Assembly (NCBI GenBank): GCA_048268245.1
Contig: JBLWVX010000005.1
Span: 56,003 to 120,002, forward strand
From: Arcobacteraceae bacterium
GTDB lineage: Bacteria > Campylobacterota > Campylobacteria > Campylobacterales > Arcobacteraceae
Direction: 5' to 3'
Length of the DNA: 64,000 nt
A program made the translations under genes and the position numbers. Position 1 is the first letter of the stretch; the number at the start of each line of letters is the position of its first letter. Below are positions 1 through 64,000 of the stretch, piece by piece. The notes under the pieces were generated by a model, which had not been told where the DNA came from, ran no database searches, and saw nothing but the letters and a program-made list of their open reading frames with translations.

Positions 1-1630
1 AGAAGATATAGGATTAAGAGTTGGAATAATAGGGCAACCTGATGTTGATTCTGATGTTGATATCAAAAGATTAGGTGAACCAAAACTTTTTTGGGGTGTA
101 AGTGGTGGAAGTATTGACTCTATGGTGTCAAACTATACTGCTACAAAGAAGTTTAGAAATTCAGATGATTACACTCCTGGTGGAAAAAACGATAAAAGAC
201 CAGATAGAGCTACTTTAGTATATACAAATCTAATTAGAAGACATTTTAAAAATACAGTTCCTGTTGTTCTTGGAGGAATTGAGGCAAGTCTTAGAAGATT
301 AACTCACTATGATTACTGGACAAATAAGCTTAGAAAGCCAATACTTTTTGATTCAAAAGCTGACTATATGATTTATGGTATGGGTGAACAAGCTATTATT
401 GATTTAGGAAATACTTTAAGACAGGGTGGAGATCCAAGAAATATTAGAGGACTTTGCTATATTTCAAAAGAAGCACCTACTGATGAAAACTTCAAAGAAA
501 TACCATCACATCAAGAGTGTTTAGATGATAAAGAAAAATACATAGACCTTTTTAGAGATTTTTATGATAATAATGACCCAATATACTCAAAAGGGCTTTA
601 TCAAAAAGTTGATAATCGATATCTAATCCAAAATCCACCAAGTGACCATATGGATGAAGATGAAATGGATAAAATAGCATCTTTTCCATATCAAAGAGAT
701 GCCCATCCCTATCATAAAAAAGATGGAAAAGTTAAGTGTTTAGAGACTATCAAGTTTTCAATTATGACTCACCATGGATGTTGGGGAGAGTGTAACTTCT
801 GTGCTATTGCTGCTCACCAAGGTAGAACTATTAGAACAAGAAGTGAAAAAAACATCTTAGAAGAAGCAAAATCTTTTACTAAAATGAAAGACTTTAAAGG
901 AATTATCTCTGATGTTGGTGGTCCAACTGCTAATATGTACGGTTATGAGTGTAAAAAGAAAATGAAACTTGGAACTTGTGTGGATAATAAAAGATGTGTA
1001 GATGCAACAAGACTTTGTAGAACAATGAAAGTTGACCATAGTAGAAACATACAACTTTTAAAAGATATTAGAGAAATTCCAGGAATTAAAAAAGCCTTTG
1101 TAGCTTCTGGTGTTAGATATGATTTAATTACTGCTGATAAAAAACATGGGTATGAGTATTTAAAAGAGATGGTTGACCATCATATTTCAGGTCAAATGAA
1201 AGTTGCACCTGAACATACTAGTGATGAAGTGCTTCATCATATGGGAAAACCTGGAAAACAAACACTTATTGATTTTAAAAAGATGTATGATAGATTAAAT
1301 AAAGAATCAGGTAAAAAACAGTTCCTAACATACTATTTAATTGCAGCTCATCCTGGGTGTGAAGAGAAGCATATGAAAGAGCTTAAGGATTTCACTACAA
1401 ATGAACTTAAGATGAATCCAGAACAAGCACAAGTATTTACCCCAACACCAGGTACTTATTCTGCTGTAATGTATTATACAGGTCTTGATCCATTTACAAA
1501 GAAAAAAATCTTCGTAGAAAAAGATCCAAGAAGAAAAGAGAAGCAAAAAGAGATTGTTATTAAAAAACATAAATTTAACCACTATGGTGGAACAAAGAAA
1601 AGAGAATTCGGTGCAGGAATGCAAGGGTAA
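1..1630 (+). CDS. YgiQ-family radical SAM protein (5' end lies outside window)
   Basis: CxxxCxxC motif (GCWGECNFC); GGIEASLRR and DVGGPTANMYG motifs; frame is open upstream of the Met at 122. Confidence 0.9.
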   Translation, partial: EDIGLRVGIIGQPDVDSDVDIKRLGEPKLFWGVSGGSIDSMVSNYTATKKFRNSDDYTPGGKNDKRPDRATLVYTNLIRRHFKNTVPVVLGGIEASLRRLTHYDYWTNKLRKPILFDSKADYMIYGMGEQAIIDLGNTLRQGGDPRNIRGLCYISKEAPTDENFKEIPSHQECLDDKEKYIDLFRDFYDNNDPIYSKGLYQKVDNRYLIQNPPSDHMDEDEMDKIASFPYQRDAHPYHKKDGKVKCLETIKFSIMTHHGCWGECNFCAIAAHQGRTIRTRSEKNILEEAKSFTKMKDFKGIISDVGGPTANMYGYECKKKMKLGTCVDNKRCVDATRLCRTMKVDHSRNIQLLKDIREIPGIKKAFVASGVRYDLITADKKHGYEYLKEMVDHHISGQMKVAPEHTSDEVLHHMGKPGKQTLIDFKKMYDRLNKESGKKQFLTYYLIAAHPGCEEKHMKELKDFTTNELKMNPEQAQVFTPTPGTYSAVMYYTGLDPFTKKKIFVEKDPRRKEKQKEIVIKKHKFNHYGGTKKREFGAGMQG

Positions 1631-1728
1631 CTCTTTTTAAATCAAGGTATTCTTTACCTTTGATTTAATAACATTTTCGATAAAATCTCATTATTAAAAA
1701 CTTAAATATACTCAAGGAAAATCTATAT

Positions 1729-2313
1729 ATGAAAAAACTATTTTTAATCATTGGAGCTCCAGGTTCTGGAAAAACTACTGATGCTGAACTAATCGCACAA
1801 AAACATGAAGATATTACACACTATTCTGCTGGTGGTATGTTTAGAGCTGAGGTTGCAAGTGGTAGTGACAGAGGACAATTAATAGACTCTTTTATTTCAA
1901 AAGGTCTTATTGTTCCTATTGATATTGCAATTGAAACTATAGTAGATGCTATTAAAAATGCTCCAACAAAAGTAGTAATAATTGATGGTTATCCAAGATC
2001 AAATGAGCAAATGACTGAACTTGATAAATACTTAGAGAATGAAAAAGAAGTTGAATTATCAAGTGTTATTGAAGTTGAAGTATCAAAAGATACTGCTTTT
2101 AAAAGAGTTTTAGGAAGAGCTGCAGTTGATGAGGTTGTAAGAGCTGATGATAATGAAGAAGTATTTTTAAATAGAATGAGAGTTTATACTGAGCCATTAA
2201 AAGAGATTCAAGAGTTTTATCAAGAGAAAAACTTACATAAGGTAATTTCAGGTGAAGGAACTATTGAGCAGATTGTAAGTGAAATGAATGAGTTTATTGA
2301 ATCTAAAATCTAA
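1729..2313 (+). CDS. adk: Adenylate kinase (short form)
   Basis: [10 protein letters not shown]-loop, IDGYPR, RADD motifs; AAGGA RBS. Confidence 0.93.
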
Positions 2314-3068
2314 TGGTAAAAAAAGTTAATTTCTACTCAGTTATTATTGGAACTGAGCTATTAAATGGGCGACGAAAAGATGCCCATTTTTCCTTTTTGA
2401 ATGAACAACTATTAAGAAGAGGTTGGGAACATAAAGCCTCTTTTGTAATAGAAGATGACACAGAGCTAATGCTAAATATCTTTAATCTTATAAAAGCTGA
2501 TAAAAACTCTGTTATGTTTTGTTTTGGTGGTATTGGTTCAACTCCGGATGATTATACAAGACAAACAGCTGCAAAAGCTTTTACTGATTCAAAGATGGAA
2601 TTTCATAAAGAGTCAAAAAGAAAAATAGAGAATAGATTTAAAGAAGAAGCATATCCTCATAGAATAAATATGGCATATCTTCCTATAAATGCAAAATTAC
2701 TTCAAAATGTAGTAAATGACATACCAGGGTTTTATTTAGAAGATAGATTCTTCTTTACACCAGGATTTCCTTCAATGAGTCAAAGTATGGTAATAGAAGC
2801 ATTAGATAAGTTGTATCCTAAAAGTACTGCTAAATATAAAAGAGTTTTAACTGCATCTTGCGGTGAAAATGATTTAATTGATATTATGAAAAAAATGCCA
2901 AGTCATTTAGATTTTGCATCATTACCTAAAATAATAGATGAAAAAAGAAAAGTAGTAATTTTTCTTGCAGGATATGAAAGTGCTGAGGTTGATGAAAACT
3001 TTCAACTTTTTATAGATTATTTAGAAGAAAATGAAGTAGAGTATGTTTTAAAAGATATAAGTTTTTAA
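2313..3068 (+). CDS. CinA-like / molybdopterin-binding domain protein
   Basis: IIGTELLNGR, GGIGSTPDDYT and PGFP motifs. Confidence 0.85.
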   Translation: MVKKVNFYSVIIGTELLNGRRKDAHFSFLNEQLLRRGWEHKASFVIEDDTELMLNIFNLIKADKNSVMFCFGGIGSTPDDYTRQTAAKAFTDSKMEFHKESKRKIENRFKEEAYPHRINMAYLPINAKLLQNVVNDIPGFYLEDRFFFTPGFPSMSQSMVIEALDKLYPKSTAKYKRVLTASCGENDLIDIMKKMPSHLDFASLPKIIDEKRKVVIFLAGYESAEVDENFQLFIDYLEENEVEYVLKDISF

Positions 3069-3076
3069 ATAGTTAT

Positions 3077-3643
3077 CTACTCTACGGGTTTATTATAATC
3101 TCCAATTTGCCAACCTTTGTCTTTTGGGTATTTAGCTAAATTATAATCCCTCCAAACTTTTTTACATAGTTTATCACCTTTTTCATACTGCTTTTTAGCA
3201 AAGACATGGGCTCTTCCAAAGTTTGGAAAGGCACCTTTCCCACTTGCATACATATAAGAAATATAGCAATTTGCTTTATACTCTTTTTGTTTTGAGGCTT
3301 CTTTGAAATAGTATAAAGCTTTATCATAGTCTTTAGGTGTTGTTATTCCTTGTAAAAAAAGCCTACCTGCAATTAGTTGTGATTTTGCATGACCTTTATT
3401 TGCTGCGTATACAAAGCTATTGTATGCTTTTATCTTATCATAGTATTTAGTTTTTTTAGATAGATATATTTTCCCTAAAGTATAATAGGCATCTAAGTTT
3501 TTGTTCTCTTTTGAAAGTAAAAGTAAAGTATATGCTTTATCAATATCTTTATTTTTTATGTATTTTAAGGCTTCATCATAGTAGTTTGTTGTTGCAAATA
3601 GTAAGTTTGATAAAATACTCAAGGCAACAACAGTTTTTTTCAT
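3077..3643 (-). CDS. Exported Sel1-repeat (TPR-like) protein
   Basis: Signal peptide; repeats such as [28 protein letters not shown]. Confidence 0.85.
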
Positions 3644-4662
3644 ACTATTTGCCTTGGTATTTGTGTGTTAAGTGTTGTTATGATTTCATAAGTAATAGTA
3701 TCATGAATCTTTGCTAAATCCTTTGCATCATCAAAAATACATACTTCTTTTTCATCACAGTTTAATGATAAGTTATCCATAGATACTCTTCCTAAAATTC
3801 TATAACCTTTAGGTGTAAAGTATTCAGTTCTTTCATTTATTCTTAAAAATCCATCGCCATAACCTAAGTCATATGTTGAAGCTATCATGTCTTCTTTTGC
3901 TTTATATGTTCCACCATATCCAATAGTTTGACCTTTAGTTATTTTTCTAGTAGCAATTTTTTTAGCCCAAAGTGATAAAACAGGTTTTAAAGCTGGTACC
4001 TTTAAAGGTTTTTTATTTTCAATATAACCATAAGTGGCTATTCCAACTCTAGCAAAATCTTCATCAAAGTGGTTATGTCTAAATAAAGCAGAAGAGTTAC
4101 AAGAATGGAACTTTGGAAGTGGTAGTGAAAGTTTTTCACATAAATTCACAACTATTCTTTTAACCTCCTTAAAATTCTCATTTTGCCAATAAAACTCTGT
4201 TGATAATTCATCTGCACTTCTATGATGAGTAAATACTCCAGTAATGTTTACATTTTTCTTACATAAGCCTTCAATACATTCTTCTAGTTCATTTATTGAA
4301 ATTCCATTTCTATGCATTCCCGTATCAACTTTTATATGAACATTAGCATTTTCTGGCAAATTGCTAATATTTTCTATGGAGTTTAAGGCTATGTGAAAAG
4401 TCTGTGAATAAGTAGGAAAATTTGTTTCAGCTAGGATTAATATATAGTCAAATAATTTTTCTATTTTAATAGCTTCTTCATAGGTTCTAACCACTGCTTT
4501 TTTTATACCAAATTCACTTGCCATAGTGGCTATCTCAACTAATCCATGACCATAAGCATTGTCTTTTAGTACAACGGCTACTTTTTCTTTACTTCCTGCA
4601 TACTTTTTGATTATTTCTAGGTTATGAAATAAGTTTTCTTTACTTAATAGGATTTTTGCCAA
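3640..4662 (-). CDS. alr: Alanine racemase
   Basis: [10 protein letters not shown] (PLP lysine), [23 protein letters not shown]. Confidence 0.95.
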
Positions 4663-4666
4663 ACTA

Positions 4667-6517
4667 TTATTCCCCGTTTTCTTTAAAATAATTATATATT
4701 AGGTTTGCATCTTTTTCATTTATAACTTCTTTTAATTCTTCAACTGATGCATTTTTAATTTTTTCAAACTCTCCAAAGTATAAAAGAAGTTTTTTAACTT
4801 TTGCTTCACCAATACCTTTTATTTGAAGTAATGAAATCTGTTTATCTTCTTTTCTTTTTTGTTTTTTGTGAAAGTTGATTACAAATCTATGGGCTTCATC
4901 CCTTTGTCTTTGAACAAATTGAAGTCTTTGGTCACTTGTTTTTAGTTTTATATTTCTAATAGATCCATCTTTATGTTTATAATGAACTATATCTTTAGCT
5001 GCACCTTTAGCTCTATGGGCTTTTGCATCTACTTTTTCTTTTGCAATAGCTATAATGTCAAGGTTTACACCAACAGATTGAACTATATCAAAAGCAAGTT
5101 TAAGTAGAGTCTCACCTCCATCAATAACCCATAAATCAGGAGCAGGGTTTTTCTCAAAACTATCAACTCTTCTCATTAGCATTTCTCTCATTTGAGAGTA
5201 TTCATCTTTTGATTCTAAGTTATAGTGTCTAAAAGCTTTTCTATCAAAAGAGTTTAACTCTTCATTCCAAACAACCATAGCTCCAACTGTTGCTTGACCC
5301 ATCATATGTGAATTATCAAAAGACTCAACTCTATAAGGTAATAAAGATAGGTTAAATAGGTTTTTCAATTCATCATAAATCGTAGTTTGATTTCTACTTG
5401 AAACAATTCTAAGAAGCTCATCACAGTTGCTTAAGGCGATTTCTAAAAGAGTTTTTTTCTTTCCTCTTTGAGGTGTAATTATGCTTATGTTTCTTTCAAA
5501 TCTGTTTTTTAAGAACCCTTCTAGCTCTTCTTTATCTTCAACTTCTTGAGCTGTTAATACTTCTTTTGGTAAAAGTGGTATTTCATTGTCATAGTAGTTA
5601 ATAATAGCTCTTTTATAGGCTTCATTTAAATCTATGTTTGTATTGTTTTCTAAGAAGTCAAGTTTTACAAAATCGTGGGAAGAAGAAGTTAGTTTACCAT
5701 CTCTTATAAACATTCTTACAATCACAGCTTTTTTAGTTCCTGCTTTTATAGCAAATAAGTCTAAATCTTCATTTGTAGCTAAATCCATACCTGATTTGAT
5801 TTGAGATTTTTCTATTGTTTTTATTCTATCTCGAAGTTTCATTGCTTCTTCAAACCTAAACTCTTCTGAGTATTGCATCATTTTTTCTTCTAGCTTTGAA
5901 ATTAGCTTTGTTTTATTGTATATAAAATTAAGTGCTTCTTCCACTATTTTTCCATAATCAGCAGTTGAAATTTTACCTTCACAAGGAGCATGACACTTTT
6001 TGATTTGATGGAAAAGACAAGCTTCTTTTCCTTTTACACATGATTTTTTTTGTACAAGAGGAACTATCTCATAAATAGAATCAAGCATATCTTTTGCCCC
6101 TATTGAGTAAGGTCCAAAATATTTAATATTTTTGCCTTTATATACTTTTCTTGTTATTTCAAGTCTAGGAAAAAGCTCATTATAATCAACCATAATATAA
6201 GGATATGTTTTGTCATCTCTAAGAAGAATATTGTATTTAGGTTTTAACTGTTTTATTAAAGAGTTTTCCAAAATCAAAGCATCATGCTCATTTGGAACAA
6301 CTATCCATTCTAAAGATACAACTTCTGTAATCATTTTATAAATTCTAGGACCTAGTTTATCAGATGGAAGAAGTTTTGGAGTAAATTTGAAGTATGATCG
6401 AACTCTATTTTTAAGTACTTTTGCTTTTCCTATATAAAGTAAATGACCATCTTTATCAAAGTATTGATATACCCCAGCATCATTTGGTAGTTGTTTAAGT
6501 TTCTCTTCTAATTGCAT
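4667..6517 (-). CDS. uvrC: Excinuclease ABC subunit C
   Basis: GIY-YIG N-terminus (GVYQY..LYIGKAK), [30 protein letters not shown]-terminal HhH. Confidence 0.97.
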
Positions 6518-6594
6518 TTTGAAATAATATCCAAAAAATGCTTTACAAGAATTATAAGTTTGGTTAAATTTTGTTTAAATAAACCTTTAGCTAA

Positions 6595-7140
6595 TTATTT
6601 AGCTAAAAGTCCATTTTTTACACTTTGGTAGGTTTCATTTCCACAAAGAGTTTTTACTAATTGTAGAGCAAAAGTTGTAGCAGTTCCTGGTCCTCTTGAA
6701 GTTATAACTTTACCATCTTCTACAACATCTTGCGTTGAACTATATCCTTTATCTCTTATTTTTTGCTCAAAAGAGGGATAACAAGTATAATTTGTGTTTA
6801 AAACATTAGCTTTATGAAGTGCATAGGGTGCTGCACAGATTGCTGCTATATATTTATCACTATTTTTCATAGTTTTTAAAAGTTCTTGTACTTTTTCATT
6901 TTCAGCAAGTGTAAAAGCATTTGGTAGTCCACCAGGAAGTACAATCATATCAAACTCATCAGAGTTAATATCTTCAATCATACAATCAGCTATAATTTTT
7001 ATACTGTTTGCTCCTTGTGTCTGTAAAGATTCAACACCAGCTACGCATACTTCAATACCAGCTCTTCTACATATATCGATAATTGATACAGCTTCAATCT
7101 CTTCAAATCCATTTGAAATAGGTACTATGATTTTTGCCAT
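6595..7140 (-). CDS. DJ-1/PfpI family glyoxalase (YajL/ThiJ-like)
   Basis: GFEEIEA, LPGG, AAICAAP, TSRGPGT. Confidence 0.92.
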   Translation of the reverse strand: MAKIIVPISNGFEEIEAVSIIDICRRAGIEVCVAGVESLQTQGANSIKIIADCMIEDINSDEFDMIVLPGGLPNAFTLAENEKVQELLKTMKNSDKYIAAICAAPYALHKANVLNTNYTCYPSFEQKIRDKGYSSTQDVVEDGKVITSRGPGTATTFALQLVKTLCGNETYQSVKNGLLAK

Positions 7141-7182
7141 TATATCTCCTAAGTTTAGTTTATTTATTATATAAAATTATAA

Positions 7183-8085
7183 TTAATGATAATTTATATA
7201 GTAGGGTTGCTCTTCTATTTTTTGACTACCAACATTTTCAAAACCAAGTATTTTTTTTGGTGTCATTAATGGTTTTATATCATTGTTATAAAAGATTTTA
7301 AATCCACCTATAGCTCTGTTTGTTTGTTCTCTTGCATATAAGGCATTGTAGATTTTAACTTTTACTCCTGCTTGTCCATGTCCATCTATATTATAAATTA
7401 GTTTTATGTTTTTATAGTTTTTTATATCATCTTTTTGTCTTAACATTCTTTTATGGAACATATGAACTATGATTTTTTTAGCAGTTTTAATATCATTTTC
7501 TTTTAGGTATGAACTTACATACTCTTGAAGTTCATTTAACTCTTTAGCTTTTACATGGCCTACATATTTTCCTGGTGGGTATCTTCTATGTGTTGGGATT
7601 CTAAATTCTGGATCAATAGCTAAGTGTACATTTTCATACTTTAGATATTTAAGAAGTGGTTCTACTGCTTCTTTTGGTGTTTTTACTGATAATTGAACAT
7701 CTAAAATTACAGCAAAGTTTTCTTTTCGGGCTCTTTTTATATATTTTAATACTGTTTTTTCACTCATTCCTAAAAGGTAATCATTTCTTCTACCTGGGTC
7801 TTTTGTTGCAAGGGAGTGAATAATATGAAATGCCATCTTTACTTTAATATTTTTATTAAAAGACTCTAAATCTTTTTTATAGTATTTTTGTTTCTCTCTC
7901 ATTTTAATAACAAGTTCATCAATATTATTTTCTCCTAAAATACCTAAAGATTTACTATTTGGTCTTCCATAAAAGCCAACTAAAACTTCATTTTTATAGC
8001 TTTTTGAATACTCTGTAGTTTTGGCATTTAGTGTATTTAAGAAAAGTAGGGCTATAAGACTTATAAAGCATAGTATTTTATTCAT
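7183..8085 (-). CDS. Exported conserved hypothetical protein
   Basis: 300-aa ORF with signal peptide; FYGRP, LDVQ, HLAIDPEF, DGHG motifs; function not assigned. Confidence 0.7.
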   Translation of the reverse strand: MNKILCFISLIALLFLNTLNAKTTEYSKSYKNEVLVGFYGRPNSKSLGILGENNIDELVIKMREKQKYYKKDLESFNKNIKVKMAFHIIHSLATKDPGRRNDYLLGMSEKTVLKYIKRARKENFAVILDVQLSVKTPKEAVEPLLKYLKYENVHLAIDPEFRIPTHRRYPPGKYVGHVKAKELNELQEYVSSYLKENDIKTAKKIIVHMFHKRMLRQKDDIKNYKNIKLIYNIDGHGQAGVKVKIYNALYAREQTNRAIGGFKIFYNNDIKPLMTPKKILGFENVGSQKIEEQPYYINYH

Positions 8086-8213
8086 TTTCTGCCTCGAAAA
8101 AAATTATTTTACTTTAAAGTATATTCTAATATCTTGAAATAAAATTTAAAATTTTCTAATAAGGCACTTTACAGTTAAATATTATTAGTATTTCATTAAA
8201 AAAAGGAAAAGTT

Positions 8214-8909
8214 TTGCCAGGAAGATTAGCTGTATTTGATGATAACTCTTTTAAAGAAGACTCAAAATATTTGATAAAAAATGATATGGTAGGAGTTTTA
8301 CAAAAAAGATACAATATCCCACCAACTACACCTATTCCTGCACTTTTAAATAATGGTAACTATTTATATACTCATTTTGGTTTTTTACCTTCTTGGGCAA
8401 GTTCAAAATCTTCTATGAACATAAATGCAAGAAGTGAGAGTATTTATGAAAAAAAGACTTTTAGAGAAGCTTTTAGATTTAAAAGATGTATTATTCCTAT
8501 AAATGGTTTTTATGAATGGCAAATAGAAGATAAAGAGAAAACACCTTTTTTTGTAAAAGACATGAAACATGACTATTTAGGTGTTGCTGGTATTTGGGAT
8601 GAGTACTTTGAAGAGCAGTTAAATATGAATATTGTAACAGTAGCTTTAATAACTTGTGATGCAAATGATAAATTAGGAAAAATTCATCATCGAATGCCAG
8701 TGATTTTAGAGAAAAAAGAGTTTTCAACTTGGCTTAAAAGTGATGACTTAAAAGAAGTAAATTCTCTTTTTAAAATCTATGAGTCAGAAAAACTAGACCT
8801 TTATGAAGTATCAAGTGATGTTAATAAAGTTCTATTTGACAAACCTTCATGTATTCAAAAAGTAGAAAAAAAAGAGTTTGAACCTACTGGGCAGTTATCA
8901 CTTTTCTAA
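8214..8909 (+). CDS. SOS response-associated peptidase (SRAP/YedK/HMCES family), MPGR variant
   Basis: RYNIPP, INARSE, RCIIP..GFYEW, IHHRMPVIL; TTG start after AAGGA RBS. Confidence 0.9.
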   Translation: MPGRLAVFDDNSFKEDSKYLIKNDMVGVLQKRYNIPPTTPIPALLNNGNYLYTHFGFLPSWASSKSSMNINARSESIYEKKTFREAFRFKRCIIPINGFYEWQIEDKEKTPFFVKDMKHDYLGVAGIWDEYFEEQLNMNIVTVALITCDANDKLGKIHHRMPVILEKKEFSTWLKSDDLKEVNSLFKIYESEKLDLYEVSSDVNKVLFDKPSCIQKVEKKEFEPTGQLSLF

Positions 8910-9656
8910 AGCTTTAAACCATAAAATCCAAAGATTAGTGCATATCTTTTTATAAGCTTTTAGTTTTTCTTTGTGCTCCTTTTTTACGTTTTTAAAATAC
9001 TCTTTTAATAAATACTTTTCTTGTTTTTTGTTTAGCTTATATTCTATACACAAAGCTGCTAAATCAAAAAATCTGTCATTAACACAAGCAAATTCCCAAT
9101 CAATTAAAAAAGCTTTATTTCTATGAAAAAGTATATTTTTTAGGTTTAAATCATGGTGACATAAAACTAAATCTTTTTTATACTTTTTTAAAGTATATAG
9201 TTGTTTTAAAGATTGACTAACAAGAGTTTTTGTTTTTTTATCTTTTAAGAGTTTTTTATAGTTCTTAAAATCTTTTTTTAAATCATAAGGCTTTTGTTTT
9301 ATTTTTATAGTATGAAGCTTTTTAAGAGTTCTTATAACTGCTTTTAAATGAGCTTTTTTAAGTTTTTCTTTGTGCTCACCTTTTATAAAATCACAGATCA
9401 TTAATGAGTTTTTTTTATCTAAGATATAGGCTTTCGCACCTATATTTCTTTTGTAAGCTTTATTTTGTATTTTAAACTCAGTTTCTCTTTTTTTCTTTTC
9501 TTTATGGGTGTGTTTAAAAACTCTTATACTATAAGTTTTTTTGCTACTTTCTAGTTTGTATATGGTATTGCATACGCCTTGGTTTTCTAGAAGCTTTACA
9601 CTTAAAAGCTCTTCACTTTTAAAAAGTCTATACTCTTTAAGCTTTTTGATCTTCAT
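8898..9656 (-). CDS. Choline/thiamine kinase-like phosphotransferase (APH family)
   Basis: CHHDLNxxN and LIDWEFA motifs; overlaps the upstream pnuC-family gene. Confidence 0.82.
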   Translation of the reverse strand: MKIKKLKEYRLFKSEELLSVKLLENQGVCNTIYKLESSKKTYSIRVFKHTHKEKKKRETEFKIQNKAYKRNIGAKAYILDKKNSLMICDFIKGEHKEKLKKAHLKAVIRTLKKLHTIKIKQKPYDLKKDFKNYKKLLKDKKTKTLVSQSLKQLYTLKKYKKDLVLCHHDLNLKNILFHRNKAFLIDWEFACVNDRFFDLAALCIEYKLNKKQEKYLLKEYFKNVKKEHKEKLKAYKKICTNLWILWFKALEK

Positions 9657-10248
9657 AATCTTTTTTCCATTTTAAGTATGCTACAAATGCAAGAACTGTA
9701 TAAATTGCAAATAAAATAGCAGTTAGCTTTAAATCTTTTTGAATATAAATATAAATAGAAATAGTATCTATTACTATCCAATAAATCCAGTTTTCTAGTA
9801 CTTTTTTTGCTAGCATGTATGTAGAAAATATTGCAAATACAGTAGTAAAAGAATCAATATAAGCAAAATCAGCATGGGTATAAGTTGCCATGATAAAGCC
9901 AAGTATTGAAGATATGATACTTAAAGCTATAATTATTTGTATGTTTTTCTTTATTCCATAGCTAGTAACTTCTAATTCTTTTTCTTGTAGTTTATTTCCA
10001 TATCTCCAAGAATACCAACCATAAAGTGCCATAACTAAATAGTATACATTTAAAGCACTATCCATTAGAAGTGCTACATCAAAAAATATTATTGCATAAA
10101 TAAGGGTTGAAAAAAATGCAGCTACCCAACACCATAAATTTTGTTTGATAGCAAGAAGTAGGTAAGCAATAGATAAACTCATAGCTATTGCTTCCCAATT
10201 TGACATAATTTTTAAATAATCAATTACAGGGGTAATAAAATCTTCGAT
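9637..10248 (-). CDS. pnuC: PnuC-family vitamin/nucleoside transporter
   Basis: YGWYSW, YIDSFTT, KKVLENWIYWIVID; first ATG is at 10206, but the RBS suggests a non-canonical start near 10248. Confidence 0.85.
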   Translation of the reverse strand: MEDFITPVIDYLKIMSNWEAIAMSLSIAYLLLAIKQNLWCWVAAFFSTLIYAIIFFDVALLMDSALNVYYLVMALYGWYSWRYGNKLQEKELEVTSYGIKKNIQIIIALSIISSILGFIMATYTHADFAYIDSFTTVFAIFSTYMLAKKVLENWIYWIVIDTISIYIYIQKDLKLTAILFAIYTVLAFVAYLKWKKDYEDQKA

Positions 10249-10300
10249 AATAAATCCTTTTTATAAAAAAGGAAATATATCTAAAATGTTCTAAAAAAAA

Positions 10301-10849
10301 CTATTTATTTAAAAGCTCTTTTATTTTTGGTTCTATGTCTAAAGGTTTTGTAGTTGAACCATATCTTTCAACAACATTTCCTTTTTTATCAATAAGAAAC
10401 TTTGTAAAGTTCCATTTTATGCTTTCAGTTCCAAATACTCCTGCCGCTTCTTTTTTCAGGTGAGTATATAAAGGGTGTTCATTATCACCATTTACATCAA
10501 TCTTAGAAAACATATCAAATTTTACACCAAATGTTAGGGTACAAAACTCTTTTATCTCTTCATTTGTTCCTGGTTCTTGGTTTGCAAACTGGTTTGAAGG
10601 AAAACCTAAAACCATAAAATTTTCATCTTTATATTTAGCATGAAGCTTTTCTAAGCCTTCATATTGAGAAGTAAAACCACATTTGCTAGCTACATTTACT
10701 ATTAGAAGAACTTTGTCTTTATATTTTGACATGGAAATCTCTTTTCCCTCTATATCTTTTACTTTAAAATCATAAATACTCATACTATTCTCCTTAGCAA
10801 ATAAAGTTCCAATTAACAATGAAAGTATTACAGTTAATTTTAATATCAT
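10301..10849 (-). CDS. Glutathione peroxidase family protein with signal peptide
   Basis: VNVASKCGFT, GFPSNQF..QEPG, IKWNFTKFL. Confidence 0.93.
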   Translation of the reverse strand: MILKLTVILSLLIGTLFAKENSMSIYDFKVKDIEGKEISMSKYKDKVLLIVNVASKCGFTSQYEGLEKLHAKYKDENFMVLGFPSNQFANQEPGTNEEIKEFCTLTFGVKFDMFSKIDVNGDNEHPLYTHLKKEAAGVFGTESIKWNFTKFLIDKKGNVVERYGSTTKPLDIEPKIKELLNK

Positions 10850-10912
10850 AATATGTTCCTTTATTTTAATAACATATTTTAACGCAAATTACTGTTGTTT
10901 TGTATGTGTTTT

Positions 10913-11426
10913 TTATAAATTCACATTAACTTGGTTTCTTCCAAGCTCTTTTGATTTGTATAATGCTTTATCTGCTCTTGCAATAATAGTGTCTAAGTTT
11001 TCATCAATATTTTTAATTTGGGATATTCCTATACTAATAGTTACTGGTATATCAAGCTTTTTATTTTTAAAGTTATTTTCACTAAAAAAGTTTCTAATAT
11101 TTTCAGATAGATTTGATGCTCCTTGTATATCTGTATTATTTAAAATAATCATAAATTTTTCCCCACCTGTACGTGCTAGAATATCTGACTTTCTAATTCT
11201 ACTTTTAAGTGAACTTGAAACATACATCAATACTTCATCTCCTATTTGATGACCAAAGTCTAGTATTTACAATATTATTAAAAAGACTTGATGCTTCTTG
11301 AAAAAGTATTTTTTGAGATACTTTAATATAACTTACTTTTGTTTGATTAATATAGTTTACAATGATTACTGTAAATATAAAAATTAAAGTGACTATAAAA
11401 TAAATAATGAAGTTTTTGTTTTTCAT
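10913..11426 (-). pseudogene. Internally deleted membrane-anchored diguanylate cyclase
   Basis: N-terminal TM fragment (11235-11426) joined out of frame to FGHQIGDEVL..ARTGGEKF..ADKALY, the C-terminal part of a GGDEF domain. Confidence 0.75.
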
Positions 11427-11574
11427 ACTACTACCTATAATACTTATATAGATGTTGTATCATAAAATAATTTTATTATTTGCTATTTTGGGATATAAAA
11501 TATACAACTTTTAGATAATAGATTGTAACTAAGTTGTTATAATAATAGTATATAATCCACTAAAAGGAGAAATT

Positions 11575-11673
11575 ATGGAAATTATATATATCACATTTGC
11601 ATGCATTTTTCTAGTTGGGATTACAGCTTGTTATATAGTAAAATTTTTTGGCAATTATGAAAAAACTATTTAG
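11575..11673 (+). CDS. Putative 32-aa single-TM small protein (MEIIYITFACIFLVGITACYIVKFFGNYEKTI)
   Basis: Strong AAGGAG RBS, TATAAT upstream (11551-11556), hydrophobic core. Confidence 0.55.
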   Translation: MEIIYITFACIFLVGITACYIVKFFGNYEKTI

Positions 11674-12598
11674 CTTTTATAACTTTGTTTCTTCCACTAG
11701 TTTTTGCTTCATATAAAGCTTCATCAGCTCTTGCAAAAGTTTGCTCTAAATTATCATTGTCCTTTTGCTCATTAAACTCAGCAACACCTAAACTAACAGT
11801 ATATTTTATTTTAGTATCTTCATCTATTTTAACTTCAGTATTTTGTATATATTCTCTAATTTTTTGAGCAACTGCATAAGCATCTTCTATATTACAATCT
11901 TGAAGAAGTACAACAAATTCTTCTCCTCCAAACCTTGAAATAATATCACTATCTCTTAAGTTTTTTTCTAAAGCTCTTGCAATATGAATAATTACTTCAT
12001 CTCCCACAAGGTGTCCATAGCTATCATTTATGTTTTTAAATTTATCTATATCTAAGACAATAAGCGAAAGACTTACATTATTTCTTTTGCTGTAAGATTT
12101 TATCTTTTTTGATTGCATTGAGAAGTATCTTCTATTTGAAAGTTTTGTTAATGGATCTCTATGAATCATTTCTACAAGTTCTTCATTTAGAAGTTCTAGT
12201 TTATGATTTGTTTCACAAAGATTTGTTGTATTGTATATAAATAAACAAACAAGCTCTTTATTTTTATCATAAGGTACAATAGTAATATTTTGTTGCATAT
12301 ATTTATATATACTATTAGTAATAGACTCTACTGGAATTTTTATTAGATATCTATTTGGATTCACATTATAAAAAGAAGGGTTGTTTGTAACTAAAACAGA
12401 TTTTACTTTTCTTTTTAACTTTTTTTCATTTATGTAGTTATATAGTTCACAAATATTTTTATTTACAACATCTTCTTCTTTTTTGTATGTAAGTATTTCA
12501 AGCCATCTATTCCAAGCTAAGATATTTAGTTCTTTATCAAGTATTATAATTCCATTATCAACACTATTAAATATTACATCATTGTTTATATCAATCAT
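11666..12598 (-). CDS. PAS-like/GGDEF diguanylate cyclase
   Basis: DPLTKLSNRR, DIDKFKNIND.YGH, intact RFGGEEF with RDSD I-site. Confidence 0.92.
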   Translation of the reverse strand: MIDINNDVIFNSVDNGIIILDKELNILAWNRWLEILTYKKEEDVVNKNICELYNYINEKKLKRKVKSVLVTNNPSFYNVNPNRYLIKIPVESITNSIYKYMQQNITIVPYDKNKELVCLFIYNTTNLCETNHKLELLNEELVEMIHRDPLTKLSNRRYFSMQSKKIKSYSKRNNVSLSLIVLDIDKFKNINDSYGHLVGDEVIIHIARALEKNLRDSDIISRFGGEEFVVLLQDCNIEDAYAVAQKIREYIQNTEVKIDEDTKIKYTVSLGVAEFNEQKDNDNLEQTFARADEALYEAKTSGRNKVIKAK

Positions 12599-12604
12599 TT
12601 ATAT

Positions 12605-13225
12605 TTATAAATCCTCTAAAAACTGAGAGATTGATTCTCTTAAATATTCAGATGATTCATTTTTCGAAAGTATAATTAATTCACCTTTTATATGTTCATC
12701 TTCAAAATTAAGCTCTGTAGAGATTATAATGATATTCTCATAACTTTTGTCAAAGCCATCATTGAAGTCTTTTATGTTTGAAACTCTTTTTATATTTGGA
12801 GCTGAAAATGAAATATTCGCATCAATTAAAGAAGCTAATTTTCCTGATGTTACAGATGAAATGATATTTGTAACTTCTAAAACAACATCTTTTATTTCAT
12901 CATCATCAATTTCATCATCTTCTAAACCAAACTCTTTTGTAAGGTTATAGCTAGATTTTTCATCAATTATAAAAAGATTCTCTCCTGAAATATTTCCATG
13001 GATAAGTTGATTAGCTATAAAGTAAGTTCCATTTTCTACAATTTTTTCATTTAAGTGTTTAAGTAAACCTTCTGAAGTTACTGTATTAATTATTGGAATA
13101 TTTAAAGTTGCAAACTTATCAATGATTTTAGATATGGCAGCAGTTGCTTCACCATAAGCAATATTCATTAATTCTTGTAAGCAGTCTCTTTCCTCTTCAT
13201 TTAAATCAATAAGATTTTTGCCCAT
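12605..13225 (-). CDS. CheC-family phosphatase
   Basis: DCLQELMNIAYG and EVTNII (ExxN) motifs, FSAP. Confidence 0.85.
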   Translation of the reverse strand: MGKNLIDLNEEERDCLQELMNIAYGEATAAISKIIDKFATLNIPIINTVTSEGLLKHLNEKIVENGTYFIANQLIHGNISGENLFIIDEKSSYNLTKEFGLEDDEIDDDEIKDVVLEVTNIISSVTSGKLASLIDANISFSAPNIKRVSNIKDFNDGFDKSYENIIIISTELNFEDEHIKGELIILSKNESSEYLRESISQFLEDL

Positions 13226-13590
13226 TAGATTAATCCAAGTTTTTCAAGCATCTTTTTTAAATTTTCTAAGTTTATAGGTTTTTTTATAAAACCTAAAGCA
13301 CCATTATCTTTAGCTTTTTGCATAGCTTGTTCTTGAATGTCAGCACTTACTATAATGATTTTAGAATCTTTATCAAATTCGCTAATTTGTTTAGTTGCTT
13401 CAAATCCATCAACTACTGGCATTGTTAAGTCCATAAAACAAATAGAAGGATTGTGCTCCTTGTAAAGCTCAATAGCTTCTTGGCCATTTGTAGCTTCTAC
13501 AATATTTGAGTCATCACTTATTATCTCTTTTAAATTCTTAATTGTCATTTTTCTTGCTAGTTTAGAATCATCAACTACTAAATATGTCAT
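13225..13590 (-). CDS. Single-domain response regulator (CheY-like)
   Basis: VVDDS, FMDLTMP..DG, SAD, KP. Confidence 0.92.
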   Translation of the reverse strand: MTYLVVDDSKLARKMTIKNLKEIISDDSNIVEATNGQEAIELYKEHNPSICFMDLTMPVVDGFEATKQISEFDKDSKIIIVSADIQEQAMQKAKDNGALGFIKKPINLENLKKMLEKLGLI

Positions 13591-13699
13591 AAAGTATCCT
13601 CAATTAATTTCCAACATTGTAGCATAATAAATTTTGTTTTAATTTGAAAAAAGTGTTAGTTTGTAATGTTTTTTGTGATTTTATATTTGTGTACGTAAA

Positions 13700-13777
13700 T
13701 GGTCGGGGCGAGAGGATTCGAACCTCCGGCCCCCTGGTCCCAAACCAGGTGCGCTAACCAGACTGCGCTACGCCCCG
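13700..13777 (-). tRNA. tRNA-Pro (TGG)
   Basis: CGGGGCG acceptor stem, TGG anticodon, GTTCGAATC T-loop, encoded CCA. Confidence 0.97.
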
Positions 13778-13795
13778 ACGATTAATAAGGCGGGA

Positions 13796-13824
13796 ATAAT
13801 ACTATGTTTTTTAATAATTGTCAA
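13796..13824 (-). promoter_or_regulatory. Sigma70 promoter of tRNA-Pro
   Basis: TTGACA-17 bp-TATTAT followed by GC-rich CCCGCC discriminator. Confidence 0.75.
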
Positions 13825-13841
13825 GGGTATATGATAAAAAG

Positions 13842-14312
13842 TTACTGAATTTTTGAAATTTCAATATCATTTATGTTTTCTACTAGTTTAAATAAGCTAT
13901 TATCTTTCATTTCTAAATAACCTTTACTTTTAATTCTTCCTTTAGAATTATAAACAAATTTGTAGTTTTTATCAAAACTTACTGTAATAAACTTATCTTT
14001 TTTTACTTCTAATTTTTCAGTTTTCACATCATTTGCCATAGCTTTTTTTAAAATATATATAATTGCGTATTTATCTTTTTTATATTTTGTAGTTTCTTTA
14101 TTTTTTATACCATTAAAATCTTCGTTATAAAAAACAAACTTGTCTTTTCCAAGTAAAAATCTTGCTATTGAATTTGTTACTTTTGCTTCTAAATAGTTCT
14201 CTTTTAATGAGCCAAAGTTTTCTATTTCGCCTAAAGTAATTCCTTTAAATTTTATAGAGTAGTTAGCAAAAGCAAAGTTTGCTAGTAGTAGAACTGGTAA
14301 TAAAAATTTCAT
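13842..14312 (-). CDS. Exported hypothetical protein
   Basis: Signal peptide ending AFA; AAGGA RBS. Confidence 0.7.
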   Translation of the reverse strand: MKFLLPVLLLANFAFANYSIKFKGITLGEIENFGSLKENYLEAKVTNSIARFLLGKDKFVFYNEDFNGIKNKETTKYKKDKYAIIYILKKAMANDVKTEKLEVKKDKFITVSFDKNYKFVYNSKGRIKSKGYLEMKDNSLFKLVENINDIEISKIQ

Positions 14313-14364
14313 TTTCTTCCTTTAACATGTATCGTATATCTAAAAAGTGTATTTTTTGTGAGCC

Positions 14365-14868
14365 TTAGTTATTAAAGATACTTGTTTTTTCAATCAAAAT
14401 ATCATTGTGATTAACAAATCTTTCACATCTAAGTCCATTTATTTTTTTACAAATTAGTTGCCATTTTTTTGTATGTCCTGAATTTTCTTTTGAAAAGTCA
14501 CCTAAAAAAAACATAATAGCATGAGCATACTCATGTGGTAAAACATCATTTATCATATAATTAGAACTTTCTTTAAATCTTTTTTTGTTTAAATATATTT
14601 TTATACTGCCATTTTTTTCATATACTGCCATACCAAATCTATTATCATTCATATCACTTGATACTATAACTGGAAAGTCTTTTATCACATTAAAATTAAT
14701 TTTTGCTAAATATTTAAGTTCTTTTTGTTTTATTTTTATTTGTTGTATATATCTTTTATCTAAGGGGTTTTCAAAAAAAGTATAATCTTTATACCAAATA
14801 AAAACTAATAGTGCAGCTGCACTAATAGTTATAAATAAAAATATTTTTTGTAGATTTTGAAAAAACAT
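14365..14868 (-). CDS. SprT-like zinc metalloprotease domain protein, membrane-anchored
   Basis: PHEYAH..GHTKKW motif; N-terminal TM. Confidence 0.8.
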   Translation of the reverse strand: MFFQNLQKIFLFITISAAALLVFIWYKDYTFFENPLDKRYIQQIKIKQKELKYLAKINFNVIKDFPVIVSSDMNDNRFGMAVYEKNGSIKIYLNKKRFKESSNYMINDVLPHEYAHAIMFFLGDFSKENSGHTKKWQLICKKINGLRCERFVNHNDILIEKTSIFNN

Positions 14869-14873
14869 TTGTT

Positions 14874-15347
14874 TTATCCAATTGTTTTTATTAAAATATC
14901 TCTGTAGTGATTTAACTCTTTCATTTTTGTATCATCTCCACCATTTATATCAGGATGATATTTTCTTGCTAATTCTTTGTATCTTTTTTTTACCTCTTCT
15001 TTTGTAGGCTCACTTGTGAAACCAAAAAAGTCTTTTGCTTGTTGTATTTCATTATATCTTGGCTGGTTTGCAAAATTCTGGAAATCATTGGCATTGAAAT
15101 TTTTAAAATCATTAAAGTTAAAGTTTGGATTTCCTCCTTGAGAAAATTCTTGACCATTAAACTTGAAGTGAAAACTATTTGAACGTATTTTCTTTTTTAA
15201 ATTATAGATAATTATAAATCCTATAATAAAGATAATACCAATTATCATCAAAAATGTTCCAAAGTTTGTAAATATTAAATATAAAATAAAAAATATTATT
15301 GAAAGTCTTACTAGTCTGTTAAATATATAAATAGCTGTATTGTTCAT
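14874..15347 (-). CDS. Membrane-anchored DnaJ-domain protein
   Basis: C-terminal J-domain (LARKYHPD); N-terminal TM helices. Confidence 0.85.
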   Translation of the reverse strand: MNNTAIYIFNRLVRLSIIFFILYLIFTNFGTFLMIIGIIFIIGFIIIYNLKKKIRSNSFHFKFNGQEFSQGGNPNFNFNDFKNFNANDFQNFANQPRYNEIQQAKDFFGFTSEPTKEEVKKRYKELARKYHPDINGGDDTKMKELNHYRDILIKTIG

Positions 15348-15569
15348 AAAAATCTAAATCCTTTAAAATAAATATGTATTATAGTATTCTTTTTAAAATA
15401 AGTAAATTAAAGGTATTTCTTATATTAAAATTAATTATATTTATTAAATGTGTTACAAAAGTAATCATTAAAACTTTAAAAATATTGCTATTTAAATGCT
15501 ATGCAAAAATTATCATAAAAATATCACATGCTAGGAATATTCTTTTTGAGTTAAAACAAGGAGGAATAC

Positions 15570-17261
15570 ATGAGTATTGGTTTACAAGCATTTTTTGCTG
15601 CATTACCTATATTTTTAGCTGGTATTTTACTAGTAGGTTTAAGGGTTTCTGCTAAAAAAGCAATGCCTTTAGTTTATATTGCAACAGTTGGTGTTGCATT
15701 TGTTGTGTGGGAAGTTTCTTTCAATAGAGTTATGGCTTCAACTATTCAAGGTCTACTTATAACAGTTGCTGTTTTATGGATTATTTTTGGTGCGATTTTA
15801 CTTTTAAATACACTAAAACATTCAGGTGCGATTGCTGTAATTAGACAAGGTTTCAACAATATTAGTCCAGATAGAAGACTTCAAGTGATTATTATTGCTT
15901 GGTTATTTGGCTCATTCATTGAAGGTGCTTCTGGATTTGGTACACCTGCTGCTATTGCTGCACCACTTTTAGTTGCGATTGGTTTCCCTGCTATGGCTGC
16001 TGTAATGGTTGGTATGATGATTCAAAGTACACCTGTATCTTTTGGTGCAGTTGGAACGCCTATTTTAATAGGGGTAAATAAAGGTTTAGATGCTCAAGGA
16101 ATAGGGCTAACTTTAGAAACTTTAGGTTCATCTTGGGATGCTTATTTACAAATTATTACTTCTCAAGTTGCTATCACTCATGCAATAGTTGGTACTTTAA
16201 TACCTTTATTTATGACAGTAATGCTAACAAGATTTTTTGGTGAAAATAAATCATGGAGTGAAGGTTTAAGTATTTTACCATTTGCTATTTTTGCTGGACT
16301 TGCATTTACTATTCCTTATGCTTTAACAGGAATTTTCTTAGGTGCGGAATTCCCATCATTAATAGGTGCATTAGTTGGACTTCCAATAGTTATGTTTGCA
16401 GCTAAAAAAGGTTTCTTAGTTCCTAAGAAAACTTGGGATTTTGCTCCTAAAGAGAAATGGCCTACATCATGGGTTTCAAAATTAGAGATTAAATTAGATG
16501 CAATGAGTGCAAAAGTTCCAATGTCTTTAACAAAAGCTTGGATTCCATACGTATTAGTTGCTGTAATTTTAGTAATCACAAGAGTTAGTGATGAAGCAAA
16601 AGCTTTTGTTAAATCTTGGGTTATTCCATTTAAAGATATTTTAGGTGAAAACTTAGCTTACTCTATTACGCCACTTTACTTACCTGGTGGTATTTTAGTA
16701 TTTGTGGTATTAGTTACTTATTTCTTACATAAAATGGAATTTAAAGAAATGAAAGAAGCTATTGGTGAGTCTTCTAAAATTATGTTAGGTGCTGGATTTG
16801 TTCTTGTATTTACAATCCCTTTAGTTAGAGTTTTAATCAATTCAGGTGTAAATGATTCTGGTTTTGATTCAATGCCTGTAGCAATGGCTAATTTTGTGGC
16901 TGCATCAGTTGGAGATATTTATCCATTATTCGCTCCAATGGTAGGTGCTTTAGGTGCATTTATTGCAGGAAGTAATACTGTTTCAAATATGATGTTAGCA
17001 CAATATCAGTTTGGTGTAGCAGATGCTTTAGGAGTATCAACTGCGTTTATGGTTGCACTTCAAGCTGTAGGAGCAGCAGCTGGTAATATGATTGCAATTC
17101 ATAATGTTGTTGCAGCAAGTGCAACTGTTGGACTTCTTGATCAAGAAGGACAAACACTAAGAAGAACAATTATTCCTACAATTTATTATTGTTTATTAGC
17201 AGGTATTATAGGACTTGTTGGTATGTATGTATTAGGTGTAGTTGATCCACTTATGAAATAA
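15570..17261 (+). CDS. lctP: L-lactate permease
   Basis: [32 protein letters not shown] motifs; polytopic membrane protein. Confidence 0.92.
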
Positions 17262-17287
17262 AGAAAAGAGAATTTCTCTCTTTTCTT
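17261..17287 (+). terminator. Intrinsic terminator after lctP
   Basis: AAGAAAAGAGA-loop-TCTCTTTTCTT hairpin right after the stop codon. Confidence 0.7.
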
Positions 17288-17365
17288 AAACTACTATTTT
17301 AACCTCTTTATAACCTCTTTTTTGATAATCTAAACTATAATTTTTATACATAGGCAACTAATTTT

Positions 17366-19297
17366 ATGTTAAATAAACTTTTAGAAAAAAAAGAACTATT
17401 ATTTGGTAAAAAAGAGTCATTAGAAGAACTTGTACTAAAAAAGCCTTTTAATGAAAAAAAACTTCAAAAAGCAATATATTCATATGAATTAGACTTAAAT
17501 AATCAATATTTATTAAAACTATGTATAGAGAATAACTCTTATGAAGCTTTAACTTTTCTTGTGGAAAAAGCTGGTTTTAAAATAGAAAAACTAGATGTAA
17601 ATAAAGAGAACTTACTATTCTTAGCTATAAAAGAAAAATCCAAAGAGTGTTGTAAAGTTTTATTAGCAAATAATATAGATGTAAATCAAGCAAACATAAA
17701 TAAAGTAACCCCCTTACATCTTGTAACAAAAAGTGGAATGCAAGAGATATTTGATATTATCACTGATAGAGTTGATAACCTTGAAATTGAAGATAAAGAT
17801 GGAAGAAATATTCTATTTTATGCTATACAATCAAAAAAGTTTGAGATTATAAAAAAAGTATTTCAACTAACTTCTATAAAACTTAACTTTAAAGATAAGC
17901 AAGAAAATACTATCGTTCATTTAAAAGAAATTACTGCAAATCTTGAGTTATTTAAATTCTTTGTAAGTAAAGGATTAAATGTAGATAATATAAATAAGAA
18001 TAATGAAGATTTTTTATATTTAAACTGTTTAGATTTAGATATCCCAGAAGAACTTTTTATATCATTTTTACAAAAAAGTAATTTAAAAGATAGAAAATAT
18101 GGATTAAATGAAGAATCAATTTTGATGAGAATAGTAAAAAAAATACTCTCAATAGATATTCAAGTTTTAGAAAACAAAGGGCTGGTTACTAAATATCAAG
18201 ATAGACTTATTTCATTTATTGAACATGGAGTTGATGCAAATAGTTTAAATAGTGAAAATGAAAACTTTTTATTTGATGTAGTTAAAGCAAAGAATTATTT
18301 AGTTTTAGAGTTTTTAGTAAATAGAACTAAAGTAAATATTAATCAAATCAATAAACATGGTCAAAACTTACTTGATTTAGCAATTTTTAATGATAAACCA
18401 AATATAGAGTTAATTAAAAAGTTAGTTTATACAAATATAGATTGTAGTGTAAAAGACAAAGATGGTTTTACAATTGTTGAGAAACTTGTAGATGTTATTT
18501 TAAGTGAAGATATTCCTAATAGAGTACGTAAAATTGGAAAAACAAAAAGTGCTAAGAATGTAAATTATACTCAAGTTTTAACATTTATTTTAGACTATAC
18601 AAAAATTGATACAAATGAAATTATGTTTGAAGGTGAACCAATTGTTTTTGAAATAGGAAAATCTTTTCATGTACCATTATTAGAAATATTTAAAAAATAT
18701 GGTGCAAATTTAAATATAGTGGGTAAAAAAGATAAGCTTACAATCTTTTATAAGGTTTTAGAAGCAGGTAAAAATGCTAGGGATGAGAGAGCACTTTTTT
18801 TAAAAATGTTAAAGTACTTAGTATTGTGTGATGTTGATTTAGACCATAAAGACTCCCATGGTGGAAATGTTATACATAAAGCTATTTTAGACCATGATCT
18901 ACAAGTAGTAAACATTTTAACCTTAAGAGTTAAAAATTTTAAAGCAAGAGATAAAAAAGGAAGAACATATATTCATAATACAGTTTGGGATAATAAAGCA
19001 GATATTTTAAAGAAAATTGCTTTTAAAAATAAAGAATTGATGAATATACCTGATAAATTTGGTTTATTACCTATTAACTATGGGGTTATTATGGGCAAAA
19101 AAGAAGTTGTATTTGCTTTAATAAAAATGGGAGCTTATTTAAATAACCCAAACAAAGTAAATGAGCAATTTAAAGAGCAATTCTTTTCTAAGCTTGGAAA
19201 ATTAGAAGATATTTTAAGTTCAACTATGACAGAAAATGAAAGAACTTTAATGACTGAGTTAGTTAGAAGTATGCAAAAAGAACTTAATATAGAATAG
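17366..19297 (+). CDS. Ankyrin-repeat protein (paralogue 1)
   Basis: Repeated TPLH / GRNILFYA / GxDVN units. Confidence 0.88.
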   Translation: MLNKLLEKKELLFGKKESLEELVLKKPFNEKKLQKAIYSYELDLNNQYLLKLCIENNSYEALTFLVEKAGFKIEKLDVNKENLLFLAIKEKSKECCKVLLANNIDVNQANINKVTPLHLVTKSGMQEIFDIITDRVDNLEIEDKDGRNILFYAIQSKKFEIIKKVFQLTSIKLNFKDKQENTIVHLKEITANLELFKFFVSKGLNVDNINKNNEDFLYLNCLDLDIPEELFISFLQKSNLKDRKYGLNEESILMRIVKKILSIDIQVLENKGLVTKYQDRLISFIEHGVDANSLNSENENFLFDVVKAKNYLVLEFLVNRTKVNINQINKHGQNLLDLAIFNDKPNIELIKKLVYTNIDCSVKDKDGFTIVEKLVDVILSEDIPNRVRKIGKTKSAKNVNYTQVLTFILDYTKIDTNEIMFEGEPIVFEIGKSFHVPLLEIFKKYGANLNIVGKKDKLTIFYKVLEAGKNARDERALFLKMLKYLVLCDVDLDHKDSHGGNVIHKAILDHDLQVVNILTLRVKNFKARDKKGRTYIHNTVWDNKADILKKIAFKNKELMNIPDKFGLLPINYGVIMGKKEVVFALIKMGAYLNNPNKVNEQFKEQFFSKLGKLEDILSSTMTENERTLMTELVRSMQKELNIE

Positions 19298-19392
19298 AAA
19301 TAATTTTTAAAATACCTTAAATTTGGGGTTTTAATTCAAGTATAATAAAAGAATTGGTATTCTTTCTACAATGAAAGAGAAAAGGTATAATA

Positions 19393-21306
19393 ATGCTAGG
19401 TAATTTGTTTGGTAGTAGTGAAACTATCGAAGAGTTAATAATAAAGAAACCTTTTAATGAAAAAGCAGTAGAAAAAAAATTAGCTAAATCTGATTTTAAT
19501 AAAAATGATAGTTCTTTACTTCATCATTGTGCTAAGTATGATGCTTTTAATGCAGTTAATTACTTACTAAATATTGGAGTTAAACTTAATTCTTTAAATG
19601 AATTTAATGAAAATGCACTTTTCACAGCATTAAAAAACTCAAGTTTAGAAACTTCTAAATTATTATTAAAAAAAGGTATAGATGTAAATCAAGAAAATTT
19701 AGATGGTGAAATCCCTTTACATTTAGCTTTTAAATATGGAGCAATTCAATTAATAGACATAATTGCTTCAAAAACACAAGATACAAATAAAAAAAATAAA
19801 CAAGGTAGAACAGCACTATTTTATGCAATACAGTCAAAAAATAGATTAGCTATTAAAAAAGTTTTAACCTTAAGTAGTGAACTAGATATAAATCAACAAG
19901 ATAATAATGGTAATACAATCTGTCATCTAAAAGAGATAACTTCTGATTTAAATATTTTTGATGGATTGATAGACTTAGGATTAGATTTAAATTCAATAAA
20001 CAATAATGGAGAAGATTTTTTATATCTAAATTGTTTGGACTTAGATTTAAATAATAACCTTTTTTCTTTTGCTATAAGAAATAATGCTTCTTTAAATAGA
20101 AGATATGGTACAAAGAAAAATACTTTATTAATGCATTTAGTAAATAAACTATTAACTTATGATATTCAAGTTTATGAAAATAAAAGTTTTATAAATAAAT
20201 ACCAAGATAGAATAATGACTTTTATTGAAAATGGTGCAAATGTAAATCTTCTAAATTTAGAAGAAGAGAATTTGCTATTTAATATTATAAGAGCAAGAAG
20301 TGAGTTTAATTTAGACTTTATTCTTAACTCTACATCTATAAATGTGAACCAAACTAATGCTATTGGAAATACAGTTTTAGATATTGCTATTTTTAATGGT
20401 AAACCTAATATTGATTTAATTAAAAGACTTCTTTTTTCTAATATTGACTCGAGTTTAAAAGATAAGAATAATCATAGTGTTATTGAAAAAGTGGTAGATA
20501 TTATATTAAGTGAAAATTCTCCAAATAGAGTTAGAAAAGTATCTAATATTAGGGTATATCCTGAGGTTGATTATAATCAGATTTTAAATTTACTTCTAGA
20601 GTTTATAAAAGTTGATATAAATGAAATTTTCTTTGAAAGTGAGCCTATTATTTTTGAAATTGCAAAATATTTTAATGTTCCTTTACTTGAGACGTTTAAA
20701 AAGTATGGGGCAAATTTAGATATTTTAAGTAAAAAAGATAATCTAAATGTATTTTATAGCGTTCTTCAATCAGGAAAAGAACAAAAGAACCAAAAACAAA
20801 ACTTCCATAAAACTTTGAATTTTTTAGTTTTAAATAACATAAATATTGATTGTAAAGACTCTTATGGAGGAAATGTAATACATAAAGCAATATTAGACCA
20901 TGATTTACAAGTTATAAATATTCTTACTAAAAGAATAGGGGACTACAGAGCAGTTGATAATAAAGGTAGAAACTACATCCATAATACAGTATGGAGTGAT
21001 AAAATAGATATACTGAAGAAAATTGCTTTAAAAAATAGAGACCTTATTAATAAACCTGATAGATTTGGTATTTTACCAATAAACTATGCTGTTATTATGG
21101 GAAAAAAAGAGGTTGTATTTTCTTTAATAAAATTAGGAGCTTTTTTAAATAATCATAATAAAATCAATCAGCAGTTTAAAGAGAGCTTTTTCTCTAAACT
21201 AGGAGATTTAGATGATATCTTAAATACTTCTATGACTGTAAATGAAAGAAGTTTAATGACTAAACTTGTATCTAATATGAAAGAAGAGTTTCACATAAAG
21301 AAATAG
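19393..21306 (+). CDS. Ankyrin-repeat protein (paralogue 2)
   Basis: Colinear with the upstream gene (shared EDFLYLNCLDLD, KYQDR, GGNVIHKAILDHDLQV). Confidence 0.88.
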   Translation: MLGNLFGSSETIEELIIKKPFNEKAVEKKLAKSDFNKNDSSLLHHCAKYDAFNAVNYLLNIGVKLNSLNEFNENALFTALKNSSLETSKLLLKKGIDVNQENLDGEIPLHLAFKYGAIQLIDIIASKTQDTNKKNKQGRTALFYAIQSKNRLAIKKVLTLSSELDINQQDNNGNTICHLKEITSDLNIFDGLIDLGLDLNSINNNGEDFLYLNCLDLDLNNNLFSFAIRNNASLNRRYGTKKNTLLMHLVNKLLTYDIQVYENKSFINKYQDRIMTFIENGANVNLLNLEEENLLFNIIRARSEFNLDFILNSTSINVNQTNAIGNTVLDIAIFNGKPNIDLIKRLLFSNIDSSLKDKNNHSVIEKVVDIILSENSPNRVRKVSNIRVYPEVDYNQILNLLLEFIKVDINEIFFESEPIIFEIAKYFNVPLLETFKKYGANLDILSKKDNLNVFYSVLQSGKEQKNQKQNFHKTLNFLVLNNINIDCKDSYGGNVIHKAILDHDLQVINILTKRIGDYRAVDNKGRNYIHNTVWSDKIDILKKIALKNRDLINKPDRFGILPINYAVIMGKKEVVFSLIKLGAFLNNHNKINQQFKESFFSKLGDLDDILNTSMTVNERSLMTKLVSNMKEEFHIKK

Positions 21307-21311
21307 CTTTA

Positions 21312-21582
21312 TTAGTTTTTTACTGTTTGCGCTATCTTCTTTAACTCTTCTTTTAGTTTTATAAAAACATCAATAATTTCAGGATCAAAGTGTTTACCTT
21401 TTCCTTCAAGAATTATATTTTCTGCATCTTTGTATGTAAATGATGGCAGAGTCTTGGTATATATCTTTTGTATTTACATTGGCATTGTTTTAATTAGTAG
21501 TTTAGCTACTTCAAGTTCATTAAGTCTAACTGCTAAATGTAATAGTTGATATGAATATTGATAGTAAAAATAATTTCTTCAT
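21312..21582 (-). pseudogene. Collapsed relic: signal peptide + ankyrin fragment + HD-GYP C-terminus
   Basis: AAGGA RBS then MKKLFLLSIFIS; LLHLAVRLNELEVAKLLIK..NANVNTKD; ..EGKGKHFDPEIIDVF..stop; pieces broken by frameshifts. Confidence 0.7.
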
Positions 21583-21635
21583 GGATAGTTCCTTAGATTT
21601 TATTTTATAAAAAATAGCTTAATAAAAGAATTATT

Positions 21636-23567
21636 TTATTTAGTGTCACTTTCTATTGGTAACATTAGAATAAATTTTGCTCCATTGAAATTATTACCCT
21701 TATATTCATAAGATACATTCTCAGCAAAAAGTTTTCCTTTTAAACTTTGAGTTATTATATTTTTTGACATATAAAGTCCTATACCTGTACCTTCTCCTTT
21801 TGTAGTAAAGTAAGGGTTAAATACATTTTTTATAATATTTTTATTTATACCTTGTGCATTATCATATATTTCTAAGTTTAAATAATTGTCTTTTTTTGAT
21901 GTTTTGATAAATATAAATTTATTTTCTTTAAGTTCTTCTTTACATTCAAGTGCTTCAGTTGCATTTTTAATTATATTTACTAAAACTTGCAATAGTTCAT
22001 TTTCATTACTTTTAATAGTAACATCTATATCTTCTCTGATTATTTTAATATTACTACTTTTAAAAGAACTTTCTAAAAGTTTTAGTGTTCTATTTATTGT
22101 GTCTGTTACTTTAAACTCATTAAATTGCTTATGAGGTGAAAAGAAGTTTTTAAAATCATCAATAGTTTCTGATAAATATTTTGTCGATTTTGTAATTTTA
22201 TCCATTTGTGAATTTATATCTTCAAGATTTAGATGGTCTAATGCATTTTGCATTTTTATTCCAGAAGAAATTGTTGTAATTTGACTTAAAGGTTGTTTCC
22301 ATTGGTGTGCGATATTAGCTATCATTTCTCCCATCGTTGCCATTTTAGCTTGTTGTGACATTAAGTCATCTTTCTCTTTATTTTCAATGATTTTACTTTC
22401 AATCTCTTTTTTATAAAGCTTTAATCTATTTTCTAAAATTCTTGAAATAAAAAAAGATATTATAAGAAGAATTAAAGTTGTTAAAATACTTATTTTTGTA
22501 ATTGTTTCAATATTGTCTTGTTTTTTCTTTTCAAGAAGTTCTTTTTTCTCTTCAATTTTTTTATTTAAATTTTCAGTATAAAAACCAGTTCCTATAACCC
22601 ATCTATATGCATCAAATTTTCTGATATAAGAGATCTTTTTATTACTTAGTGCATTTTTATCTGTATTTATAGTAGCTACATAAGTCATATACTTGCCATC
22701 ATTATTCTTCGCAAAATTAATAATATCTTGTACTAAATATTTACCTGCATTGTTCTTATAATTTATTCTATTCTTGCCAATAAGGTTTGTTTTATAATGA
22801 GCTAAGTATTTCCCATCAAAATCAATTATAAAAATGTAGGCATTATCTGCATATCTTATTTTTTTTACATACTCTAAAATCTTAGTTTTTAGTTTTGCTT
22901 CAAAATCAACTATATACTCACCTGTTCCTATTATAATATCATAAGGTTCAAAGTATTTATAAAATGAAATTTTTTCAAAGGCTTCATTTGAGTTATGATT
23001 TTTATACCAAAAATATGAATCAAAACTTTCACTTTTATTTTTTATTGTTTCAATCATTTTTCTAACAGGATAATTGCCTTTTTTATCTTTTAAGTTTATA
23101 AAGTTTTTACCTTCAATAGACTTATTTAATGGTTGAAGCACATTATTTCCATATTTGTCATTTATAAAGAAATATCCTCTTCCATCGTTAAAGATTATAC
23201 TTTCTAATGTAGTTTTTATTAAAGAAAAGATTTCTTCTTTTGATTTTGTATCTTTATTTTTTTCATAGATTTTTGTAGCAATATTATGAGCAAGATAAAC
23301 TTTTTCTTTAATAAAAAGTTTTAGCTCTTTTTCTGTATTCTTTTTCTCGTTTTCTATGTAGTTATAAACTCTTTGTACTTCTTCATATACTCTTTTTTTA
23401 TTTTGTTGATAGTACTCTTTTTCTAATTCAGTAATCTCATTTTTGTAAGCTGTTTCTTTTTCATTTAGAATTATTTTAGTTGCAATAAGTGAGAAGATAA
23501 TAACAAATATAATAGGTGCATACTTTATAAAAACTATTATAAACTTGTCATTATTTGATTTAATCAT
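21636..23567 (-). CDS. Cache-domain sensor histidine kinase
   Basis: Two Cache-like units (GYFFIND, IIGTG), IAHQWKQPL H-box, GTGIGLY; probable start MIKSN at 23567. Confidence 0.9.
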   Translation of the reverse strand: MIKSNNDKFIIVFIKYAPIIFVIIFSLIATKIILNEKETAYKNEITELEKEYYQQNKKRVYEEVQRVYNYIENEKKNTEKELKLFIKEKVYLAHNIATKIYEKNKDTKSKEEIFSLIKTTLESIIFNDGRGYFFINDKYGNNVLQPLNKSIEGKNFINLKDKKGNYPVRKMIETIKNKSESFDSYFWYKNHNSNEAFEKISFYKYFEPYDIIIGTGEYIVDFEAKLKTKILEYVKKIRYADNAYIFIIDFDGKYLAHYKTNLIGKNRINYKNNAGKYLVQDIINFAKNNDGKYMTYVATINTDKNALSNKKISYIRKFDAYRWVIGTGFYTENLNKKIEEKKELLEKKKQDNIETITKISILTTLILLIISFFISRILENRLKLYKKEIESKIIENKEKDDLMSQQAKMATMGEMIANIAHQWKQPLSQITTISSGIKMQNALDHLNLEDINSQMDKITKSTKYLSETIDDFKNFFSPHKQFNEFKVTDTINRTLKLLESSFKSSNIKIIREDIDVTIKSNENELLQVLVNIIKNATEALECKEELKENKFIFIKTSKKDNYLNLEIYDNAQGINKNIIKNVFNPYFTTKGEGTGIGLYMSKNIITQSLKGKLFAENVSYEYKGNNFNGAKFILMLPIESDTK

Positions 23568-23667
23568 TACTTGCCTTTTTAATGTATTTTTTATTATATA
23601 ATATATGTTATTAAATATAATAAAAAAATACATTAAAAAAGCTTTAAAAAAGGAGTTTAATCCTTTT

Positions 23668-24291
23668 TTAAAAATAAATATTTTGTGTTAAATCAACAAT
23701 TTGCTTTAGCATACTTGTATGATCGTTATATTTTATATTTATTGGATAAAGCTCTTTTTTATATTTTAGAACAAGAGAAGGGAATACTCTAACTTTAAGT
23801 GACCTTCTTAAGTTTAACTCTTCTTGTAAGTCTTCTTCTATTTTTTGACTTTTTAAATCTTCTTCAAATTTTTTTTCATTTAGGCCAATTTCTTTTGCAA
23901 GAGCAATTAAAGTAGAAGCATCACTTGGATTTTTTGCTTCTAGATAATAAGCATTTTGAATAGCTTCTATCATTTCATCTTCTTTATTTTCATATCTAGC
24001 AAGCATAGTAGCTTGGCATGCAAGATAAGTTGAACGTCTTGGCTCACATTTTTTCCAGAAATCGTGATTGAATTTTGTCCCAACTTCTTTATTTATTTGG
24101 TACCAAATATTTTCAATTATCTCTTGTTGTTCCTTAGGCATAGGTTCATTACTATGTTTAGCTAAACCTCCTACAACATGAACAAGTTCCACATTTGAAG
24201 GCAGTTCTTTTTTTAAGTTATCAAGGGTTGGTTTAAATGCATAACACCATGAACACATTGGATCATGAACATGGTAAAGTGTTGATTTCAT
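23668..24291 (-). CDS. DsbA/FrnE-family thioredoxin-fold protein
   Basis: HDPMCSWCYAF; FP motif. Confidence 0.9.
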   Translation of the reverse strand: MKSTLYHVHDPMCSWCYAFKPTLDNLKKELPSNVELVHVVGGLAKHSNEPMPKEQQEIIENIWYQINKEVGTKFNHDFWKKCEPRRSTYLACQATMLARYENKEDEMIEAIQNAYYLEAKNPSDASTLIALAKEIGLNEKKFEEDLKSQKIEEDLQEELNLRRSLKVRVFPSLVLKYKKELYPINIKYNDHTSMLKQIVDLTQNIYF

Positions 24292-24386
24292 ATATTCTCC
24301 TAAAATTTATATTATACTTGTAGTATACTATATTCATTTAAAAAAAATATTGTAGAATATAATTGATTATATAATTAGGGAAAAAT

Positions 24387-24653
24387 ATGGACTATGAAGA
24401 GTTTGAAAAAGCAGTTGATACTTTAGGAGTTTTAACAAAAACTTCAAGAAAAGATTTGAAAAAAAAATATTTAAAACTCTCAAAAAGATATCATCCAGAT
24501 ATGCCAGAAGGTAGTCATGAAAAGTTTCAAGAAATAAAAGACTCATATGATTTACTTTGTGCATATATGGATTCTTATTGTTTTTTATTTGATGAAAAAG
24601 AGTTTAAAGAGCAGTTCCCCGCTTTTACAAATTATAAAAACTGGAATAAATAA
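24387..24653 (+). CDS. Small DnaJ-domain protein
   Basis: LSKRYHPD..KFQEI. Confidence 0.85.
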   Translation: MDYEEFEKAVDTLGVLTKTSRKDLKKKYLKLSKRYHPDMPEGSHEKFQEIKDSYDLLCAYMDSYCFLFDEKEFKEQFPAFTNYKNWNK

Positions 24654-24664
24654 AAGGAGAAATA

Positions 24665-25525
24665 ATGTTTGAACAAAAAAAAGTTAAAGAATTAGTATTA
24701 ACTTCACTAGTTACAGATGCGTATTGTTTAGGTACACATTGGGTTTATGATGAGAAACAATTATTAGATAATTCAATAGACTTTGAAAAGTTAAATAAGC
24801 CTCTTTCTATTTGGCATAAAGAAAAAGTTGCAGGAGAGTTTACTCATTATGGTGATCAAACTTACTGGCTTTACGAATTTTTAAAAGATAAAGAAATTTT
24901 TGATGAAAAAGAGTATTTGAAGTTTTGGGTATTAAAAATGAGTAGCTACAATGGTTATATTGATGGTGCTTCAAGAAATACTTTACAAAATATAGAAGAT
25001 GGGGTGACTCCAAGTGGTTCTAATTCTACAGATTTATCTATTGTAGGAAGAATTGCACCTTTATTAAAAGTTTCAAAGACAAAAGAAGAGTTTTTAGAAA
25101 ATGTAGAAAAATTTGTAAAGCTAACGCATAATTCATCTAAGGCTTTAAATGCTTCAAGGTTTTTTGCAAAAGTTTTATTAAAAGTTTTAGATAAGAAAGA
25201 TATAAAAGAGGCGATTCTAATATTGAAAGATGAATTTGATATATCAATTCAAAAGCATATTGAAAAAGCAATTGCATCAAAAAATAAAGATACTTTCCAT
25301 GTAATTAGAGAGTTTGGCCCTGCTTGTGATGTAGACCAAGGTTTTGCAGGAACAATACATTTACTTTTAAAATATGATAGTTTAAAAGAAATGTTAATTG
25401 AAAACTCAAAGGCTGGTGGAGATTCTAGTGCTAGAGCCATGATAGCTTCTATAATATTTATGGCAAACAATTCAATAAAGCAAATACCAAATGATTGGTT
25501 AGCAATTAAAGTGGTAGTAGACTAG
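24665..25525 (+). CDS. ADP-ribosylglycohydrolase family protein
   Basis: DAYCLG.HW, THYGDQT, LTHN, AGGDSSAR. Confidence 0.82.
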   Translation: MFEQKKVKELVLTSLVTDAYCLGTHWVYDEKQLLDNSIDFEKLNKPLSIWHKEKVAGEFTHYGDQTYWLYEFLKDKEIFDEKEYLKFWVLKMSSYNGYIDGASRNTLQNIEDGVTPSGSNSTDLSIVGRIAPLLKVSKTKEEFLENVEKFVKLTHNSSKALNASRFFAKVLLKVLDKKDIKEAILILKDEFDISIQKHIEKAIASKNKDTFHVIREFGPACDVDQGFAGTIHLLLKYDSLKEMLIENSKAGGDSSARAMIASIIFMANNSIKQIPNDWLAIKVVVD

Positions 25526-25532
25526 GAGATTT

Positions 25533-25964
25533 ATGAAAAAAACAGTACTAAATTTTTTCTCTGATAAATTATATATAGAATTAGCTATTGCTTCAGTTTT
25601 GTTTATTATAGCTTTGTCTTTAGATATGTTAATGGATTTTATTATCTACATGCTTTATTTTATAATCTTTTTAGAGATTGTTAGAGCTGTAATTAACTAT
25701 ATAAGGGAACAAAGAGTTGCTTTAACACTTTTAGTTGATGCTTTCATAATTCTTGCATTAAGAGAGTTTATTGTAAATGTTGTGAAGGTTAATAAAGAAG
25801 AGTTAAATACAATAGAAGCAATATTTAGCAGTTCGGTTAATTATAATCTTCTTATTTTATCAGGAGTAATAGTGTTTTTACTTGTTGTCAGATACTTCTC
25901 TATTAAAACTTCTCAAAAATATTTATTTTCTAGAAAGTTAAAAGAGGATAAAAAAAACGATTAA
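25533..25964 (+). CDS. PsiE-family membrane protein
   Basis: FLEIVRA..Y..LVDAFII..LRE pattern; 4 TM. Confidence 0.7.
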   Translation: MKKTVLNFFSDKLYIELAIASVLFIIALSLDMLMDFIIYMLYFIIFLEIVRAVINYIREQRVALTLLVDAFIILALREFIVNVVKVNKEELNTIEAIFSSSVNYNLLILSGVIVFLLVVRYFSIKTSQKYLFSRKLKEDKKND

Positions 25965-26152
25965 TGTAACTTATCGTAGGATATAGAATAATTAGTAAAT
26001 GTTATTCAATTATACTTAAATATTAAAGTTATTTTAATTGAAAACAGAATATTATTTAGCAAGAGTAATGATTCTTTGAGGGGTTTAATAAGAATTATTA
26101 GAAAATAGGAATTATTATTAAAGAATTTCTATTAAAGAATAAAGGGGTAATT

Positions 26153-28702
26153 ATGTTTAAATCTATATCCATTAAAGCAAAACTACTAATGATTGTAATC
26201 ACGTCGATTGTTGTAGTTTCTGTTGCAATGATTATTCAATCAATTGTATCATTGCAAGAGACATCTGAAACTGTAATTGAAAAGTTTAAAGCAGATGCTT
26301 ACGATTCTAAAGAAAAAGAGTTAGAAAACTATATTTCTTTAGCAATGAAAACTGTTGAATCTTATCATGCAAGAACTTCGAAAGATAAGGTAAAAGCTGA
26401 AGTTCAAAGTTATCTAAAAGAACAAACAGGTTTTATGTTATCAGTTATGGAAGGAACTTACGAAAAGTACAAAGATAAAGTTTCAGAAGAAGAGTTAAGA
26501 GAACTAGTAAAAACAGCAGTTAAATCTACTAGATATGGTAAAACTGGATATTTCTGGATGAATGACTTAGATGCAAATATTGTTATGCATCCAATTAAAC
26601 CACAACTTGATGGAAAAGATTTATCTCAATATAAAGATAAAGGTGGAAAGAGAATATTCTTTGAGTTTGCAAAAGTAGCAAAACAAAATGGTGAAGGTTT
26701 CGTTGATTATGTATGGCCTAAACCAGGATTTGAAAAACCACAAGATAAAGTATCTTTTGTAAAACTATTTAAACCATTTGGTTGGGTAGTTGGAACTGGT
26801 GAATATGTTGATGATGTTACTTCAAGATTACAAGAAGAAGCATATAAAGCAATTGCAGATATGAGATATGGAAAGGATGGAAGTGGATATTTTTGGATTA
26901 ATGATTCAAATCATGTTGTAAAAATGCACCCGATTAAACCATCTTTAAATGGTAAAAATATGTATGATTTACAGGACCCAAATGGAAAATATCTATATAG
27001 AGAAATCGTAAAAATTGCTAATGAAAAAGCAGAAGGTGGATTCTTAGATTATATATGGGAAAAACCTGGATTCTCAAAGCCACAACCTAAAATATCTTTT
27101 GTTCAAAAGTTTGAAGAGTGGGATTGGATAATAGGAACTGGTGTATATGTAGATGATATTGAAGTAAAAATTGCAGAGATGGAAGCAAAGACTCAAGAAC
27201 AGATTTTAGATGTAATTATTAGAAACTGTATTATTATTTTTGTAATTATGATTATTTTAGCATTTGTAATGGCTGTATTATCTAATAAAGCAATCTTTAA
27301 ACCTTTACAAGATTTCCAAGATGGCTTATTAAACTTCTTTAAATATATCAATAAAGAGAAAGATGATGTTGATCATTTAGATGATAGTGCAGATGATGAA
27401 ATTGGTAGAATGGCTAAAATTATCAATCAAAATGTTGTTAAAACTAAATCATTAATTGAACAAGATGCAGCACTTATTGAAGATGTTACAAGAGTAGTTG
27501 CGCATATTAAAGATGGATATTTAGATAGTAGAGTTGAAAAAAATACGCAAACAGAAGCACTACAAATCTTACAAACTCAAATTAATGAGATGTTAGATAA
27601 TTTAGAAACAAACATTGGTAGAGATACAAATGTAATTTTAGATGTATTAGCTAAATATGGTCAACTTGACTTTAGAGAAAATATTAAAAATGCTAATGGT
27701 AAAGTAGAAGTTGCAATCAATGACTTATCTAAAATCATTAACGATATGCTAGCAGAGAATAAACAAAATGGTTTAACTCTTGATTCAAGTTCAGATGTAT
27801 TACTTGAAAATGTTGATAAATTAAATAAAAACTCTACAACAACAGCAACAGCCTTAGAAGAAACAGCAGCAGCTTTAGAAGAAATTACTAGCACAATTAT
27901 TAATAATACAGATAGTATTACTACTATGGCAGCAAATTCTGAAGAGTTATCTCGGTCTATTAAAATTGGACAACAATTAGCAACAGGAACTGTTAAATCT
28001 ATGGATGAAATTAATGACCAAACACAAGATATTGCAGAAGCAATTACAGTTATTGATCAAATTGCATTCCAAACTAATATCCTTTCATTAAATGCAGCAG
28101 TTGAAGCAGCAACAGCTGGTGAAGCAGGTAAAGGATTCGCTGTTGTAGCGCAAGAAGTAAGAAACCTTGCAGCAAGATCTGCAGAAGCTGCTAAAGAAAT
28201 TAAAGATATTGTTGAAAAAGCAACTGAAAAAGCAAATGCTGGTAAAGATGGTGCTGATAAAATGATTAAAGGTTATGAATCATTAAATGAAAGCATCTTA
28301 AAAACTACAGAATTAATTGCTACGATTTCAGAAGCTTCAAAAGAGCAAAGAGCAGGTATTGAGCAAATTAATGATGCTGTAACTCAGCTTGATCAGCAAA
28401 CACAACAAAATGTTATTATTTCAAATACAACTCATAGTATTGCTTCTCAAACTGATGAAATAGCTAAACTTATTGTTCAACAAGCAGATGAAAAAGAGTT
28501 TATTGGAAAAGATAGTATTAAAAGTGAAGCTGTAAAATTAAACGAAAAAAGTTCAGAAGAGATTTTAGCAGAACTTAGAAATCAAACAAATGCTAAGATT
28601 TCATCTAAACCAAAACAAGCACAAACTCACACAGCACCTACATCAAGTGCAAAACAATCATTTACTGACACAAGTAGTGATGATGAATGGGAAAGCTTCT
28701 AA
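26153..28702 (+). CDS. Methyl-accepting chemotaxis protein with tandem Cache domains
   Basis: GYFW..MHPIKP twice; [31 protein letters not shown]-terminal pentapeptide EWESF. Confidence 0.95.
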
Positions 28703-28714
28703 AAGAAGCTTTTC
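28691..28714. terminator. Bidirectional terminator between MCP and response regulator
   Basis: AAAGCTTCT-AAA-AGAAGCTTT hairpin between convergent genes. Confidence 0.6.
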
Positions 28715-28721
28715 TCTCATC

Positions 28722-29384
28722 TCATTTAATTAATTTATATCCTACACCTCTTAAATTTATAATCATTCCACTTTTTAGTTTTTGTTTCAATTTATGAATA
28801 ATACTTCTCATACTTACAGTTTGCATTTCTTTTGAACTCCATACATACTCATGAATCATTTCATTTGTTACTGTTTTATTTATATTTTTAGAAAAGAGTG
28901 TAAGAAGAAGTTTCTCTTTTACTGTTAAGTCTATTTCATGTTTATGTTTATAAAGCCTTTGCTCTATTAAATCAAAAGAGAAGTTGTTTCCTAAATCTTT
29001 TTGTAATTCACTGTTTTTTTCTAAGTTTAAGTGGGATAAATGGTACTCAATTCTAAGATAAAGTTCCTCAAAATCAAAAGGTTTTTTTATATAATCATTA
29101 CAACCAAGATTGTATGATTTTTTGATATTTTCAATATCAATTTTAGCACTAATCATAATAACAGGGGTATTAATATCTTTTTGTCTAATAAATTCTAAGG
29201 TTTTATGTCCATCAAAACCTAAAACATTTACATCTAAGATATATAAATCATAACTATCATTTAGTATTTTATCAATAGCTTTGTATCCATCAATAAAACT
29301 ATCAATAAAAAAGCCTTTTTTTTCTAAAGATATTTTTATAATTTTATTTAAATTATGATCATCTTCAAGTAATAATATTTTCAT
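28722..29384 (-). CDS. OmpR-family response regulator
   Basis: LLEDD, DYIKKPF, winged helix ending RGVGY. Confidence 0.92.
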   Translation of the reverse strand: MKILLLEDDHNLNKIIKISLEKKGFFIDSFIDGYKAIDKILNDSYDLYILDVNVLGFDGHKTLEFIRQKDINTPVIMISAKIDIENIKKSYNLGCNDYIKKPFDFEELYLRIEYHLSHLNLEKNSELQKDLGNNFSFDLIEQRLYKHKHEIDLTVKEKLLLTLFSKNINKTVTNEMIHEYVWSSKEMQTVSMRSIIHKLKQKLKSGMIINLRGVGYKLIK

Positions 29385-30436
29385 TAAACTTCCTTAGTTT
29401 TATTTGTTGGAAAAATATATGAGAAGCTAGTTTGTTGTTTATTAGATTCTATATTTATTTTTATATCATTACTTTGACAAATCTCTTTTACAATACTAAG
29501 ACCTAAACCTAAGCCAATGTTTTTATCTTTTTGTTGATAATAAGCTTCAAAAATAGAATCTTTATTTTTAATAATAATTCCTTTATTTCTTACCTCTATT
29601 ATTCCTTGATTTTTATAATCTAAAATAATTTCAATATCCTCTTTTTCAAAAGAGTATTTTATTGCATTAGATATTGTATTATCTATTACTCTTTCAAGTT
29701 CATAACTATCCATATAAAGCTCAAACTCTTTATAAATTTCTAAATGAATATGTATATCTTTTACTTTTGCAATCTCATCAAAAAATTGAATTCTTGAAGA
29801 TAAAAAGGAAACTATATCTATTTTTTCACAAGTTGTTTCTCTTACTTGTTTTTTTGTTAAAAAATATAAATCATTATAGATTGAAGAGAGTGATTTTGAT
29901 GAAGCTTTTATAACTTCAAGTTGCTCTTTTTGTCCTATTTGCTCTTCTAAATTATCCACATTTAAAGAGATCACACTTAAAGGTGTGTTTATTTCATGAA
30001 TTATTTTTTTTAAGAAAAAGTCTTGTTGATTTAGTAGTTTTGAGATTGTTTGTTTGCTTTCATAAATTTGAAGTTGGGTCTTTATTCTAGCTTTTACTTC
30101 TTCTTGCTCAAAGGGTTTTGTAATATAATCAACTCCACCTTGTTCAAAAGCTTTAACTTTAATAGATATATCATCTAATGCACTAATAAAAATTATGGGG
30201 ATATCTTTAATCTTTTCATTTTGTTTTACCATTTTACACACTTCAAACCCATCAATATCTGGCATTTTTATATCAAGTAGTATTAGATTTGGCGGGTTTT
30301 CTTTTGCTGAGTTTATAGCAAACAGTGCATCAGGTGTAGCTTTTAATTCATAAGGTTCCTCTTTTAAAATTTCTTTTAGGTATTTTAGGTTTTCGATTTT
30401 ATCATCTATTATAAGTACTGTATATTTTTTATTCAT
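29384..30436 (-). CDS. Receiver-histidine kinase hybrid (REC-HisKA-HATPase)
   Basis: IIDD, LLDIKMP, HEINTPL, NAIKY, GLGLGL; probable start MNKKY. Confidence 0.88.
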   Translation of the reverse strand: MNKKYTVLIIDDKIENLKYLKEILKEEPYELKATPDALFAINSAKENPPNLILLDIKMPDIDGFEVCKMVKQNEKIKDIPIIFISALDDISIKVKAFEQGGVDYITKPFEQEEVKARIKTQLQIYESKQTISKLLNQQDFFLKKIIHEINTPLSVISLNVDNLEEQIGQKEQLEVIKASSKSLSSIYNDLYFLTKKQVRETTCEKIDIVSFLSSRIQFFDEIAKVKDIHIHLEIYKEFELYMDSYELERVIDNTISNAIKYSFEKEDIEIILDYKNQGIIEVRNKGIIIKNKDSIFEAYYQQKDKNIGLGLGLSIVKEICQSNDIKINIESNKQQTSFSYIFPTNKTKEV

Positions 30437-30511
30437 TATGTTTACTCTTTTTTCTTTTGCTATTGTTACAATTATAAGCAAATAGATATAAAGATAGATT
30501 TAGGATTTTAG

Positions 30512-32800
30512 GTGAAATTGAAGAAACTTTTTATGTTGCTGTTTATTTTTAATACAGTTGCTTTTATAAGTATGGCAATTGTGATTAATAAATATCAAAA
30601 AGCAACTATTGATTTAGAAGATGCATATGAAATGCAATATAAGTCACTTATTTTAGCCCATGAATTAAGACAAAGTAGTGATGATTTAACTAGAATGGCT
30701 AGAACTTATGTAATTACAGGTAATCCTATGTTTGAACAGCAGTATAAAACTGTTTTAGATATTAGAAATGGATTAAAGCCTAGACCTAAAAGATACAATG
30801 GTATTTTTTGGGATTTTCTTACAATTGATGGAAGTAAAGCTAAATTAGATGGCAAAAAAATACCTTTACGTGAATTAATGAAAGAGGTAAACTTTCCAGA
30901 TGAAGAGCTGAACTTACTTTTTACTTCACAAAATGAATCAGATGAATTAACAAGACTAGAGCATAAAGCAATGAATGCAGTTAAAGGTATTTTTGAAGAT
31001 AAAAATGGAAACTATACTATAAAAACAGAACCTAACTTTAAATTAGCTAGACAAATTATGCACTCAAAGCAGTATCATGAAGCAAAGATACGAATAATGA
31101 AGCCTTTAGATACCTTCTATAAAGCTTTTGAAAAAAGAACAAAACAAAAAGTTATTGAAGCAGCAAGTATAGTAAAACAACAAGAGTTAAATGTAAATGT
31201 AATTGTAGTTTTATCTATTCTTATATTTTTAACTTCCTTTTTTATTATTCTTTTTAGAATAGTATATCCACTTGATTTACTTAGAAAAATAATGTTAAGA
31301 CTATCAAAAAATGATATGAGTGTAGAGTTAGAGAAAAATAAATATGAAGATGAAATAGGTGATATGATAGGTGCTGTTGAGATTTTTAAAGATAATACAA
31401 CAAAGCTTATAAGTAGTGAGTCAAAATTAAGAGTTGCTATTAGTGAAGCAAAAAGTGCAAATAAGGCAAAATCAATATTTCTAGCTAGAATGAGTCATGA
31501 ATTAAGGACACCTTTAAACGCAATATTAGGTTTTTCAAGTCTCCTTCAAAAATCAAAAAATATAAATAAGGATGAGTTAGAAAATCTAAGTATTATTCAT
31601 AAAAGTGGTAAGCATCTTTTAAATATCATAAATGAAATATTAGAACTTTCAAAAATTGAAGCAGGAAAAATTGAAATACGACCAACAAACTTTGATTTTT
31701 ATGAACTAATAAAAGAAATAGATTCAATTTTTAGCTTTAGATGTAAGGCTAAAACTATTGAGTTTAATATAAATCATTTATCAACTCTTCCAAAGTATAT
31801 AAAAGCTGATGAACAAAGGTTGAAACAAATACTTATAAATTTACTTGGAAATTCATTAAAGTTTACAGAAAAAAAAGGCTCTATTTTAGTGAATATCTAT
31901 GAAAAAAATAAAAAGCTTTTCTTTGAAGTCAAAGATAGTGGTAAAGGTATAAAAAAAGAGGACTTGGAAAAAATATTTAAACCCTTTGAACAAGTAAGTG
32001 ATGAAGAGTTTAAGCAAAAAGGTACAGGACTTGGTTTATCTATTACTAAAGAGTTAGTAAGTTTAATGGGTGGAGATATTTATGTAAAGAGTCAAGCAAA
32101 TATTGGAAGTGAATTTTACTTTAGTATAAATTATGAAGAGAGTTTTGAAGAGAAATCAAAATCAAAGAGTTTACAGCTTTTCTCGAACCAAGAGATAAAA
32201 GGTGAAAACAAAACTATTTTGGTTGTTGATGATATAAAAATAAATAGAGATTTGATTTGTAAGATATTGCAAGAGTATGATTTTAAAACTTACGAAGCAA
32301 ATAGTGGGAAAGAAGCTTTAGAGTTAATCTCAAAATATGATATAGATTTAATTTGTATGGATATTTTGATGAAAGATTTAAATGGCTTAGAAACTATGAA
32401 AATACTAAGAAAAGATTTAAATAAAAAAATGCCTATTATTGCAATATCTGCAAACGTGTATGAAGAAGATATATCTAAAGCCTTAGCTTGTGGAGCAAAT
32501 GACTTTATATGTAAACCAATAGATGAAAATGAACTAATCTCTAAAATCTCTAAATATCTAGCTTTAAAGACACAAACTAGTGACTTATCAAATGAAAATA
32601 TAGAAGATAGCTTTAGTTCTCAAAGTAGTACTTTTTTTGAATTACTAAAAAAACACAGTTTAGATATGAATGAAGATAAGATACTTGAACTTCTTGAAAC
32701 ATATAAACTCTCAAAAAATCAAAAGGCTTATATAAAAGCACTACTTGATGATTTTAATTACACTAAAATAAATGAACTATGTATAAAATATATACACTAG
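30512..32800 (+). CDS. Membrane hybrid sensor kinase (periplasmic domain-HAMP-HisKA-HATPase-REC)
   Basis: SHELRTPLN, NSLKFT, GTGLGL, VVDD..MDI. Confidence 0.92.
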   Translation: MKLKKLFMLLFIFNTVAFISMAIVINKYQKATIDLEDAYEMQYKSLILAHELRQSSDDLTRMARTYVITGNPMFEQQYKTVLDIRNGLKPRPKRYNGIFWDFLTIDGSKAKLDGKKIPLRELMKEVNFPDEELNLLFTSQNESDELTRLEHKAMNAVKGIFEDKNGNYTIKTEPNFKLARQIMHSKQYHEAKIRIMKPLDTFYKAFEKRTKQKVIEAASIVKQQELNVNVIVVLSILIFLTSFFIILFRIVYPLDLLRKIMLRLSKNDMSVELEKNKYEDEIGDMIGAVEIFKDNTTKLISSESKLRVAISEAKSANKAKSIFLARMSHELRTPLNAILGFSSLLQKSKNINKDELENLSIIHKSGKHLLNIINEILELSKIEAGKIEIRPTNFDFYELIKEIDSIFSFRCKAKTIEFNINHLSTLPKYIKADEQRLKQILINLLGNSLKFTEKKGSILVNIYEKNKKLFFEVKDSGKGIKKEDLEKIFKPFEQVSDEEFKQKGTGLGLSITKELVSLMGGDIYVKSQANIGSEFYFSINYEESFEEKSKSKSLQLFSNQEIKGENKTILVVDDIKINRDLICKILQEYDFKTYEANSGKEALELISKYDIDLICMDILMKDLNGLETMKILRKDLNKKMPIIAISANVYEEDISKALACGANDFICKPIDENELISKISKYLALKTQTSDLSNENIEDSFSSQSSTFFELLKKHSLDMNEDKILELLETYKLSKNQKAYIKALLDDFNYTKINELCIKYIH

Positions 32801-32819
32801 GTCTTTGTTTAGAACTTAA

Positions 32820-32854
32820 AAAACAACACTAAAACAACACTTCTTTTTTATACT
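32820..32854 (+). promoter_or_regulatory. 11-bp tandem repeat (AAAACAACACT x2) plus TATACT -10 upstream of urtA
   Basis: Perfect direct repeat with one-helical-turn period, typical of OmpR-family sites. Confidence 0.6.
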
Positions 32855-32897
32855 TCTTTTTAGAAGTCAAGATGACTTGAATTAAAAAGGAGAATTC

Positions 32898-34175
32898 ATG
32901 AAGAAAAGATTTGCAAAAGCCTTAGCTGCTTCGGCGTTGGTTAGTATGAGTTTAATGGCACAAGCTACTGATACAATTAAAGTTGGTGTTTTACACTCTT
33001 TATCAGGAACTATGGCTATTAGTGAAACAACACTTAAAGATACAGTTTTAATGCTAATAGAAGAGCAAAATAAAAAAGGTGGACTATTAGGTAAAAAATT
33101 AGAGCCTGTAGTTGTTGACCCTGCATCAAACTGGCCTTTATTTGCAGAAAAAATGAGAGGTTTATTAACTAAAGATAAGGTAGATGTTACTTTTGGATGT
33201 TGGACATCAGTATCTAGAAAATCTGTTTTACCTGTGGTTGAAGAGTTAAATGGTTTACTATTCTATCCTGTTCAATATGAAGGGGAAGAGTCTTCTAAAA
33301 ATGTATTTTATACAGGAGCTGCACCAAACCAGCAAGCAATTCCAGCAGTTGATTACTTAATGAATGAAGTTGGTGTTAAAAGATGGGTTTTAGCAGGAAC
33401 TGACTATGTATATCCAAGAACTACAAACAAAATTTTAGAAGCTTATTTAAAATCAAAAGGTGTTGCTGCATCAGATATTATGGTTAATTATACACCTTTT
33501 GGTCACTCTGATTGGCAAAGTATTGTAAGTGATGTTAAGAAATTTGGTAGTGCTGGAAAGAAAACAGCTGTTGTATCTACAATCAATGGTGATGCAAATG
33601 TACCATTTTATAAAGAGTTAGGAAATCAAGGTATTACATCTGAGAATATTCCAGTTGTTGCTTTCTCTGTTGGGGAAGAAGAGTTATCAGGAATTGATAC
33701 TAAGCCTTTAGTTGGTCACTTAGCTGCATGGAATTACTTCCAAAGTGCCCAGACTCAAGTAAATGATGAGTTTATTGCTAAGTGGAAGAAGTTTATCAAA
33801 AATGATAAAAGAGTTACAAATGACCCAATGGAAGCAACTTATATTGGATTTAATATGTGGGTAAAAGCAGTACAAAAAGCTGGAACTACTGATGTTGATA
33901 AAGTAAGTGATGCGATGATTGGAATTGAAGTACCAAATCTTACAGGTGGAACTGCAAAAATGCTTAAAAATCACCACTTAACAAAACCTGTTTTAATTGG
34001 TGAAATTCAAGAAAATGGTCAGTTTGAAACTGTATGGGAAACTGACGGTGAAGTTGCAGGTGATGCTTGGTCTGACTTTTTACCAGGAAGTAAAGATTTA
34101 GTTTCTGATTGGACTAAACCTATCAATTGTGGAAACTACAACACAAAAACTAAAAAATGTATAGGTGCAAATTAA
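32898..34175 (+). CDS. urtA: Urea ABC transporter substrate-binding protein
   Basis: HSLSGTMAISE, FGCWTSVSRK, YPVQYEG, TDYVYPR. Confidence 0.95.
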   Translation: MKKRFAKALAASALVSMSLMAQATDTIKVGVLHSLSGTMAISETTLKDTVLMLIEEQNKKGGLLGKKLEPVVVDPASNWPLFAEKMRGLLTKDKVDVTFGCWTSVSRKSVLPVVEELNGLLFYPVQYEGEESSKNVFYTGAAPNQQAIPAVDYLMNEVGVKRWVLAGTDYVYPRTTNKILEAYLKSKGVAASDIMVNYTPFGHSDWQSIVSDVKKFGSAGKKTAVVSTINGDANVPFYKELGNQGITSENIPVVAFSVGEEELSGIDTKPLVGHLAAWNYFQSAQTQVNDEFIAKWKKFIKNDKRVTNDPMEATYIGFNMWVKAVQKAGTTDVDKVSDAMIGIEVPNLTGGTAKMLKNHHLTKPVLIGEIQENGQFETVWETDGEVAGDAWSDFLPGSKDLVSDWTKPINCGNYNTKTKKCIGAN

Positions 34176-34177
34176 TA

Positions 34178-34208
34178 AAGGTATGGAAGATTTTCTTCCG
34201 TACTTTTA
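34178..34208 (+). terminator. Stem-loop after urtA (terminator or mRNA stabiliser)
   Basis: AAGGTATGGAAGA-TTT-TCTTCCGTACTTTT. Confidence 0.6.
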
Positions 34209-34223
34209 TAAAGAAAGGTTAAT

Positions 34224-35822
34224 ATGAATATTTTAAAAATAATATTACTTAATTTATTGCTAGTAGGTTTTACTTATGCAAATACTTTAAAAGAAGATGT
34301 AAACTCCTTGATGTCAAAAAGTTTTAAAAAGAAAGAAAAAGCTATTGAAGCTTTATCTGCTAAATATTCACAAGATAATAATTTAGAGTTTCTTCTTCAA
34401 AGAATGTTAGAGGGAAAACTTTACTATATAAAAAAAGATAAAACTTTTGTTTTCTTAAAAGAGAAAATAAAAAATGAATATCTAACTGTTGAGGTTTTCT
34501 CAAAAAAAACTTTAGAAAAGAAATCAAAGTATGATTTAAAAAAAATAAAAATAAACAATAAATTAAGAAGTGTTATCAAAGAATCACTTGCAAAGTTAAA
34601 TCTTTTCTCTAAAAACAAAGAAAAAAGACTTAATTCAGCAAAAAATCTACTTGAAAATTTAGATATAAAAAGTCAAGCTTTAGTTTTAGAAGCTTTAGAT
34701 AAAGAAAAAGATAGTGATATAAAAGAGGTTTTAGAAGAGATAAAAACAAATCTTGATGCAAAGTATGCTTCTTCTTTAGAACAGAAAATTCAAGCTACAA
34801 AAAAATTAGGTGAGTATTTGTCTTCTAAATCACTTCAAACATTAAAAGAAATAGAAACTAGCAGTGAAGATAAAGTTTTAGTTCAAACTGCACAAAAATC
34901 AATAAAAAGTATTGAATCAAGTAAATCTTTTTACTCTTTTATTGAAACTGCATTTTTTGGTTTAAGTATGGGATCTGTTTTACTTTTAGCTGCTATTGGT
35001 TTAGCGATTACTTTTGGTGTTATGAAAGTTATCAATATGGCTCATGGAGAGCTTATTATGATAGGAGCATACACAACTTATACTATTCAGCAAATTATGC
35101 CAGGGCTTATTGAATATTCAGTTCTTATTGCTATTCCAGTTGCCTTTATTGTAAGTGGTATTGTTGGGATTCTAATTGAAAGATTGGTTATTAGACATCT
35201 TTATGGAAGACCTCTTGAAACACTTTTAGCAACTTTTGGGGTTAGTTTAATTTTACAACAATTAGTTAGAACTATTTACTCTCCTTTAAATCAAGAAGTA
35301 AAAACACCATCTTGGATGAGTGGAGCTTGGGAAGTAAATAGTACGCTGTTTTTAACATACAACAGACTTTATATCATCATATTTGCCTTTGCTGTATTTT
35401 TAGCAATTTTATTTGTGATGAAAAAAACTTCACTTGGATTGAAAGTTAGAGCTGTTTCTCAAAACAGACCAATAGCAAGAGCTATGGGGATAAAATCAAA
35501 CTATATTGATGCCTTAACATTTGGTATTGGTTCTGGCATTGCAGGTGTTGCAGGTGTTGCTTTATCGCAACTTACAAATGTAGGACCAAATTTAGGTCAA
35601 GCTTATATAGTTGATAGTTTTATGGTAGTTGTATTTGGTGGAGTTGGTAACTTATGGGGTACATTTATAGCCGCCCTTACACTAGGTGAGATAAACAAAT
35701 TTATAGAACCAATCTCAGGAGCAGTTCTTGCTAAGGTTATTATTCTAGTGTTTATTATCTTATTTATACAAAAAAAGCCTAGAGGATTATTTCCTCAAAA
35801 GGGCAGAGATGTTGAGGATTAA
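34224..35822 (+). CDS. urtB: Urea ABC transporter permease with N-terminal periplasmic extension
   Basis: GLAITFGVMKVINMAHGE, RPLETLLATFG; operon position. Confidence 0.93.
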   Translation: MNILKIILLNLLLVGFTYANTLKEDVNSLMSKSFKKKEKAIEALSAKYSQDNNLEFLLQRMLEGKLYYIKKDKTFVFLKEKIKNEYLTVEVFSKKTLEKKSKYDLKKIKINNKLRSVIKESLAKLNLFSKNKEKRLNSAKNLLENLDIKSQALVLEALDKEKDSDIKEVLEEIKTNLDAKYASSLEQKIQATKKLGEYLSSKSLQTLKEIETSSEDKVLVQTAQKSIKSIESSKSFYSFIETAFFGLSMGSVLLLAAIGLAITFGVMKVINMAHGELIMIGAYTTYTIQQIMPGLIEYSVLIAIPVAFIVSGIVGILIERLVIRHLYGRPLETLLATFGVSLILQQLVRTIYSPLNQEVKTPSWMSGAWEVNSTLFLTYNRLYIIIFAFAVFLAILFVMKKTSLGLKVRAVSQNRPIARAMGIKSNYIDALTFGIGSGIAGVAGVALSQLTNVGPNLGQAYIVDSFMVVVFGGVGNLWGTFIAALTLGEINKFIEPISGAVLAKVIILVFIILFIQKKPRGLFPQKGRDVED

Positions 35823-35826
35823 TTAG

Positions 35827-36936
35827 ATGGAAAGAAAAGCATTAATATTAAAAATATTAGAAAATGACAAAGGAGGAAAGATAGTTCTTTCTTCTTTAGC
35901 TGTAGTAGTTTTTGTAGTTGCTTTTTGTAATTTATTTGTTCCAAGTGATTCAATATTTTACATCTCGACTTTTACAGTAACTATTTTAGGAAAGTATTTA
36001 GCTTTTGCATTATTGGCATTGGCTTTAGATTTGGTTTGGGGATATTTAGGAGTATTAAGTCTTGGTCATGGAGCATTTTTTGCCCTTGGTGGTTATGCTT
36101 GGGCTATGTATCTTATGAGACAAATAGGTGATAGAGGTGTTTATGGAAATCCTGATTTACCTGATTTTATGGTTTTTATGAACTTAAAAGAGTTGCCTTG
36201 GTTTTGGCAAGGTTTTGATAATCCACTATTTACTTTTTTAATGGTGATGTTAATTCCAGGTATCTTAGCTTTTGTATTTGGATACTTGGCTTTTAAAAGT
36301 AGGGTTACAGGAGTTTATTTATCAATCATAACTCAAGCTTTAACTTATGCTTTAATGCTAGCATTTTTTAGAAATGATATGGGATTTGGTGGAAACAATG
36401 GACTTACAGACTTTAAAGATATTTTAGGTTTTGATTTATCAAGTGATACAACAAGAGTTGCACTTTTAATTATCACTTTTTTAGCTTTAGTTATGGGATA
36501 TTTAGTATGTAGATTTATTATAAATTCAAGACTAGGAAGAGTTGTTATATCAATCAGAGATGCTGAAAGTAGAGTTAGATTTCTAGGATATAAAGTTGAA
36601 CAATATAAACTTTTTATATTTGTAGTGTCAGCTGTTTTAGCTGCAATTGCAGGAGCTTTATATGTACCTCAAGTTGGAATTATAAACCCAGGTGTATTTT
36701 CACCTTTATTTTCTATTGAACTTGTGATTTGGGTTGCTATTGGTGGAAGAGGTACTTTATATGGAGCAATTATTGGAGCTATTGTTGTAAGTTTCGCAAG
36801 TACATACTTTACATCAGCTCTTCCAGAGGTTTGGTTATATGCTTTAGGTGCTTTATTTGTAATTGTAACTTTATATTTACCAAAGGGAGTTGTGGGAGTA
36901 TTTGCACAACTTAGCTCAAAACTAAAAAAGGCTTAA
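35827..36936 (+). CDS. urtC: Urea ABC transporter permease
   Basis: LPDFMVF, GVYLSIITQA, GGNNGLTDF. Confidence 0.93.
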   Translation: MERKALILKILENDKGGKIVLSSLAVVVFVVAFCNLFVPSDSIFYISTFTVTILGKYLAFALLALALDLVWGYLGVLSLGHGAFFALGGYAWAMYLMRQIGDRGVYGNPDLPDFMVFMNLKELPWFWQGFDNPLFTFLMVMLIPGILAFVFGYLAFKSRVTGVYLSIITQALTYALMLAFFRNDMGFGGNNGLTDFKDILGFDLSSDTTRVALLIITFLALVMGYLVCRFIINSRLGRVVISIRDAESRVRFLGYKVEQYKLFIFVVSAVLAAIAGALYVPQVGIINPGVFSPLFSIELVIWVAIGGRGTLYGAIIGAIVVSFASTYFTSALPEVWLYALGALFVIVTLYLPKGVVGVFAQLSSKLKKA

Positions 36937-36937
36937 A

Positions 36938-37726
36938 ATGAAACTATTAAAACATGAAAATGAACAAAATGTAGGTGATTTAAAAAAAGGAGATAGAATC
37001 CTTTTAGTTGATGGTGTAAGTGTTAGTTTTGATGGATTTAAGGCTTTAAATAATCTAAGTTTTTCCATAAATTATGGTGAGCTTAGATGTATTATTGGTG
37101 CAAATGGTGCTGGAAAATCAACTATGATGGATGTAGTAACAGGAAAAACAAGACCAGATGAGGGTCATGTTGTTTTTGGTGAAGCTGTTGATTTACTAGG
37201 CCTTGATGAGCCAACTATTGCTCAAATAGGAATAGGTAGAAAGTTTCAAAAGCCAACTGTTTTTCAAAACAATACAGTTTTTGAGAATCTAGAACTTGCT
37301 ATGAAAGAAGATAAAAGGTTTTTTAAAACTCTATTTTCAAAATTAAGTGGTGAGCAAAAAGATAAAATTGATGAGACTTTAGGACTTATTGGACTTAAAG
37401 ATTTAGTTCATAAGCAAGCAGGTATTTTATCCCATGGACAAAAACAATGGTTAGAGATAGGAATGTTAATCATGCAAGAACCAAAACTTCTCCTTGTAGA
37501 TGAACCAGTTGCAGGAATGACTCCTCAAGAAGTGGAAAATACAGCCCAGATTCTAACAAATCTAGCAAAAGATAATGCAGTTGTTGTAGTTGAGCATGAT
37601 ATGGAGTTTATTAGAAGTATTGCTAAAAAAGTTACAGTTTTACATGAAGGTTCTGTTTTAGCTGAGGGAAGTATGGATGCTATAAAGAACAATGAGAAAG
37701 TAAGACAAGTATATTTAGGAGAGTAA
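36938..37726 (+). CDS. urtD: Urea ABC transporter ATPase
   Basis: GANGAGKST, RKFQKP, LSHGQKQWLEIGM. Confidence 0.93.
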   Translation: MKLLKHENEQNVGDLKKGDRILLVDGVSVSFDGFKALNNLSFSINYGELRCIIGANGAGKSTMMDVVTGKTRPDEGHVVFGEAVDLLGLDEPTIAQIGIGRKFQKPTVFQNNTVFENLELAMKEDKRFFKTLFSKLSGEQKDKIDETLGLIGLKDLVHKQAGILSHGQKQWLEIGMLIMQEPKLLLVDEPVAGMTPQEVENTAQILTNLAKDNAVVVVEHDMEFIRSIAKKVTVLHEGSVLAEGSMDAIKNNEKVRQVYLGE

Positions 37727-37733
37727 AAACAAT

Positions 37734-38429
37734 ATGTTAAAAATAGAAAAAATAAACCAATACTATGGACAAAGTCATACTCTTTGGGATTTAAGTTTAG
37801 AGCTTAAAAGAGGTAGATGTACTTGTATTATGGGAAGAAATGGTGTTGGTAAAACAACACTAAGTAAAGTAATTATGGGATTACTTCATATAAAAGATGG
37901 ACAACTTTTATATGATGGAAAAGATATCTCAAACTTAAGTGACCATAAAAGAGCAGGTATTGCTATAGGCTATGTACCACAAGGAAGAGAGATATTTTCA
38001 CAACTTACAGTTTTAGAAAACCTTCAAATAGGAGTGCTAGCAAATAGAAATAAAATCAAAAAAGTACCTGAAAAAATTTATGAGCTTTTTCCTGTTTTAA
38101 AAGATATGCAAAAAAGAAAAGGTGGAGATTTAAGTGGAGGTCAGCAACAACAACTTGCAATTGCAAGGGCTTTATGTATAGACCCAAAGTTTTTAATCTT
38201 AGATGAACCAAGTGAGGGAATACAACCAAACATCGTAGCTCAAATAGGTGAGGTTATTGACTATCTTACAAAAGAAGAGGATATGACAGTAATGCTTGTA
38301 GAGCAAAAACTTCCTTTTGCAAGACGACATGGGGATGATTTTTATGTGTTAGATAGGGGAAGTGTTGTTGCAAATGGGGAAATAAATGAACTAAGTGATG
38401 ATATTGTAAATAAATATATGTCTGTATGA
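37734..38429 (+). CDS. urtE: Urea ABC transporter ATPase
   Basis: GRNGVGKTT, LSGGQQQQL, DEPSEGIQP. Confidence 0.93.
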   Translation: MLKIEKINQYYGQSHTLWDLSLELKRGRCTCIMGRNGVGKTTLSKVIMGLLHIKDGQLLYDGKDISNLSDHKRAGIAIGYVPQGREIFSQLTVLENLQIGVLANRNKIKKVPEKIYELFPVLKDMQKRKGGDLSGGQQQQLAIARALCIDPKFLILDEPSEGIQPNIVAQIGEVIDYLTKEEDMTVMLVEQKLPFARRHGDDFYVLDRGSVVANGEINELSDDIVNKYMSV

Positions 38430-38512
38430 TTGTTTTATATACAAGTGTAGAAAAAATAATGGTGGCTTTTTAGTTAGAATTATTTGAGATTAAAAGAGAA
38501 TAAAGAGGTTTT

Positions 38513-39265
38513 ATGAGCATAAAGTTTGATTTTAAAGAGGATGTTTTTAGTTTAGATAAACTACTTTTACCTTCAAGATATTACTATTTTAACGAAGATG
38601 AAAACTATATAAAGCTTCTAAATATAGGTGAGGGGATATTTCCAAAAGATAGGATAAAACTTCATGTATCTTTGAATAAATCAAATTTAGTTCTTACAAC
38701 TGAATCAGCTACAAAAATCTATAAATCTAAAAAAGAGTATGGAATCAACTATATCAATATCAAACTTCAAGAGTGCGCGAACTTGGAGTTTATAAATGAT
38801 GAGTTGATTTTGTACGAACAATCAAAATATATACAACTTTTTAGACTAAGTTTTGATGAGACTTGTACGTTTTTTTATACTGATATTTTAAGTCGTGGAA
38901 GAAGTTATGAAAACTTTGATTTTACTTCTATGCTTATGAAAAACTCTTTTTATGAAAACAATAACTTAGAGTATCAAGAAAAGTTTGATGTAAGTGGTGT
39001 TCAACTAAAAGACTATATGAAAAGAAAAAAAAGTAAACAAAACTTTTTTGCCAAAATTTATATGAAAACAAAAAACAATGAAGAGTTTATAAATGAGGTT
39101 TACAAAAGTAGTTTTGAAAGTATAACTTACTCTTCAAATCAAAAAATGCTTATAGCTGTAATATCCCATGAAAACATGAATAGCTTAAGAAAAGAAATCT
39201 TTTTTATTTGGAGTTTATATAGAAAAAGTCTAAATAAAAAAGATTTTAATTTAGGAAAACAATAA
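38513..39265 (+). CDS. ureD: Urease accessory protein UreD (UreH)
   Basis: TTESATKIY motif, GR..E.F.F pattern, position before ureA. Confidence 0.8.
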
Positions 39266-39276
39266 AAGGAGAAAGT

Positions 39277-39954
39277 GTGTTTCTTACAAATCGTGAATCA
39301 GAAAAACTGCAAATTTATACAGCAGCAAAATTAGCCCTTGAGAGAAAAGATAGAGGCTTAAAGCTTAACTATCCAGAAGCTGTAGCAATTATTACTTCAT
39401 ATATTATAGAAGGTGCAAGAGATGGAAAAAGTGTAGCACAGCTTATGGTTGATGCAACAAAAGTTTTAAAACAAGATGATGTTATACCAGAGGTTGCTTC
39501 TATGATTTCTATGGTTCAAGTAGAAGCTACTTTTGATGATGGAACTAAGTTAGTAACAGTTCATAATCCTATACCAACTTCAAAAGATATAGAAGTTCCT
39601 GGAGAGTATTTAGTAGATGATGAAGAACTTATATTAAATAAAAATGCTCAAATTACTACAATAGAAGTAGAAAACAAAGGGGATAGACCTGTTCAAATTG
39701 GTTCACACTATCACTTTTTTGAAGTAAATAAAGAGCTTGATTTTGAAAGATCTGAGGCTTATGGAAAAAGACTTGATGTACCTGCTGGAACATCTGTAAG
39801 GTTTGAGCCAGGTTCTAAAAAACAAGTTGATTTAGTTGCTTATACTGGAAAAAGATATATGAGTGGTTTTAATGGTTTAGTTGAAGGTTTTTTAGATGAT
39901 GAATCAACTGAAGAAAAAGCTATGCAAAATTTATCAAAGTTTTTAGGAGAATAG
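39277..39954 (+). CDS. ureA: Urease gamma/beta fusion subunit
   Basis: [39 protein letters not shown]. Confidence 0.95.
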
Positions 39955-39956
39955 TT

Positions 39957-41657
39957 ATGAAAATTTCAAAACAAAAATATGCTTCGATGTATGGTCCAAC
40001 AACTGGTGATAGATTTAGATTAGCTGATACTTCATTAATAGCAAAAATTGAAAAAGATTATACTACTTATGGCGAAGAGGTTAAGTTTGGTGGTGGAAAG
40101 ACTATTAGAGACGGAATGGCTCAAAGCCCAACAGCTACAAATACGTGTGATTTGATTATTACAAATGCTACTATTATTGACTATACAGGAATTTATAAAG
40201 CTGATATAGGAATAAAAGATGGCTTAATTAGTGCTATTGGAAAAGCAGGAAATCCAAATCTTTGTGATGGTATTAGTGAAGGTTTAGAAATTGGTGCAAA
40301 TACAGAAATACTTTCAGCTGAGGGAAAAATTATTACAGCAGGGGGAATTGACTCTCATATTCACTTTATCTCTCCTGGGCAAATTGATGAAGCACTAGCT
40401 AGTGGTGTTACTTCTATGCTTGGAGGTGGAACTGGACCAAATACTGGAACAAATGCTACAACTTGTACACCTGGTGAGTGGAATATATCAAAGATGATTC
40501 AAAGTGTTGATGATATACCTATGAACTTTGGATTTATGGGTAAGGGAAATAGCTCAAGTTACGAAGCTTTAAAAATGCAAATAGAAGCTGGTGCTATGGG
40601 TCTTAAACTTCACGAAGACTGGGGAAGTACACCTAAAGCTATTGATACTTGTTTAAGTGTTGCAGATGATTTTGATATACAAGTTGCAATTCATACAGAT
40701 ACTTTAAATGAATCAGGTTTTGTAGATAATACAGTTGATAGTTTTAAAGATAGAACAATTCATACTTTTCATAGTGAGGGAGCAGGTGGTGGTCATGCCC
40801 CTGATATTATGAAAGTGGCTGGTTTAGAAAATATTTTGCCTTCAAGTACAAACCCAACACTTCCATATACAAAAAACACAATTGAAGAACACCTTGATAT
40901 GCTTATGGTTTGTCATCACTTAAGCCCTAAAATTCCTGAGGATGTAAGCTTTGCTGAAAGTAGAATCAGAGGAAATACAATCGCAGCTGAGGATGTACTT
41001 CAAGACTTAGGAGCTATTTCTATTACTAGTTCTGATTCACAAGCTATGGGAAGAGTAGGTGAAGTAATAATAAGAACTTGGCAAGTTGCTGACTCTATGA
41101 AAAAACAAAGGGGAGCTCTTGAGGGTGATGATGAAAAAAGTGATAATGAAAGAATCAAAAGATATATAGCAAAATATACAATAAACCCTGCAATTGCTTG
41201 TGGGATTGATGAGTATGTGGGAAGTGTTGAAGTTGGAAAGATGGCTGATTTAGTTTTATGGAATAGGGCATTTTTTGGAGTAAAACCTGAGCTTGTTCTA
41301 AAAGGTGGATTTATAGCCCTTGCAATGATGGGAGATAGTAATGCTTCTATTCCTACACCTGAACCAAATATGTATAGACCTATGTTTGGAAGTTTAGGAA
41401 AGGCTAGTGCTAAAACAAGTGCAATTTTTACTTCAAAAGTAGCAAGTGAAAATCTAGCTAGTAAACTTGGGATTAATAAACAAGTTTTAAGTGTAAAAAA
41501 CACAAGAAACATAGGTAAAAAAGATATGAAACTAAATGATTTCATAGGTGATGTACAAGTTGATCCAGAAACTTATGATGTAAGAGTTGATGGAAAACTA
41601 ATAGAGTCAAACTATGTAGAAGAAGTACCAATGGCTAAGAAATACTTCTTATTTTAA
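39957..41657 (+). CDS. ureC: Urease alpha (catalytic) subunit
   Basis: [37 protein letters not shown]. Confidence 0.98.
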
Positions 41658-41680
41658 AATGAACACTTTAAGGAATATAA

Positions 41681-42115
41681 ATGATAAAAAAAATAGTTGA
41701 GATAAAAAAAGATATTTCATTTGATGATGAGGTTGAGTTGTCATGGTTTGATATGCAAAAGCCAAATTTAACAGCAGTAAGTAAAAATGGTGTTGATTTT
41801 ATAATAAAAGCCAAGTTTACTCACTTGCATGAAAATGATATTTTAGTTGATGAAGAAAAGTATGCCATCAAGGTTCTAAGAAGTGAAGATATGATTTATA
41901 TCTTAGAGTTTAAAGATGCTCTTAGTTTTGCAAAAACTGCTTATGAGATAGGAAATAGGCATCAGCCAGTACAAATAAGTGAGTCAAAAATAGTAGTTTT
42001 AGATGATATATCTATTGAAGATATTATCAAAGATTGCTATAAAAATGAGTCAATAAAAGTAGAAAAGACAAGAGGGTATTTTAAACCAAATGGAAAAGCA
42101 CACCACTCACACTAA
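41681..42115 (+). CDS. ureE: Urease accessory protein UreE
   Basis: AYEIGNRH; His-containing C-terminus. Confidence 0.88.
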   Translation: MIKKIVEIKKDISFDDEVELSWFDMQKPNLTAVSKNGVDFIIKAKFTHLHENDILVDEEKYAIKVLRSEDMIYILEFKDALSFAKTAYEIGNRHQPVQISESKIVVLDDISIEDIIKDCYKNESIKVEKTRGYFKPNGKAHHSH

Positions 42116-42791
42116 GGCTTTAAAAAGCTTAAGTAGGTTTTTACAAATACTTGATGGAAGTTTTCCTTCAGGTGTTTTTGTTCACTCTTTTGGGTTAGAA
42201 CCTCACATGGTTTTAGATGAAGTGAAAGATATAGATACTCTAAGAGAGTATCTTAAAAACTTTATTTATGACCAATACGCAAAACAAGAGTTTGTTTATA
42301 TCAAAAAAGTGTATGAGGCTTTAAGTAGTGAAAACCTAGGTATATTAAAAAAGCTTGATAAAAATCTAGGAGCATACCTGACTTTCGAGTATGCAAAAGC
42401 TTCAAAACATATAGGTGAAAACTATTTTGCTCAAACAAAAACTTTGCCCCAAAAGCAAATAGTAAAAGAGTATTTTTCAAAAATAGAAAATAAACAGTGT
42501 ATAGGAAATGAACTTTTAGTTTTAAGCTCACTAGCCTTTGACATGGATATAAAAATAGAAGATTTTATAGTTATGTGGACTAAAAAAAATTTAATAAACA
42601 TCTGTGCAGCAACACTTAAAATATCAAGAATAAAACCCTCACAAATTCAACAGCTTTTATTTGAGTTTGATGAGTTTTTAGAAGAGTTTGATTATAAAAA
42701 CATTGATACAAAAATCACAAACTTTAATCCACTTTTTGAAGAAGTGATATTTAAACATAAGAACTTAGAACCCAAACTATTTATTACATAA
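42090..42791 (+). CDS. ureF: Urease accessory protein UreF
   Basis: DGSFPSG.F.HSFGLE; C-terminal H....KLF. Confidence 0.9.
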   Translation: MEKHTTHTKALKSLSRFLQILDGSFPSGVFVHSFGLEPHMVLDEVKDIDTLREYLKNFIYDQYAKQEFVYIKKVYEALSSENLGILKKLDKNLGAYLTFEYAKASKHIGENYFAQTKTLPQKQIVKEYFSKIENKQCIGNELLVLSSLAFDMDIKIEDFIVMWTKKNLINICAATLKISRIKPSQIQQLLFEFDEFLEEFDYKNIDTKITNFNPLFEEVIFKHKNLEPKLFIT

Positions 42792-42813
42792 AAATTAGTC
42801 AGCAGGAGAAAAA

Positions 42814-43401
42814 ATGGCATTAAAAATTGGAATAGCAGGACCAGTAGGAAGTGGTAAGACTTCTTTGATTGAAAGTCTTACAAATGTTTTGAAAGATAAA
42901 TATAGCTTAGGAATAGTAACAAATGATATTTATACAACAGAAGATGCAAACTATCTCAAAAAAACACTTGATTTAGATGAAAATAGAATCTTAGGAGTTG
43001 AAACAGGAGGATGCCCTCACACAGCAATCAGAGATGATATATCTATGAATCAAAAAGCAGTAGTAGAATTAGAAGAGAAGTTTAATCCTGATATTATTTT
43101 TGTAGAAAGTGGTGGAGATAATCTAAGTGCTACTTTTTCTTATGAATTAATAGATTATTATTTATATGTGATTGATGTGGCTCAAGGTGCTGATATTCCT
43201 AGAAAAAAGGGTGCTGGTTTGCTTTTTAGTGATTTGCTTGTGGTAAATAAAACAGATTTAGCCCCTTATGTTGGTGTAGATTTAGAGCAAATGAAAGAAG
43301 ATGTATCAAATAACAGAAAAAACAAACCCTCACTTTTTATCACTAATAAAGATGAAAAAAGTTTAGAAAAACTAGTAGAGTGGTTAGAGGTTTTACTTTG
43401 A
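42814..43401 (+). CDS. ureG: Urease accessory GTPase UreG
   Basis: GPVGSGKT, ETGGCPH, ESGGDNL, NKTD. Confidence 0.97.
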   Translation: MALKIGIAGPVGSGKTSLIESLTNVLKDKYSLGIVTNDIYTTEDANYLKKTLDLDENRILGVETGGCPHTAIRDDISMNQKAVVELEEKFNPDIIFVESGGDNLSATFSYELIDYYLYVIDVAQGADIPRKKGAGLLFSDLLVVNKTDLAPYVGVDLEQMKEDVSNNRKNKPSLFITNKDEKSLEKLVEWLEVLL

Positions 43402-43461
43402 TATAAGTATTTAAAAAGAGCAAAAGGATATAATTTCATAAATTTTAAAAAGAGAAAATAC

Positions 43462-44553
43462 ATGATAAAAAAACTTTTTGTTCTAAGCTTTTTAGTTAGT
43501 TCTTTATTTGCAAATGAGAACTATACAAAAAAACAAGTAGAAAATATGATAGCTAAGATGGTAGTCTTAGGTTTTCATGGTACAGATGTATCTGTAAATG
43601 ATAAAATATATAAGGATATAAAAAACTATAATCTAGGTGGTGTTATACTCTTTGATAAAGACCCAAATGATAAAAGTAAAAGAAAAAATATAGTAAATCC
43701 TACACAACTTAAGAACCTAACATCTAAACTTCAAAGTATTAAAGCTGAGAAACTTCTAATCTCTATTGATCAAGAGGGTGGAGTAGTGCAAAGACTAAAA
43801 CCTGCTTATGGTTTTAAGTATACATCATCAGCTCAAAAAATCTCTTCAATGGGTGAAAATTTTGCAAGACAAGAGTATCAAACTCTTGCAAAACAGCTAA
43901 AAGAAAATGGTATAAATCTAAACTTTGCACCAGTAGTTGACCTAGCTATAAACCCTAAAAATAAGGTGATCTATAAACTTAAAAGATCATATGGAAAAGA
44001 TCCTAAACAAGTTATAAAGTATGCTTCTATTTTTGTAGAAGAATCAAGAAAGCAAGGTGTTATATCTGTACTTAAACACTTTCCTGGACATGGTTCATCT
44101 TATGGAGACTCTCATAAAGGCTTTGTAGATGTAACAAAAACTTGGAAACAAGAAGAGATGAAACCATATGAATATCTAATAAAAAACAATAAAGTTGATA
44201 TGATTATGAGTGCTCATGTTTTTAACAAAGAGATGGATAGAAACTATCCTGCAACACTTTCATATGATATAAACACGATTATTTTAAGAGATATGCTTAA
44301 CTATAAAGGTGTTTTAATAAGTGATGACTTACAAATGAAAGCTATCTCTTCACACTATAGCTTAGAAGATACAGTAACTTTAGCTATAAATTCGGGTGTA
44401 AATATCTTGCTTTTTGCAAATCAACTTGCAAAACCTGTAAAACTTGAAACTATCATAAATACAGTTTACACACAAATACAAAAAGGAAAAATATCTCTTG
44501 AGAGAATAGTTGATTCAAATAAAAAGATAGAAACACTACTGCAAAAGATATAA
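43462..44553 (+). CDS. Exported glycoside hydrolase family 3 (NagZ-like beta-N-acetylhexosaminidase)
   Basis: IDQEGG.VQR, KHFPGHG..DSH, SDDL.M; signal peptide. Confidence 0.9.
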   Translation: MIKKLFVLSFLVSSLFANENYTKKQVENMIAKMVVLGFHGTDVSVNDKIYKDIKNYNLGGVILFDKDPNDKSKRKNIVNPTQLKNLTSKLQSIKAEKLLISIDQEGGVVQRLKPAYGFKYTSSAQKISSMGENFARQEYQTLAKQLKENGINLNFAPVVDLAINPKNKVIYKLKRSYGKDPKQVIKYASIFVEESRKQGVISVLKHFPGHGSSYGDSHKGFVDVTKTWKQEEMKPYEYLIKNNKVDMIMSAHVFNKEMDRNYPATLSYDINTIILRDMLNYKGVLISDDLQMKAISSHYSLEDTVTLAINSGVNILLFANQLAKPVKLETIINTVYTQIQKGKISLERIVDSNKKIETLLQKI

Positions 44554-44561
44554 AAATAACA

Positions 44562-45161
44562 ATGTTTAAATTTGAAGATAAAACTATCGAAACTTTAAAT
44601 CTAAACCATAAAAACCTAAAAGAAATCCCTAAAGAGGTCTTTGAAATGAGCTCTTTAAGGAAACTCTACTTATGGAGCAATGCTATTTCGATGCTACCAA
44701 ATGAAATAGCTAGCTTAAACTTGCTAGAATGTCTTGATATTAGAAATAATACTTTGGAAACTTTGCCTTTTGAGATTTCTAAGCTTGAAAACTTAAAAAC
44801 ACTTTATCTCTCATCAAATAAGCTAAAAGAGTTGCCACTAGGTTTTTCTAAGCTAAAAAACTTAGAAAAAATAGTCTTAAATGATAACTGTTTTGAAGTG
44901 TTTCCAACGCAACTTTTAAAAATGCCAAAGCTTCAAAGAGTGATAATAAGAAACAATAATATAAAAGAAGTCCCAAAAGAAATAACAAATATGAAAGGTT
45001 TGAAAAACTTAGATATAAGTGGAAATTTATTAGAAGTTTTACCCCAAGAATTAAAAGAGTTGAAGAATTTAAAAAGACTAGATGTAAGCAAAAATAAAAT
45101 AAAAGAAAATGAACTTAAAATAGAAGAGTTTGAAAGCCTAAAAGTCTTTCAAAACTCTTGA
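44562..45161 (+). CDS. Leucine-rich repeat protein
   Basis: About seven 23-aa LxxLxLxxNxLxxLP repeats. Confidence 0.9.
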   Translation: MFKFEDKTIETLNLNHKNLKEIPKEVFEMSSLRKLYLWSNAISMLPNEIASLNLLECLDIRNNTLETLPFEISKLENLKTLYLSSNKLKELPLGFSKLKNLEKIVLNDNCFEVFPTQLLKMPKLQRVIIRNNNIKEVPKEITNMKGLKNLDISGNLLEVLPQELKELKNLKRLDVSKNKIKENELKIEEFESLKVFQNS

Positions 45162-45302
45162 TTTTTTGAGAGTGTTTAGAGTTTTGTGTCAGTAACTTAT
45201 AGTTCCTAGAATTTTAGAATAGGTAATCTTACTAATCCTAATTTACGCCAAAAAGTACAGGTTTTGAATCAGAATTTAACAATCAATATTTATTCATAAA
45301 AT

Positions 45303-46265
45303 TTAAAAATCCAATGGTGATTTAATATCACCTTTATTTAATTCTTTTACTACATGTGTATATATCATCGTAGTTTCTATAGATTTATGTCCTAAAAGTT
45401 CTTGAATGCTTCGTATATCTGTACCATTCTGCAAAAGATGAGTTGCATAAGAGTGTCTAAAAATATGAGAGGTTACTCTTTTATCTATATTGGATTTTTC
45501 AACTGCATTTTTTATATTTCTACTTAAAGTCACATCTAAAATATGATGTCGTCTTTGTTCACCACTTCTTGGGTCTTTCGAGATTTTATTCATAGGAAAA
45601 ACATATTGCCATTTGGTTTCAAATTTTGCTTTTGGAAATTTTCGTTCAAGTGCATAAGGTATATATACACTTCCATATCCATTTTCTAAATCTTTTTGGT
45701 GTATTTCTTTTACTTTCTCAACTTGAATTTTAAGTTCATCTTTTATTTTTAGTGGAAGTGGTAAAGTTCTATCTTTAAGTGACTTACTATCCCAAATATA
45801 GATTTTATCGTATCCGAAATCAATATCTTTTATACGTATATTTTGTGCTTCTTTCATTCTTAATCCACACCCATACATAAGTTTAACTATGAGTTGATAA
45901 ATACCTGTCATATTTAATATAATACTTCTTACTTCATTTATAGTTAAAACTACAGGAATATGCTTTCTCTCTTTTGCTCTTAAAGCTTGAATGTTCTCAT
46001 CTTTTAATGATATATTCAAAACTTGTTCATATAAAAATAATATTGCATTAAAGGCTTGGTTCTGCGTTGTAGGAGAGACATTAAACTCAGTGGCAAGATG
46101 GGTTAGGAATTGTTCAATTTCAACTTTACCCATATATTTAGGATGCTTTTTGTTATGGTATAGTATATATTTTTTAGCCCAATAGATATAGACTCTTTCT
46201 GTGCTCATACTATAATGTTTAAACCTTATCTTATCTCTCATAATATCAAGTAATTTTTTAGCCAT
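45303..46265 (-). CDS. intI: Integron integrase (tyrosine recombinase)
   Basis: [19 protein letters not shown], IntI-specific insert ([11 protein letters not shown]), [24 protein letters not shown]. Confidence 0.96.
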
Positions 46266-46440
46266 ATGTGTCTCCTAAAATGTAGTATTATTATGTTTTT
46301 TTCTAATTAACATACATAATGTATTTTTATTACCTTCATCTAGACAAAAAATATATATTTAAATTATAATTAAAAATAAAAAATCAATTCAAAATATTAC
46401 ATTTTGTAATATTTTTTCATTAAATACCTATTTTAAGGAT

Positions 46441-46516
46441 ATTTTATATGAATGTTTAGTTATTGAGATAATTAAGTAATAAATATATATAATGTATTGT
46501 TATTAAATAGTTAGCT
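46441..46516 (+). mobile_element. attI site; crossover G|TTAGCT at 46510/46511
   Basis: GTTAGCT upstream of divergent intI is the exact complement of R'' AGCTAAC of the first attC; left boundary approximate. Confidence 0.8.
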
Positions 46517-46586
46517 CACAGAAGGTACTCTTAAGAAAAATATAGTAAACTTACATATTATATACTATTTTACCAAAAGGCATTTA

Positions 46587-47036
46587 ATGGAAATAAAAAA
46601 TAATTTTAAAATACCCAAAGAACAAAGTTCTGGTTTTTTATTATGGCAAATTACAACAATTTGGCAAAGAAAAATTAAAATAGCATTAGAAAGTGTAAAT
46701 CTTAGTCATTCAGGATTTGTAATTTTAGCTTCTTTGGTTTGGTTCAAAGAACAAAACCAAGAAGTTACACAAACAACAATTATTGAACATTCAAAACTAG
46801 ACAAAATGACAGTATCAAAAAGTTTAAAAACTTTGGAAAAAGATAATTTTATTTTACGAACTGAAAATGAAAAAGATACAAGAGCAAAAACTATTATTCT
46901 TACAGATAAAGGATTTACCTTAGCACTTAACTCTATCAAAATAGTTGAAGACATAGATATCCAATTTTTTTCAAAGTTGAATATAGAAGAAAAAAAGAAT
47001 TTGAATAAAATATTTAGTAAATTAAAGGAATTATAA
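46587..47036 (+). CDS. MarR-family regulator (cassette 1)
   Basis: SSGFLLWQ, DKMTVSK, DTRAK winged helix. Confidence 0.9.
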   Translation: MEIKNNFKIPKEQSSGFLLWQITTIWQRKIKIALESVNLSHSGFVILASLVWFKEQNQEVTQTTIIEHSKLDKMTVSKSLKTLEKDNFILRTENEKDTRAKTIILTDKGFTLALNSIKIVEDIDIQFFSKLNIEEKKNLNKIFSKLKEL

Positions 47037-47037
47037 A

Positions 47038-47514
47038 ATGGAATTTAGTCATTCAATACAAATAAAAGCAACACCACAAACAATTTTTAATATTTATGCA
47101 GATGTGAATAACTGGTCAATATGGGATAAAGATGTTGAGTTATCCTCAATTCAAGGGGAATTTAAAACTGGTGTTAATGGTGAATTAAAACCAAAAGGTG
47201 CTCCTAGATCAAAAATATTTTTTACAGAAGTTATAAAAGATAAATCTTTTACAACATTAGGAAAATTACCATTATGTAAAATGTATTTTGAACATACTAT
47301 AAATACAATAAATGAGAATATAACAGAAGTCACTCATACAATTAAATTTATAGGGTTTTTATCCCCAGTATTTGGAAAATTAATTGGAAATGGTATTAAA
47401 AAAAGTCTACCTGATGTACTTGAAGGACTGAAATTGCATGCAGAAGCTAACAAAACCTTGGAAGAAAAACAAGGGTGTACTTGCGATAGTTTAAAGCTTT
47501 ATCTTGTAAACTAA
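47038..47514 (+). CDS. SRPBCC/polyketide cyclase family protein (cassette 1); reads into attC
   Basis: I.ATP..IF..Y.D...W..WD signature. Confidence 0.82.
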   Translation: MEFSHSIQIKATPQTIFNIYADVNNWSIWDKDVELSSIQGEFKTGVNGELKPKGAPRSKIFFTEVIKDKSFTTLGKLPLCKMYFEHTINTINENITEVTHTIKFIGFLSPVFGKLIGNGIKKSLPDVLEGLKLHAEANKTLEEKQGCTCDSLKLYLVN

Positions 47515-47577
47515 GAAAAAAATAGATTTGAACTATCAAGTATAAAACACCCTTGTTTTTCAAGTCCAACGTTATGC
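47445..47577 (+). mobile_element. attC site 1 (133 bp)
   Basis: R'' AGCTAAC, L'' CTTGGAAG with extrahelical G, AAAAACAAGGGTGT/ACACCCTTGTTTTT stem, R' GTTATGC. Confidence 0.92.
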
Positions 47578-47713
47578 TATGATATGAAAATTATGGTATA
47601 ATACCGTTAAATAATTTAGGGGAGCCGTAAAAGGTCTGGAGCAACACCTTGCAGTAAATAAAAGTCTAAAGTGTACATCTGTACTAACTAATAAATATAA
47701 TAAGGATAATATT

Positions 47714-47863
47714 ATGCAAGACAAAAAAAACAACAGAAAAAAAACTCCATCCAATAAAGTCCTAACAGGAATAAAATACAACTTAGCATTCGCACTAGCA
47801 TTTAATGCAAATGTAGAACTAAGTACCAATGTAACAATAAATACTGATAGGGTGTTGCCCTAA
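47714..47863 (+). CDS. Putative 49-aa basic small protein (cassette 2)
   Basis: AAGGA RBS; MQDKKNNRKKTPSNKVLTGIKYNLAFALAFNANVELSTNVTINTDRVLP. Confidence 0.45.
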   Translation: MQDKKNNRKKTPSNKVLTGIKYNLAFALAFNANVELSTNVTINTDRVLP

Positions 47864-47896
47864 GTTATTTACTTAAATATACAATCAAACTTAAAA

Positions 47897-48028
47897 GCAT
47901 AACAAATCCTTGGAAGAAGAACAAGTGAAAACGGCGATTTTTCAATCTTCAAAGATTCAATTAGATAAGATATTAAATCAAAAGTGACAAGTTATTAGTT
48001 CACTTGTCCTTCAAGTCAGTCGTTAGAA
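47897..48028 (+). mobile_element. attC site 2 (132 bp)
   Basis: R'' GCATAAC is complementary to cassette start GTTATGC; CTTGGAAG/CTTCAAG; ACAAGTGAA/TTCACTTGT stem; R' GTTAGAA. Confidence 0.92.
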
Positions 48029-48033
48029 CTCCT

Positions 48034-48171
48034 ATAAACTCTAAATTTTGGAAGAAAATCAGAAAATCTTACTTATCGACTTTATAAGCTTTATGTAGAG
48101 ATATAATTTCTTCCAAAAAGTGTTCAAGAAGTAAAATTTATAGATTCTCTAAAATCAGACTTTTTGAACAA
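48034..48171 (+). repeat. Double-hairpin intergenic repeat, copy A
   Basis: TTTTGGAAGAAA..TTTCTTCCAAAA and TGTTCAAGAAGT..ACTTTTTGAACA stems; similar to the reverse complement of 59454-59585. Confidence 0.75.
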
Positions 48172-48177
48172 TAAAAA

Positions 48178-48873
48178 CTACTTTTTGTAAACTGCAAAGA
48201 AATGTGGTACACTTGGTACTTGGTCATCATCATAAGCTAAAAAACTTTGCTCTTTTAGATTTTGTACTGTTATGAACTCATCTATTTCTGATTTACTTAA
48301 AGGTTTTGGTATTTCATCTTCTTTTTCATGTTCACCTCTACTTCTACATGAAACTAAAATATATCCACTTTTTGAAAGAAGTGAAGTCATAGAAGTTCTT
48401 GCTTTTTTTCTATACGCATCTGGCAAAACTTGAATAGTATTACACTCATAAACTACATCAAAACTCTCAACCCATTCCTTTGGATAGTCAAACAAATCAG
48501 CTACTACAAACTGAACTTTTGTATTTGGGTATCTGTTTTTACAAAGCTCTATAGCTTTTGGTGAAATATCAAAAGCAACAACTTCAAAACCAAACTCACT
48601 TAAAGCCTGAGCATCATCACCAACTCCACAGCCAATAACACAAGCTTTTTTGTTTGGCTTGTTTATAGAATTTTCTTTTAGCCAGGATACAAGATAAGGA
48701 CTTGGTTCTAAATCAGCCCAAAATACCTTCGTATAGTCACCTTTGGCACTCTCATAAATATGGTCAAACCATTGAGTTGGTTTGTCTTCTTCATAATAAG
48801 ACTTAACCATATCTTTGTACTTATCTGCTTCAAAAGTATCTTTGTTTAGAAAATCAAATTCATTCATAATCAT
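48178..48873 (-). CDS. Class I SAM-dependent methyltransferase (TPMT-like)
   Basis: VIGCGVGDDA, FDISP.AI, ADLF; RBS-supported start at 48873. Confidence 0.88.
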   Translation of the reverse strand: MIMNEFDFLNKDTFEADKYKDMVKSYYEEDKPTQWFDHIYESAKGDYTKVFWADLEPSPYLVSWLKENSINKPNKKACVIGCGVGDDAQALSEFGFEVVAFDISPKAIELCKNRYPNTKVQFVVADLFDYPKEWVESFDVVYECNTIQVLPDAYRKKARTSMTSLLSKSGYILVSCRSRGEHEKEDEIPKPLSKSEIDEFITVQNLKEQSFLAYDDDQVPSVPHFFAVYKK

Positions 48874-48944
48874 ATACCTTTTGTTTTTGAGTGATTTTAG
48901 CAGTAGTTTTCTTAATGGTGCTATGTATTGACCCGTACAGTCGA

Positions 48945-48973
48945 TTGACAATAGTTCTATAATGCTATATAAT
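48945..48973 (+). promoter_or_regulatory. Consensus sigma70 promoter of the TA operon
   Basis: TTGACA-17 bp-TATAAT. Confidence 0.8.
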
Positions 48974-49001
48974 TAATAAAGTAATCACAGAAGGTTAAAA
49001 A

Positions 49002-49211
49002 ATGGGAAGAAATGAAATTTTTGAGGAAGCATTAGATTTACATGTTACTGAAAAGTTTTTACTTATAGAAGAACTTTTAAAAAGTCTTGACAAACCTGAT
49101 ATTGAAATAAATAAAGTTTGGGAAGAAGAAGCTCAAAAAAGACTTGATTTATATAAACAAGGAAAAATAGAAGCTTTATCTGAAGAAGAGTTCTTTTCAA
49201 ATGAACATTAA
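49002..49211 (+). CDS. Addiction module antitoxin component
   Basis: AL.L...E...L.EELL.SL..W.EEA.KR..Y..G pattern; overlaps the toxin gene. Confidence 0.85.
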   Translation: MGRNEIFEEALDLHVTEKFLLIEELLKSLDKPDIEINKVWEEEAQKRLDLYKQGKIEALSEEEFFSNEH

Positions 49212-49491
49212 ATACCTAAAACTAGCAAAATTAGAATTTGATGACTCAAAATCTTATTATGAATTGCAACAAAAAGGTTTGGGAAAAAGCTTTGAAAATG
49301 AAGTGAGAAATTCTATAAACAGAATAAAAAGATTTCCTAACTCATATCAAAAAATCTTCAATGAAATAAGAAGATGTACACTACATAAATTTCCTCACAA
49401 TATATTATATACACAACAAAAAGATTATATTTTAATAATTGCGATTGCACATCAACATAGAAAACCTGATTATTGGGTTGGTAGATTATAA
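49201..49491 (+). CDS. RelE/ParE-family toxin
   Basis: YYE....GLG..F, RR..L..FP, IAIAHQHRKPDYW. Confidence 0.9.
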   Translation: MNIKYLKLAKLEFDDSKSYYELQQKGLGKSFENEVRNSINRIKRFPNSYQKIFNEIRRCTLHKFPHNILYTQQKDYILIIAIAHQHRKPDYWVGRL

Positions 49492-49612
49492 AAGTATTGA
49501 TTCATTGAAAGCATTATTTAATATAATTTAATATTAAAATGATTTATTATCTAAAAATAATATATTTTATACTAAAATTCCATTAATAATAATAAAATAT
49601 TGAGAGTTTGAT

Positions 49613-49882
49613 ATGTCTATAAAAAATGATGATAATCTTTTAGAAGAGTTAAAAGAGATAATTTTACTATTAAAGAGTTCTACTGAAAAAGAAACTACAA
49701 ATAGTAAAGCTTTTGAAATGAAGGTTATTGAAGAATACTTTAATTATAAAAGAGAAGTATTGGAGTATGATCTAAAAGAAAAATGGTACAATAAGTATAA
49801 AAGTTATATTTTTACTATTACTATACTTTCTTCATTTATTTTAATTCCGTATATTTTAAAGTTATTAAATGTCATCAAATAA
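49613..49882 (+). CDS. Hypothetical protein with C-terminal TM
   Basis: 89-aa ORF overlapping the next gene. Confidence 0.5.
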   Translation: MSIKNDDNLLEELKEIILLLKSSTEKETTNSKAFEMKVIEEYFNYKREVLEYDLKEKWYNKYKSYIFTITILSSFILIPYILKLLNVIK

Positions 49883-51570
49883 AGAAATATTTATTAATTA
49901 CTTAAATAAATCAATTGAAAAGCAGATTGATAAATCTTTAGATATTTATCTTTGTATTGGTTCAAGTTATTTTGAAGATGAGTTAAAAGAGTATATTATA
50001 AACTATGATACGATAGATTTTGAAATTAATTTTTATGAAGAAATATTTGAAAATTTAGATTTGAATTATCACAAAATTCATTTATTTTTCAGAAACGTCT
50101 TATTTGAAAAAACAGCTTCTTTTAAAAATTTAACTCTTGAAAAATTAGAATTTAGAGAAGTTACTTTCAGAAAAATGTAGGCATAAAACAAGTTTGTATA
50201 AATAATCTTATCTTTAGACCTTATGAAATAAATGCAAATGTAGTTATAAATGTAGATAATTATTCTGATAAAAATGGACTGATAGTAGATAGTGAAAATT
50301 ATTTTATTAAAAATATAGAGTTTGAAGATCCTCATGTTTGTAATGGTAAGATTTTTTTTGTAGGTACAAATTTTGAAGATGGTAATTTTAGAAATCGATT
50401 ATTAGATAATGTAGTTTTTCAAAATTGTAATTTTGAAAATACATATTTTGCTAATTCTTTTTTATCTAAAACTACTTTTTTAAATTGTAAATTTCCTTTA
50501 ATTAAGAGTTCTTTTAAAAATGTATTCGTTTCGGAAAATATTAGCTTAATTATATTTTTACCTATTTATATTTTTTCTGTCTTTCTAGTAGTTAACCTTT
50601 TTTCTAATACTTATCCTAATTTAAATAATGAATATTTATTGTTTTTTCTAATACCTATTATTCTAATATTTATTTTTTTATTTTCCTTCCCTACAGAATT
50701 TTTGAAATAATACTTTCTAAATTTATTTTGAAAATAGATTCTAATAAAAAAACTATAATAAATCATCACATTGGTTTAGCAGATGAAAGACTTGTAAATA
50801 GGTATATCTCAGAAAACAATAAGGCATTAGATTTTTTGAGTAATAGAAAACAGTATTTAAAAAATTTAAAAATATATTATAACTCCTTATCAAATATAAA
50901 TTTTATTTATAATGATTTAAAAGTAAATTTTAAAAACTCTTCAAATCCTCAACTCTCTGGAGATTTTCACTATTCTTATTCTTATAATAAAATAATATTA
51001 GCAGATAGATTTTATGACACGTTTTTGTTAATCGCTAGTTATATGATAAATGGGTTTTGTGAAAGGTTTATAAAAAGTATTTGTTTTATACTTTTTTTTA
51101 TAGGAGTACTTTTTCTTATAAGTAATCCAAATGAAGATTATATCTCAACGCCTTCAACACCAGCTTTTTTACTTGAAGTTAATATAAAAGAGATTGAAAA
51201 AATGAGGAATACAGGAATTAAAGATAGAAGGATTGAACTTCCTCTAAATTATACAGAAGATAGTTTTTTACTAATGAGTAAAAATAGTAAAAACTTTGCA
51301 GAAGGCCATAATTTCTATGCTTATGATAATAGATTTGATTTTAATTTTCTTGAGCATAAAGTACCAAAATTAAACGTACATGAAAATAAAGACTTAGTAA
51401 GATTATATTACGCTTTATCTCATATAACTTATCCTTTTACGCAAGAGAGTAAAAGTTGGTTTCAAAATATTACTAAAAAAGCTAATATGACTACCCTTGC
51501 TTGTACCATATTGATTTGGATTTATTTAATAGGAATGGCAACAGCAATTTTTAATAGAGTGAAGAGGTAA
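49869..51570 (+). pseudogene. Pentapeptide-repeat membrane protein broken by two 1-nt frameshifts
   Basis: Frame can be continued across the A5 run (~50171-50175) and the T5 run (~50699-50703); the middle segment encodes NVVFQNCNFENTYFANSFLSKTTFLNCKF plus TM helices. Confidence 0.7.
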
Positions 51571-51703
51571 TAAAAGAAAAGTCACCCCTCCACACACTCA
51601 AAAAAAGCTATGATAAAATTGCCATACTAATCAAAAAAGCTCAACTAATACAAAGAAAATTTATGTATATTATACATAAAATATTTATACATTGGGAAGA
51701 TAG

Positions 51704-52603
51704 ATGAAGTTATTAGTTGAACTACCTGAATTGATTGAAGATACTGTTTTGATTACTCCTGCTATTGAGAATCTTTTGAAGCATTATAGAAACGCTGAAG
51801 TTACTTTTGTAGGTTCTAGTGTTTCTACACAACTTTTTTCTAAAGATGAAAGAGTTAAAAACTTAGTTGTTGAGGAGACTTCTAAGAGTTTGTTTACTCT
51901 TATTTCACTTTTTAGAATGGCAAAAAGTTTTGATGAGCAAGATTTAGTTATCTCTTTTAAAGATGGTTTTTTATCTAAGTTTTTTGTTTATTTTGTAGAT
52001 GCAAAAAAGAAAGTAAGTTATACTTCAAACAACAAAGATATTCATCAAGTTGAAAAGTACAATAACTTTGTAAATGAAACTTTAGATACTTCATATAAAG
52101 CAGGGGACTTGATGCTTCACTTTAAACCTCAATGGTTTAAAAAACCTACTTTTGGTATTCACCCAGGTTCGACTTATGCAGATGTAAAAAGATGGCCACC
52201 ACAAGAGTTTGCTAAAGTAGCTGTTGCTTTATCTGCTAAATATGACATAGTACTTCTAGGTGGTAAAAATGAAGTAGATATTTGTAGTGTGATTGAAGAA
52301 GAGCTACAAGCAAATGGTATTTCAAACTATGAAAATCTTGCTGGTAAAACTTCTATAGCTGATTTAGTAGAGAAAATCGCTGCTCTTGATTTGTTTTTAG
52401 GAATAGATTGTGGACCTATGCAGTTAGCTGCTGTTTATAGAGTAAACTCTATAATTTTACCAACATCATATGATAAAATAGAGCAAAGAAATCAGTGGAA
52501 AAATCCACTTGAAACAATAGTTTATAAAGAAGTAGACCCTTATGAGGATGAGCCTGATTATACTGTGCAAGCTCAAGATGTTTTAAAACTATTTAAGTTA
52601 TAA
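51704..52603 (+). CDS. Glycosyltransferase family 9 (heptosyltransferase-like)
   Basis: HPGS....KRWP..F, NLAGKTS, DCGPMQLA. Confidence 0.85.
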   Translation: MKLLVELPELIEDTVLITPAIENLLKHYRNAEVTFVGSSVSTQLFSKDERVKNLVVEETSKSLFTLISLFRMAKSFDEQDLVISFKDGFLSKFFVYFVDAKKKVSYTSNNKDIHQVEKYNNFVNETLDTSYKAGDLMLHFKPQWFKKPTFGIHPGSTYADVKRWPPQEFAKVAVALSAKYDIVLLGGKNEVDICSVIEEELQANGISNYENLAGKTSIADLVEKIAALDLFLGIDCGPMQLAAVYRVNSIILPTSYDKIEQRNQWKNPLETIVYKEVDPYEDEPDYTVQAQDVLKLFKL

Positions 52604-52620
52604 GAGTTTAACTCTTATAA
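52599..52620. terminator. Bidirectional terminator hairpin
   Basis: TATAAGAGTT/AACTCTTATA inverted repeat between convergent genes. Confidence 0.6.
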
Positions 52621-53403
52621 CTCAATCTCAAGTCCGATAGGACAATGGTCACTTCCCATAATCTCATCTAAAATATAAGCATCTTTTACAAAATCTTTTA
52701 AATCTTCACTTATATAAAAGTAGTCAATTCTCCAGCCAACATTGTTAGCTCTTGCATTTGCTCTGTATGACCACCATGAATATTTATCTTTTATATCACC
52801 ATTTACAAGTCTAAATGTATCGATATAACCATGCTCTAAAAACTTAGTAATCCAATCTCTCTCCATTGGTAAGAAACCTGATGTTTTTTCATTTGCTTTT
52901 GGTCTTGCGATATCTATTTCTGTGTGCGCTGTATTTACATCACCACAAACTATGATAGATTTTCCTTCTTTTTTTAGATTTTCACAATGCTCTAAAAATC
53001 TATCATAAAACTCCATTTTATATGTAAGTCTTTCATCTTTTGATTGACCATTTGGAAAGTATACATTGAAAAATGCAATATCTTTATCTCCTAAAGTAAA
53101 ATGAACTTCATTTATTCTTCCCTCATCAAGTACATCTACACTTGGACAGTTACACTCAAAAGTTGTTTCAATATCTGTAAATAGTGCTGTTCCACTTCTT
53201 CCTTTGATAGCTGATTCACTAGCAAATAGTGTTTTATACTCTTTTTCAAAGATTGTATCAGGGATTTGTGATTTCATTGATTTTGTTTCTTGAATACCAA
53301 GTAAATCAATATTTGCTTCATCTACCCATTTTAAAGCCTCTTTTTTATCAACTGCTCTAATACCGTTTACATTCCACGAAATAAATTTATATGTTTTTGC
53401 CAT
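52615..53403 (-). CDS. xth: Exodeoxyribonuclease III (AP endonuclease)
   Basis: SWNVNGIRA, QETK, NVYFPNG, GDVN, GWRIDY, GSDHCP. Confidence 0.95.
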   Translation of the reverse strand: MAKTYKFISWNVNGIRAVDKKEALKWVDEANIDLLGIQETKSMKSQIPDTIFEKEYKTLFASESAIKGRSGTALFTDIETTFECNCPSVDVLDEGRINEVHFTLGDKDIAFFNVYFPNGQSKDERLTYKMEFYDRFLEHCENLKKEGKSIIVCGDVNTAHTEIDIARPKANEKTSGFLPMERDWITKFLEHGYIDTFRLVNGDIKDKYSWWSYRANARANNVGWRIDYFYISEDLKDFVKDAYILDEIMGSDHCPIGLEIEL

Positions 53404-53471
53404 TTATTTATACCTTATAATATCTATTAAATTTTGAAATTATATCAGAATAGTCTTGTATTATTTTTATC

Positions 53472-53485
53472 TTGATTCTAATCAA
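53472..53485 (+). promoter_or_regulatory. FNR/CRP-family box upstream of the globin gene
   Basis: Perfect TTGAT-N4-ATCAA at class II spacing from TGnTAAACT (53505-53513). Confidence 0.75.
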
Positions 53486-53542
53486 GACAAAAAATATCCT
53501 ATTTTGATAAACTTCGCCAAATTATTAAAAAAGGAATAAATT

Positions 53543-53968
53543 ATGAATGAAAAAACAATAGAAATTATAAAAGCAACTGCACCAATTGTCAGAGATAAAA
53601 AAGATGAAATTACAAATACAATGTATGAGATTTTATTTACTACTTATCCCGAAACAAAGATTTTATTTAAAGATGCAACTGATGATCAACCAAAGAAATT
53701 AGCAAATGCAATTTATGCTTATGCAAGTAATATTGATAAGTTAGATAATCTTACTAAGGGAATAGAAACGATGGTAAGTGCACATGTAAAAACAAATATT
53801 CAAGCCAAACATTATCCTATGGTAAAAGACTCTTTATTAAAAGCTTTTCAAAAAGTTTTAGGTGAAGCTTGTACTTCAGAAATAGCTACAGCTTGGGCTG
53901 AAGCATATGATTTTTTAGCCAATGTATTAATTCAAAAAGAAAAAGAAGCTTATTCTAAAGTATCATAG
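53543..53968 (+). CDS. Single-domain globin (Vgb/Cgb-like)
   Basis: IKATAP, QPKKLA.AI, AHV..HYP.V, AWAEAY. Confidence 0.92.
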   Translation: MNEKTIEIIKATAPIVRDKKDEITNTMYEILFTTYPETKILFKDATDDQPKKLANAIYAYASNIDKLDNLTKGIETMVSAHVKTNIQAKHYPMVKDSLLKAFQKVLGEACTSEIATAWAEAYDFLANVLIQKEKEAYSKVS

Positions 53969-53982
53969 TTATAAGGTTTAAA

Positions 53983-54004
53983 CTAAAATACCTAAGGTAT
54001 TTAG
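53983..54004. terminator. Bidirectional terminator hairpin
   Basis: CTAAAATACCT/AGGTATTTTAG inverted repeat between convergent genes. Confidence 0.6.
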
Positions 54005-54005
54005 T

Positions 54006-54578
54006 TTAAACTCTAAATGAATTTATATAAGACACTAAGTGTTTCATTGTATCTTCAAAATCTTTTTCATTTTCATGCTTTTTGCTAAGAAGCAAAGCAC
54101 CTTCAATTGAAGCTATTAAAAAAGTCGCACAAGTTTTTGTATCTAATGTTTGAGATATTTGTTTTTTATCTTTTGCTTTTTGCAAGATGTTTGAAAATAA
54201 CTCTTTCCATTCATCTAAAATAGTAGTTAAGGCTTTTGCAAAATCCTCATCATGGTCAAGTGATTCTTGAAGTAAGTTTCCTAAAGGACAACCGTTTTTT
54301 AAATCCCAACTATTAATATCTTCTAAAATTGATATAAGTGAATCTATAATATTCTCTTCAGTACTTGCTAAATCTTTCCACTTGTTTTCAATTCTTAATT
54401 TTATTTTTTCATCAATCATCGATAAAACCATCTCTTTTTTTGAAGGAAAGTAGTGATACATAGCACCTTTTTTTACATCAGCTCTTTTTAAAATATGAGC
54501 TAGTGAAGCTGCTTGGTATCCCTTAGAAAAGACCTCTTGAAATGTGGCTTCAATCAATCTACTTCTTACATCTTGCAT
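54006..54578 (-). CDS. TetR-family regulator
   Basis: N-terminal HTH (KGAMYHYFPSK), GCPLGN. Confidence 0.92.
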   Translation of the reverse strand: MQDVRSRLIEATFQEVFSKGYQAASLAHILKRADVKKGAMYHYFPSKKEMVLSMIDEKIKLRIENKWKDLASTEENIIDSLISILEDINSWDLKNGCPLGNLLQESLDHDEDFAKALTTILDEWKELFSNILQKAKDKKQISQTLDTKTCATFLIASIEGALLLSKKHENEKDFEDTMKHLVSYINSFRV

Positions 54579-54589
54579 TTATTTAAACC

Positions 54590-55243
54590 TTATGAATTTT
54601 TGATAATTATATCTAAAATTTCTTGGGGTTCACTTCTTCTAGTATAGTCTTCATCAATGAAGGCATAAATTATTTCTTTGTTTTTATTTATTACATAAGT
54701 TGCAGGCATAGGAAGGTTAAAACTATCTTCATTGTTTGAACCAACTATATCAATTCCAAAACTTTTATAAATAGGTCTTAGCTCATTTGCTAGAGAAAAA
54801 ACAAGCCCATATTCATTTGCTATCTTATTTTCTGTATCACTTAGAACTTCAAAGTTTAGTTCATTTTTCTCTTTTGTACTAAGACTTGCATCAGGAGTTT
54901 GTGGTGAAATAGCAACAAGTTTTGCTTTTTTGTTTTCTAATTCTTTATTTATAGACTCTAATGCTTTTAGTTCTAAATTACAATAAGGACACCAAGTTCC
55001 CCTATAAAAATTCAAAACAACAAACTCATTTTCTTTTAGTAGTTCATCTAAACTTATCTCTTTTCCTGTAGCATTTTTTAGAGAAAAGTTCTTTGCTATA
55101 TCTGATACTTTTAAAGCGTTTTTTGAAAGTTTTTCTTCTTTTAATTTGTCAGTTGCTTTTAGCATTACTTCTTGTAGTTCTTGAGGAACTTTTTGTTTAA
55201 AAACTTCTTGATATTCTTTTATATTGTCTATTAATCTTGACAT
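54590..55243 (-). CDS. Peroxiredoxin-like AhpC/TSA family protein
   Basis: FYRG.WCPYCNLEL, AISPQ, LPMPATYVI. Confidence 0.9.
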   Translation of the reverse strand: MSRLIDNIKEYQEVFKQKVPQELQEVMLKATDKLKEEKLSKNALKVSDIAKNFSLKNATGKEISLDELLKENEFVVLNFYRGTWCPYCNLELKALESINKELENKKAKLVAISPQTPDASLSTKEKNELNFEVLSDTENKIANEYGLVFSLANELRPIYKSFGIDIVGSNNEDSFNLPMPATYVINKNKEIIYAFIDEDYTRRSEPQEILDIIIKNS

Positions 55244-55278
55244 TTATATTCCTTAAAATAATTTGTTATTTCTATAAA

Positions 55279-55292
55279 ACCAACCAGTTGGT
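55279..55292. promoter_or_regulatory. Candidate TetR operator
   Basis: Palindrome ACCAAC-CA-GTTGGT just downstream of a minus-strand TTGACA promoter for the prx-tetR operon. Confidence 0.55.
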
Positions 55293-55356
55293 CTGTTAGA
55301 ATATTAACAAGAAATCAAACTTGTGTCAAGCTTTTTTTTGATTTCTTATTTGTTTT

Positions 55357-55617
55357 TTATTTTTCTTCTGAAGTTTTTTTATTAGTTGTAGGTTTGTTTT
55401 GAGGGATTAAAGGTTTCGGTGCATTAGGCTTTTTAGGTTTATTTATTCCTATTGATAATGAGTTGAAATTTTTATTTGAAAAATCTTTCTTAGAGCCTAT
55501 TAAATTATCTCCTTTTCCTCCGTGCATGTCAATATTTTTTGCATTTTGATTATTAAATGAGTAATTAGCATATAAAATATTTGTAAACATAAAACTTATA
55601 AATATTATATATTTCAT
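55357..55617 (-). CDS. Small exported hypothetical protein
   Basis: Signal peptide; overlaps the upstream gene. Confidence 0.6.
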   Translation of the reverse strand: MKYIIFISFMFTNILYANYSFNNQNAKNIDMHGGKGDNLIGSKKDFSNKNFNSLSIGINKPKKPNAPKPLIPQNKPTTNKKTSEEK

Positions 55618-55877
55618 TCTTCTTCCTTCTTTTTATTCTTTTTTTCTTTGATATTTTTAGCTATTCCATAAATAGTAATTCCTATCCAAAATACTTCGAT
55701 TATGAAAGAACCTAAGTTAAAGTGTACAAAAAGTGATATTAAAAGTAAGATAGCTCCAACAAGATTTAAAAGTTGATACTGTATTGATTTAATAGTATAT
55801 TTGTTCATTTGTAAAAGTAAGTAAGCAAAAACAACAAATGCCATTCCTACAAAGCTTATCCATTGGTAAATATCCAA
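55614..55877 (-). CDS. Small membrane protein (CBU_0592-like)
   Basis: AY.LLQ, LNL.GA.LL..SL..HFN..SF.IEVFW. Confidence 0.75.
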   Translation of the reverse strand: MDIYQWISFVGMAFVVFAYLLLQMNKYTIKSIQYQLLNLVGAILLLISLFVHFNLGSFIIEVFWIGITIYGIAKNIKEKKNKKKEEE

Positions 55878-55978
55878 AGTATTCTCCTCTAGTGATTTAA
55901 AATCGGATTGTAGCTTTTTTTTGATAATAAAGCCTTAATTTAGTATTTTAAATATATAAAATATTTAGAAGGTTTATT

Positions 55979-56692
55979 TTGATAGAAATTATATTAGCTT
56001 TGGTTACATTTTTTACTTCTGCTATTGCTGCTATTGTTGGTCTTGGTGGAGGTATGATGTTGATTGCAGTTCTTCCATCTTTTTTACCTTTAAACGCGAT
56101 AATCCCTGTGCATGGTCTAACTCAAATGTCAAGTAATATAAGTCGTGCAGTTTTTGCTTACAAAGATATACAGTATGAAACTATTCCTATGTTCTTAATT
56201 GGTTCACTTTTAGGAGTAGGGCTTTTTGCTAGTATAATCTCAGTTATTTCACTAGAGTTTGTTCCTTTGTTTATAGGGACATATATACTTCTATCTTTAT
56301 GGTCAAAAAAGTTTAATAATAAAATCAAAAAGTTTGAAAACTACTATATCTTAGGTTTTTTCCAATCAGGATTATCTGTAGTTGTTGGTGCAACTGGACC
56401 TTTGACTCTTACTTTACTTTATAAAGACTATATTGATAAAAATAAGGTAGTAGCCACAAGTGCGGCTCTTATGAGTATCTCACATCTTTTAAAAATTCTT
56501 GTATTTATCTATTTTGGTTTTGTATTTTTTGATTATATAGAACTTATAATAGTTATGATAATAGCTGCTATTTTAGGCTCATATGTAGGAACAAAACTAA
56601 GAAATAAAATAGATGGAAAAAGGTTTGCTGTTGTTTTAAAACTTCTATTATCTATTTTAGCTATTAAGTTAATAGTTGAACTATTTATTTAG
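55979..56692 (+). CDS. TauE/SafE family (sulfite exporter-like) membrane protein
   Basis: G.GGG, GATGP, GSYVG motifs. Confidence 0.85.
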   Translation: MIEIILALVTFFTSAIAAIVGLGGGMMLIAVLPSFLPLNAIIPVHGLTQMSSNISRAVFAYKDIQYETIPMFLIGSLLGVGLFASIISVISLEFVPLFIGTYILLSLWSKKFNNKIKKFENYYILGFFQSGLSVVVGATGPLTLTLLYKDYIDKNKVVATSAALMSISHLLKILVFIYFGFVFFDYIELIIVMIIAAILGSYVGTKLRNKIDGKRFAVVLKLLLSILAIKLIVELFI

Positions 56693-57726
56693 TGATTAAA
56701 AGTAAGACTTACTTTCGTTCCCACTGATACTTGGCTTTTTATATCAATAGTTATTTCTAAGAGATCACATAGCTTTCTTACTATACTCATACCAATTCCA
56801 AGACCATTTTCATTCTCTTTATAATATCTTTGAAATACCTTATTTACATTTTTTATTCCTACTCCTGTATCTTCTATAATAAGGCTATTATCTTTTATAG
56901 TTATGATTACTTTTTCATTTTTTTTGTTATATTTACAAGCATTTGTTAGAAGGTTGTCTATTATTCTATCAACTGCATTTTTATTACTTTTGATAGTTAA
57001 ATCATCTTGTAGTTTTTCAAAAGTCACTCTTGGATATAGCTTTTCTAAAACTTCGATTTTATTATCAACTAGTTCTTTTAGTGAGATTTCTTCATCTTTT
57101 ATAATTTGCTGGGGATTTATAAACTCTAAATTTTTATATAAAGATGAAATAGTTTTAGCACTTAATTCTATTCTCTCAATCTCTTTAAAATCACCTTTTC
57201 TTCTTAAAAGTTTTGTGTTTAATAAAATAGATGTAGCAGGAGTATTTAAATCATGAATCAAGTCTTTTAAGAAAGTCTCTAGTAAGTTTACAGCCTCTTT
57301 CATAGGTCGTATTGAGTACATAGCAAAGGCTATTGATATAAGAAGTATAAAAATGAAAATAACAATACTAAATTTAAATATTTTTATTAAAAAGTCATCA
57401 TAAACTTTTTGATATTTGTTTTTATCATAAATCACTTTTAATAAATAAGGATTTTTTGATGGGGTTTTAAAGTATGCACAAAGCCCTTCTTTACAATCAT
57501 AAAGTTTAAAAGTCTCTTTTTTGTTGGTATATTCAACAATATCTAAACTAAATTTATCACTTTGAAAATCAAAAGTATAATCTTTCATCTGATATAAAAT
57601 ATTCTCTTTTATATAGTTTATTCTATCTTGATGGTACATATAAAGTACGATACTTGAAAAAATAATAAGAGGAATAAAAAATAAAAAGGTAGTTGTTAAT
57701 AGATATTTTTTTTCATAGTTCTTCAA
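56689..57726 (-). CDS. Sensor histidine kinase
   Basis: HDLNTP, NACKYN, DTGVGI, GLGIG. Confidence 0.9.
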   Translation of the reverse strand: MKNYEKKYLLTTTFLFFIPLIIFSSIVLYMYHQDRINYIKENILYQMKDYTFDFQSDKFSLDIVEYTNKKETFKLYDCKEGLCAYFKTPSKNPYLLKVIYDKNKYQKVYDDFLIKIFKFSIVIFIFILLISIAFAMYSIRPMKEAVNLLETFLKDLIHDLNTPATSILLNTKLLRRKGDFKEIERIELSAKTISSLYKNLEFINPQQIIKDEEISLKELVDNKIEVLEKLYPRVTFEKLQDDLTIKSNKNAVDRIIDNLLTNACKYNKKNEKVIITIKDNSLIIEDTGVGIKNVNKVFQRYYKENENGLGIGMSIVRKLCDLLEITIDIKSQVSVGTKVSLTFNH

Positions 57727-58357
57727 GTTTATATCCTATACCTTTTATATTTGTAATATTTAAATCAAGTGTTTTTTTTAGCTTACTTATCAAAACTCTA
57801 AGAGCTGTATCTGAGGGTTTATTCATATAGTCAAAAAATGTAGTTTTATTTACTGTAAGACCTATATTTTTAATAAGAAGTGAAAATACATCTTTTTCAA
57901 CACTTCCTAGTGCTACTTCTTTTTCATCTTGAAAAACTCTATTTTCAAGTAAATCAAAACTTATATTTCCATAAGAAATTGTTGGATTTCTTCTTTTTAA
58001 AGTAGCTTTAACACGTGCAAGAAGTTCATCTGGATCAAAAGGTTTTTTTATATAATCATCACATCCACAATCAAAACCTTCAAGTGTTGATTTTGTATCA
58101 ATTAGTGCAGTTATGAAAAATGTAGGAGTATTATCTTGGGCATCTCTTAGAAGTTTTAATGTTTCTTTTCCATTTAATAAAGGAACATTTATATCAAATA
58201 AATATAAGTCATATTTTTCTTCATATGTTGCCTCAAGTACTTCTTCACCATCATTTACCAAAGTAACATCATAGTTCTCTTCTTCTAGTAAATCAAGTAA
58301 ACTACTTGCTAAAACAGTATCATCTTCAAGTAATAGAATTTTTAGTTTTTTATTCAT
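57713..58357 (-). CDS. OmpR-family response regulator
   Basis: LLEDD, FDINVP, DDYIKKPF, KGIGY. Confidence 0.92.
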   Translation of the reverse strand: MNKKLKILLLEDDTVLASSLLDLLEEENYDVTLVNDGEEVLEATYEEKYDLYLFDINVPLLNGKETLKLLRDAQDNTPTFFITALIDTKSTLEGFDCGCDDYIKKPFDPDELLARVKATLKRRNPTISYGNISFDLLENRVFQDEKEVALGSVEKDVFSLLIKNIGLTVNKTTFFDYMNKPSDTALRVLISKLKKTLDLNITNIKGIGYKLEEL

Positions 58358-58359
58358 AG

Positions 58360-58611
58360 CTATTTTTCTAAACTAAAAGTTTTAGTAGGAAGTTTGCTTT
58401 TTGCTTTGATAATTGCATTTGATTCCTCTTGAACTTTTTTGTTTCTTTTTGCAAGTTTTGTTTTTAGTTGCTCAATGAGTTGTTTTTTTTCAACTGGGTT
58501 TTTTGTTTGGTTTATTTTTAAAAGTAAATTATCTATAGTATCAATATTTTCAGTTTGAGCAAAAACTGTATTTAAAGTTACTAATAAACTTATGATTATA
58601 AGTTTTTTCAT
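58360..58611 (-). CDS. Small exported hypothetical protein
   Basis: Signal peptide; operonic overlap. Confidence 0.6.
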   Translation of the reverse strand: MKKLIIISLLVTLNTVFAQTENIDTIDNLLLKINQTKNPVEKKQLIEQLKTKLAKRNKKVQEESNAIIKAKSKLPTKTFSLEK

Positions 58612-59075
58612 TTTTCACCTACTTGAATTTTATTTTTTATTTGTGTTATAGGGTGTGTTCTAAAAGCTTTTAGACTGCATTTGTTTGTTTGGGCTTTGTC
58701 ATAGTTTTCATCATATACATTTATTGCTGCATTTATATTTTTCGCAAAGATAGTTGGTGATTTGCTTTGTACTAAAAAAAGTTGAGCTTTAGCTCCTACA
58801 ATGTCATTTTTATCAAAATAGGCTTTATTAAACTCACTTAAAATATACTCTTTTGCAAAAAGCATATTTTTTTTATGTTTTGAACAGTATTTATATATAT
58901 TTTTAATCTTTTTAGTTTTTACTGTCTCTTTTTTTTCTGTTTTAGTCATAGTTGTTTGTTTGGTTTCTTTTTCTGCGTTTACTTCTGAATCTTGCTTTTC
59001 TACTTGTTTATTTACACATCCTGTTAATAAACTTATGAAAATGGTAATAAAAAATAGTTTTAAAATCTTTGACAT
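58608..59075 (-). CDS. Putative lipoprotein
   Basis: Lipobox LTGC; AGAGG RBS. Confidence 0.7.
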   Translation of the reverse strand: MSKILKLFFITIFISLLTGCVNKQVEKQDSEVNAEKETKQTTMTKTEKKETVKTKKIKNIYKYCSKHKKNMLFAKEYILSEFNKAYFDKNDIVGAKAQLFLVQSKSPTIFAKNINAAINVYDENYDKAQTNKCSLKAFRTHPITQIKNKIQVGEK

Positions 59076-59222
59076 TTTTACCTCTTAAGTGTAATTAGTT
59101 CTTTTGAAAAGATGAAAATTATAATGGAAACTCTATTAAACATCAAATGAAAAGAGAACTTATACTTAACTAACACTTGTTGTATATACTTCCACCACAT
59201 AAAAAAATAGGAGAAATTAAAA

Positions 59223-59426
59223 ATGAAAATTATCGTAAAAAGTTTAGCATTAGTATTAGTAGGTCTTACAAGTTTAGTAGCACTTGAAGTGAATGACAAA
59301 GTTAACAATGAACAACAAATCGTAAAAGTTAAAGTTAAAAAACAAGTAGAGCAAACTAAACAAGAAGCAAAAGATGTTAAAGAAGATGAAAAATTAAAAG
59401 ATTTTAAAGACTCTATTAAAAAGTAA
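59223..59426 (+). CDS. Small exported charged protein
   Basis: AGGAG RBS; signal peptide. Confidence 0.65.
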   Translation: MKIIVKSLALVLVGLTSLVALEVNDKVNNEQQIVKVKVKKQVEQTKQEAKDVKEDEKLKDFKDSIKK

Positions 59427-59453
59427 ATCTTTATATTAAAAAAAAGATTCTTG

Positions 59454-59585
59454 TTGTTCAAAAAGTCTTAAGGGGTTGAGAAAATCTGACCCTCTAAATT
59501 CTACTTCTTGAACACTTTTTGGATAAAAAGGTTATTGGAATAATAAGTGAGGTTTTCTTATTTTGTTCCAAAACTTAGAGGTTAT
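59454..59585 (-). repeat. Double-hairpin intergenic repeat, copy B
   Basis: Minus strand reads CTCTAAGTTTTGGAACAAAATAAGAAAACCTCACTTAT..TCCAAAAAGTGTTCAAGAAGTAGAATTTA..AGACTTTTTGAACAA, matching copy A. Confidence 0.75.
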
Positions 59586-59625
59586 GAAAAATATGTAATT
59601 TTGTGTTTCCTTTTCTATTGACAGA

Positions 59626-60021
59626 TTAACCTGATGGTGATTTAATATAGTTTGATAGCTCAATTAAATTACTATCAGGATCTCTTAGATATATAGAATT
59701 AATTGGTCCATTTGCTCCTGTTCTTGAAACTATTCCTTCTTCAATTTTTATATTATTAATATTTAGGTATTCTATTACTTGATTTAAATCTTCATCTATT
59801 ATAAAACATAAATCAGCACTTCCAGTTTCTATATTTAAAGCTTTTGGTTCAAATTCCTTACCAAGTTGATGTAGATTTATTTTTTGATTTCCAAACTTTA
59901 GAGCAATCCTAGTCTTTTTAAAAACTTCTTTAGACATTCCTAAAATAGAATAAAATTCTACAGTTTTATTTATATCTTTTACTGTTAAAACTAAATGATC
60001 TAATCTATTTATATTAATCAT
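59626..60021 (-). CDS. VOC/glyoxalase family protein
   Basis: LDHLVLTV, QKINLH, GSADLCF, SIYLRDPD.NLIE. Confidence 0.92.
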   Translation of the reverse strand: MININRLDHLVLTVKDINKTVEFYSILGMSKEVFKKTRIALKFGNQKINLHQLGKEFEPKALNIETGSADLCFIIDEDLNQVIEYLNINNIKIEEGIVSRTGANGPINSIYLRDPDSNLIELSNYIKSPSG

Positions 60022-60022
60022 A

Positions 60023-62371
60023 TTAAGCTTTCACGTTTAGATAATCTGATATTTGTACTTCATCAATCTGTTCATCTAACAAATACTCTTTTCCATATTT
60101 TTTGTATACTTCAGTTTTTAGGAATAATTCAAAAATATCTTTATCAAGATGTTTGTCTTTTACCATAAAACTTAATATCTTTATAGATTCTGATAATGTT
60201 TTACTATCCTTATATGGCCTATCTGATGCTGTAAGTGCTTCAAAAACATCAGCAAGGGCTAAAACTCTTGATGGTATAGGCATATCATCTTTTGTAAGTT
60301 TTTTTGGGTAACCTGTGCCTATTAATGTTTCATGATGAGCTCCTGCATATAATGGTACATTTTTTAAATTTTCAGGTAAAGGTAATTGTTCTAACATCTT
60401 AATTGTCATTTTAATATGGTCTTGAATTTTATATCTCTCTTCATTTGTTAGTGTTCCCCTTGAAATAGACAAATTATAAACTTCGCCCTGATTATAAAGG
60501 TTTTTTGGTGCTTTTATTTTAAATCCATATTTTAAATCTTCATCTTCCTTTGAATCTTCTCTTTGTATAATATGCCAGCTTTTATCTGATAATAAATTTT
60601 CTATTCTTGGTAAACTATCATCCTTATCTTGAAATCTATTCTTTTCTTCTCTTGATAGACCTAGTTTATCATCAAAATTCCTCATCCAAGTTCTTGAAGC
60701 AATCTCTTTTATTCTAGTTTTATACTCCTCATTTAAAAACTCAGCACCTAAGTTCATATTAGCTATGAATTCGAAGTCATCTTTTAATTTATTCTGTTCA
60801 ACCTTTAGCCAGTTTTCTATCTCTTGTTTATTTTCACCATGCAATTCTTTTTTATAAGATTCTATGATTAAATCTCTAAAAATAACTTCAAATCTAGTTC
60901 TTATTTCATGAATTCTATTATATATAGTTTCTAATTTTGTTGCTTTATCAACGACATACTCAGGAGTTGTAACCTTTCCACAATCATGTAACCATGCAGA
61001 AATACTTATTTCTCTAAATTCATCTTCACTTTTTATTTTAAAATCTTTAAAAATACCTTCATCACATTTATTTGCTTCTTCTATAATCATAAGTGCTAAC
61101 TCTGGAACTCTATTACAATGACCACCTGTGTATTTAGATTTTTCATCTATTGCTGTTGCTATTAATTTTATAAAAGAATCCATAAGTTCTTTTTGATTTT
61201 CTTCATAAGTTTTTATTGAAACTGACATTTTCCATAGTGAGTCTGATACATCATGAATTTCTTTTATATGAGAAGGATTTTTTTTAACTTCATCAAATTT
61301 CCTTTTTTTGATTTTTTCATTCTCTTCAACTATTTTATGTAAGGGATTAACAATCAATTTTGAGCTTAAAACAATTAATGGAATAGATATAATCAAAAAT
61401 ACTATAAAAGTTACTAGAACAAACCAATATATTTCTTTTACGTATGGTTTCATTATATTTTCAATGGGTGAAACTATATATAAAACTTCACTATTATCAA
61501 AAAGAGAAAATTTATTATAGAAGAATTTATTATTAGCTAATTTTTCATTAAGTGAATCTTGATTTAAAGAACTTTTATTGTTATTTATTTTATTTTTTGA
61601 GACTTTATTATAAGTAATAATTTGACCATTTTTATCAAATAAAAAAACTTCACTACCTTCAACAAGTTTTTCTTTTTTTATTAATTTATCTATATTATTT
61701 AAAGTTACATCAATTCCAATGACAGTATTATCACTATTTTTTATTTTTTTAGCATAACTAATACCAAATTTATTTAAGAATTTAAACAAATAAGGTTCTG
61801 TTTTTATTGAAGTTGTTGAATTTATAGATTCTTTATACCAAGGTCTTTTAGTAATATCGTATTTTGTATTATTTTTTGTAGATTGAATTTGTTTTAAATT
61901 TGAGTCTAAATATTCTCTATATTCAATATTATCTATTATTTTAATCACTAACCATAAAGCTTTTTTAGGTGCATTAAAACTATCTCTAAACTCATCATTA
62001 AGATTTATAAGCTCATAATAAGAACCATCTTTATGTCCAACATAAATTGAATAAATATAGTCATTATTTTTAATATCAGAAATAAAAAGATTTAAAATAT
62101 CATGTCTTACATTTGGAATAGGTTTTTTAGTTAAAAAAGGAACATTTTCAATCAATCTAATAAAAGATTCACTATTTCTAATATAATTATTAGCTTCTTG
62201 TTTTAAATTTACAGATAATTGTTTAAATGAGTTTTGAGTACTCTCTAGTGCAATTTTTTTACTTAAATTATATTGCATAACTAACATTACAGTAACTACA
62301 ATAGTAGTAACTATGAAAAATAAACCCAAAATTGTAGGTTTTATTTTTATAGAAAAATTATTTAAACTCAT
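60023..62371 (-). CDS. Membrane Cache-HAMP HD-GYP phosphodiesterase
   Basis: RPWY Cache motif, YTGGHC.RV, WLHDCGK, HHE..GTGYP, ADVFEALTA.DRPYK. Confidence 0.9.
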   Translation of the reverse strand: MSLNNFSIKIKPTILGLFFIVTTIVVTVMLVMQYNLSKKIALESTQNSFKQLSVNLKQEANNYIRNSESFIRLIENVPFLTKKPIPNVRHDILNLFISDIKNNDYIYSIYVGHKDGSYYELINLNDEFRDSFNAPKKALWLVIKIIDNIEYREYLDSNLKQIQSTKNNTKYDITKRPWYKESINSTTSIKTEPYLFKFLNKFGISYAKKIKNSDNTVIGIDVTLNNIDKLIKKEKLVEGSEVFLFDKNGQIITYNKVSKNKINNNKSSLNQDSLNEKLANNKFFYNKFSLFDNSEVLYIVSPIENIMKPYVKEIYWFVLVTFIVFLIISIPLIVLSSKLIVNPLHKIVEENEKIKKRKFDEVKKNPSHIKEIHDVSDSLWKMSVSIKTYEENQKELMDSFIKLIATAIDEKSKYTGGHCNRVPELALMIIEEANKCDEGIFKDFKIKSEDEFREISISAWLHDCGKVTTPEYVVDKATKLETIYNRIHEIRTRFEVIFRDLIIESYKKELHGENKQEIENWLKVEQNKLKDDFEFIANMNLGAEFLNEEYKTRIKEIASRTWMRNFDDKLGLSREEKNRFQDKDDSLPRIENLLSDKSWHIIQREDSKEDEDLKYGFKIKAPKNLYNQGEVYNLSISRGTLTNEERYKIQDHIKMTIKMLEQLPLPENLKNVPLYAGAHHETLIGTGYPKKLTKDDMPIPSRVLALADVFEALTASDRPYKDSKTLSESIKILSFMVKDKHLDKDIFELFLKTEVYKKYGKEYLLDEQIDEVQISDYLNVKA

Positions 62372-62385
62372 TATTATCTTCCTTC

Positions 62386-62454
62386 GTATAACGTTTAAAA
62401 TGAGCCAATAAATTGCCCGCAGGGTAATTTATTGGCTCCACTGATTTGTTAGCT
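62386..62454 (-). mobile_element. attC site 3 (69 bp, short type)
   Basis: Minus strand: R'' AGCTAAC, AGTG-G-AGC with extrahelical G, 17-bp stem GAGCCAATAAATTACCC/GGGCAATTTATTGGCTC, R' GTTATAC. Confidence 0.88.
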
Positions 62455-62475
62455 CTTTATAATTTCAATATCAGG

Positions 62476-62570
62476 TGATAGTTCAAATCTACTTTTTTCT
62501 TAGTTTACAAGATAAAATTTTAAACTACTGCAAGTAGACCCTTGTTTTTCTTTCAAAGGTTTTGTTAGGT
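62476..62570 (-). mobile_element. Truncated attC (left ~95 bp; about 90% identical to attC1 by eye)
   Basis: ACCTAACAAAACCTTTGAAAGAAAAACAAGGGTCTACTTGC..GATTTGAACTATCA; right arm missing. Confidence 0.88.
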
Positions 62571-62571
62571 T

Positions 62572-62852
62572 TTATGCCTTGCTTAAGTTAGACCAGCTTC
62601 TTCCATTAGAGTTGGTTACAAGTACAGAACCTTTAACACCAGTTAGTTTAATAGCTCTTTTTGCTTTTTCCAATATATCACTTTTCGTATAATTTCCAGA
62701 TATGGTGTATTCACCATCAGGCATATTATAATCAATACCATCATCTGACTTATAATATCACTAAATCCTTCATCACTCATTGCTTGATATAAAATATTAT
62801 ACTCACTAGAGTTTACATCATGTAATACAATTCTTACTGTAAATGTTGCCAC
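62572..62852 (-). pseudogene. GhoS/DUF2622-like cassette gene with a 1-nt frameshift
   Basis: MATFTVRIVLHD..Y..LYQAM..EGFS; after the shift near 62750, SDDGIDYNMPDGEY..SVLVT..GRSW.NL, with stop abutting R''. Confidence 0.75.
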
Positions 62853-62888
62853 TAAATTATTCTTTTATATTTTTATAGAAACAAGTAA

Positions 62889-62960
62889 ACCTAACTATTT
62901 ATTAATCATACATTATATGGAAAATAGCCTAAGAATCAACAATAAACATACATTAAAATG
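62889..62960 (-). mobile_element. Second attI-like site with no adjacent integrase; crossover G|TTAGGT
   Basis: 25/28 match to attI1; GTTAGGT is complementary to the cassette's R'' ACCTAAC. Confidence 0.75.
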
Positions 62961-63208
62961 TTATAAAAACGAGTTTTAATAACAAGTTCAACAAACTGTA
63001 GTTTTAAAATCATTGTTTCCATCGTTTTTTAGATAGTTTCTAAAAAAAGTATAATATACGTAGCTATCTTTATATGCTAATATTGTATTTTGAGATATTA
63101 TCGTTTAAAGATTACAATTATGTTTTACATGTAACAGCAGGGATAGTTTTACTTAATATATTTTTATTATTTGGGTAAAATATTTATCAATTCAATTTAG
63201 GAAATATT

Positions 63209-63421
63209 ATGCCAATCATAAACGTAAAAATGACCCATGAAGATGGAGGTGCTACAAAAGAGCAAAAAGAAGAGTTATCAAAAAAACTAACAGATGCTTT
63301 TGTAGAAGTTTTTGGAAGAGGTGAAAAAACTTGTGTAGTAACTATTGATGAAATTTCAACTGACAACTATGCAATAGGTGGAAAGACTATTTCAAATATT
63401 AGAAAAGAACAAGCAGATTAA
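63209..63421 (+). CDS. 4-oxalocrotonate tautomerase family protein
   Basis: Catalytic Pro1 (MPIINVK), EQK.EL, GG. Confidence 0.9.
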   Translation: MPIINVKMTHEDGGATKEQKEELSKKLTDAFVEVFGRGEKTCVVTIDEISTDNYAIGGKTISNIRKEQAD

Positions 63422-64000
63422 ACTGCTTGATTCTTTTCTTTCTTAATATGTAAATCAAGTTGAGGAAATGGTATTTCTATATCATGTTTATATAGAGCAT
63501 TGTAAATAAGGATTAAGAAATCAGACTTTAAAGAGTTTGGTTGAATTTTATCATTTGCTTTTATCCAAACTAAAAGCTCTAAATCAACGCTACTTGTATT
63601 CATATTTTCAAGTCTTATTTCAGGCTTTTTATCTTCATTGTCTTTTACATATTTTAAATCACTATTTTTTAACTCTTCTAATACTACTTCTTTTACTTTT
63701 TCTATTTTTGTACCATAAGCAACACCAAAAGGTACATGAAGTCTTCTTGATGGGTCTTCTAGTGTCCAGTTGATTACATTGTTTTGAATAAAAGATGAGT
63801 TTGGAACTACAATATCAATATTATCAAAAGTTTTAATAGTAGTTGATCTTATTCTTATATCTGTAACTGTTCCTTTTAATAAATCATTTATTTCTATAAT
63901 ATCACCAATTCTAATAGTTCTTTCAAACATTAAAATCACACCAGCGATTAAGTTTGAAACAACTGTTTGTAAACCAAAACCAATACCAATAGATAATGCC
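63418..64000 (-). CDS. MscS-family mechanosensitive channel (C-terminal part)
   Basis: GIGFGLQ..N..AG, GDIIE, VPNS, GVAYG, IEIPFPQ. Confidence 0.9.
   Translation of the reverse strand, partial: ALSIGIGFGLQTVVSNLIAGVILMFERTIRIGDIIEINDLLKGTVTDIRIRSTTIKTFDNIDIVVPNSSFIQNNVINWTLEDPSRRLHVPFGVAYGTKIEKVKEVVLEELKNSDLKYVKDNEDKKPEIRLENMNTSSVDLELLVWIKANDKIQPNSLKSDFLILIYNALYKHDIEIPFPQLDLHIKKEKNQAV

Follow-up and report, generated by a model that had tools for sequence, protein, structure and literature searches.

In the usual picture of the integron, one integrase gene stands beside one docking site, and arrays without an integrase are clusters of attC sites of unclear status. The attI1 docking site is a simple site of L and R boxes with direct repeats upstream of it. 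Integrase-less arrays are described as CALINs, for which the criterion is at least two attC sites and no integron integrase in the cluster (Cury et al. 2016). In the portion of that study that treats them (PMC4889954), CALINs are defined by attC sites only, attI having been searched as exact class 1-3 sequences; the origins proposed there are integrase loss, rearrangement and secondary-site insertion, and intI pseudogenes lie near 15 of 279 CALINs. Passages of a preprint (bioRxiv 10.1101/2025.06.18.660453) describe CALINs as mobilisable in trans and report, for Xanthomonas, inactivated intI genes, CALINs at conserved loci and arrays that were frozen after the inactivation. In clinical arrays, attI and partial attI copies are recombined by IntI1, according to the relevant passages of Gonzales Machuca et al. 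(2026; PMC12901181). The titles and opening lines of abstracts on Arcobacter integrons give no account of the chromosomal integrons of the Arcobacteraceae.

The window, by which we mean the whole stretch of 64,000 nucleotides that was analysed (G000:C5:56003-120002, its right edge being the end of the contig), belongs to an Arcobacteraceae genome with a G+C content of 28%. It holds a complete integron and, on the minus strand some distance away, a second array headed by its own attI-type core, which we call site 2. Like a CALIN, the site-2 array has no intI nearby and lies in a genome that encodes IntI elsewhere; it differs from CALINs, as that portion of Cury et al. presents them, in keeping an attI core, a promoter-like element and an accessory box, and in being headed by a module that is multi-copy and family-wide. 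Progressive integrase loss and arrays kept at fixed chromosomal positions across species recall Xanthomonas as the preprint passages describe it, but in the Arcobacteraceae, platforms that share one intI deletion head differing cassettes, a pattern that speaks for continuing exchange. The Delta-attI-type cassettes of clinical arrays offer a further likeness in their extra attI copies away from intI, which act as recombination sites for an IntI provided from elsewhere and are matched here by tandem platforms inside the arrays of one genome (G138). As far as the passages cited go, however, the clinical copies amount to small portions of attI within the arrays of mobile class 1 and 2 integrons, whereas the Arcobacteraceae copies are chromosomal and dispersed, carry a putative promoter region and an intI stump, and head arrays of their own. 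The Arcobacteraceae case joins these traits in one: a chromosomal, dispersed, multi-copy head module composed of attI, putative promoter and the stump of an intI gene, lacking intI itself and bearing marks of ongoing exchange.

The attI-type core of site 2 and its array

The features of the two loci on which the analysis rests are as follows.

45303-46265, minus strand: integron integrase gene, 320 aa (TIGR02249, 407.3 bits against a cut-off of 265)
46487-46516, plus strand: attI site of the complete integron, with the junction GTTAGCT (46510-46516) complementing R'' AGCTAAC (47445-47451)
62940-62954, minus strand: conserved box upstream, AATGTATGTTTATTG, in which two half sites contain GTT
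62912-62939, minus strand: candidate cassette promoter Pc (TTGATT 62939-62934, 16 nt, TATAAT 62917-62912), overlapping the attI core
62889-62918, minus strand: attI-type core of the orphan platform, a 25/28 match to the intI-side attI
62917-62912, 62907-62901, 62900-62896 and 62895-62889, minus strand: parts of that core, namely the -10 hexamer TATAAT, the L box GATTAAT, the spacer AAATA and the R box GTTAGGT
62571-62894, minus strand: body of the first cassette, a frameshifted small ORF (frames 62852-62643 and 62766-62572)
62476-62570, minus strand: 5' part of the first-cassette attC (R'' ACCTAAC 62570-62564, with L'' and the loop), without the half that bears L' and R'
62386-62454, minus strand: short complete attC-like site (R'' AGCTAAC 62454-62448, 17-bp stem, R' GTTATAC 62392-62386)
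59626-62371, minus strand: two-gene unit, dCache/HD-GYP (60023-62371) and VOC/glyoxalase-fold (59626-60021), by Pfam
59452-59587, minus strand: ORF-less attC-like terminal element, el3, which starts with TCATAAC, includes ..CCAAAAAGTGTTCAAG.. and closes the array

Read directly, the 28 nt beside intI (ATATAATGTATTGTTATTAAATAGTTAG, 46487-46514, plus strand) and those of site 2 (ATATAATGTATGATTAATAAATAGTTAG, 62918-62891, minus strand) are identical at 25 positions, and a repeat search returned the same two sites as an inverted pair of 28 nt at 89%. Farther upstream, AATGTTTAGTTATTG on the intI side and the box AATGTATGTTTATTG of site 2 (62954-62940) agree at 12 of 15 positions, each box beginning 36 nt before its respective core in an ungapped alignment. 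When both strands of the 2,681,560-base genome were scanned for 28-mers with at most five mismatches to the intI-side site, the only matches were site 2 and two copies on contig C14, which likewise head cassette-like units. Chance is excluded as the source of the similarity.

The core has the layout of an attI simple site, with an L box, five bases and an R box that opens with G|TTA, and its predicted crossover falls between G62895 and T62894; the L box reads GTTCAAT in most copies and GATTAAT at site 2. It resembles attI1 in having an imperfect inverted pair, GATTAAT/GTTAGGT, five bases apart, a G|TT crossover and upstream GTT boxes, and differs from it in lacking sequence similarity and in holding the -10 hexamer of the candidate Pc inside the conserved core. 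Across the platforms aligned, ATGTT.TTTGTT is nearly invariant, and by analogy with attI1 the box at 62940-62954 may be an accessory region bound by IntI. The R'' of the first cassette, ACCTAAC (62570-62564), complements GTTAGGT (62895-62889) exactly, so that cassette sits, as had rightly been read from the letters, at a precise attI x attC junction. The element TTGATT-16-TATAAT is the top promoter-like match in 62300-63250 (score 10/12), an AT-rich interval in which such matches are common (12 found against 7.3 expected). Its -35-like and -10 blocks are kept in the intI-less platforms of other genomes, and it may act as a promoter of the cassettes.

A tblastn search with the window's IntI found no match at E<=10 in 59301-63450, and the genes to the right of site 2 are, by Pfam, a tautomerase and a truncated MscS. 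Of the marks of a complete integron, site 2 has an attI at the head of the array with a G|TT crossover and attC hairpins that bound the cassettes; an intI adjoining the attI is absent. The sole full-length integron integrase gene of the genome is the one at 45303-46265, whose product spans positions 1-313 of the 315 in the TIGR02249 profile, and the only other IntI-like piece that tblastn located in the genome is a 42-aa fragment on contig C18, adjoining a degenerate copy of the core. The attI of the complete integron is joined to the first cassette of the main array, to which R'' AGCTAAC (47445-47451), at the start of the attC of 47445-47577, belongs. This source of IntI lies on the opposite strand, 16.4 kb from site 2, and its integrase is the candidate enzyme for action in trans on that site. 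An earlier note on this DNA had claimed the 25/28 match, the weaker match upstream, the exact complementarity of junction and R'', the presence of a true attI-type core in which a promoter-like element is embedded, and the lack of an adjacent integrase, with a tautomerase and MscS as the next genes; all of these were borne out.

The ORF of the first cassette belongs to no family in Pfam or NCBIfam. In its first 87 nt, the attC that follows shares 90% identity with the one belonging to the first cassette of the main array, yet the truncated copy has no stable fold (z +0.52), compared with -25.2 kcal/mol (z -6.40) for the intact one. A remnant of 22 nt separates it from the short attC, which folds as DNA at -15.6 kcal/mol (z -5.59; 0 of 200 shuffles as good). 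The HD-GYP/VOC unit begins 15 nt past the R' of the short attC and is probably a cassette; it is absent at the orthologous locus of three related genomes (G001, G002 and G003), in which the closest HD-GYP matches lie elsewhere at 70-73% identity. In the main array, a homologue of el3 follows the second attC at about 48030-48180 on the plus strand and closes the array's first part; both elements have modest folds (z -2.2 and -2.0). Tallied by hand annotation and folding, the site-2 array thus comprises a complete attC, a truncated one and an attC-like terminal element, with intI 16.4 kb off. The exact 43-nt head sequence of site 2 had 0 matches among metagenome contigs.

Partial decay is evident in the frameshifted first ORF, in the attC without its 3' half and in the deletion of adjoining backbone genes, and the array as a whole looks run down. 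Between the two arrays, from about 50.7 to 59.4 kb, the genes are ordinary-looking (glycosyltransferase 9, exonuclease, globin, TetR, AhpC, TauE and a two-component pair), so that the two platforms face each other across backbone and are not parts of one long array. An inversion that split a single array was considered and rejected: an inversion cannot create a second attI, and the platforms differ upstream.

The outer end of the platform and the loss of intI

Two further features lie upstream of the core.

62955-62999, minus strand: outer end of the platform (..ACAGTTTGTTGAACTTGTTATTAAAACTCG..), the junction left by intI loss, with a microhomology fusion to the LysR remnant
62987-63100 and 63089-63172: backbone remnants, a piece of a LysR-family regulator and the 3' end of an MFS transporter, by BLAST to G001 and G003 and by Pfam

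The sequence TTTGTTGAACTTGTT, 77 nt upstream of the site-2 core, has one mismatch to GTTGTTGAACTTGTT, the boundary of a widespread intI-less lineage, and from this position and this match site 2 is a further-shortened member of that lineage. Past the stop codon of intI, DNA of this type recurs both in the window (45195-45300) and in other complete integrons. In its common long form, the intI-less module aligns colinearly, at 76-80%, with the ~282 nt immediately upstream of the core in the complete integron of G138, a stretch that reaches just past the intI start codon; beyond it come about ten degenerate intI codons and then the type of DNA found beyond the intI stop codon. Boundary GTTGTTGAACTTGTT was located by colinearity BLAST and a 15-nt approximate match, plain BLAST being insensitive in AT-rich DNA and placing the outer boundary in only the three most similar complete integrons. 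At up to three mismatches it was present within 700 nt upstream in 12 of 57 instances of the core, typically 307-318 nt from it.

The neighbourhood of the core was surveyed in 58 instances, defined by at most three mismatches with AGTT retained, a set that includes this genome and a few probable chance hits in coding DNA. Within 1.5 kb upstream, at an IntI threshold of E<=1e-2, six instances have a full-length IntI (one of them frameshifted), seven rows are fragments and 45 have nothing. The seven fragment rows are made up of the first 15 residues (twice), residues 1-135 and 271-320 (once each), and one remnant counted three times. Since other deletion forms are present besides the widespread one, intI has been lost on more than one occasion. 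As far as its sequence tells, the site-2 platform is a decayed integron by origin. The earlier note had set a satellite insertion platform against a simple decayed second integron, but with sequence from beyond the intI stop codon at the outer end of the platform, that was a false choice.

At the locus itself, the 290 nt from the site-2 core to the tautomerase gene contain LysR and MFS remnants and no trace of intI. By comparison with the sister species, about 1.7 kb and an ABM-domain gene are missing from the window, and three backbone genes flanking site 2 are deleted. In G003 the locus is plain backbone, with small ORFs, LysR, MFS, the ABM protein, the tautomerase and MscS, and no platform was found there; nor is there a platform at this locus in G002, the IntI of which is 99% identical to that of the window and the integron of which is located between histidine kinase and TauE genes. 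G001 carries an intI-less module of ~330 nt between the LysR stop codon and the small ORFs, with the same type of boundary as site 2. Its core, TTATAATGTATACTTAATAAATAATTA, has the crossover G changed to A (AATAATTA), as drift in a dead site would give, and behind it stand two ORFs unrelated to those of the window, followed by the same terminal element, el3, which closes this array as well. Because both the LysR side and the terminal-element side are conserved and the boundary is of the same type, the platforms of the window's genome and of G001 are thus orthologous, with different cargo. The comparison of the locus across relatives, which the earlier note had recommended, points to cassette turnover between the window's genome and G001.

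The core and its cassettes across the Arcobacteraceae

At no more than one mismatch, the 27-nt core (TATAAT, L box, AAATA, G|TTA) occurs in 74 of 151 Arcobacteraceae genomes, and a reversed control pattern at the same threshold has 0 matches in each of the 151. With up to three mismatches allowed, the pattern ATATAATGTANNNTYAWTAAATAGTTA is found in 114 of the 151, at up to 22 copies per genome; the window's genome has at least three further copies. The orphan platform that the earlier note had described is therefore real but not singular, being one of a family-wide, multi-copy class.

IntI homologues at E<=1e-20 are present in 59 of the 151 genomes, many of them as fragments or with internal stops. 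By a hand tally, an IntI match is lacking in 36 of the 74 genomes that bear the core, and in one genus IntI is found in 0 of 22 genomes and the core, at no more than one mismatch, in 8 of 22. With about half of the core-bearing genomes lacking a detectable intI, the conservation of the core cannot be owed solely to ongoing use by IntI; promoter function or recent horizontal spread may lie behind it.

Among 49 public IntI loci, three of which have fewer than 3 nt of upstream sequence, ten have a best core match of at most five mismatches in the 600 nt upstream of intI. Nine of these matches, in Arcobacteraceae, Sulfurimonas, Sulfurovum and Campylobacterales records, lie 230-268 nt from the intI start on the strand that faces away from intI; the tenth, at position 1, is an evident chance hit. 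The core also occupies the attI position beside full-length IntI matches in G002, G080, G138 and G173. On this comparative evidence, the core is the attI of the IntI clade to which the window's enzyme belongs.

The earlier note had proposed to test whether core matches are followed by cassettes with a matching R'/R''. An exact reverse complement of the 7-nt junction (GTT and four bases) is present within 1.5 kb downstream in 37 of the 58 instances and absent from that interval in 21. When each junction was paired with the downstream DNA of another instance, the count was 10.9 +/- 2.6, with a maximum of 19 in 500 permutations, and the 1.5 kb upstream, taken as a control, gave 12 of 58. All three clear cases in the window's genome match at 7 of 7 positions. 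In an alignment of 39 intI-less instances, the core columns of which were selected by the search and are uninformative on conservation, the 70 nt upstream are moderately conserved, and conservation drops to background within a few bases past GTTA.

Exchange after the loss of intI has its clearest evidence in other genomes. Over 1,528 nt, a 15-codon stump of intI included, the platforms of two other species, G095 and G021, agree at 97.4%; the alignment ends one base past the core, and nothing beyond it aligns. Behind the core the first cassettes are separate ones, and in both the R'' is an exact match, at +510 and +320. A third genome, G064, shares 464 nt at 97.2%, again ending at the core. Full-length IntI is encoded elsewhere in the genome of G095, a fragment only in G021, and G064 has no IntI match. 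The same intI-deleted lineage thus heads different cassettes in different genomes, and from these breaks, together with the shared boundary and the differing cassettes behind it, IntI-type recombination at intI-less attI sites is the most economical reading.

Proposed use of the platform in trans and other readings

We put at roughly four in five the probability that site 2 is the attI core and overlapping cassette promoter of an intI-less platform, and that its cassette was placed there by IntI acting in trans. An old deletion would have removed intI in a platform lineage that spread through the Arcobacteraceae, joining DNA from beyond the intI stop to what remains, in degenerate form, of the first few codons and to the control region next to attI, and further internal deletions in the site-2 copy would have left ~110 nt. 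The array that this head now carries would run from the frameshifted cassette through the truncated attC, the short intact attC and the HD-GYP/VOC unit to the terminal element, its first cassette having been placed by an IntI-type attI x attC recombination at G|TT. With the loss of intI predating the differences in cassettes, the enzyme would have acted in trans, and the only intact source in this genome would be the IntI 16 kb off on the opposite strand. For the platforms of the Arcobacteraceae, use in trans is well supported by the sequences compared, above all G095 and G021 and the differing cassettes behind a shared boundary. To that extent the service in trans that the earlier note had envisaged gains support; for the copy in the window, which shows decay, such use is putative and unproven.

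The decay at site 2 invites the view that the platform is simply the dead front of a second integron, into which all insertions were made while its own intI was present and none has been made since. The frameshifted ORF, the truncated attC that does not fold and the deleted neighbours at site 2 agree with it, as do the mutated crossover G of the G001 orthologue and the 36 core-bearing genomes of 74 (hand tally) without an IntI match. What renders it unlikely is that the boundary left by the loss of intI is common to site 2, G001 and other genera, in which the first cassettes differ and have junctions of their own, and that G095 and G021 share the intI stump in nearly identical DNA and carry cassettes that differ from the crossover onward. 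A conserved motif that is only the promoter or leader of a regulon, with no recombination site, would account for the perfect TATAAT with a -35-like hexamer, for the persistence of the motif in genomes without intI and for the ribosome-binding site and start codon that follow, at many loci, 20-60 nt on. It would leave unexplained why homology among the copies ends exactly after GTTA, why the next 4 nt complement a downstream R'' above chance (37 of 58 against 10.9), and why the motif stands at the attI position beside intact intI genes, and we regard it as very improbable.

A different origin would be an attG-type insertion, in which the cassette entered a secondary site, an ordinary chromosomal sequence that happens to resemble attI. 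Integron integrases can insert at non-att genomic sites, as reported in the part of a preprint that bears on this point (bioRxiv 10.1101/2022.09.11.507474), and the absence of a platform at the locus in G002 and G003 would be in keeping with such an event. We give it almost no credence: the ~110 nt that precede the crossover share homology with integron platforms and include the candidate promoter, the accessory box and the outer boundary; the 27-nt core is of the type found beside intact intI genes; and no unrelated site in the genome comes within five mismatches of it.

In the Arcobacteraceae a docking site and its candidate promoter survive without an integrase, conserved in the family, many to a genome, and with a signature of continued exchange; it would seem from this that a single integrase is able to serve several sites of gene capture. 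If one integrase does serve many platforms, cassettes would be captured and expressed outside the array next to intI as well, a tally of complete integrons would understate the gene-capture capacity of a genome, and attI-aware annotation of integrase-less arrays would be worthwhile. The Arcobacteraceae core motif is a simple handle for surveying intI-less platforms.

A wider and rather doubtful extension is that the Arcobacteraceae run a distributed integron, in which intI-less modules of attI and promoter have multiplied so that one integrase, or a visiting one, has many docking sites. The modules would form a single intI-less lineage with as many as ~20 copies per genome, and transcription would restart along the arrays. 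They may move as units, either through IntI acting on the attC-like element that precedes them or through a serine recombinase. In G138, platforms stand in tandem inside arrays, every 1-3 genes; in Rfam, neither the platform nor the ~300-nt repeat of the G138 arrays has a family. An attC-like element often precedes platforms, and a serine recombinase gene lies beside two of the copies.

The notion that the platform is formally a cassette beginning at an attC crossover, G|TTGAAC, was examined separately and set aside. Conservation extends about 15-25 nt further left, and the upstream contexts are of three differing kinds (an ORF-less attC-like element, the outer flank of an integron and a serine recombinase gene), so the start of the platform is not sharp. 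The G|TTGAAC start is retained only within the idea of a distributed integron.

Further attI cores and integron remains in the genome

Outside the window, the genome (GCA_048268245.1) contains further attI-type cores on one contig, C14, and the remains of an integron on another, C18:

C14:62764-62791, minus strand: third orphan attI core, ATATAATGTATATTCAATAAATAGTTA, at the contig end
C14:12225-12252, minus strand: fourth core copy, ahead of a membrane-protein-like ORF
C18:31288-31800: decayed integron, adjoining the end of a guaA-like gene

The junction of the third core, GTTAAAC, is complementary to an R'' box, GTTTAAC, found 243 nt downstream, in an attC whose R' is altered to ATTATAC. Because the contig stops only 19 nt upstream of this core, an intI gene may yet adjoin it. 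The fourth core carries another hairpin repeat, GGTCAGGT...ACCTGAC, on both flanks; an exact R'' complement of its junction was sought and not found. On C18, what survives of intI is its start and some internal pieces (81% over 42 residues). The core there has degenerated to ATAGAATGCCTATTCAATAAATAGGTAG, in which GGT replaces the crossover GTT.

Brackets and cargo of the main integron

Directly past the intI stop codon of the window's integron, positions 45162-45300 on the plus strand show homology with the attC-like element, devoid of ORFs, that ends the arrays; the two have in common AATCTTACT.ATC ... CCAAAAAGT ... GTT..GAA. Two directly oriented copies of the element therefore bracket this integron. 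From sequence comparison between sister species, the whole 3.3-kb unit in G001 looks like an insertion relative to G003, flanked by TTTCTTTT(G/A)TAAG. The main cassette array includes the following pair; toxin-antitoxin pairs are common in the cassette arrays of chromosomal integrons.

49002-49491, plus strand: toxin-antitoxin pair with Unstab_antitox and ParE toxin domains

Tandem platforms and a candidate vehicle in other genomes

In another member of the family, the minus strand of one locus (G138:C1:1709001-1723000, L155) has a tandem series of four orphan attI cores, each followed by one to three ORFs. In the gaps between them, 600-1,000 nt long, about 12 codons of intI remain as a stump, alongside a repeat of about 300 nt, which starts AACACCCCAGAGAATGAATCTCCAC and matched no Rfam family. 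Elsewhere, the same divergent gene precedes an intI-less module in two genomes of different genera (L029, G003:C1 near 60232; L050, G141:C33 near 9971). By eye, the start of this gene reads like that of a serine recombinase, and its product could be a vehicle that moves the module.

Other features of the region

At window positions 56685-56695 the TauE gene and the histidine-kinase gene converge and share 4 nt. Sister genomes have large insertions precisely at this joint, of about 10 kb in G001 and, with the whole integron included, about 18 kb in G002; the joint is a second rearrangement hot spot of this region.

The window also contains a match to a small RNA family described from Helicobacter:

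40102-40392, minus strand: 5' ureB small RNA (RF02514), full-length Rfam match, 70.6 bits against a gathering score of 40

Such a match is unexpected in the Arcobacteraceae.
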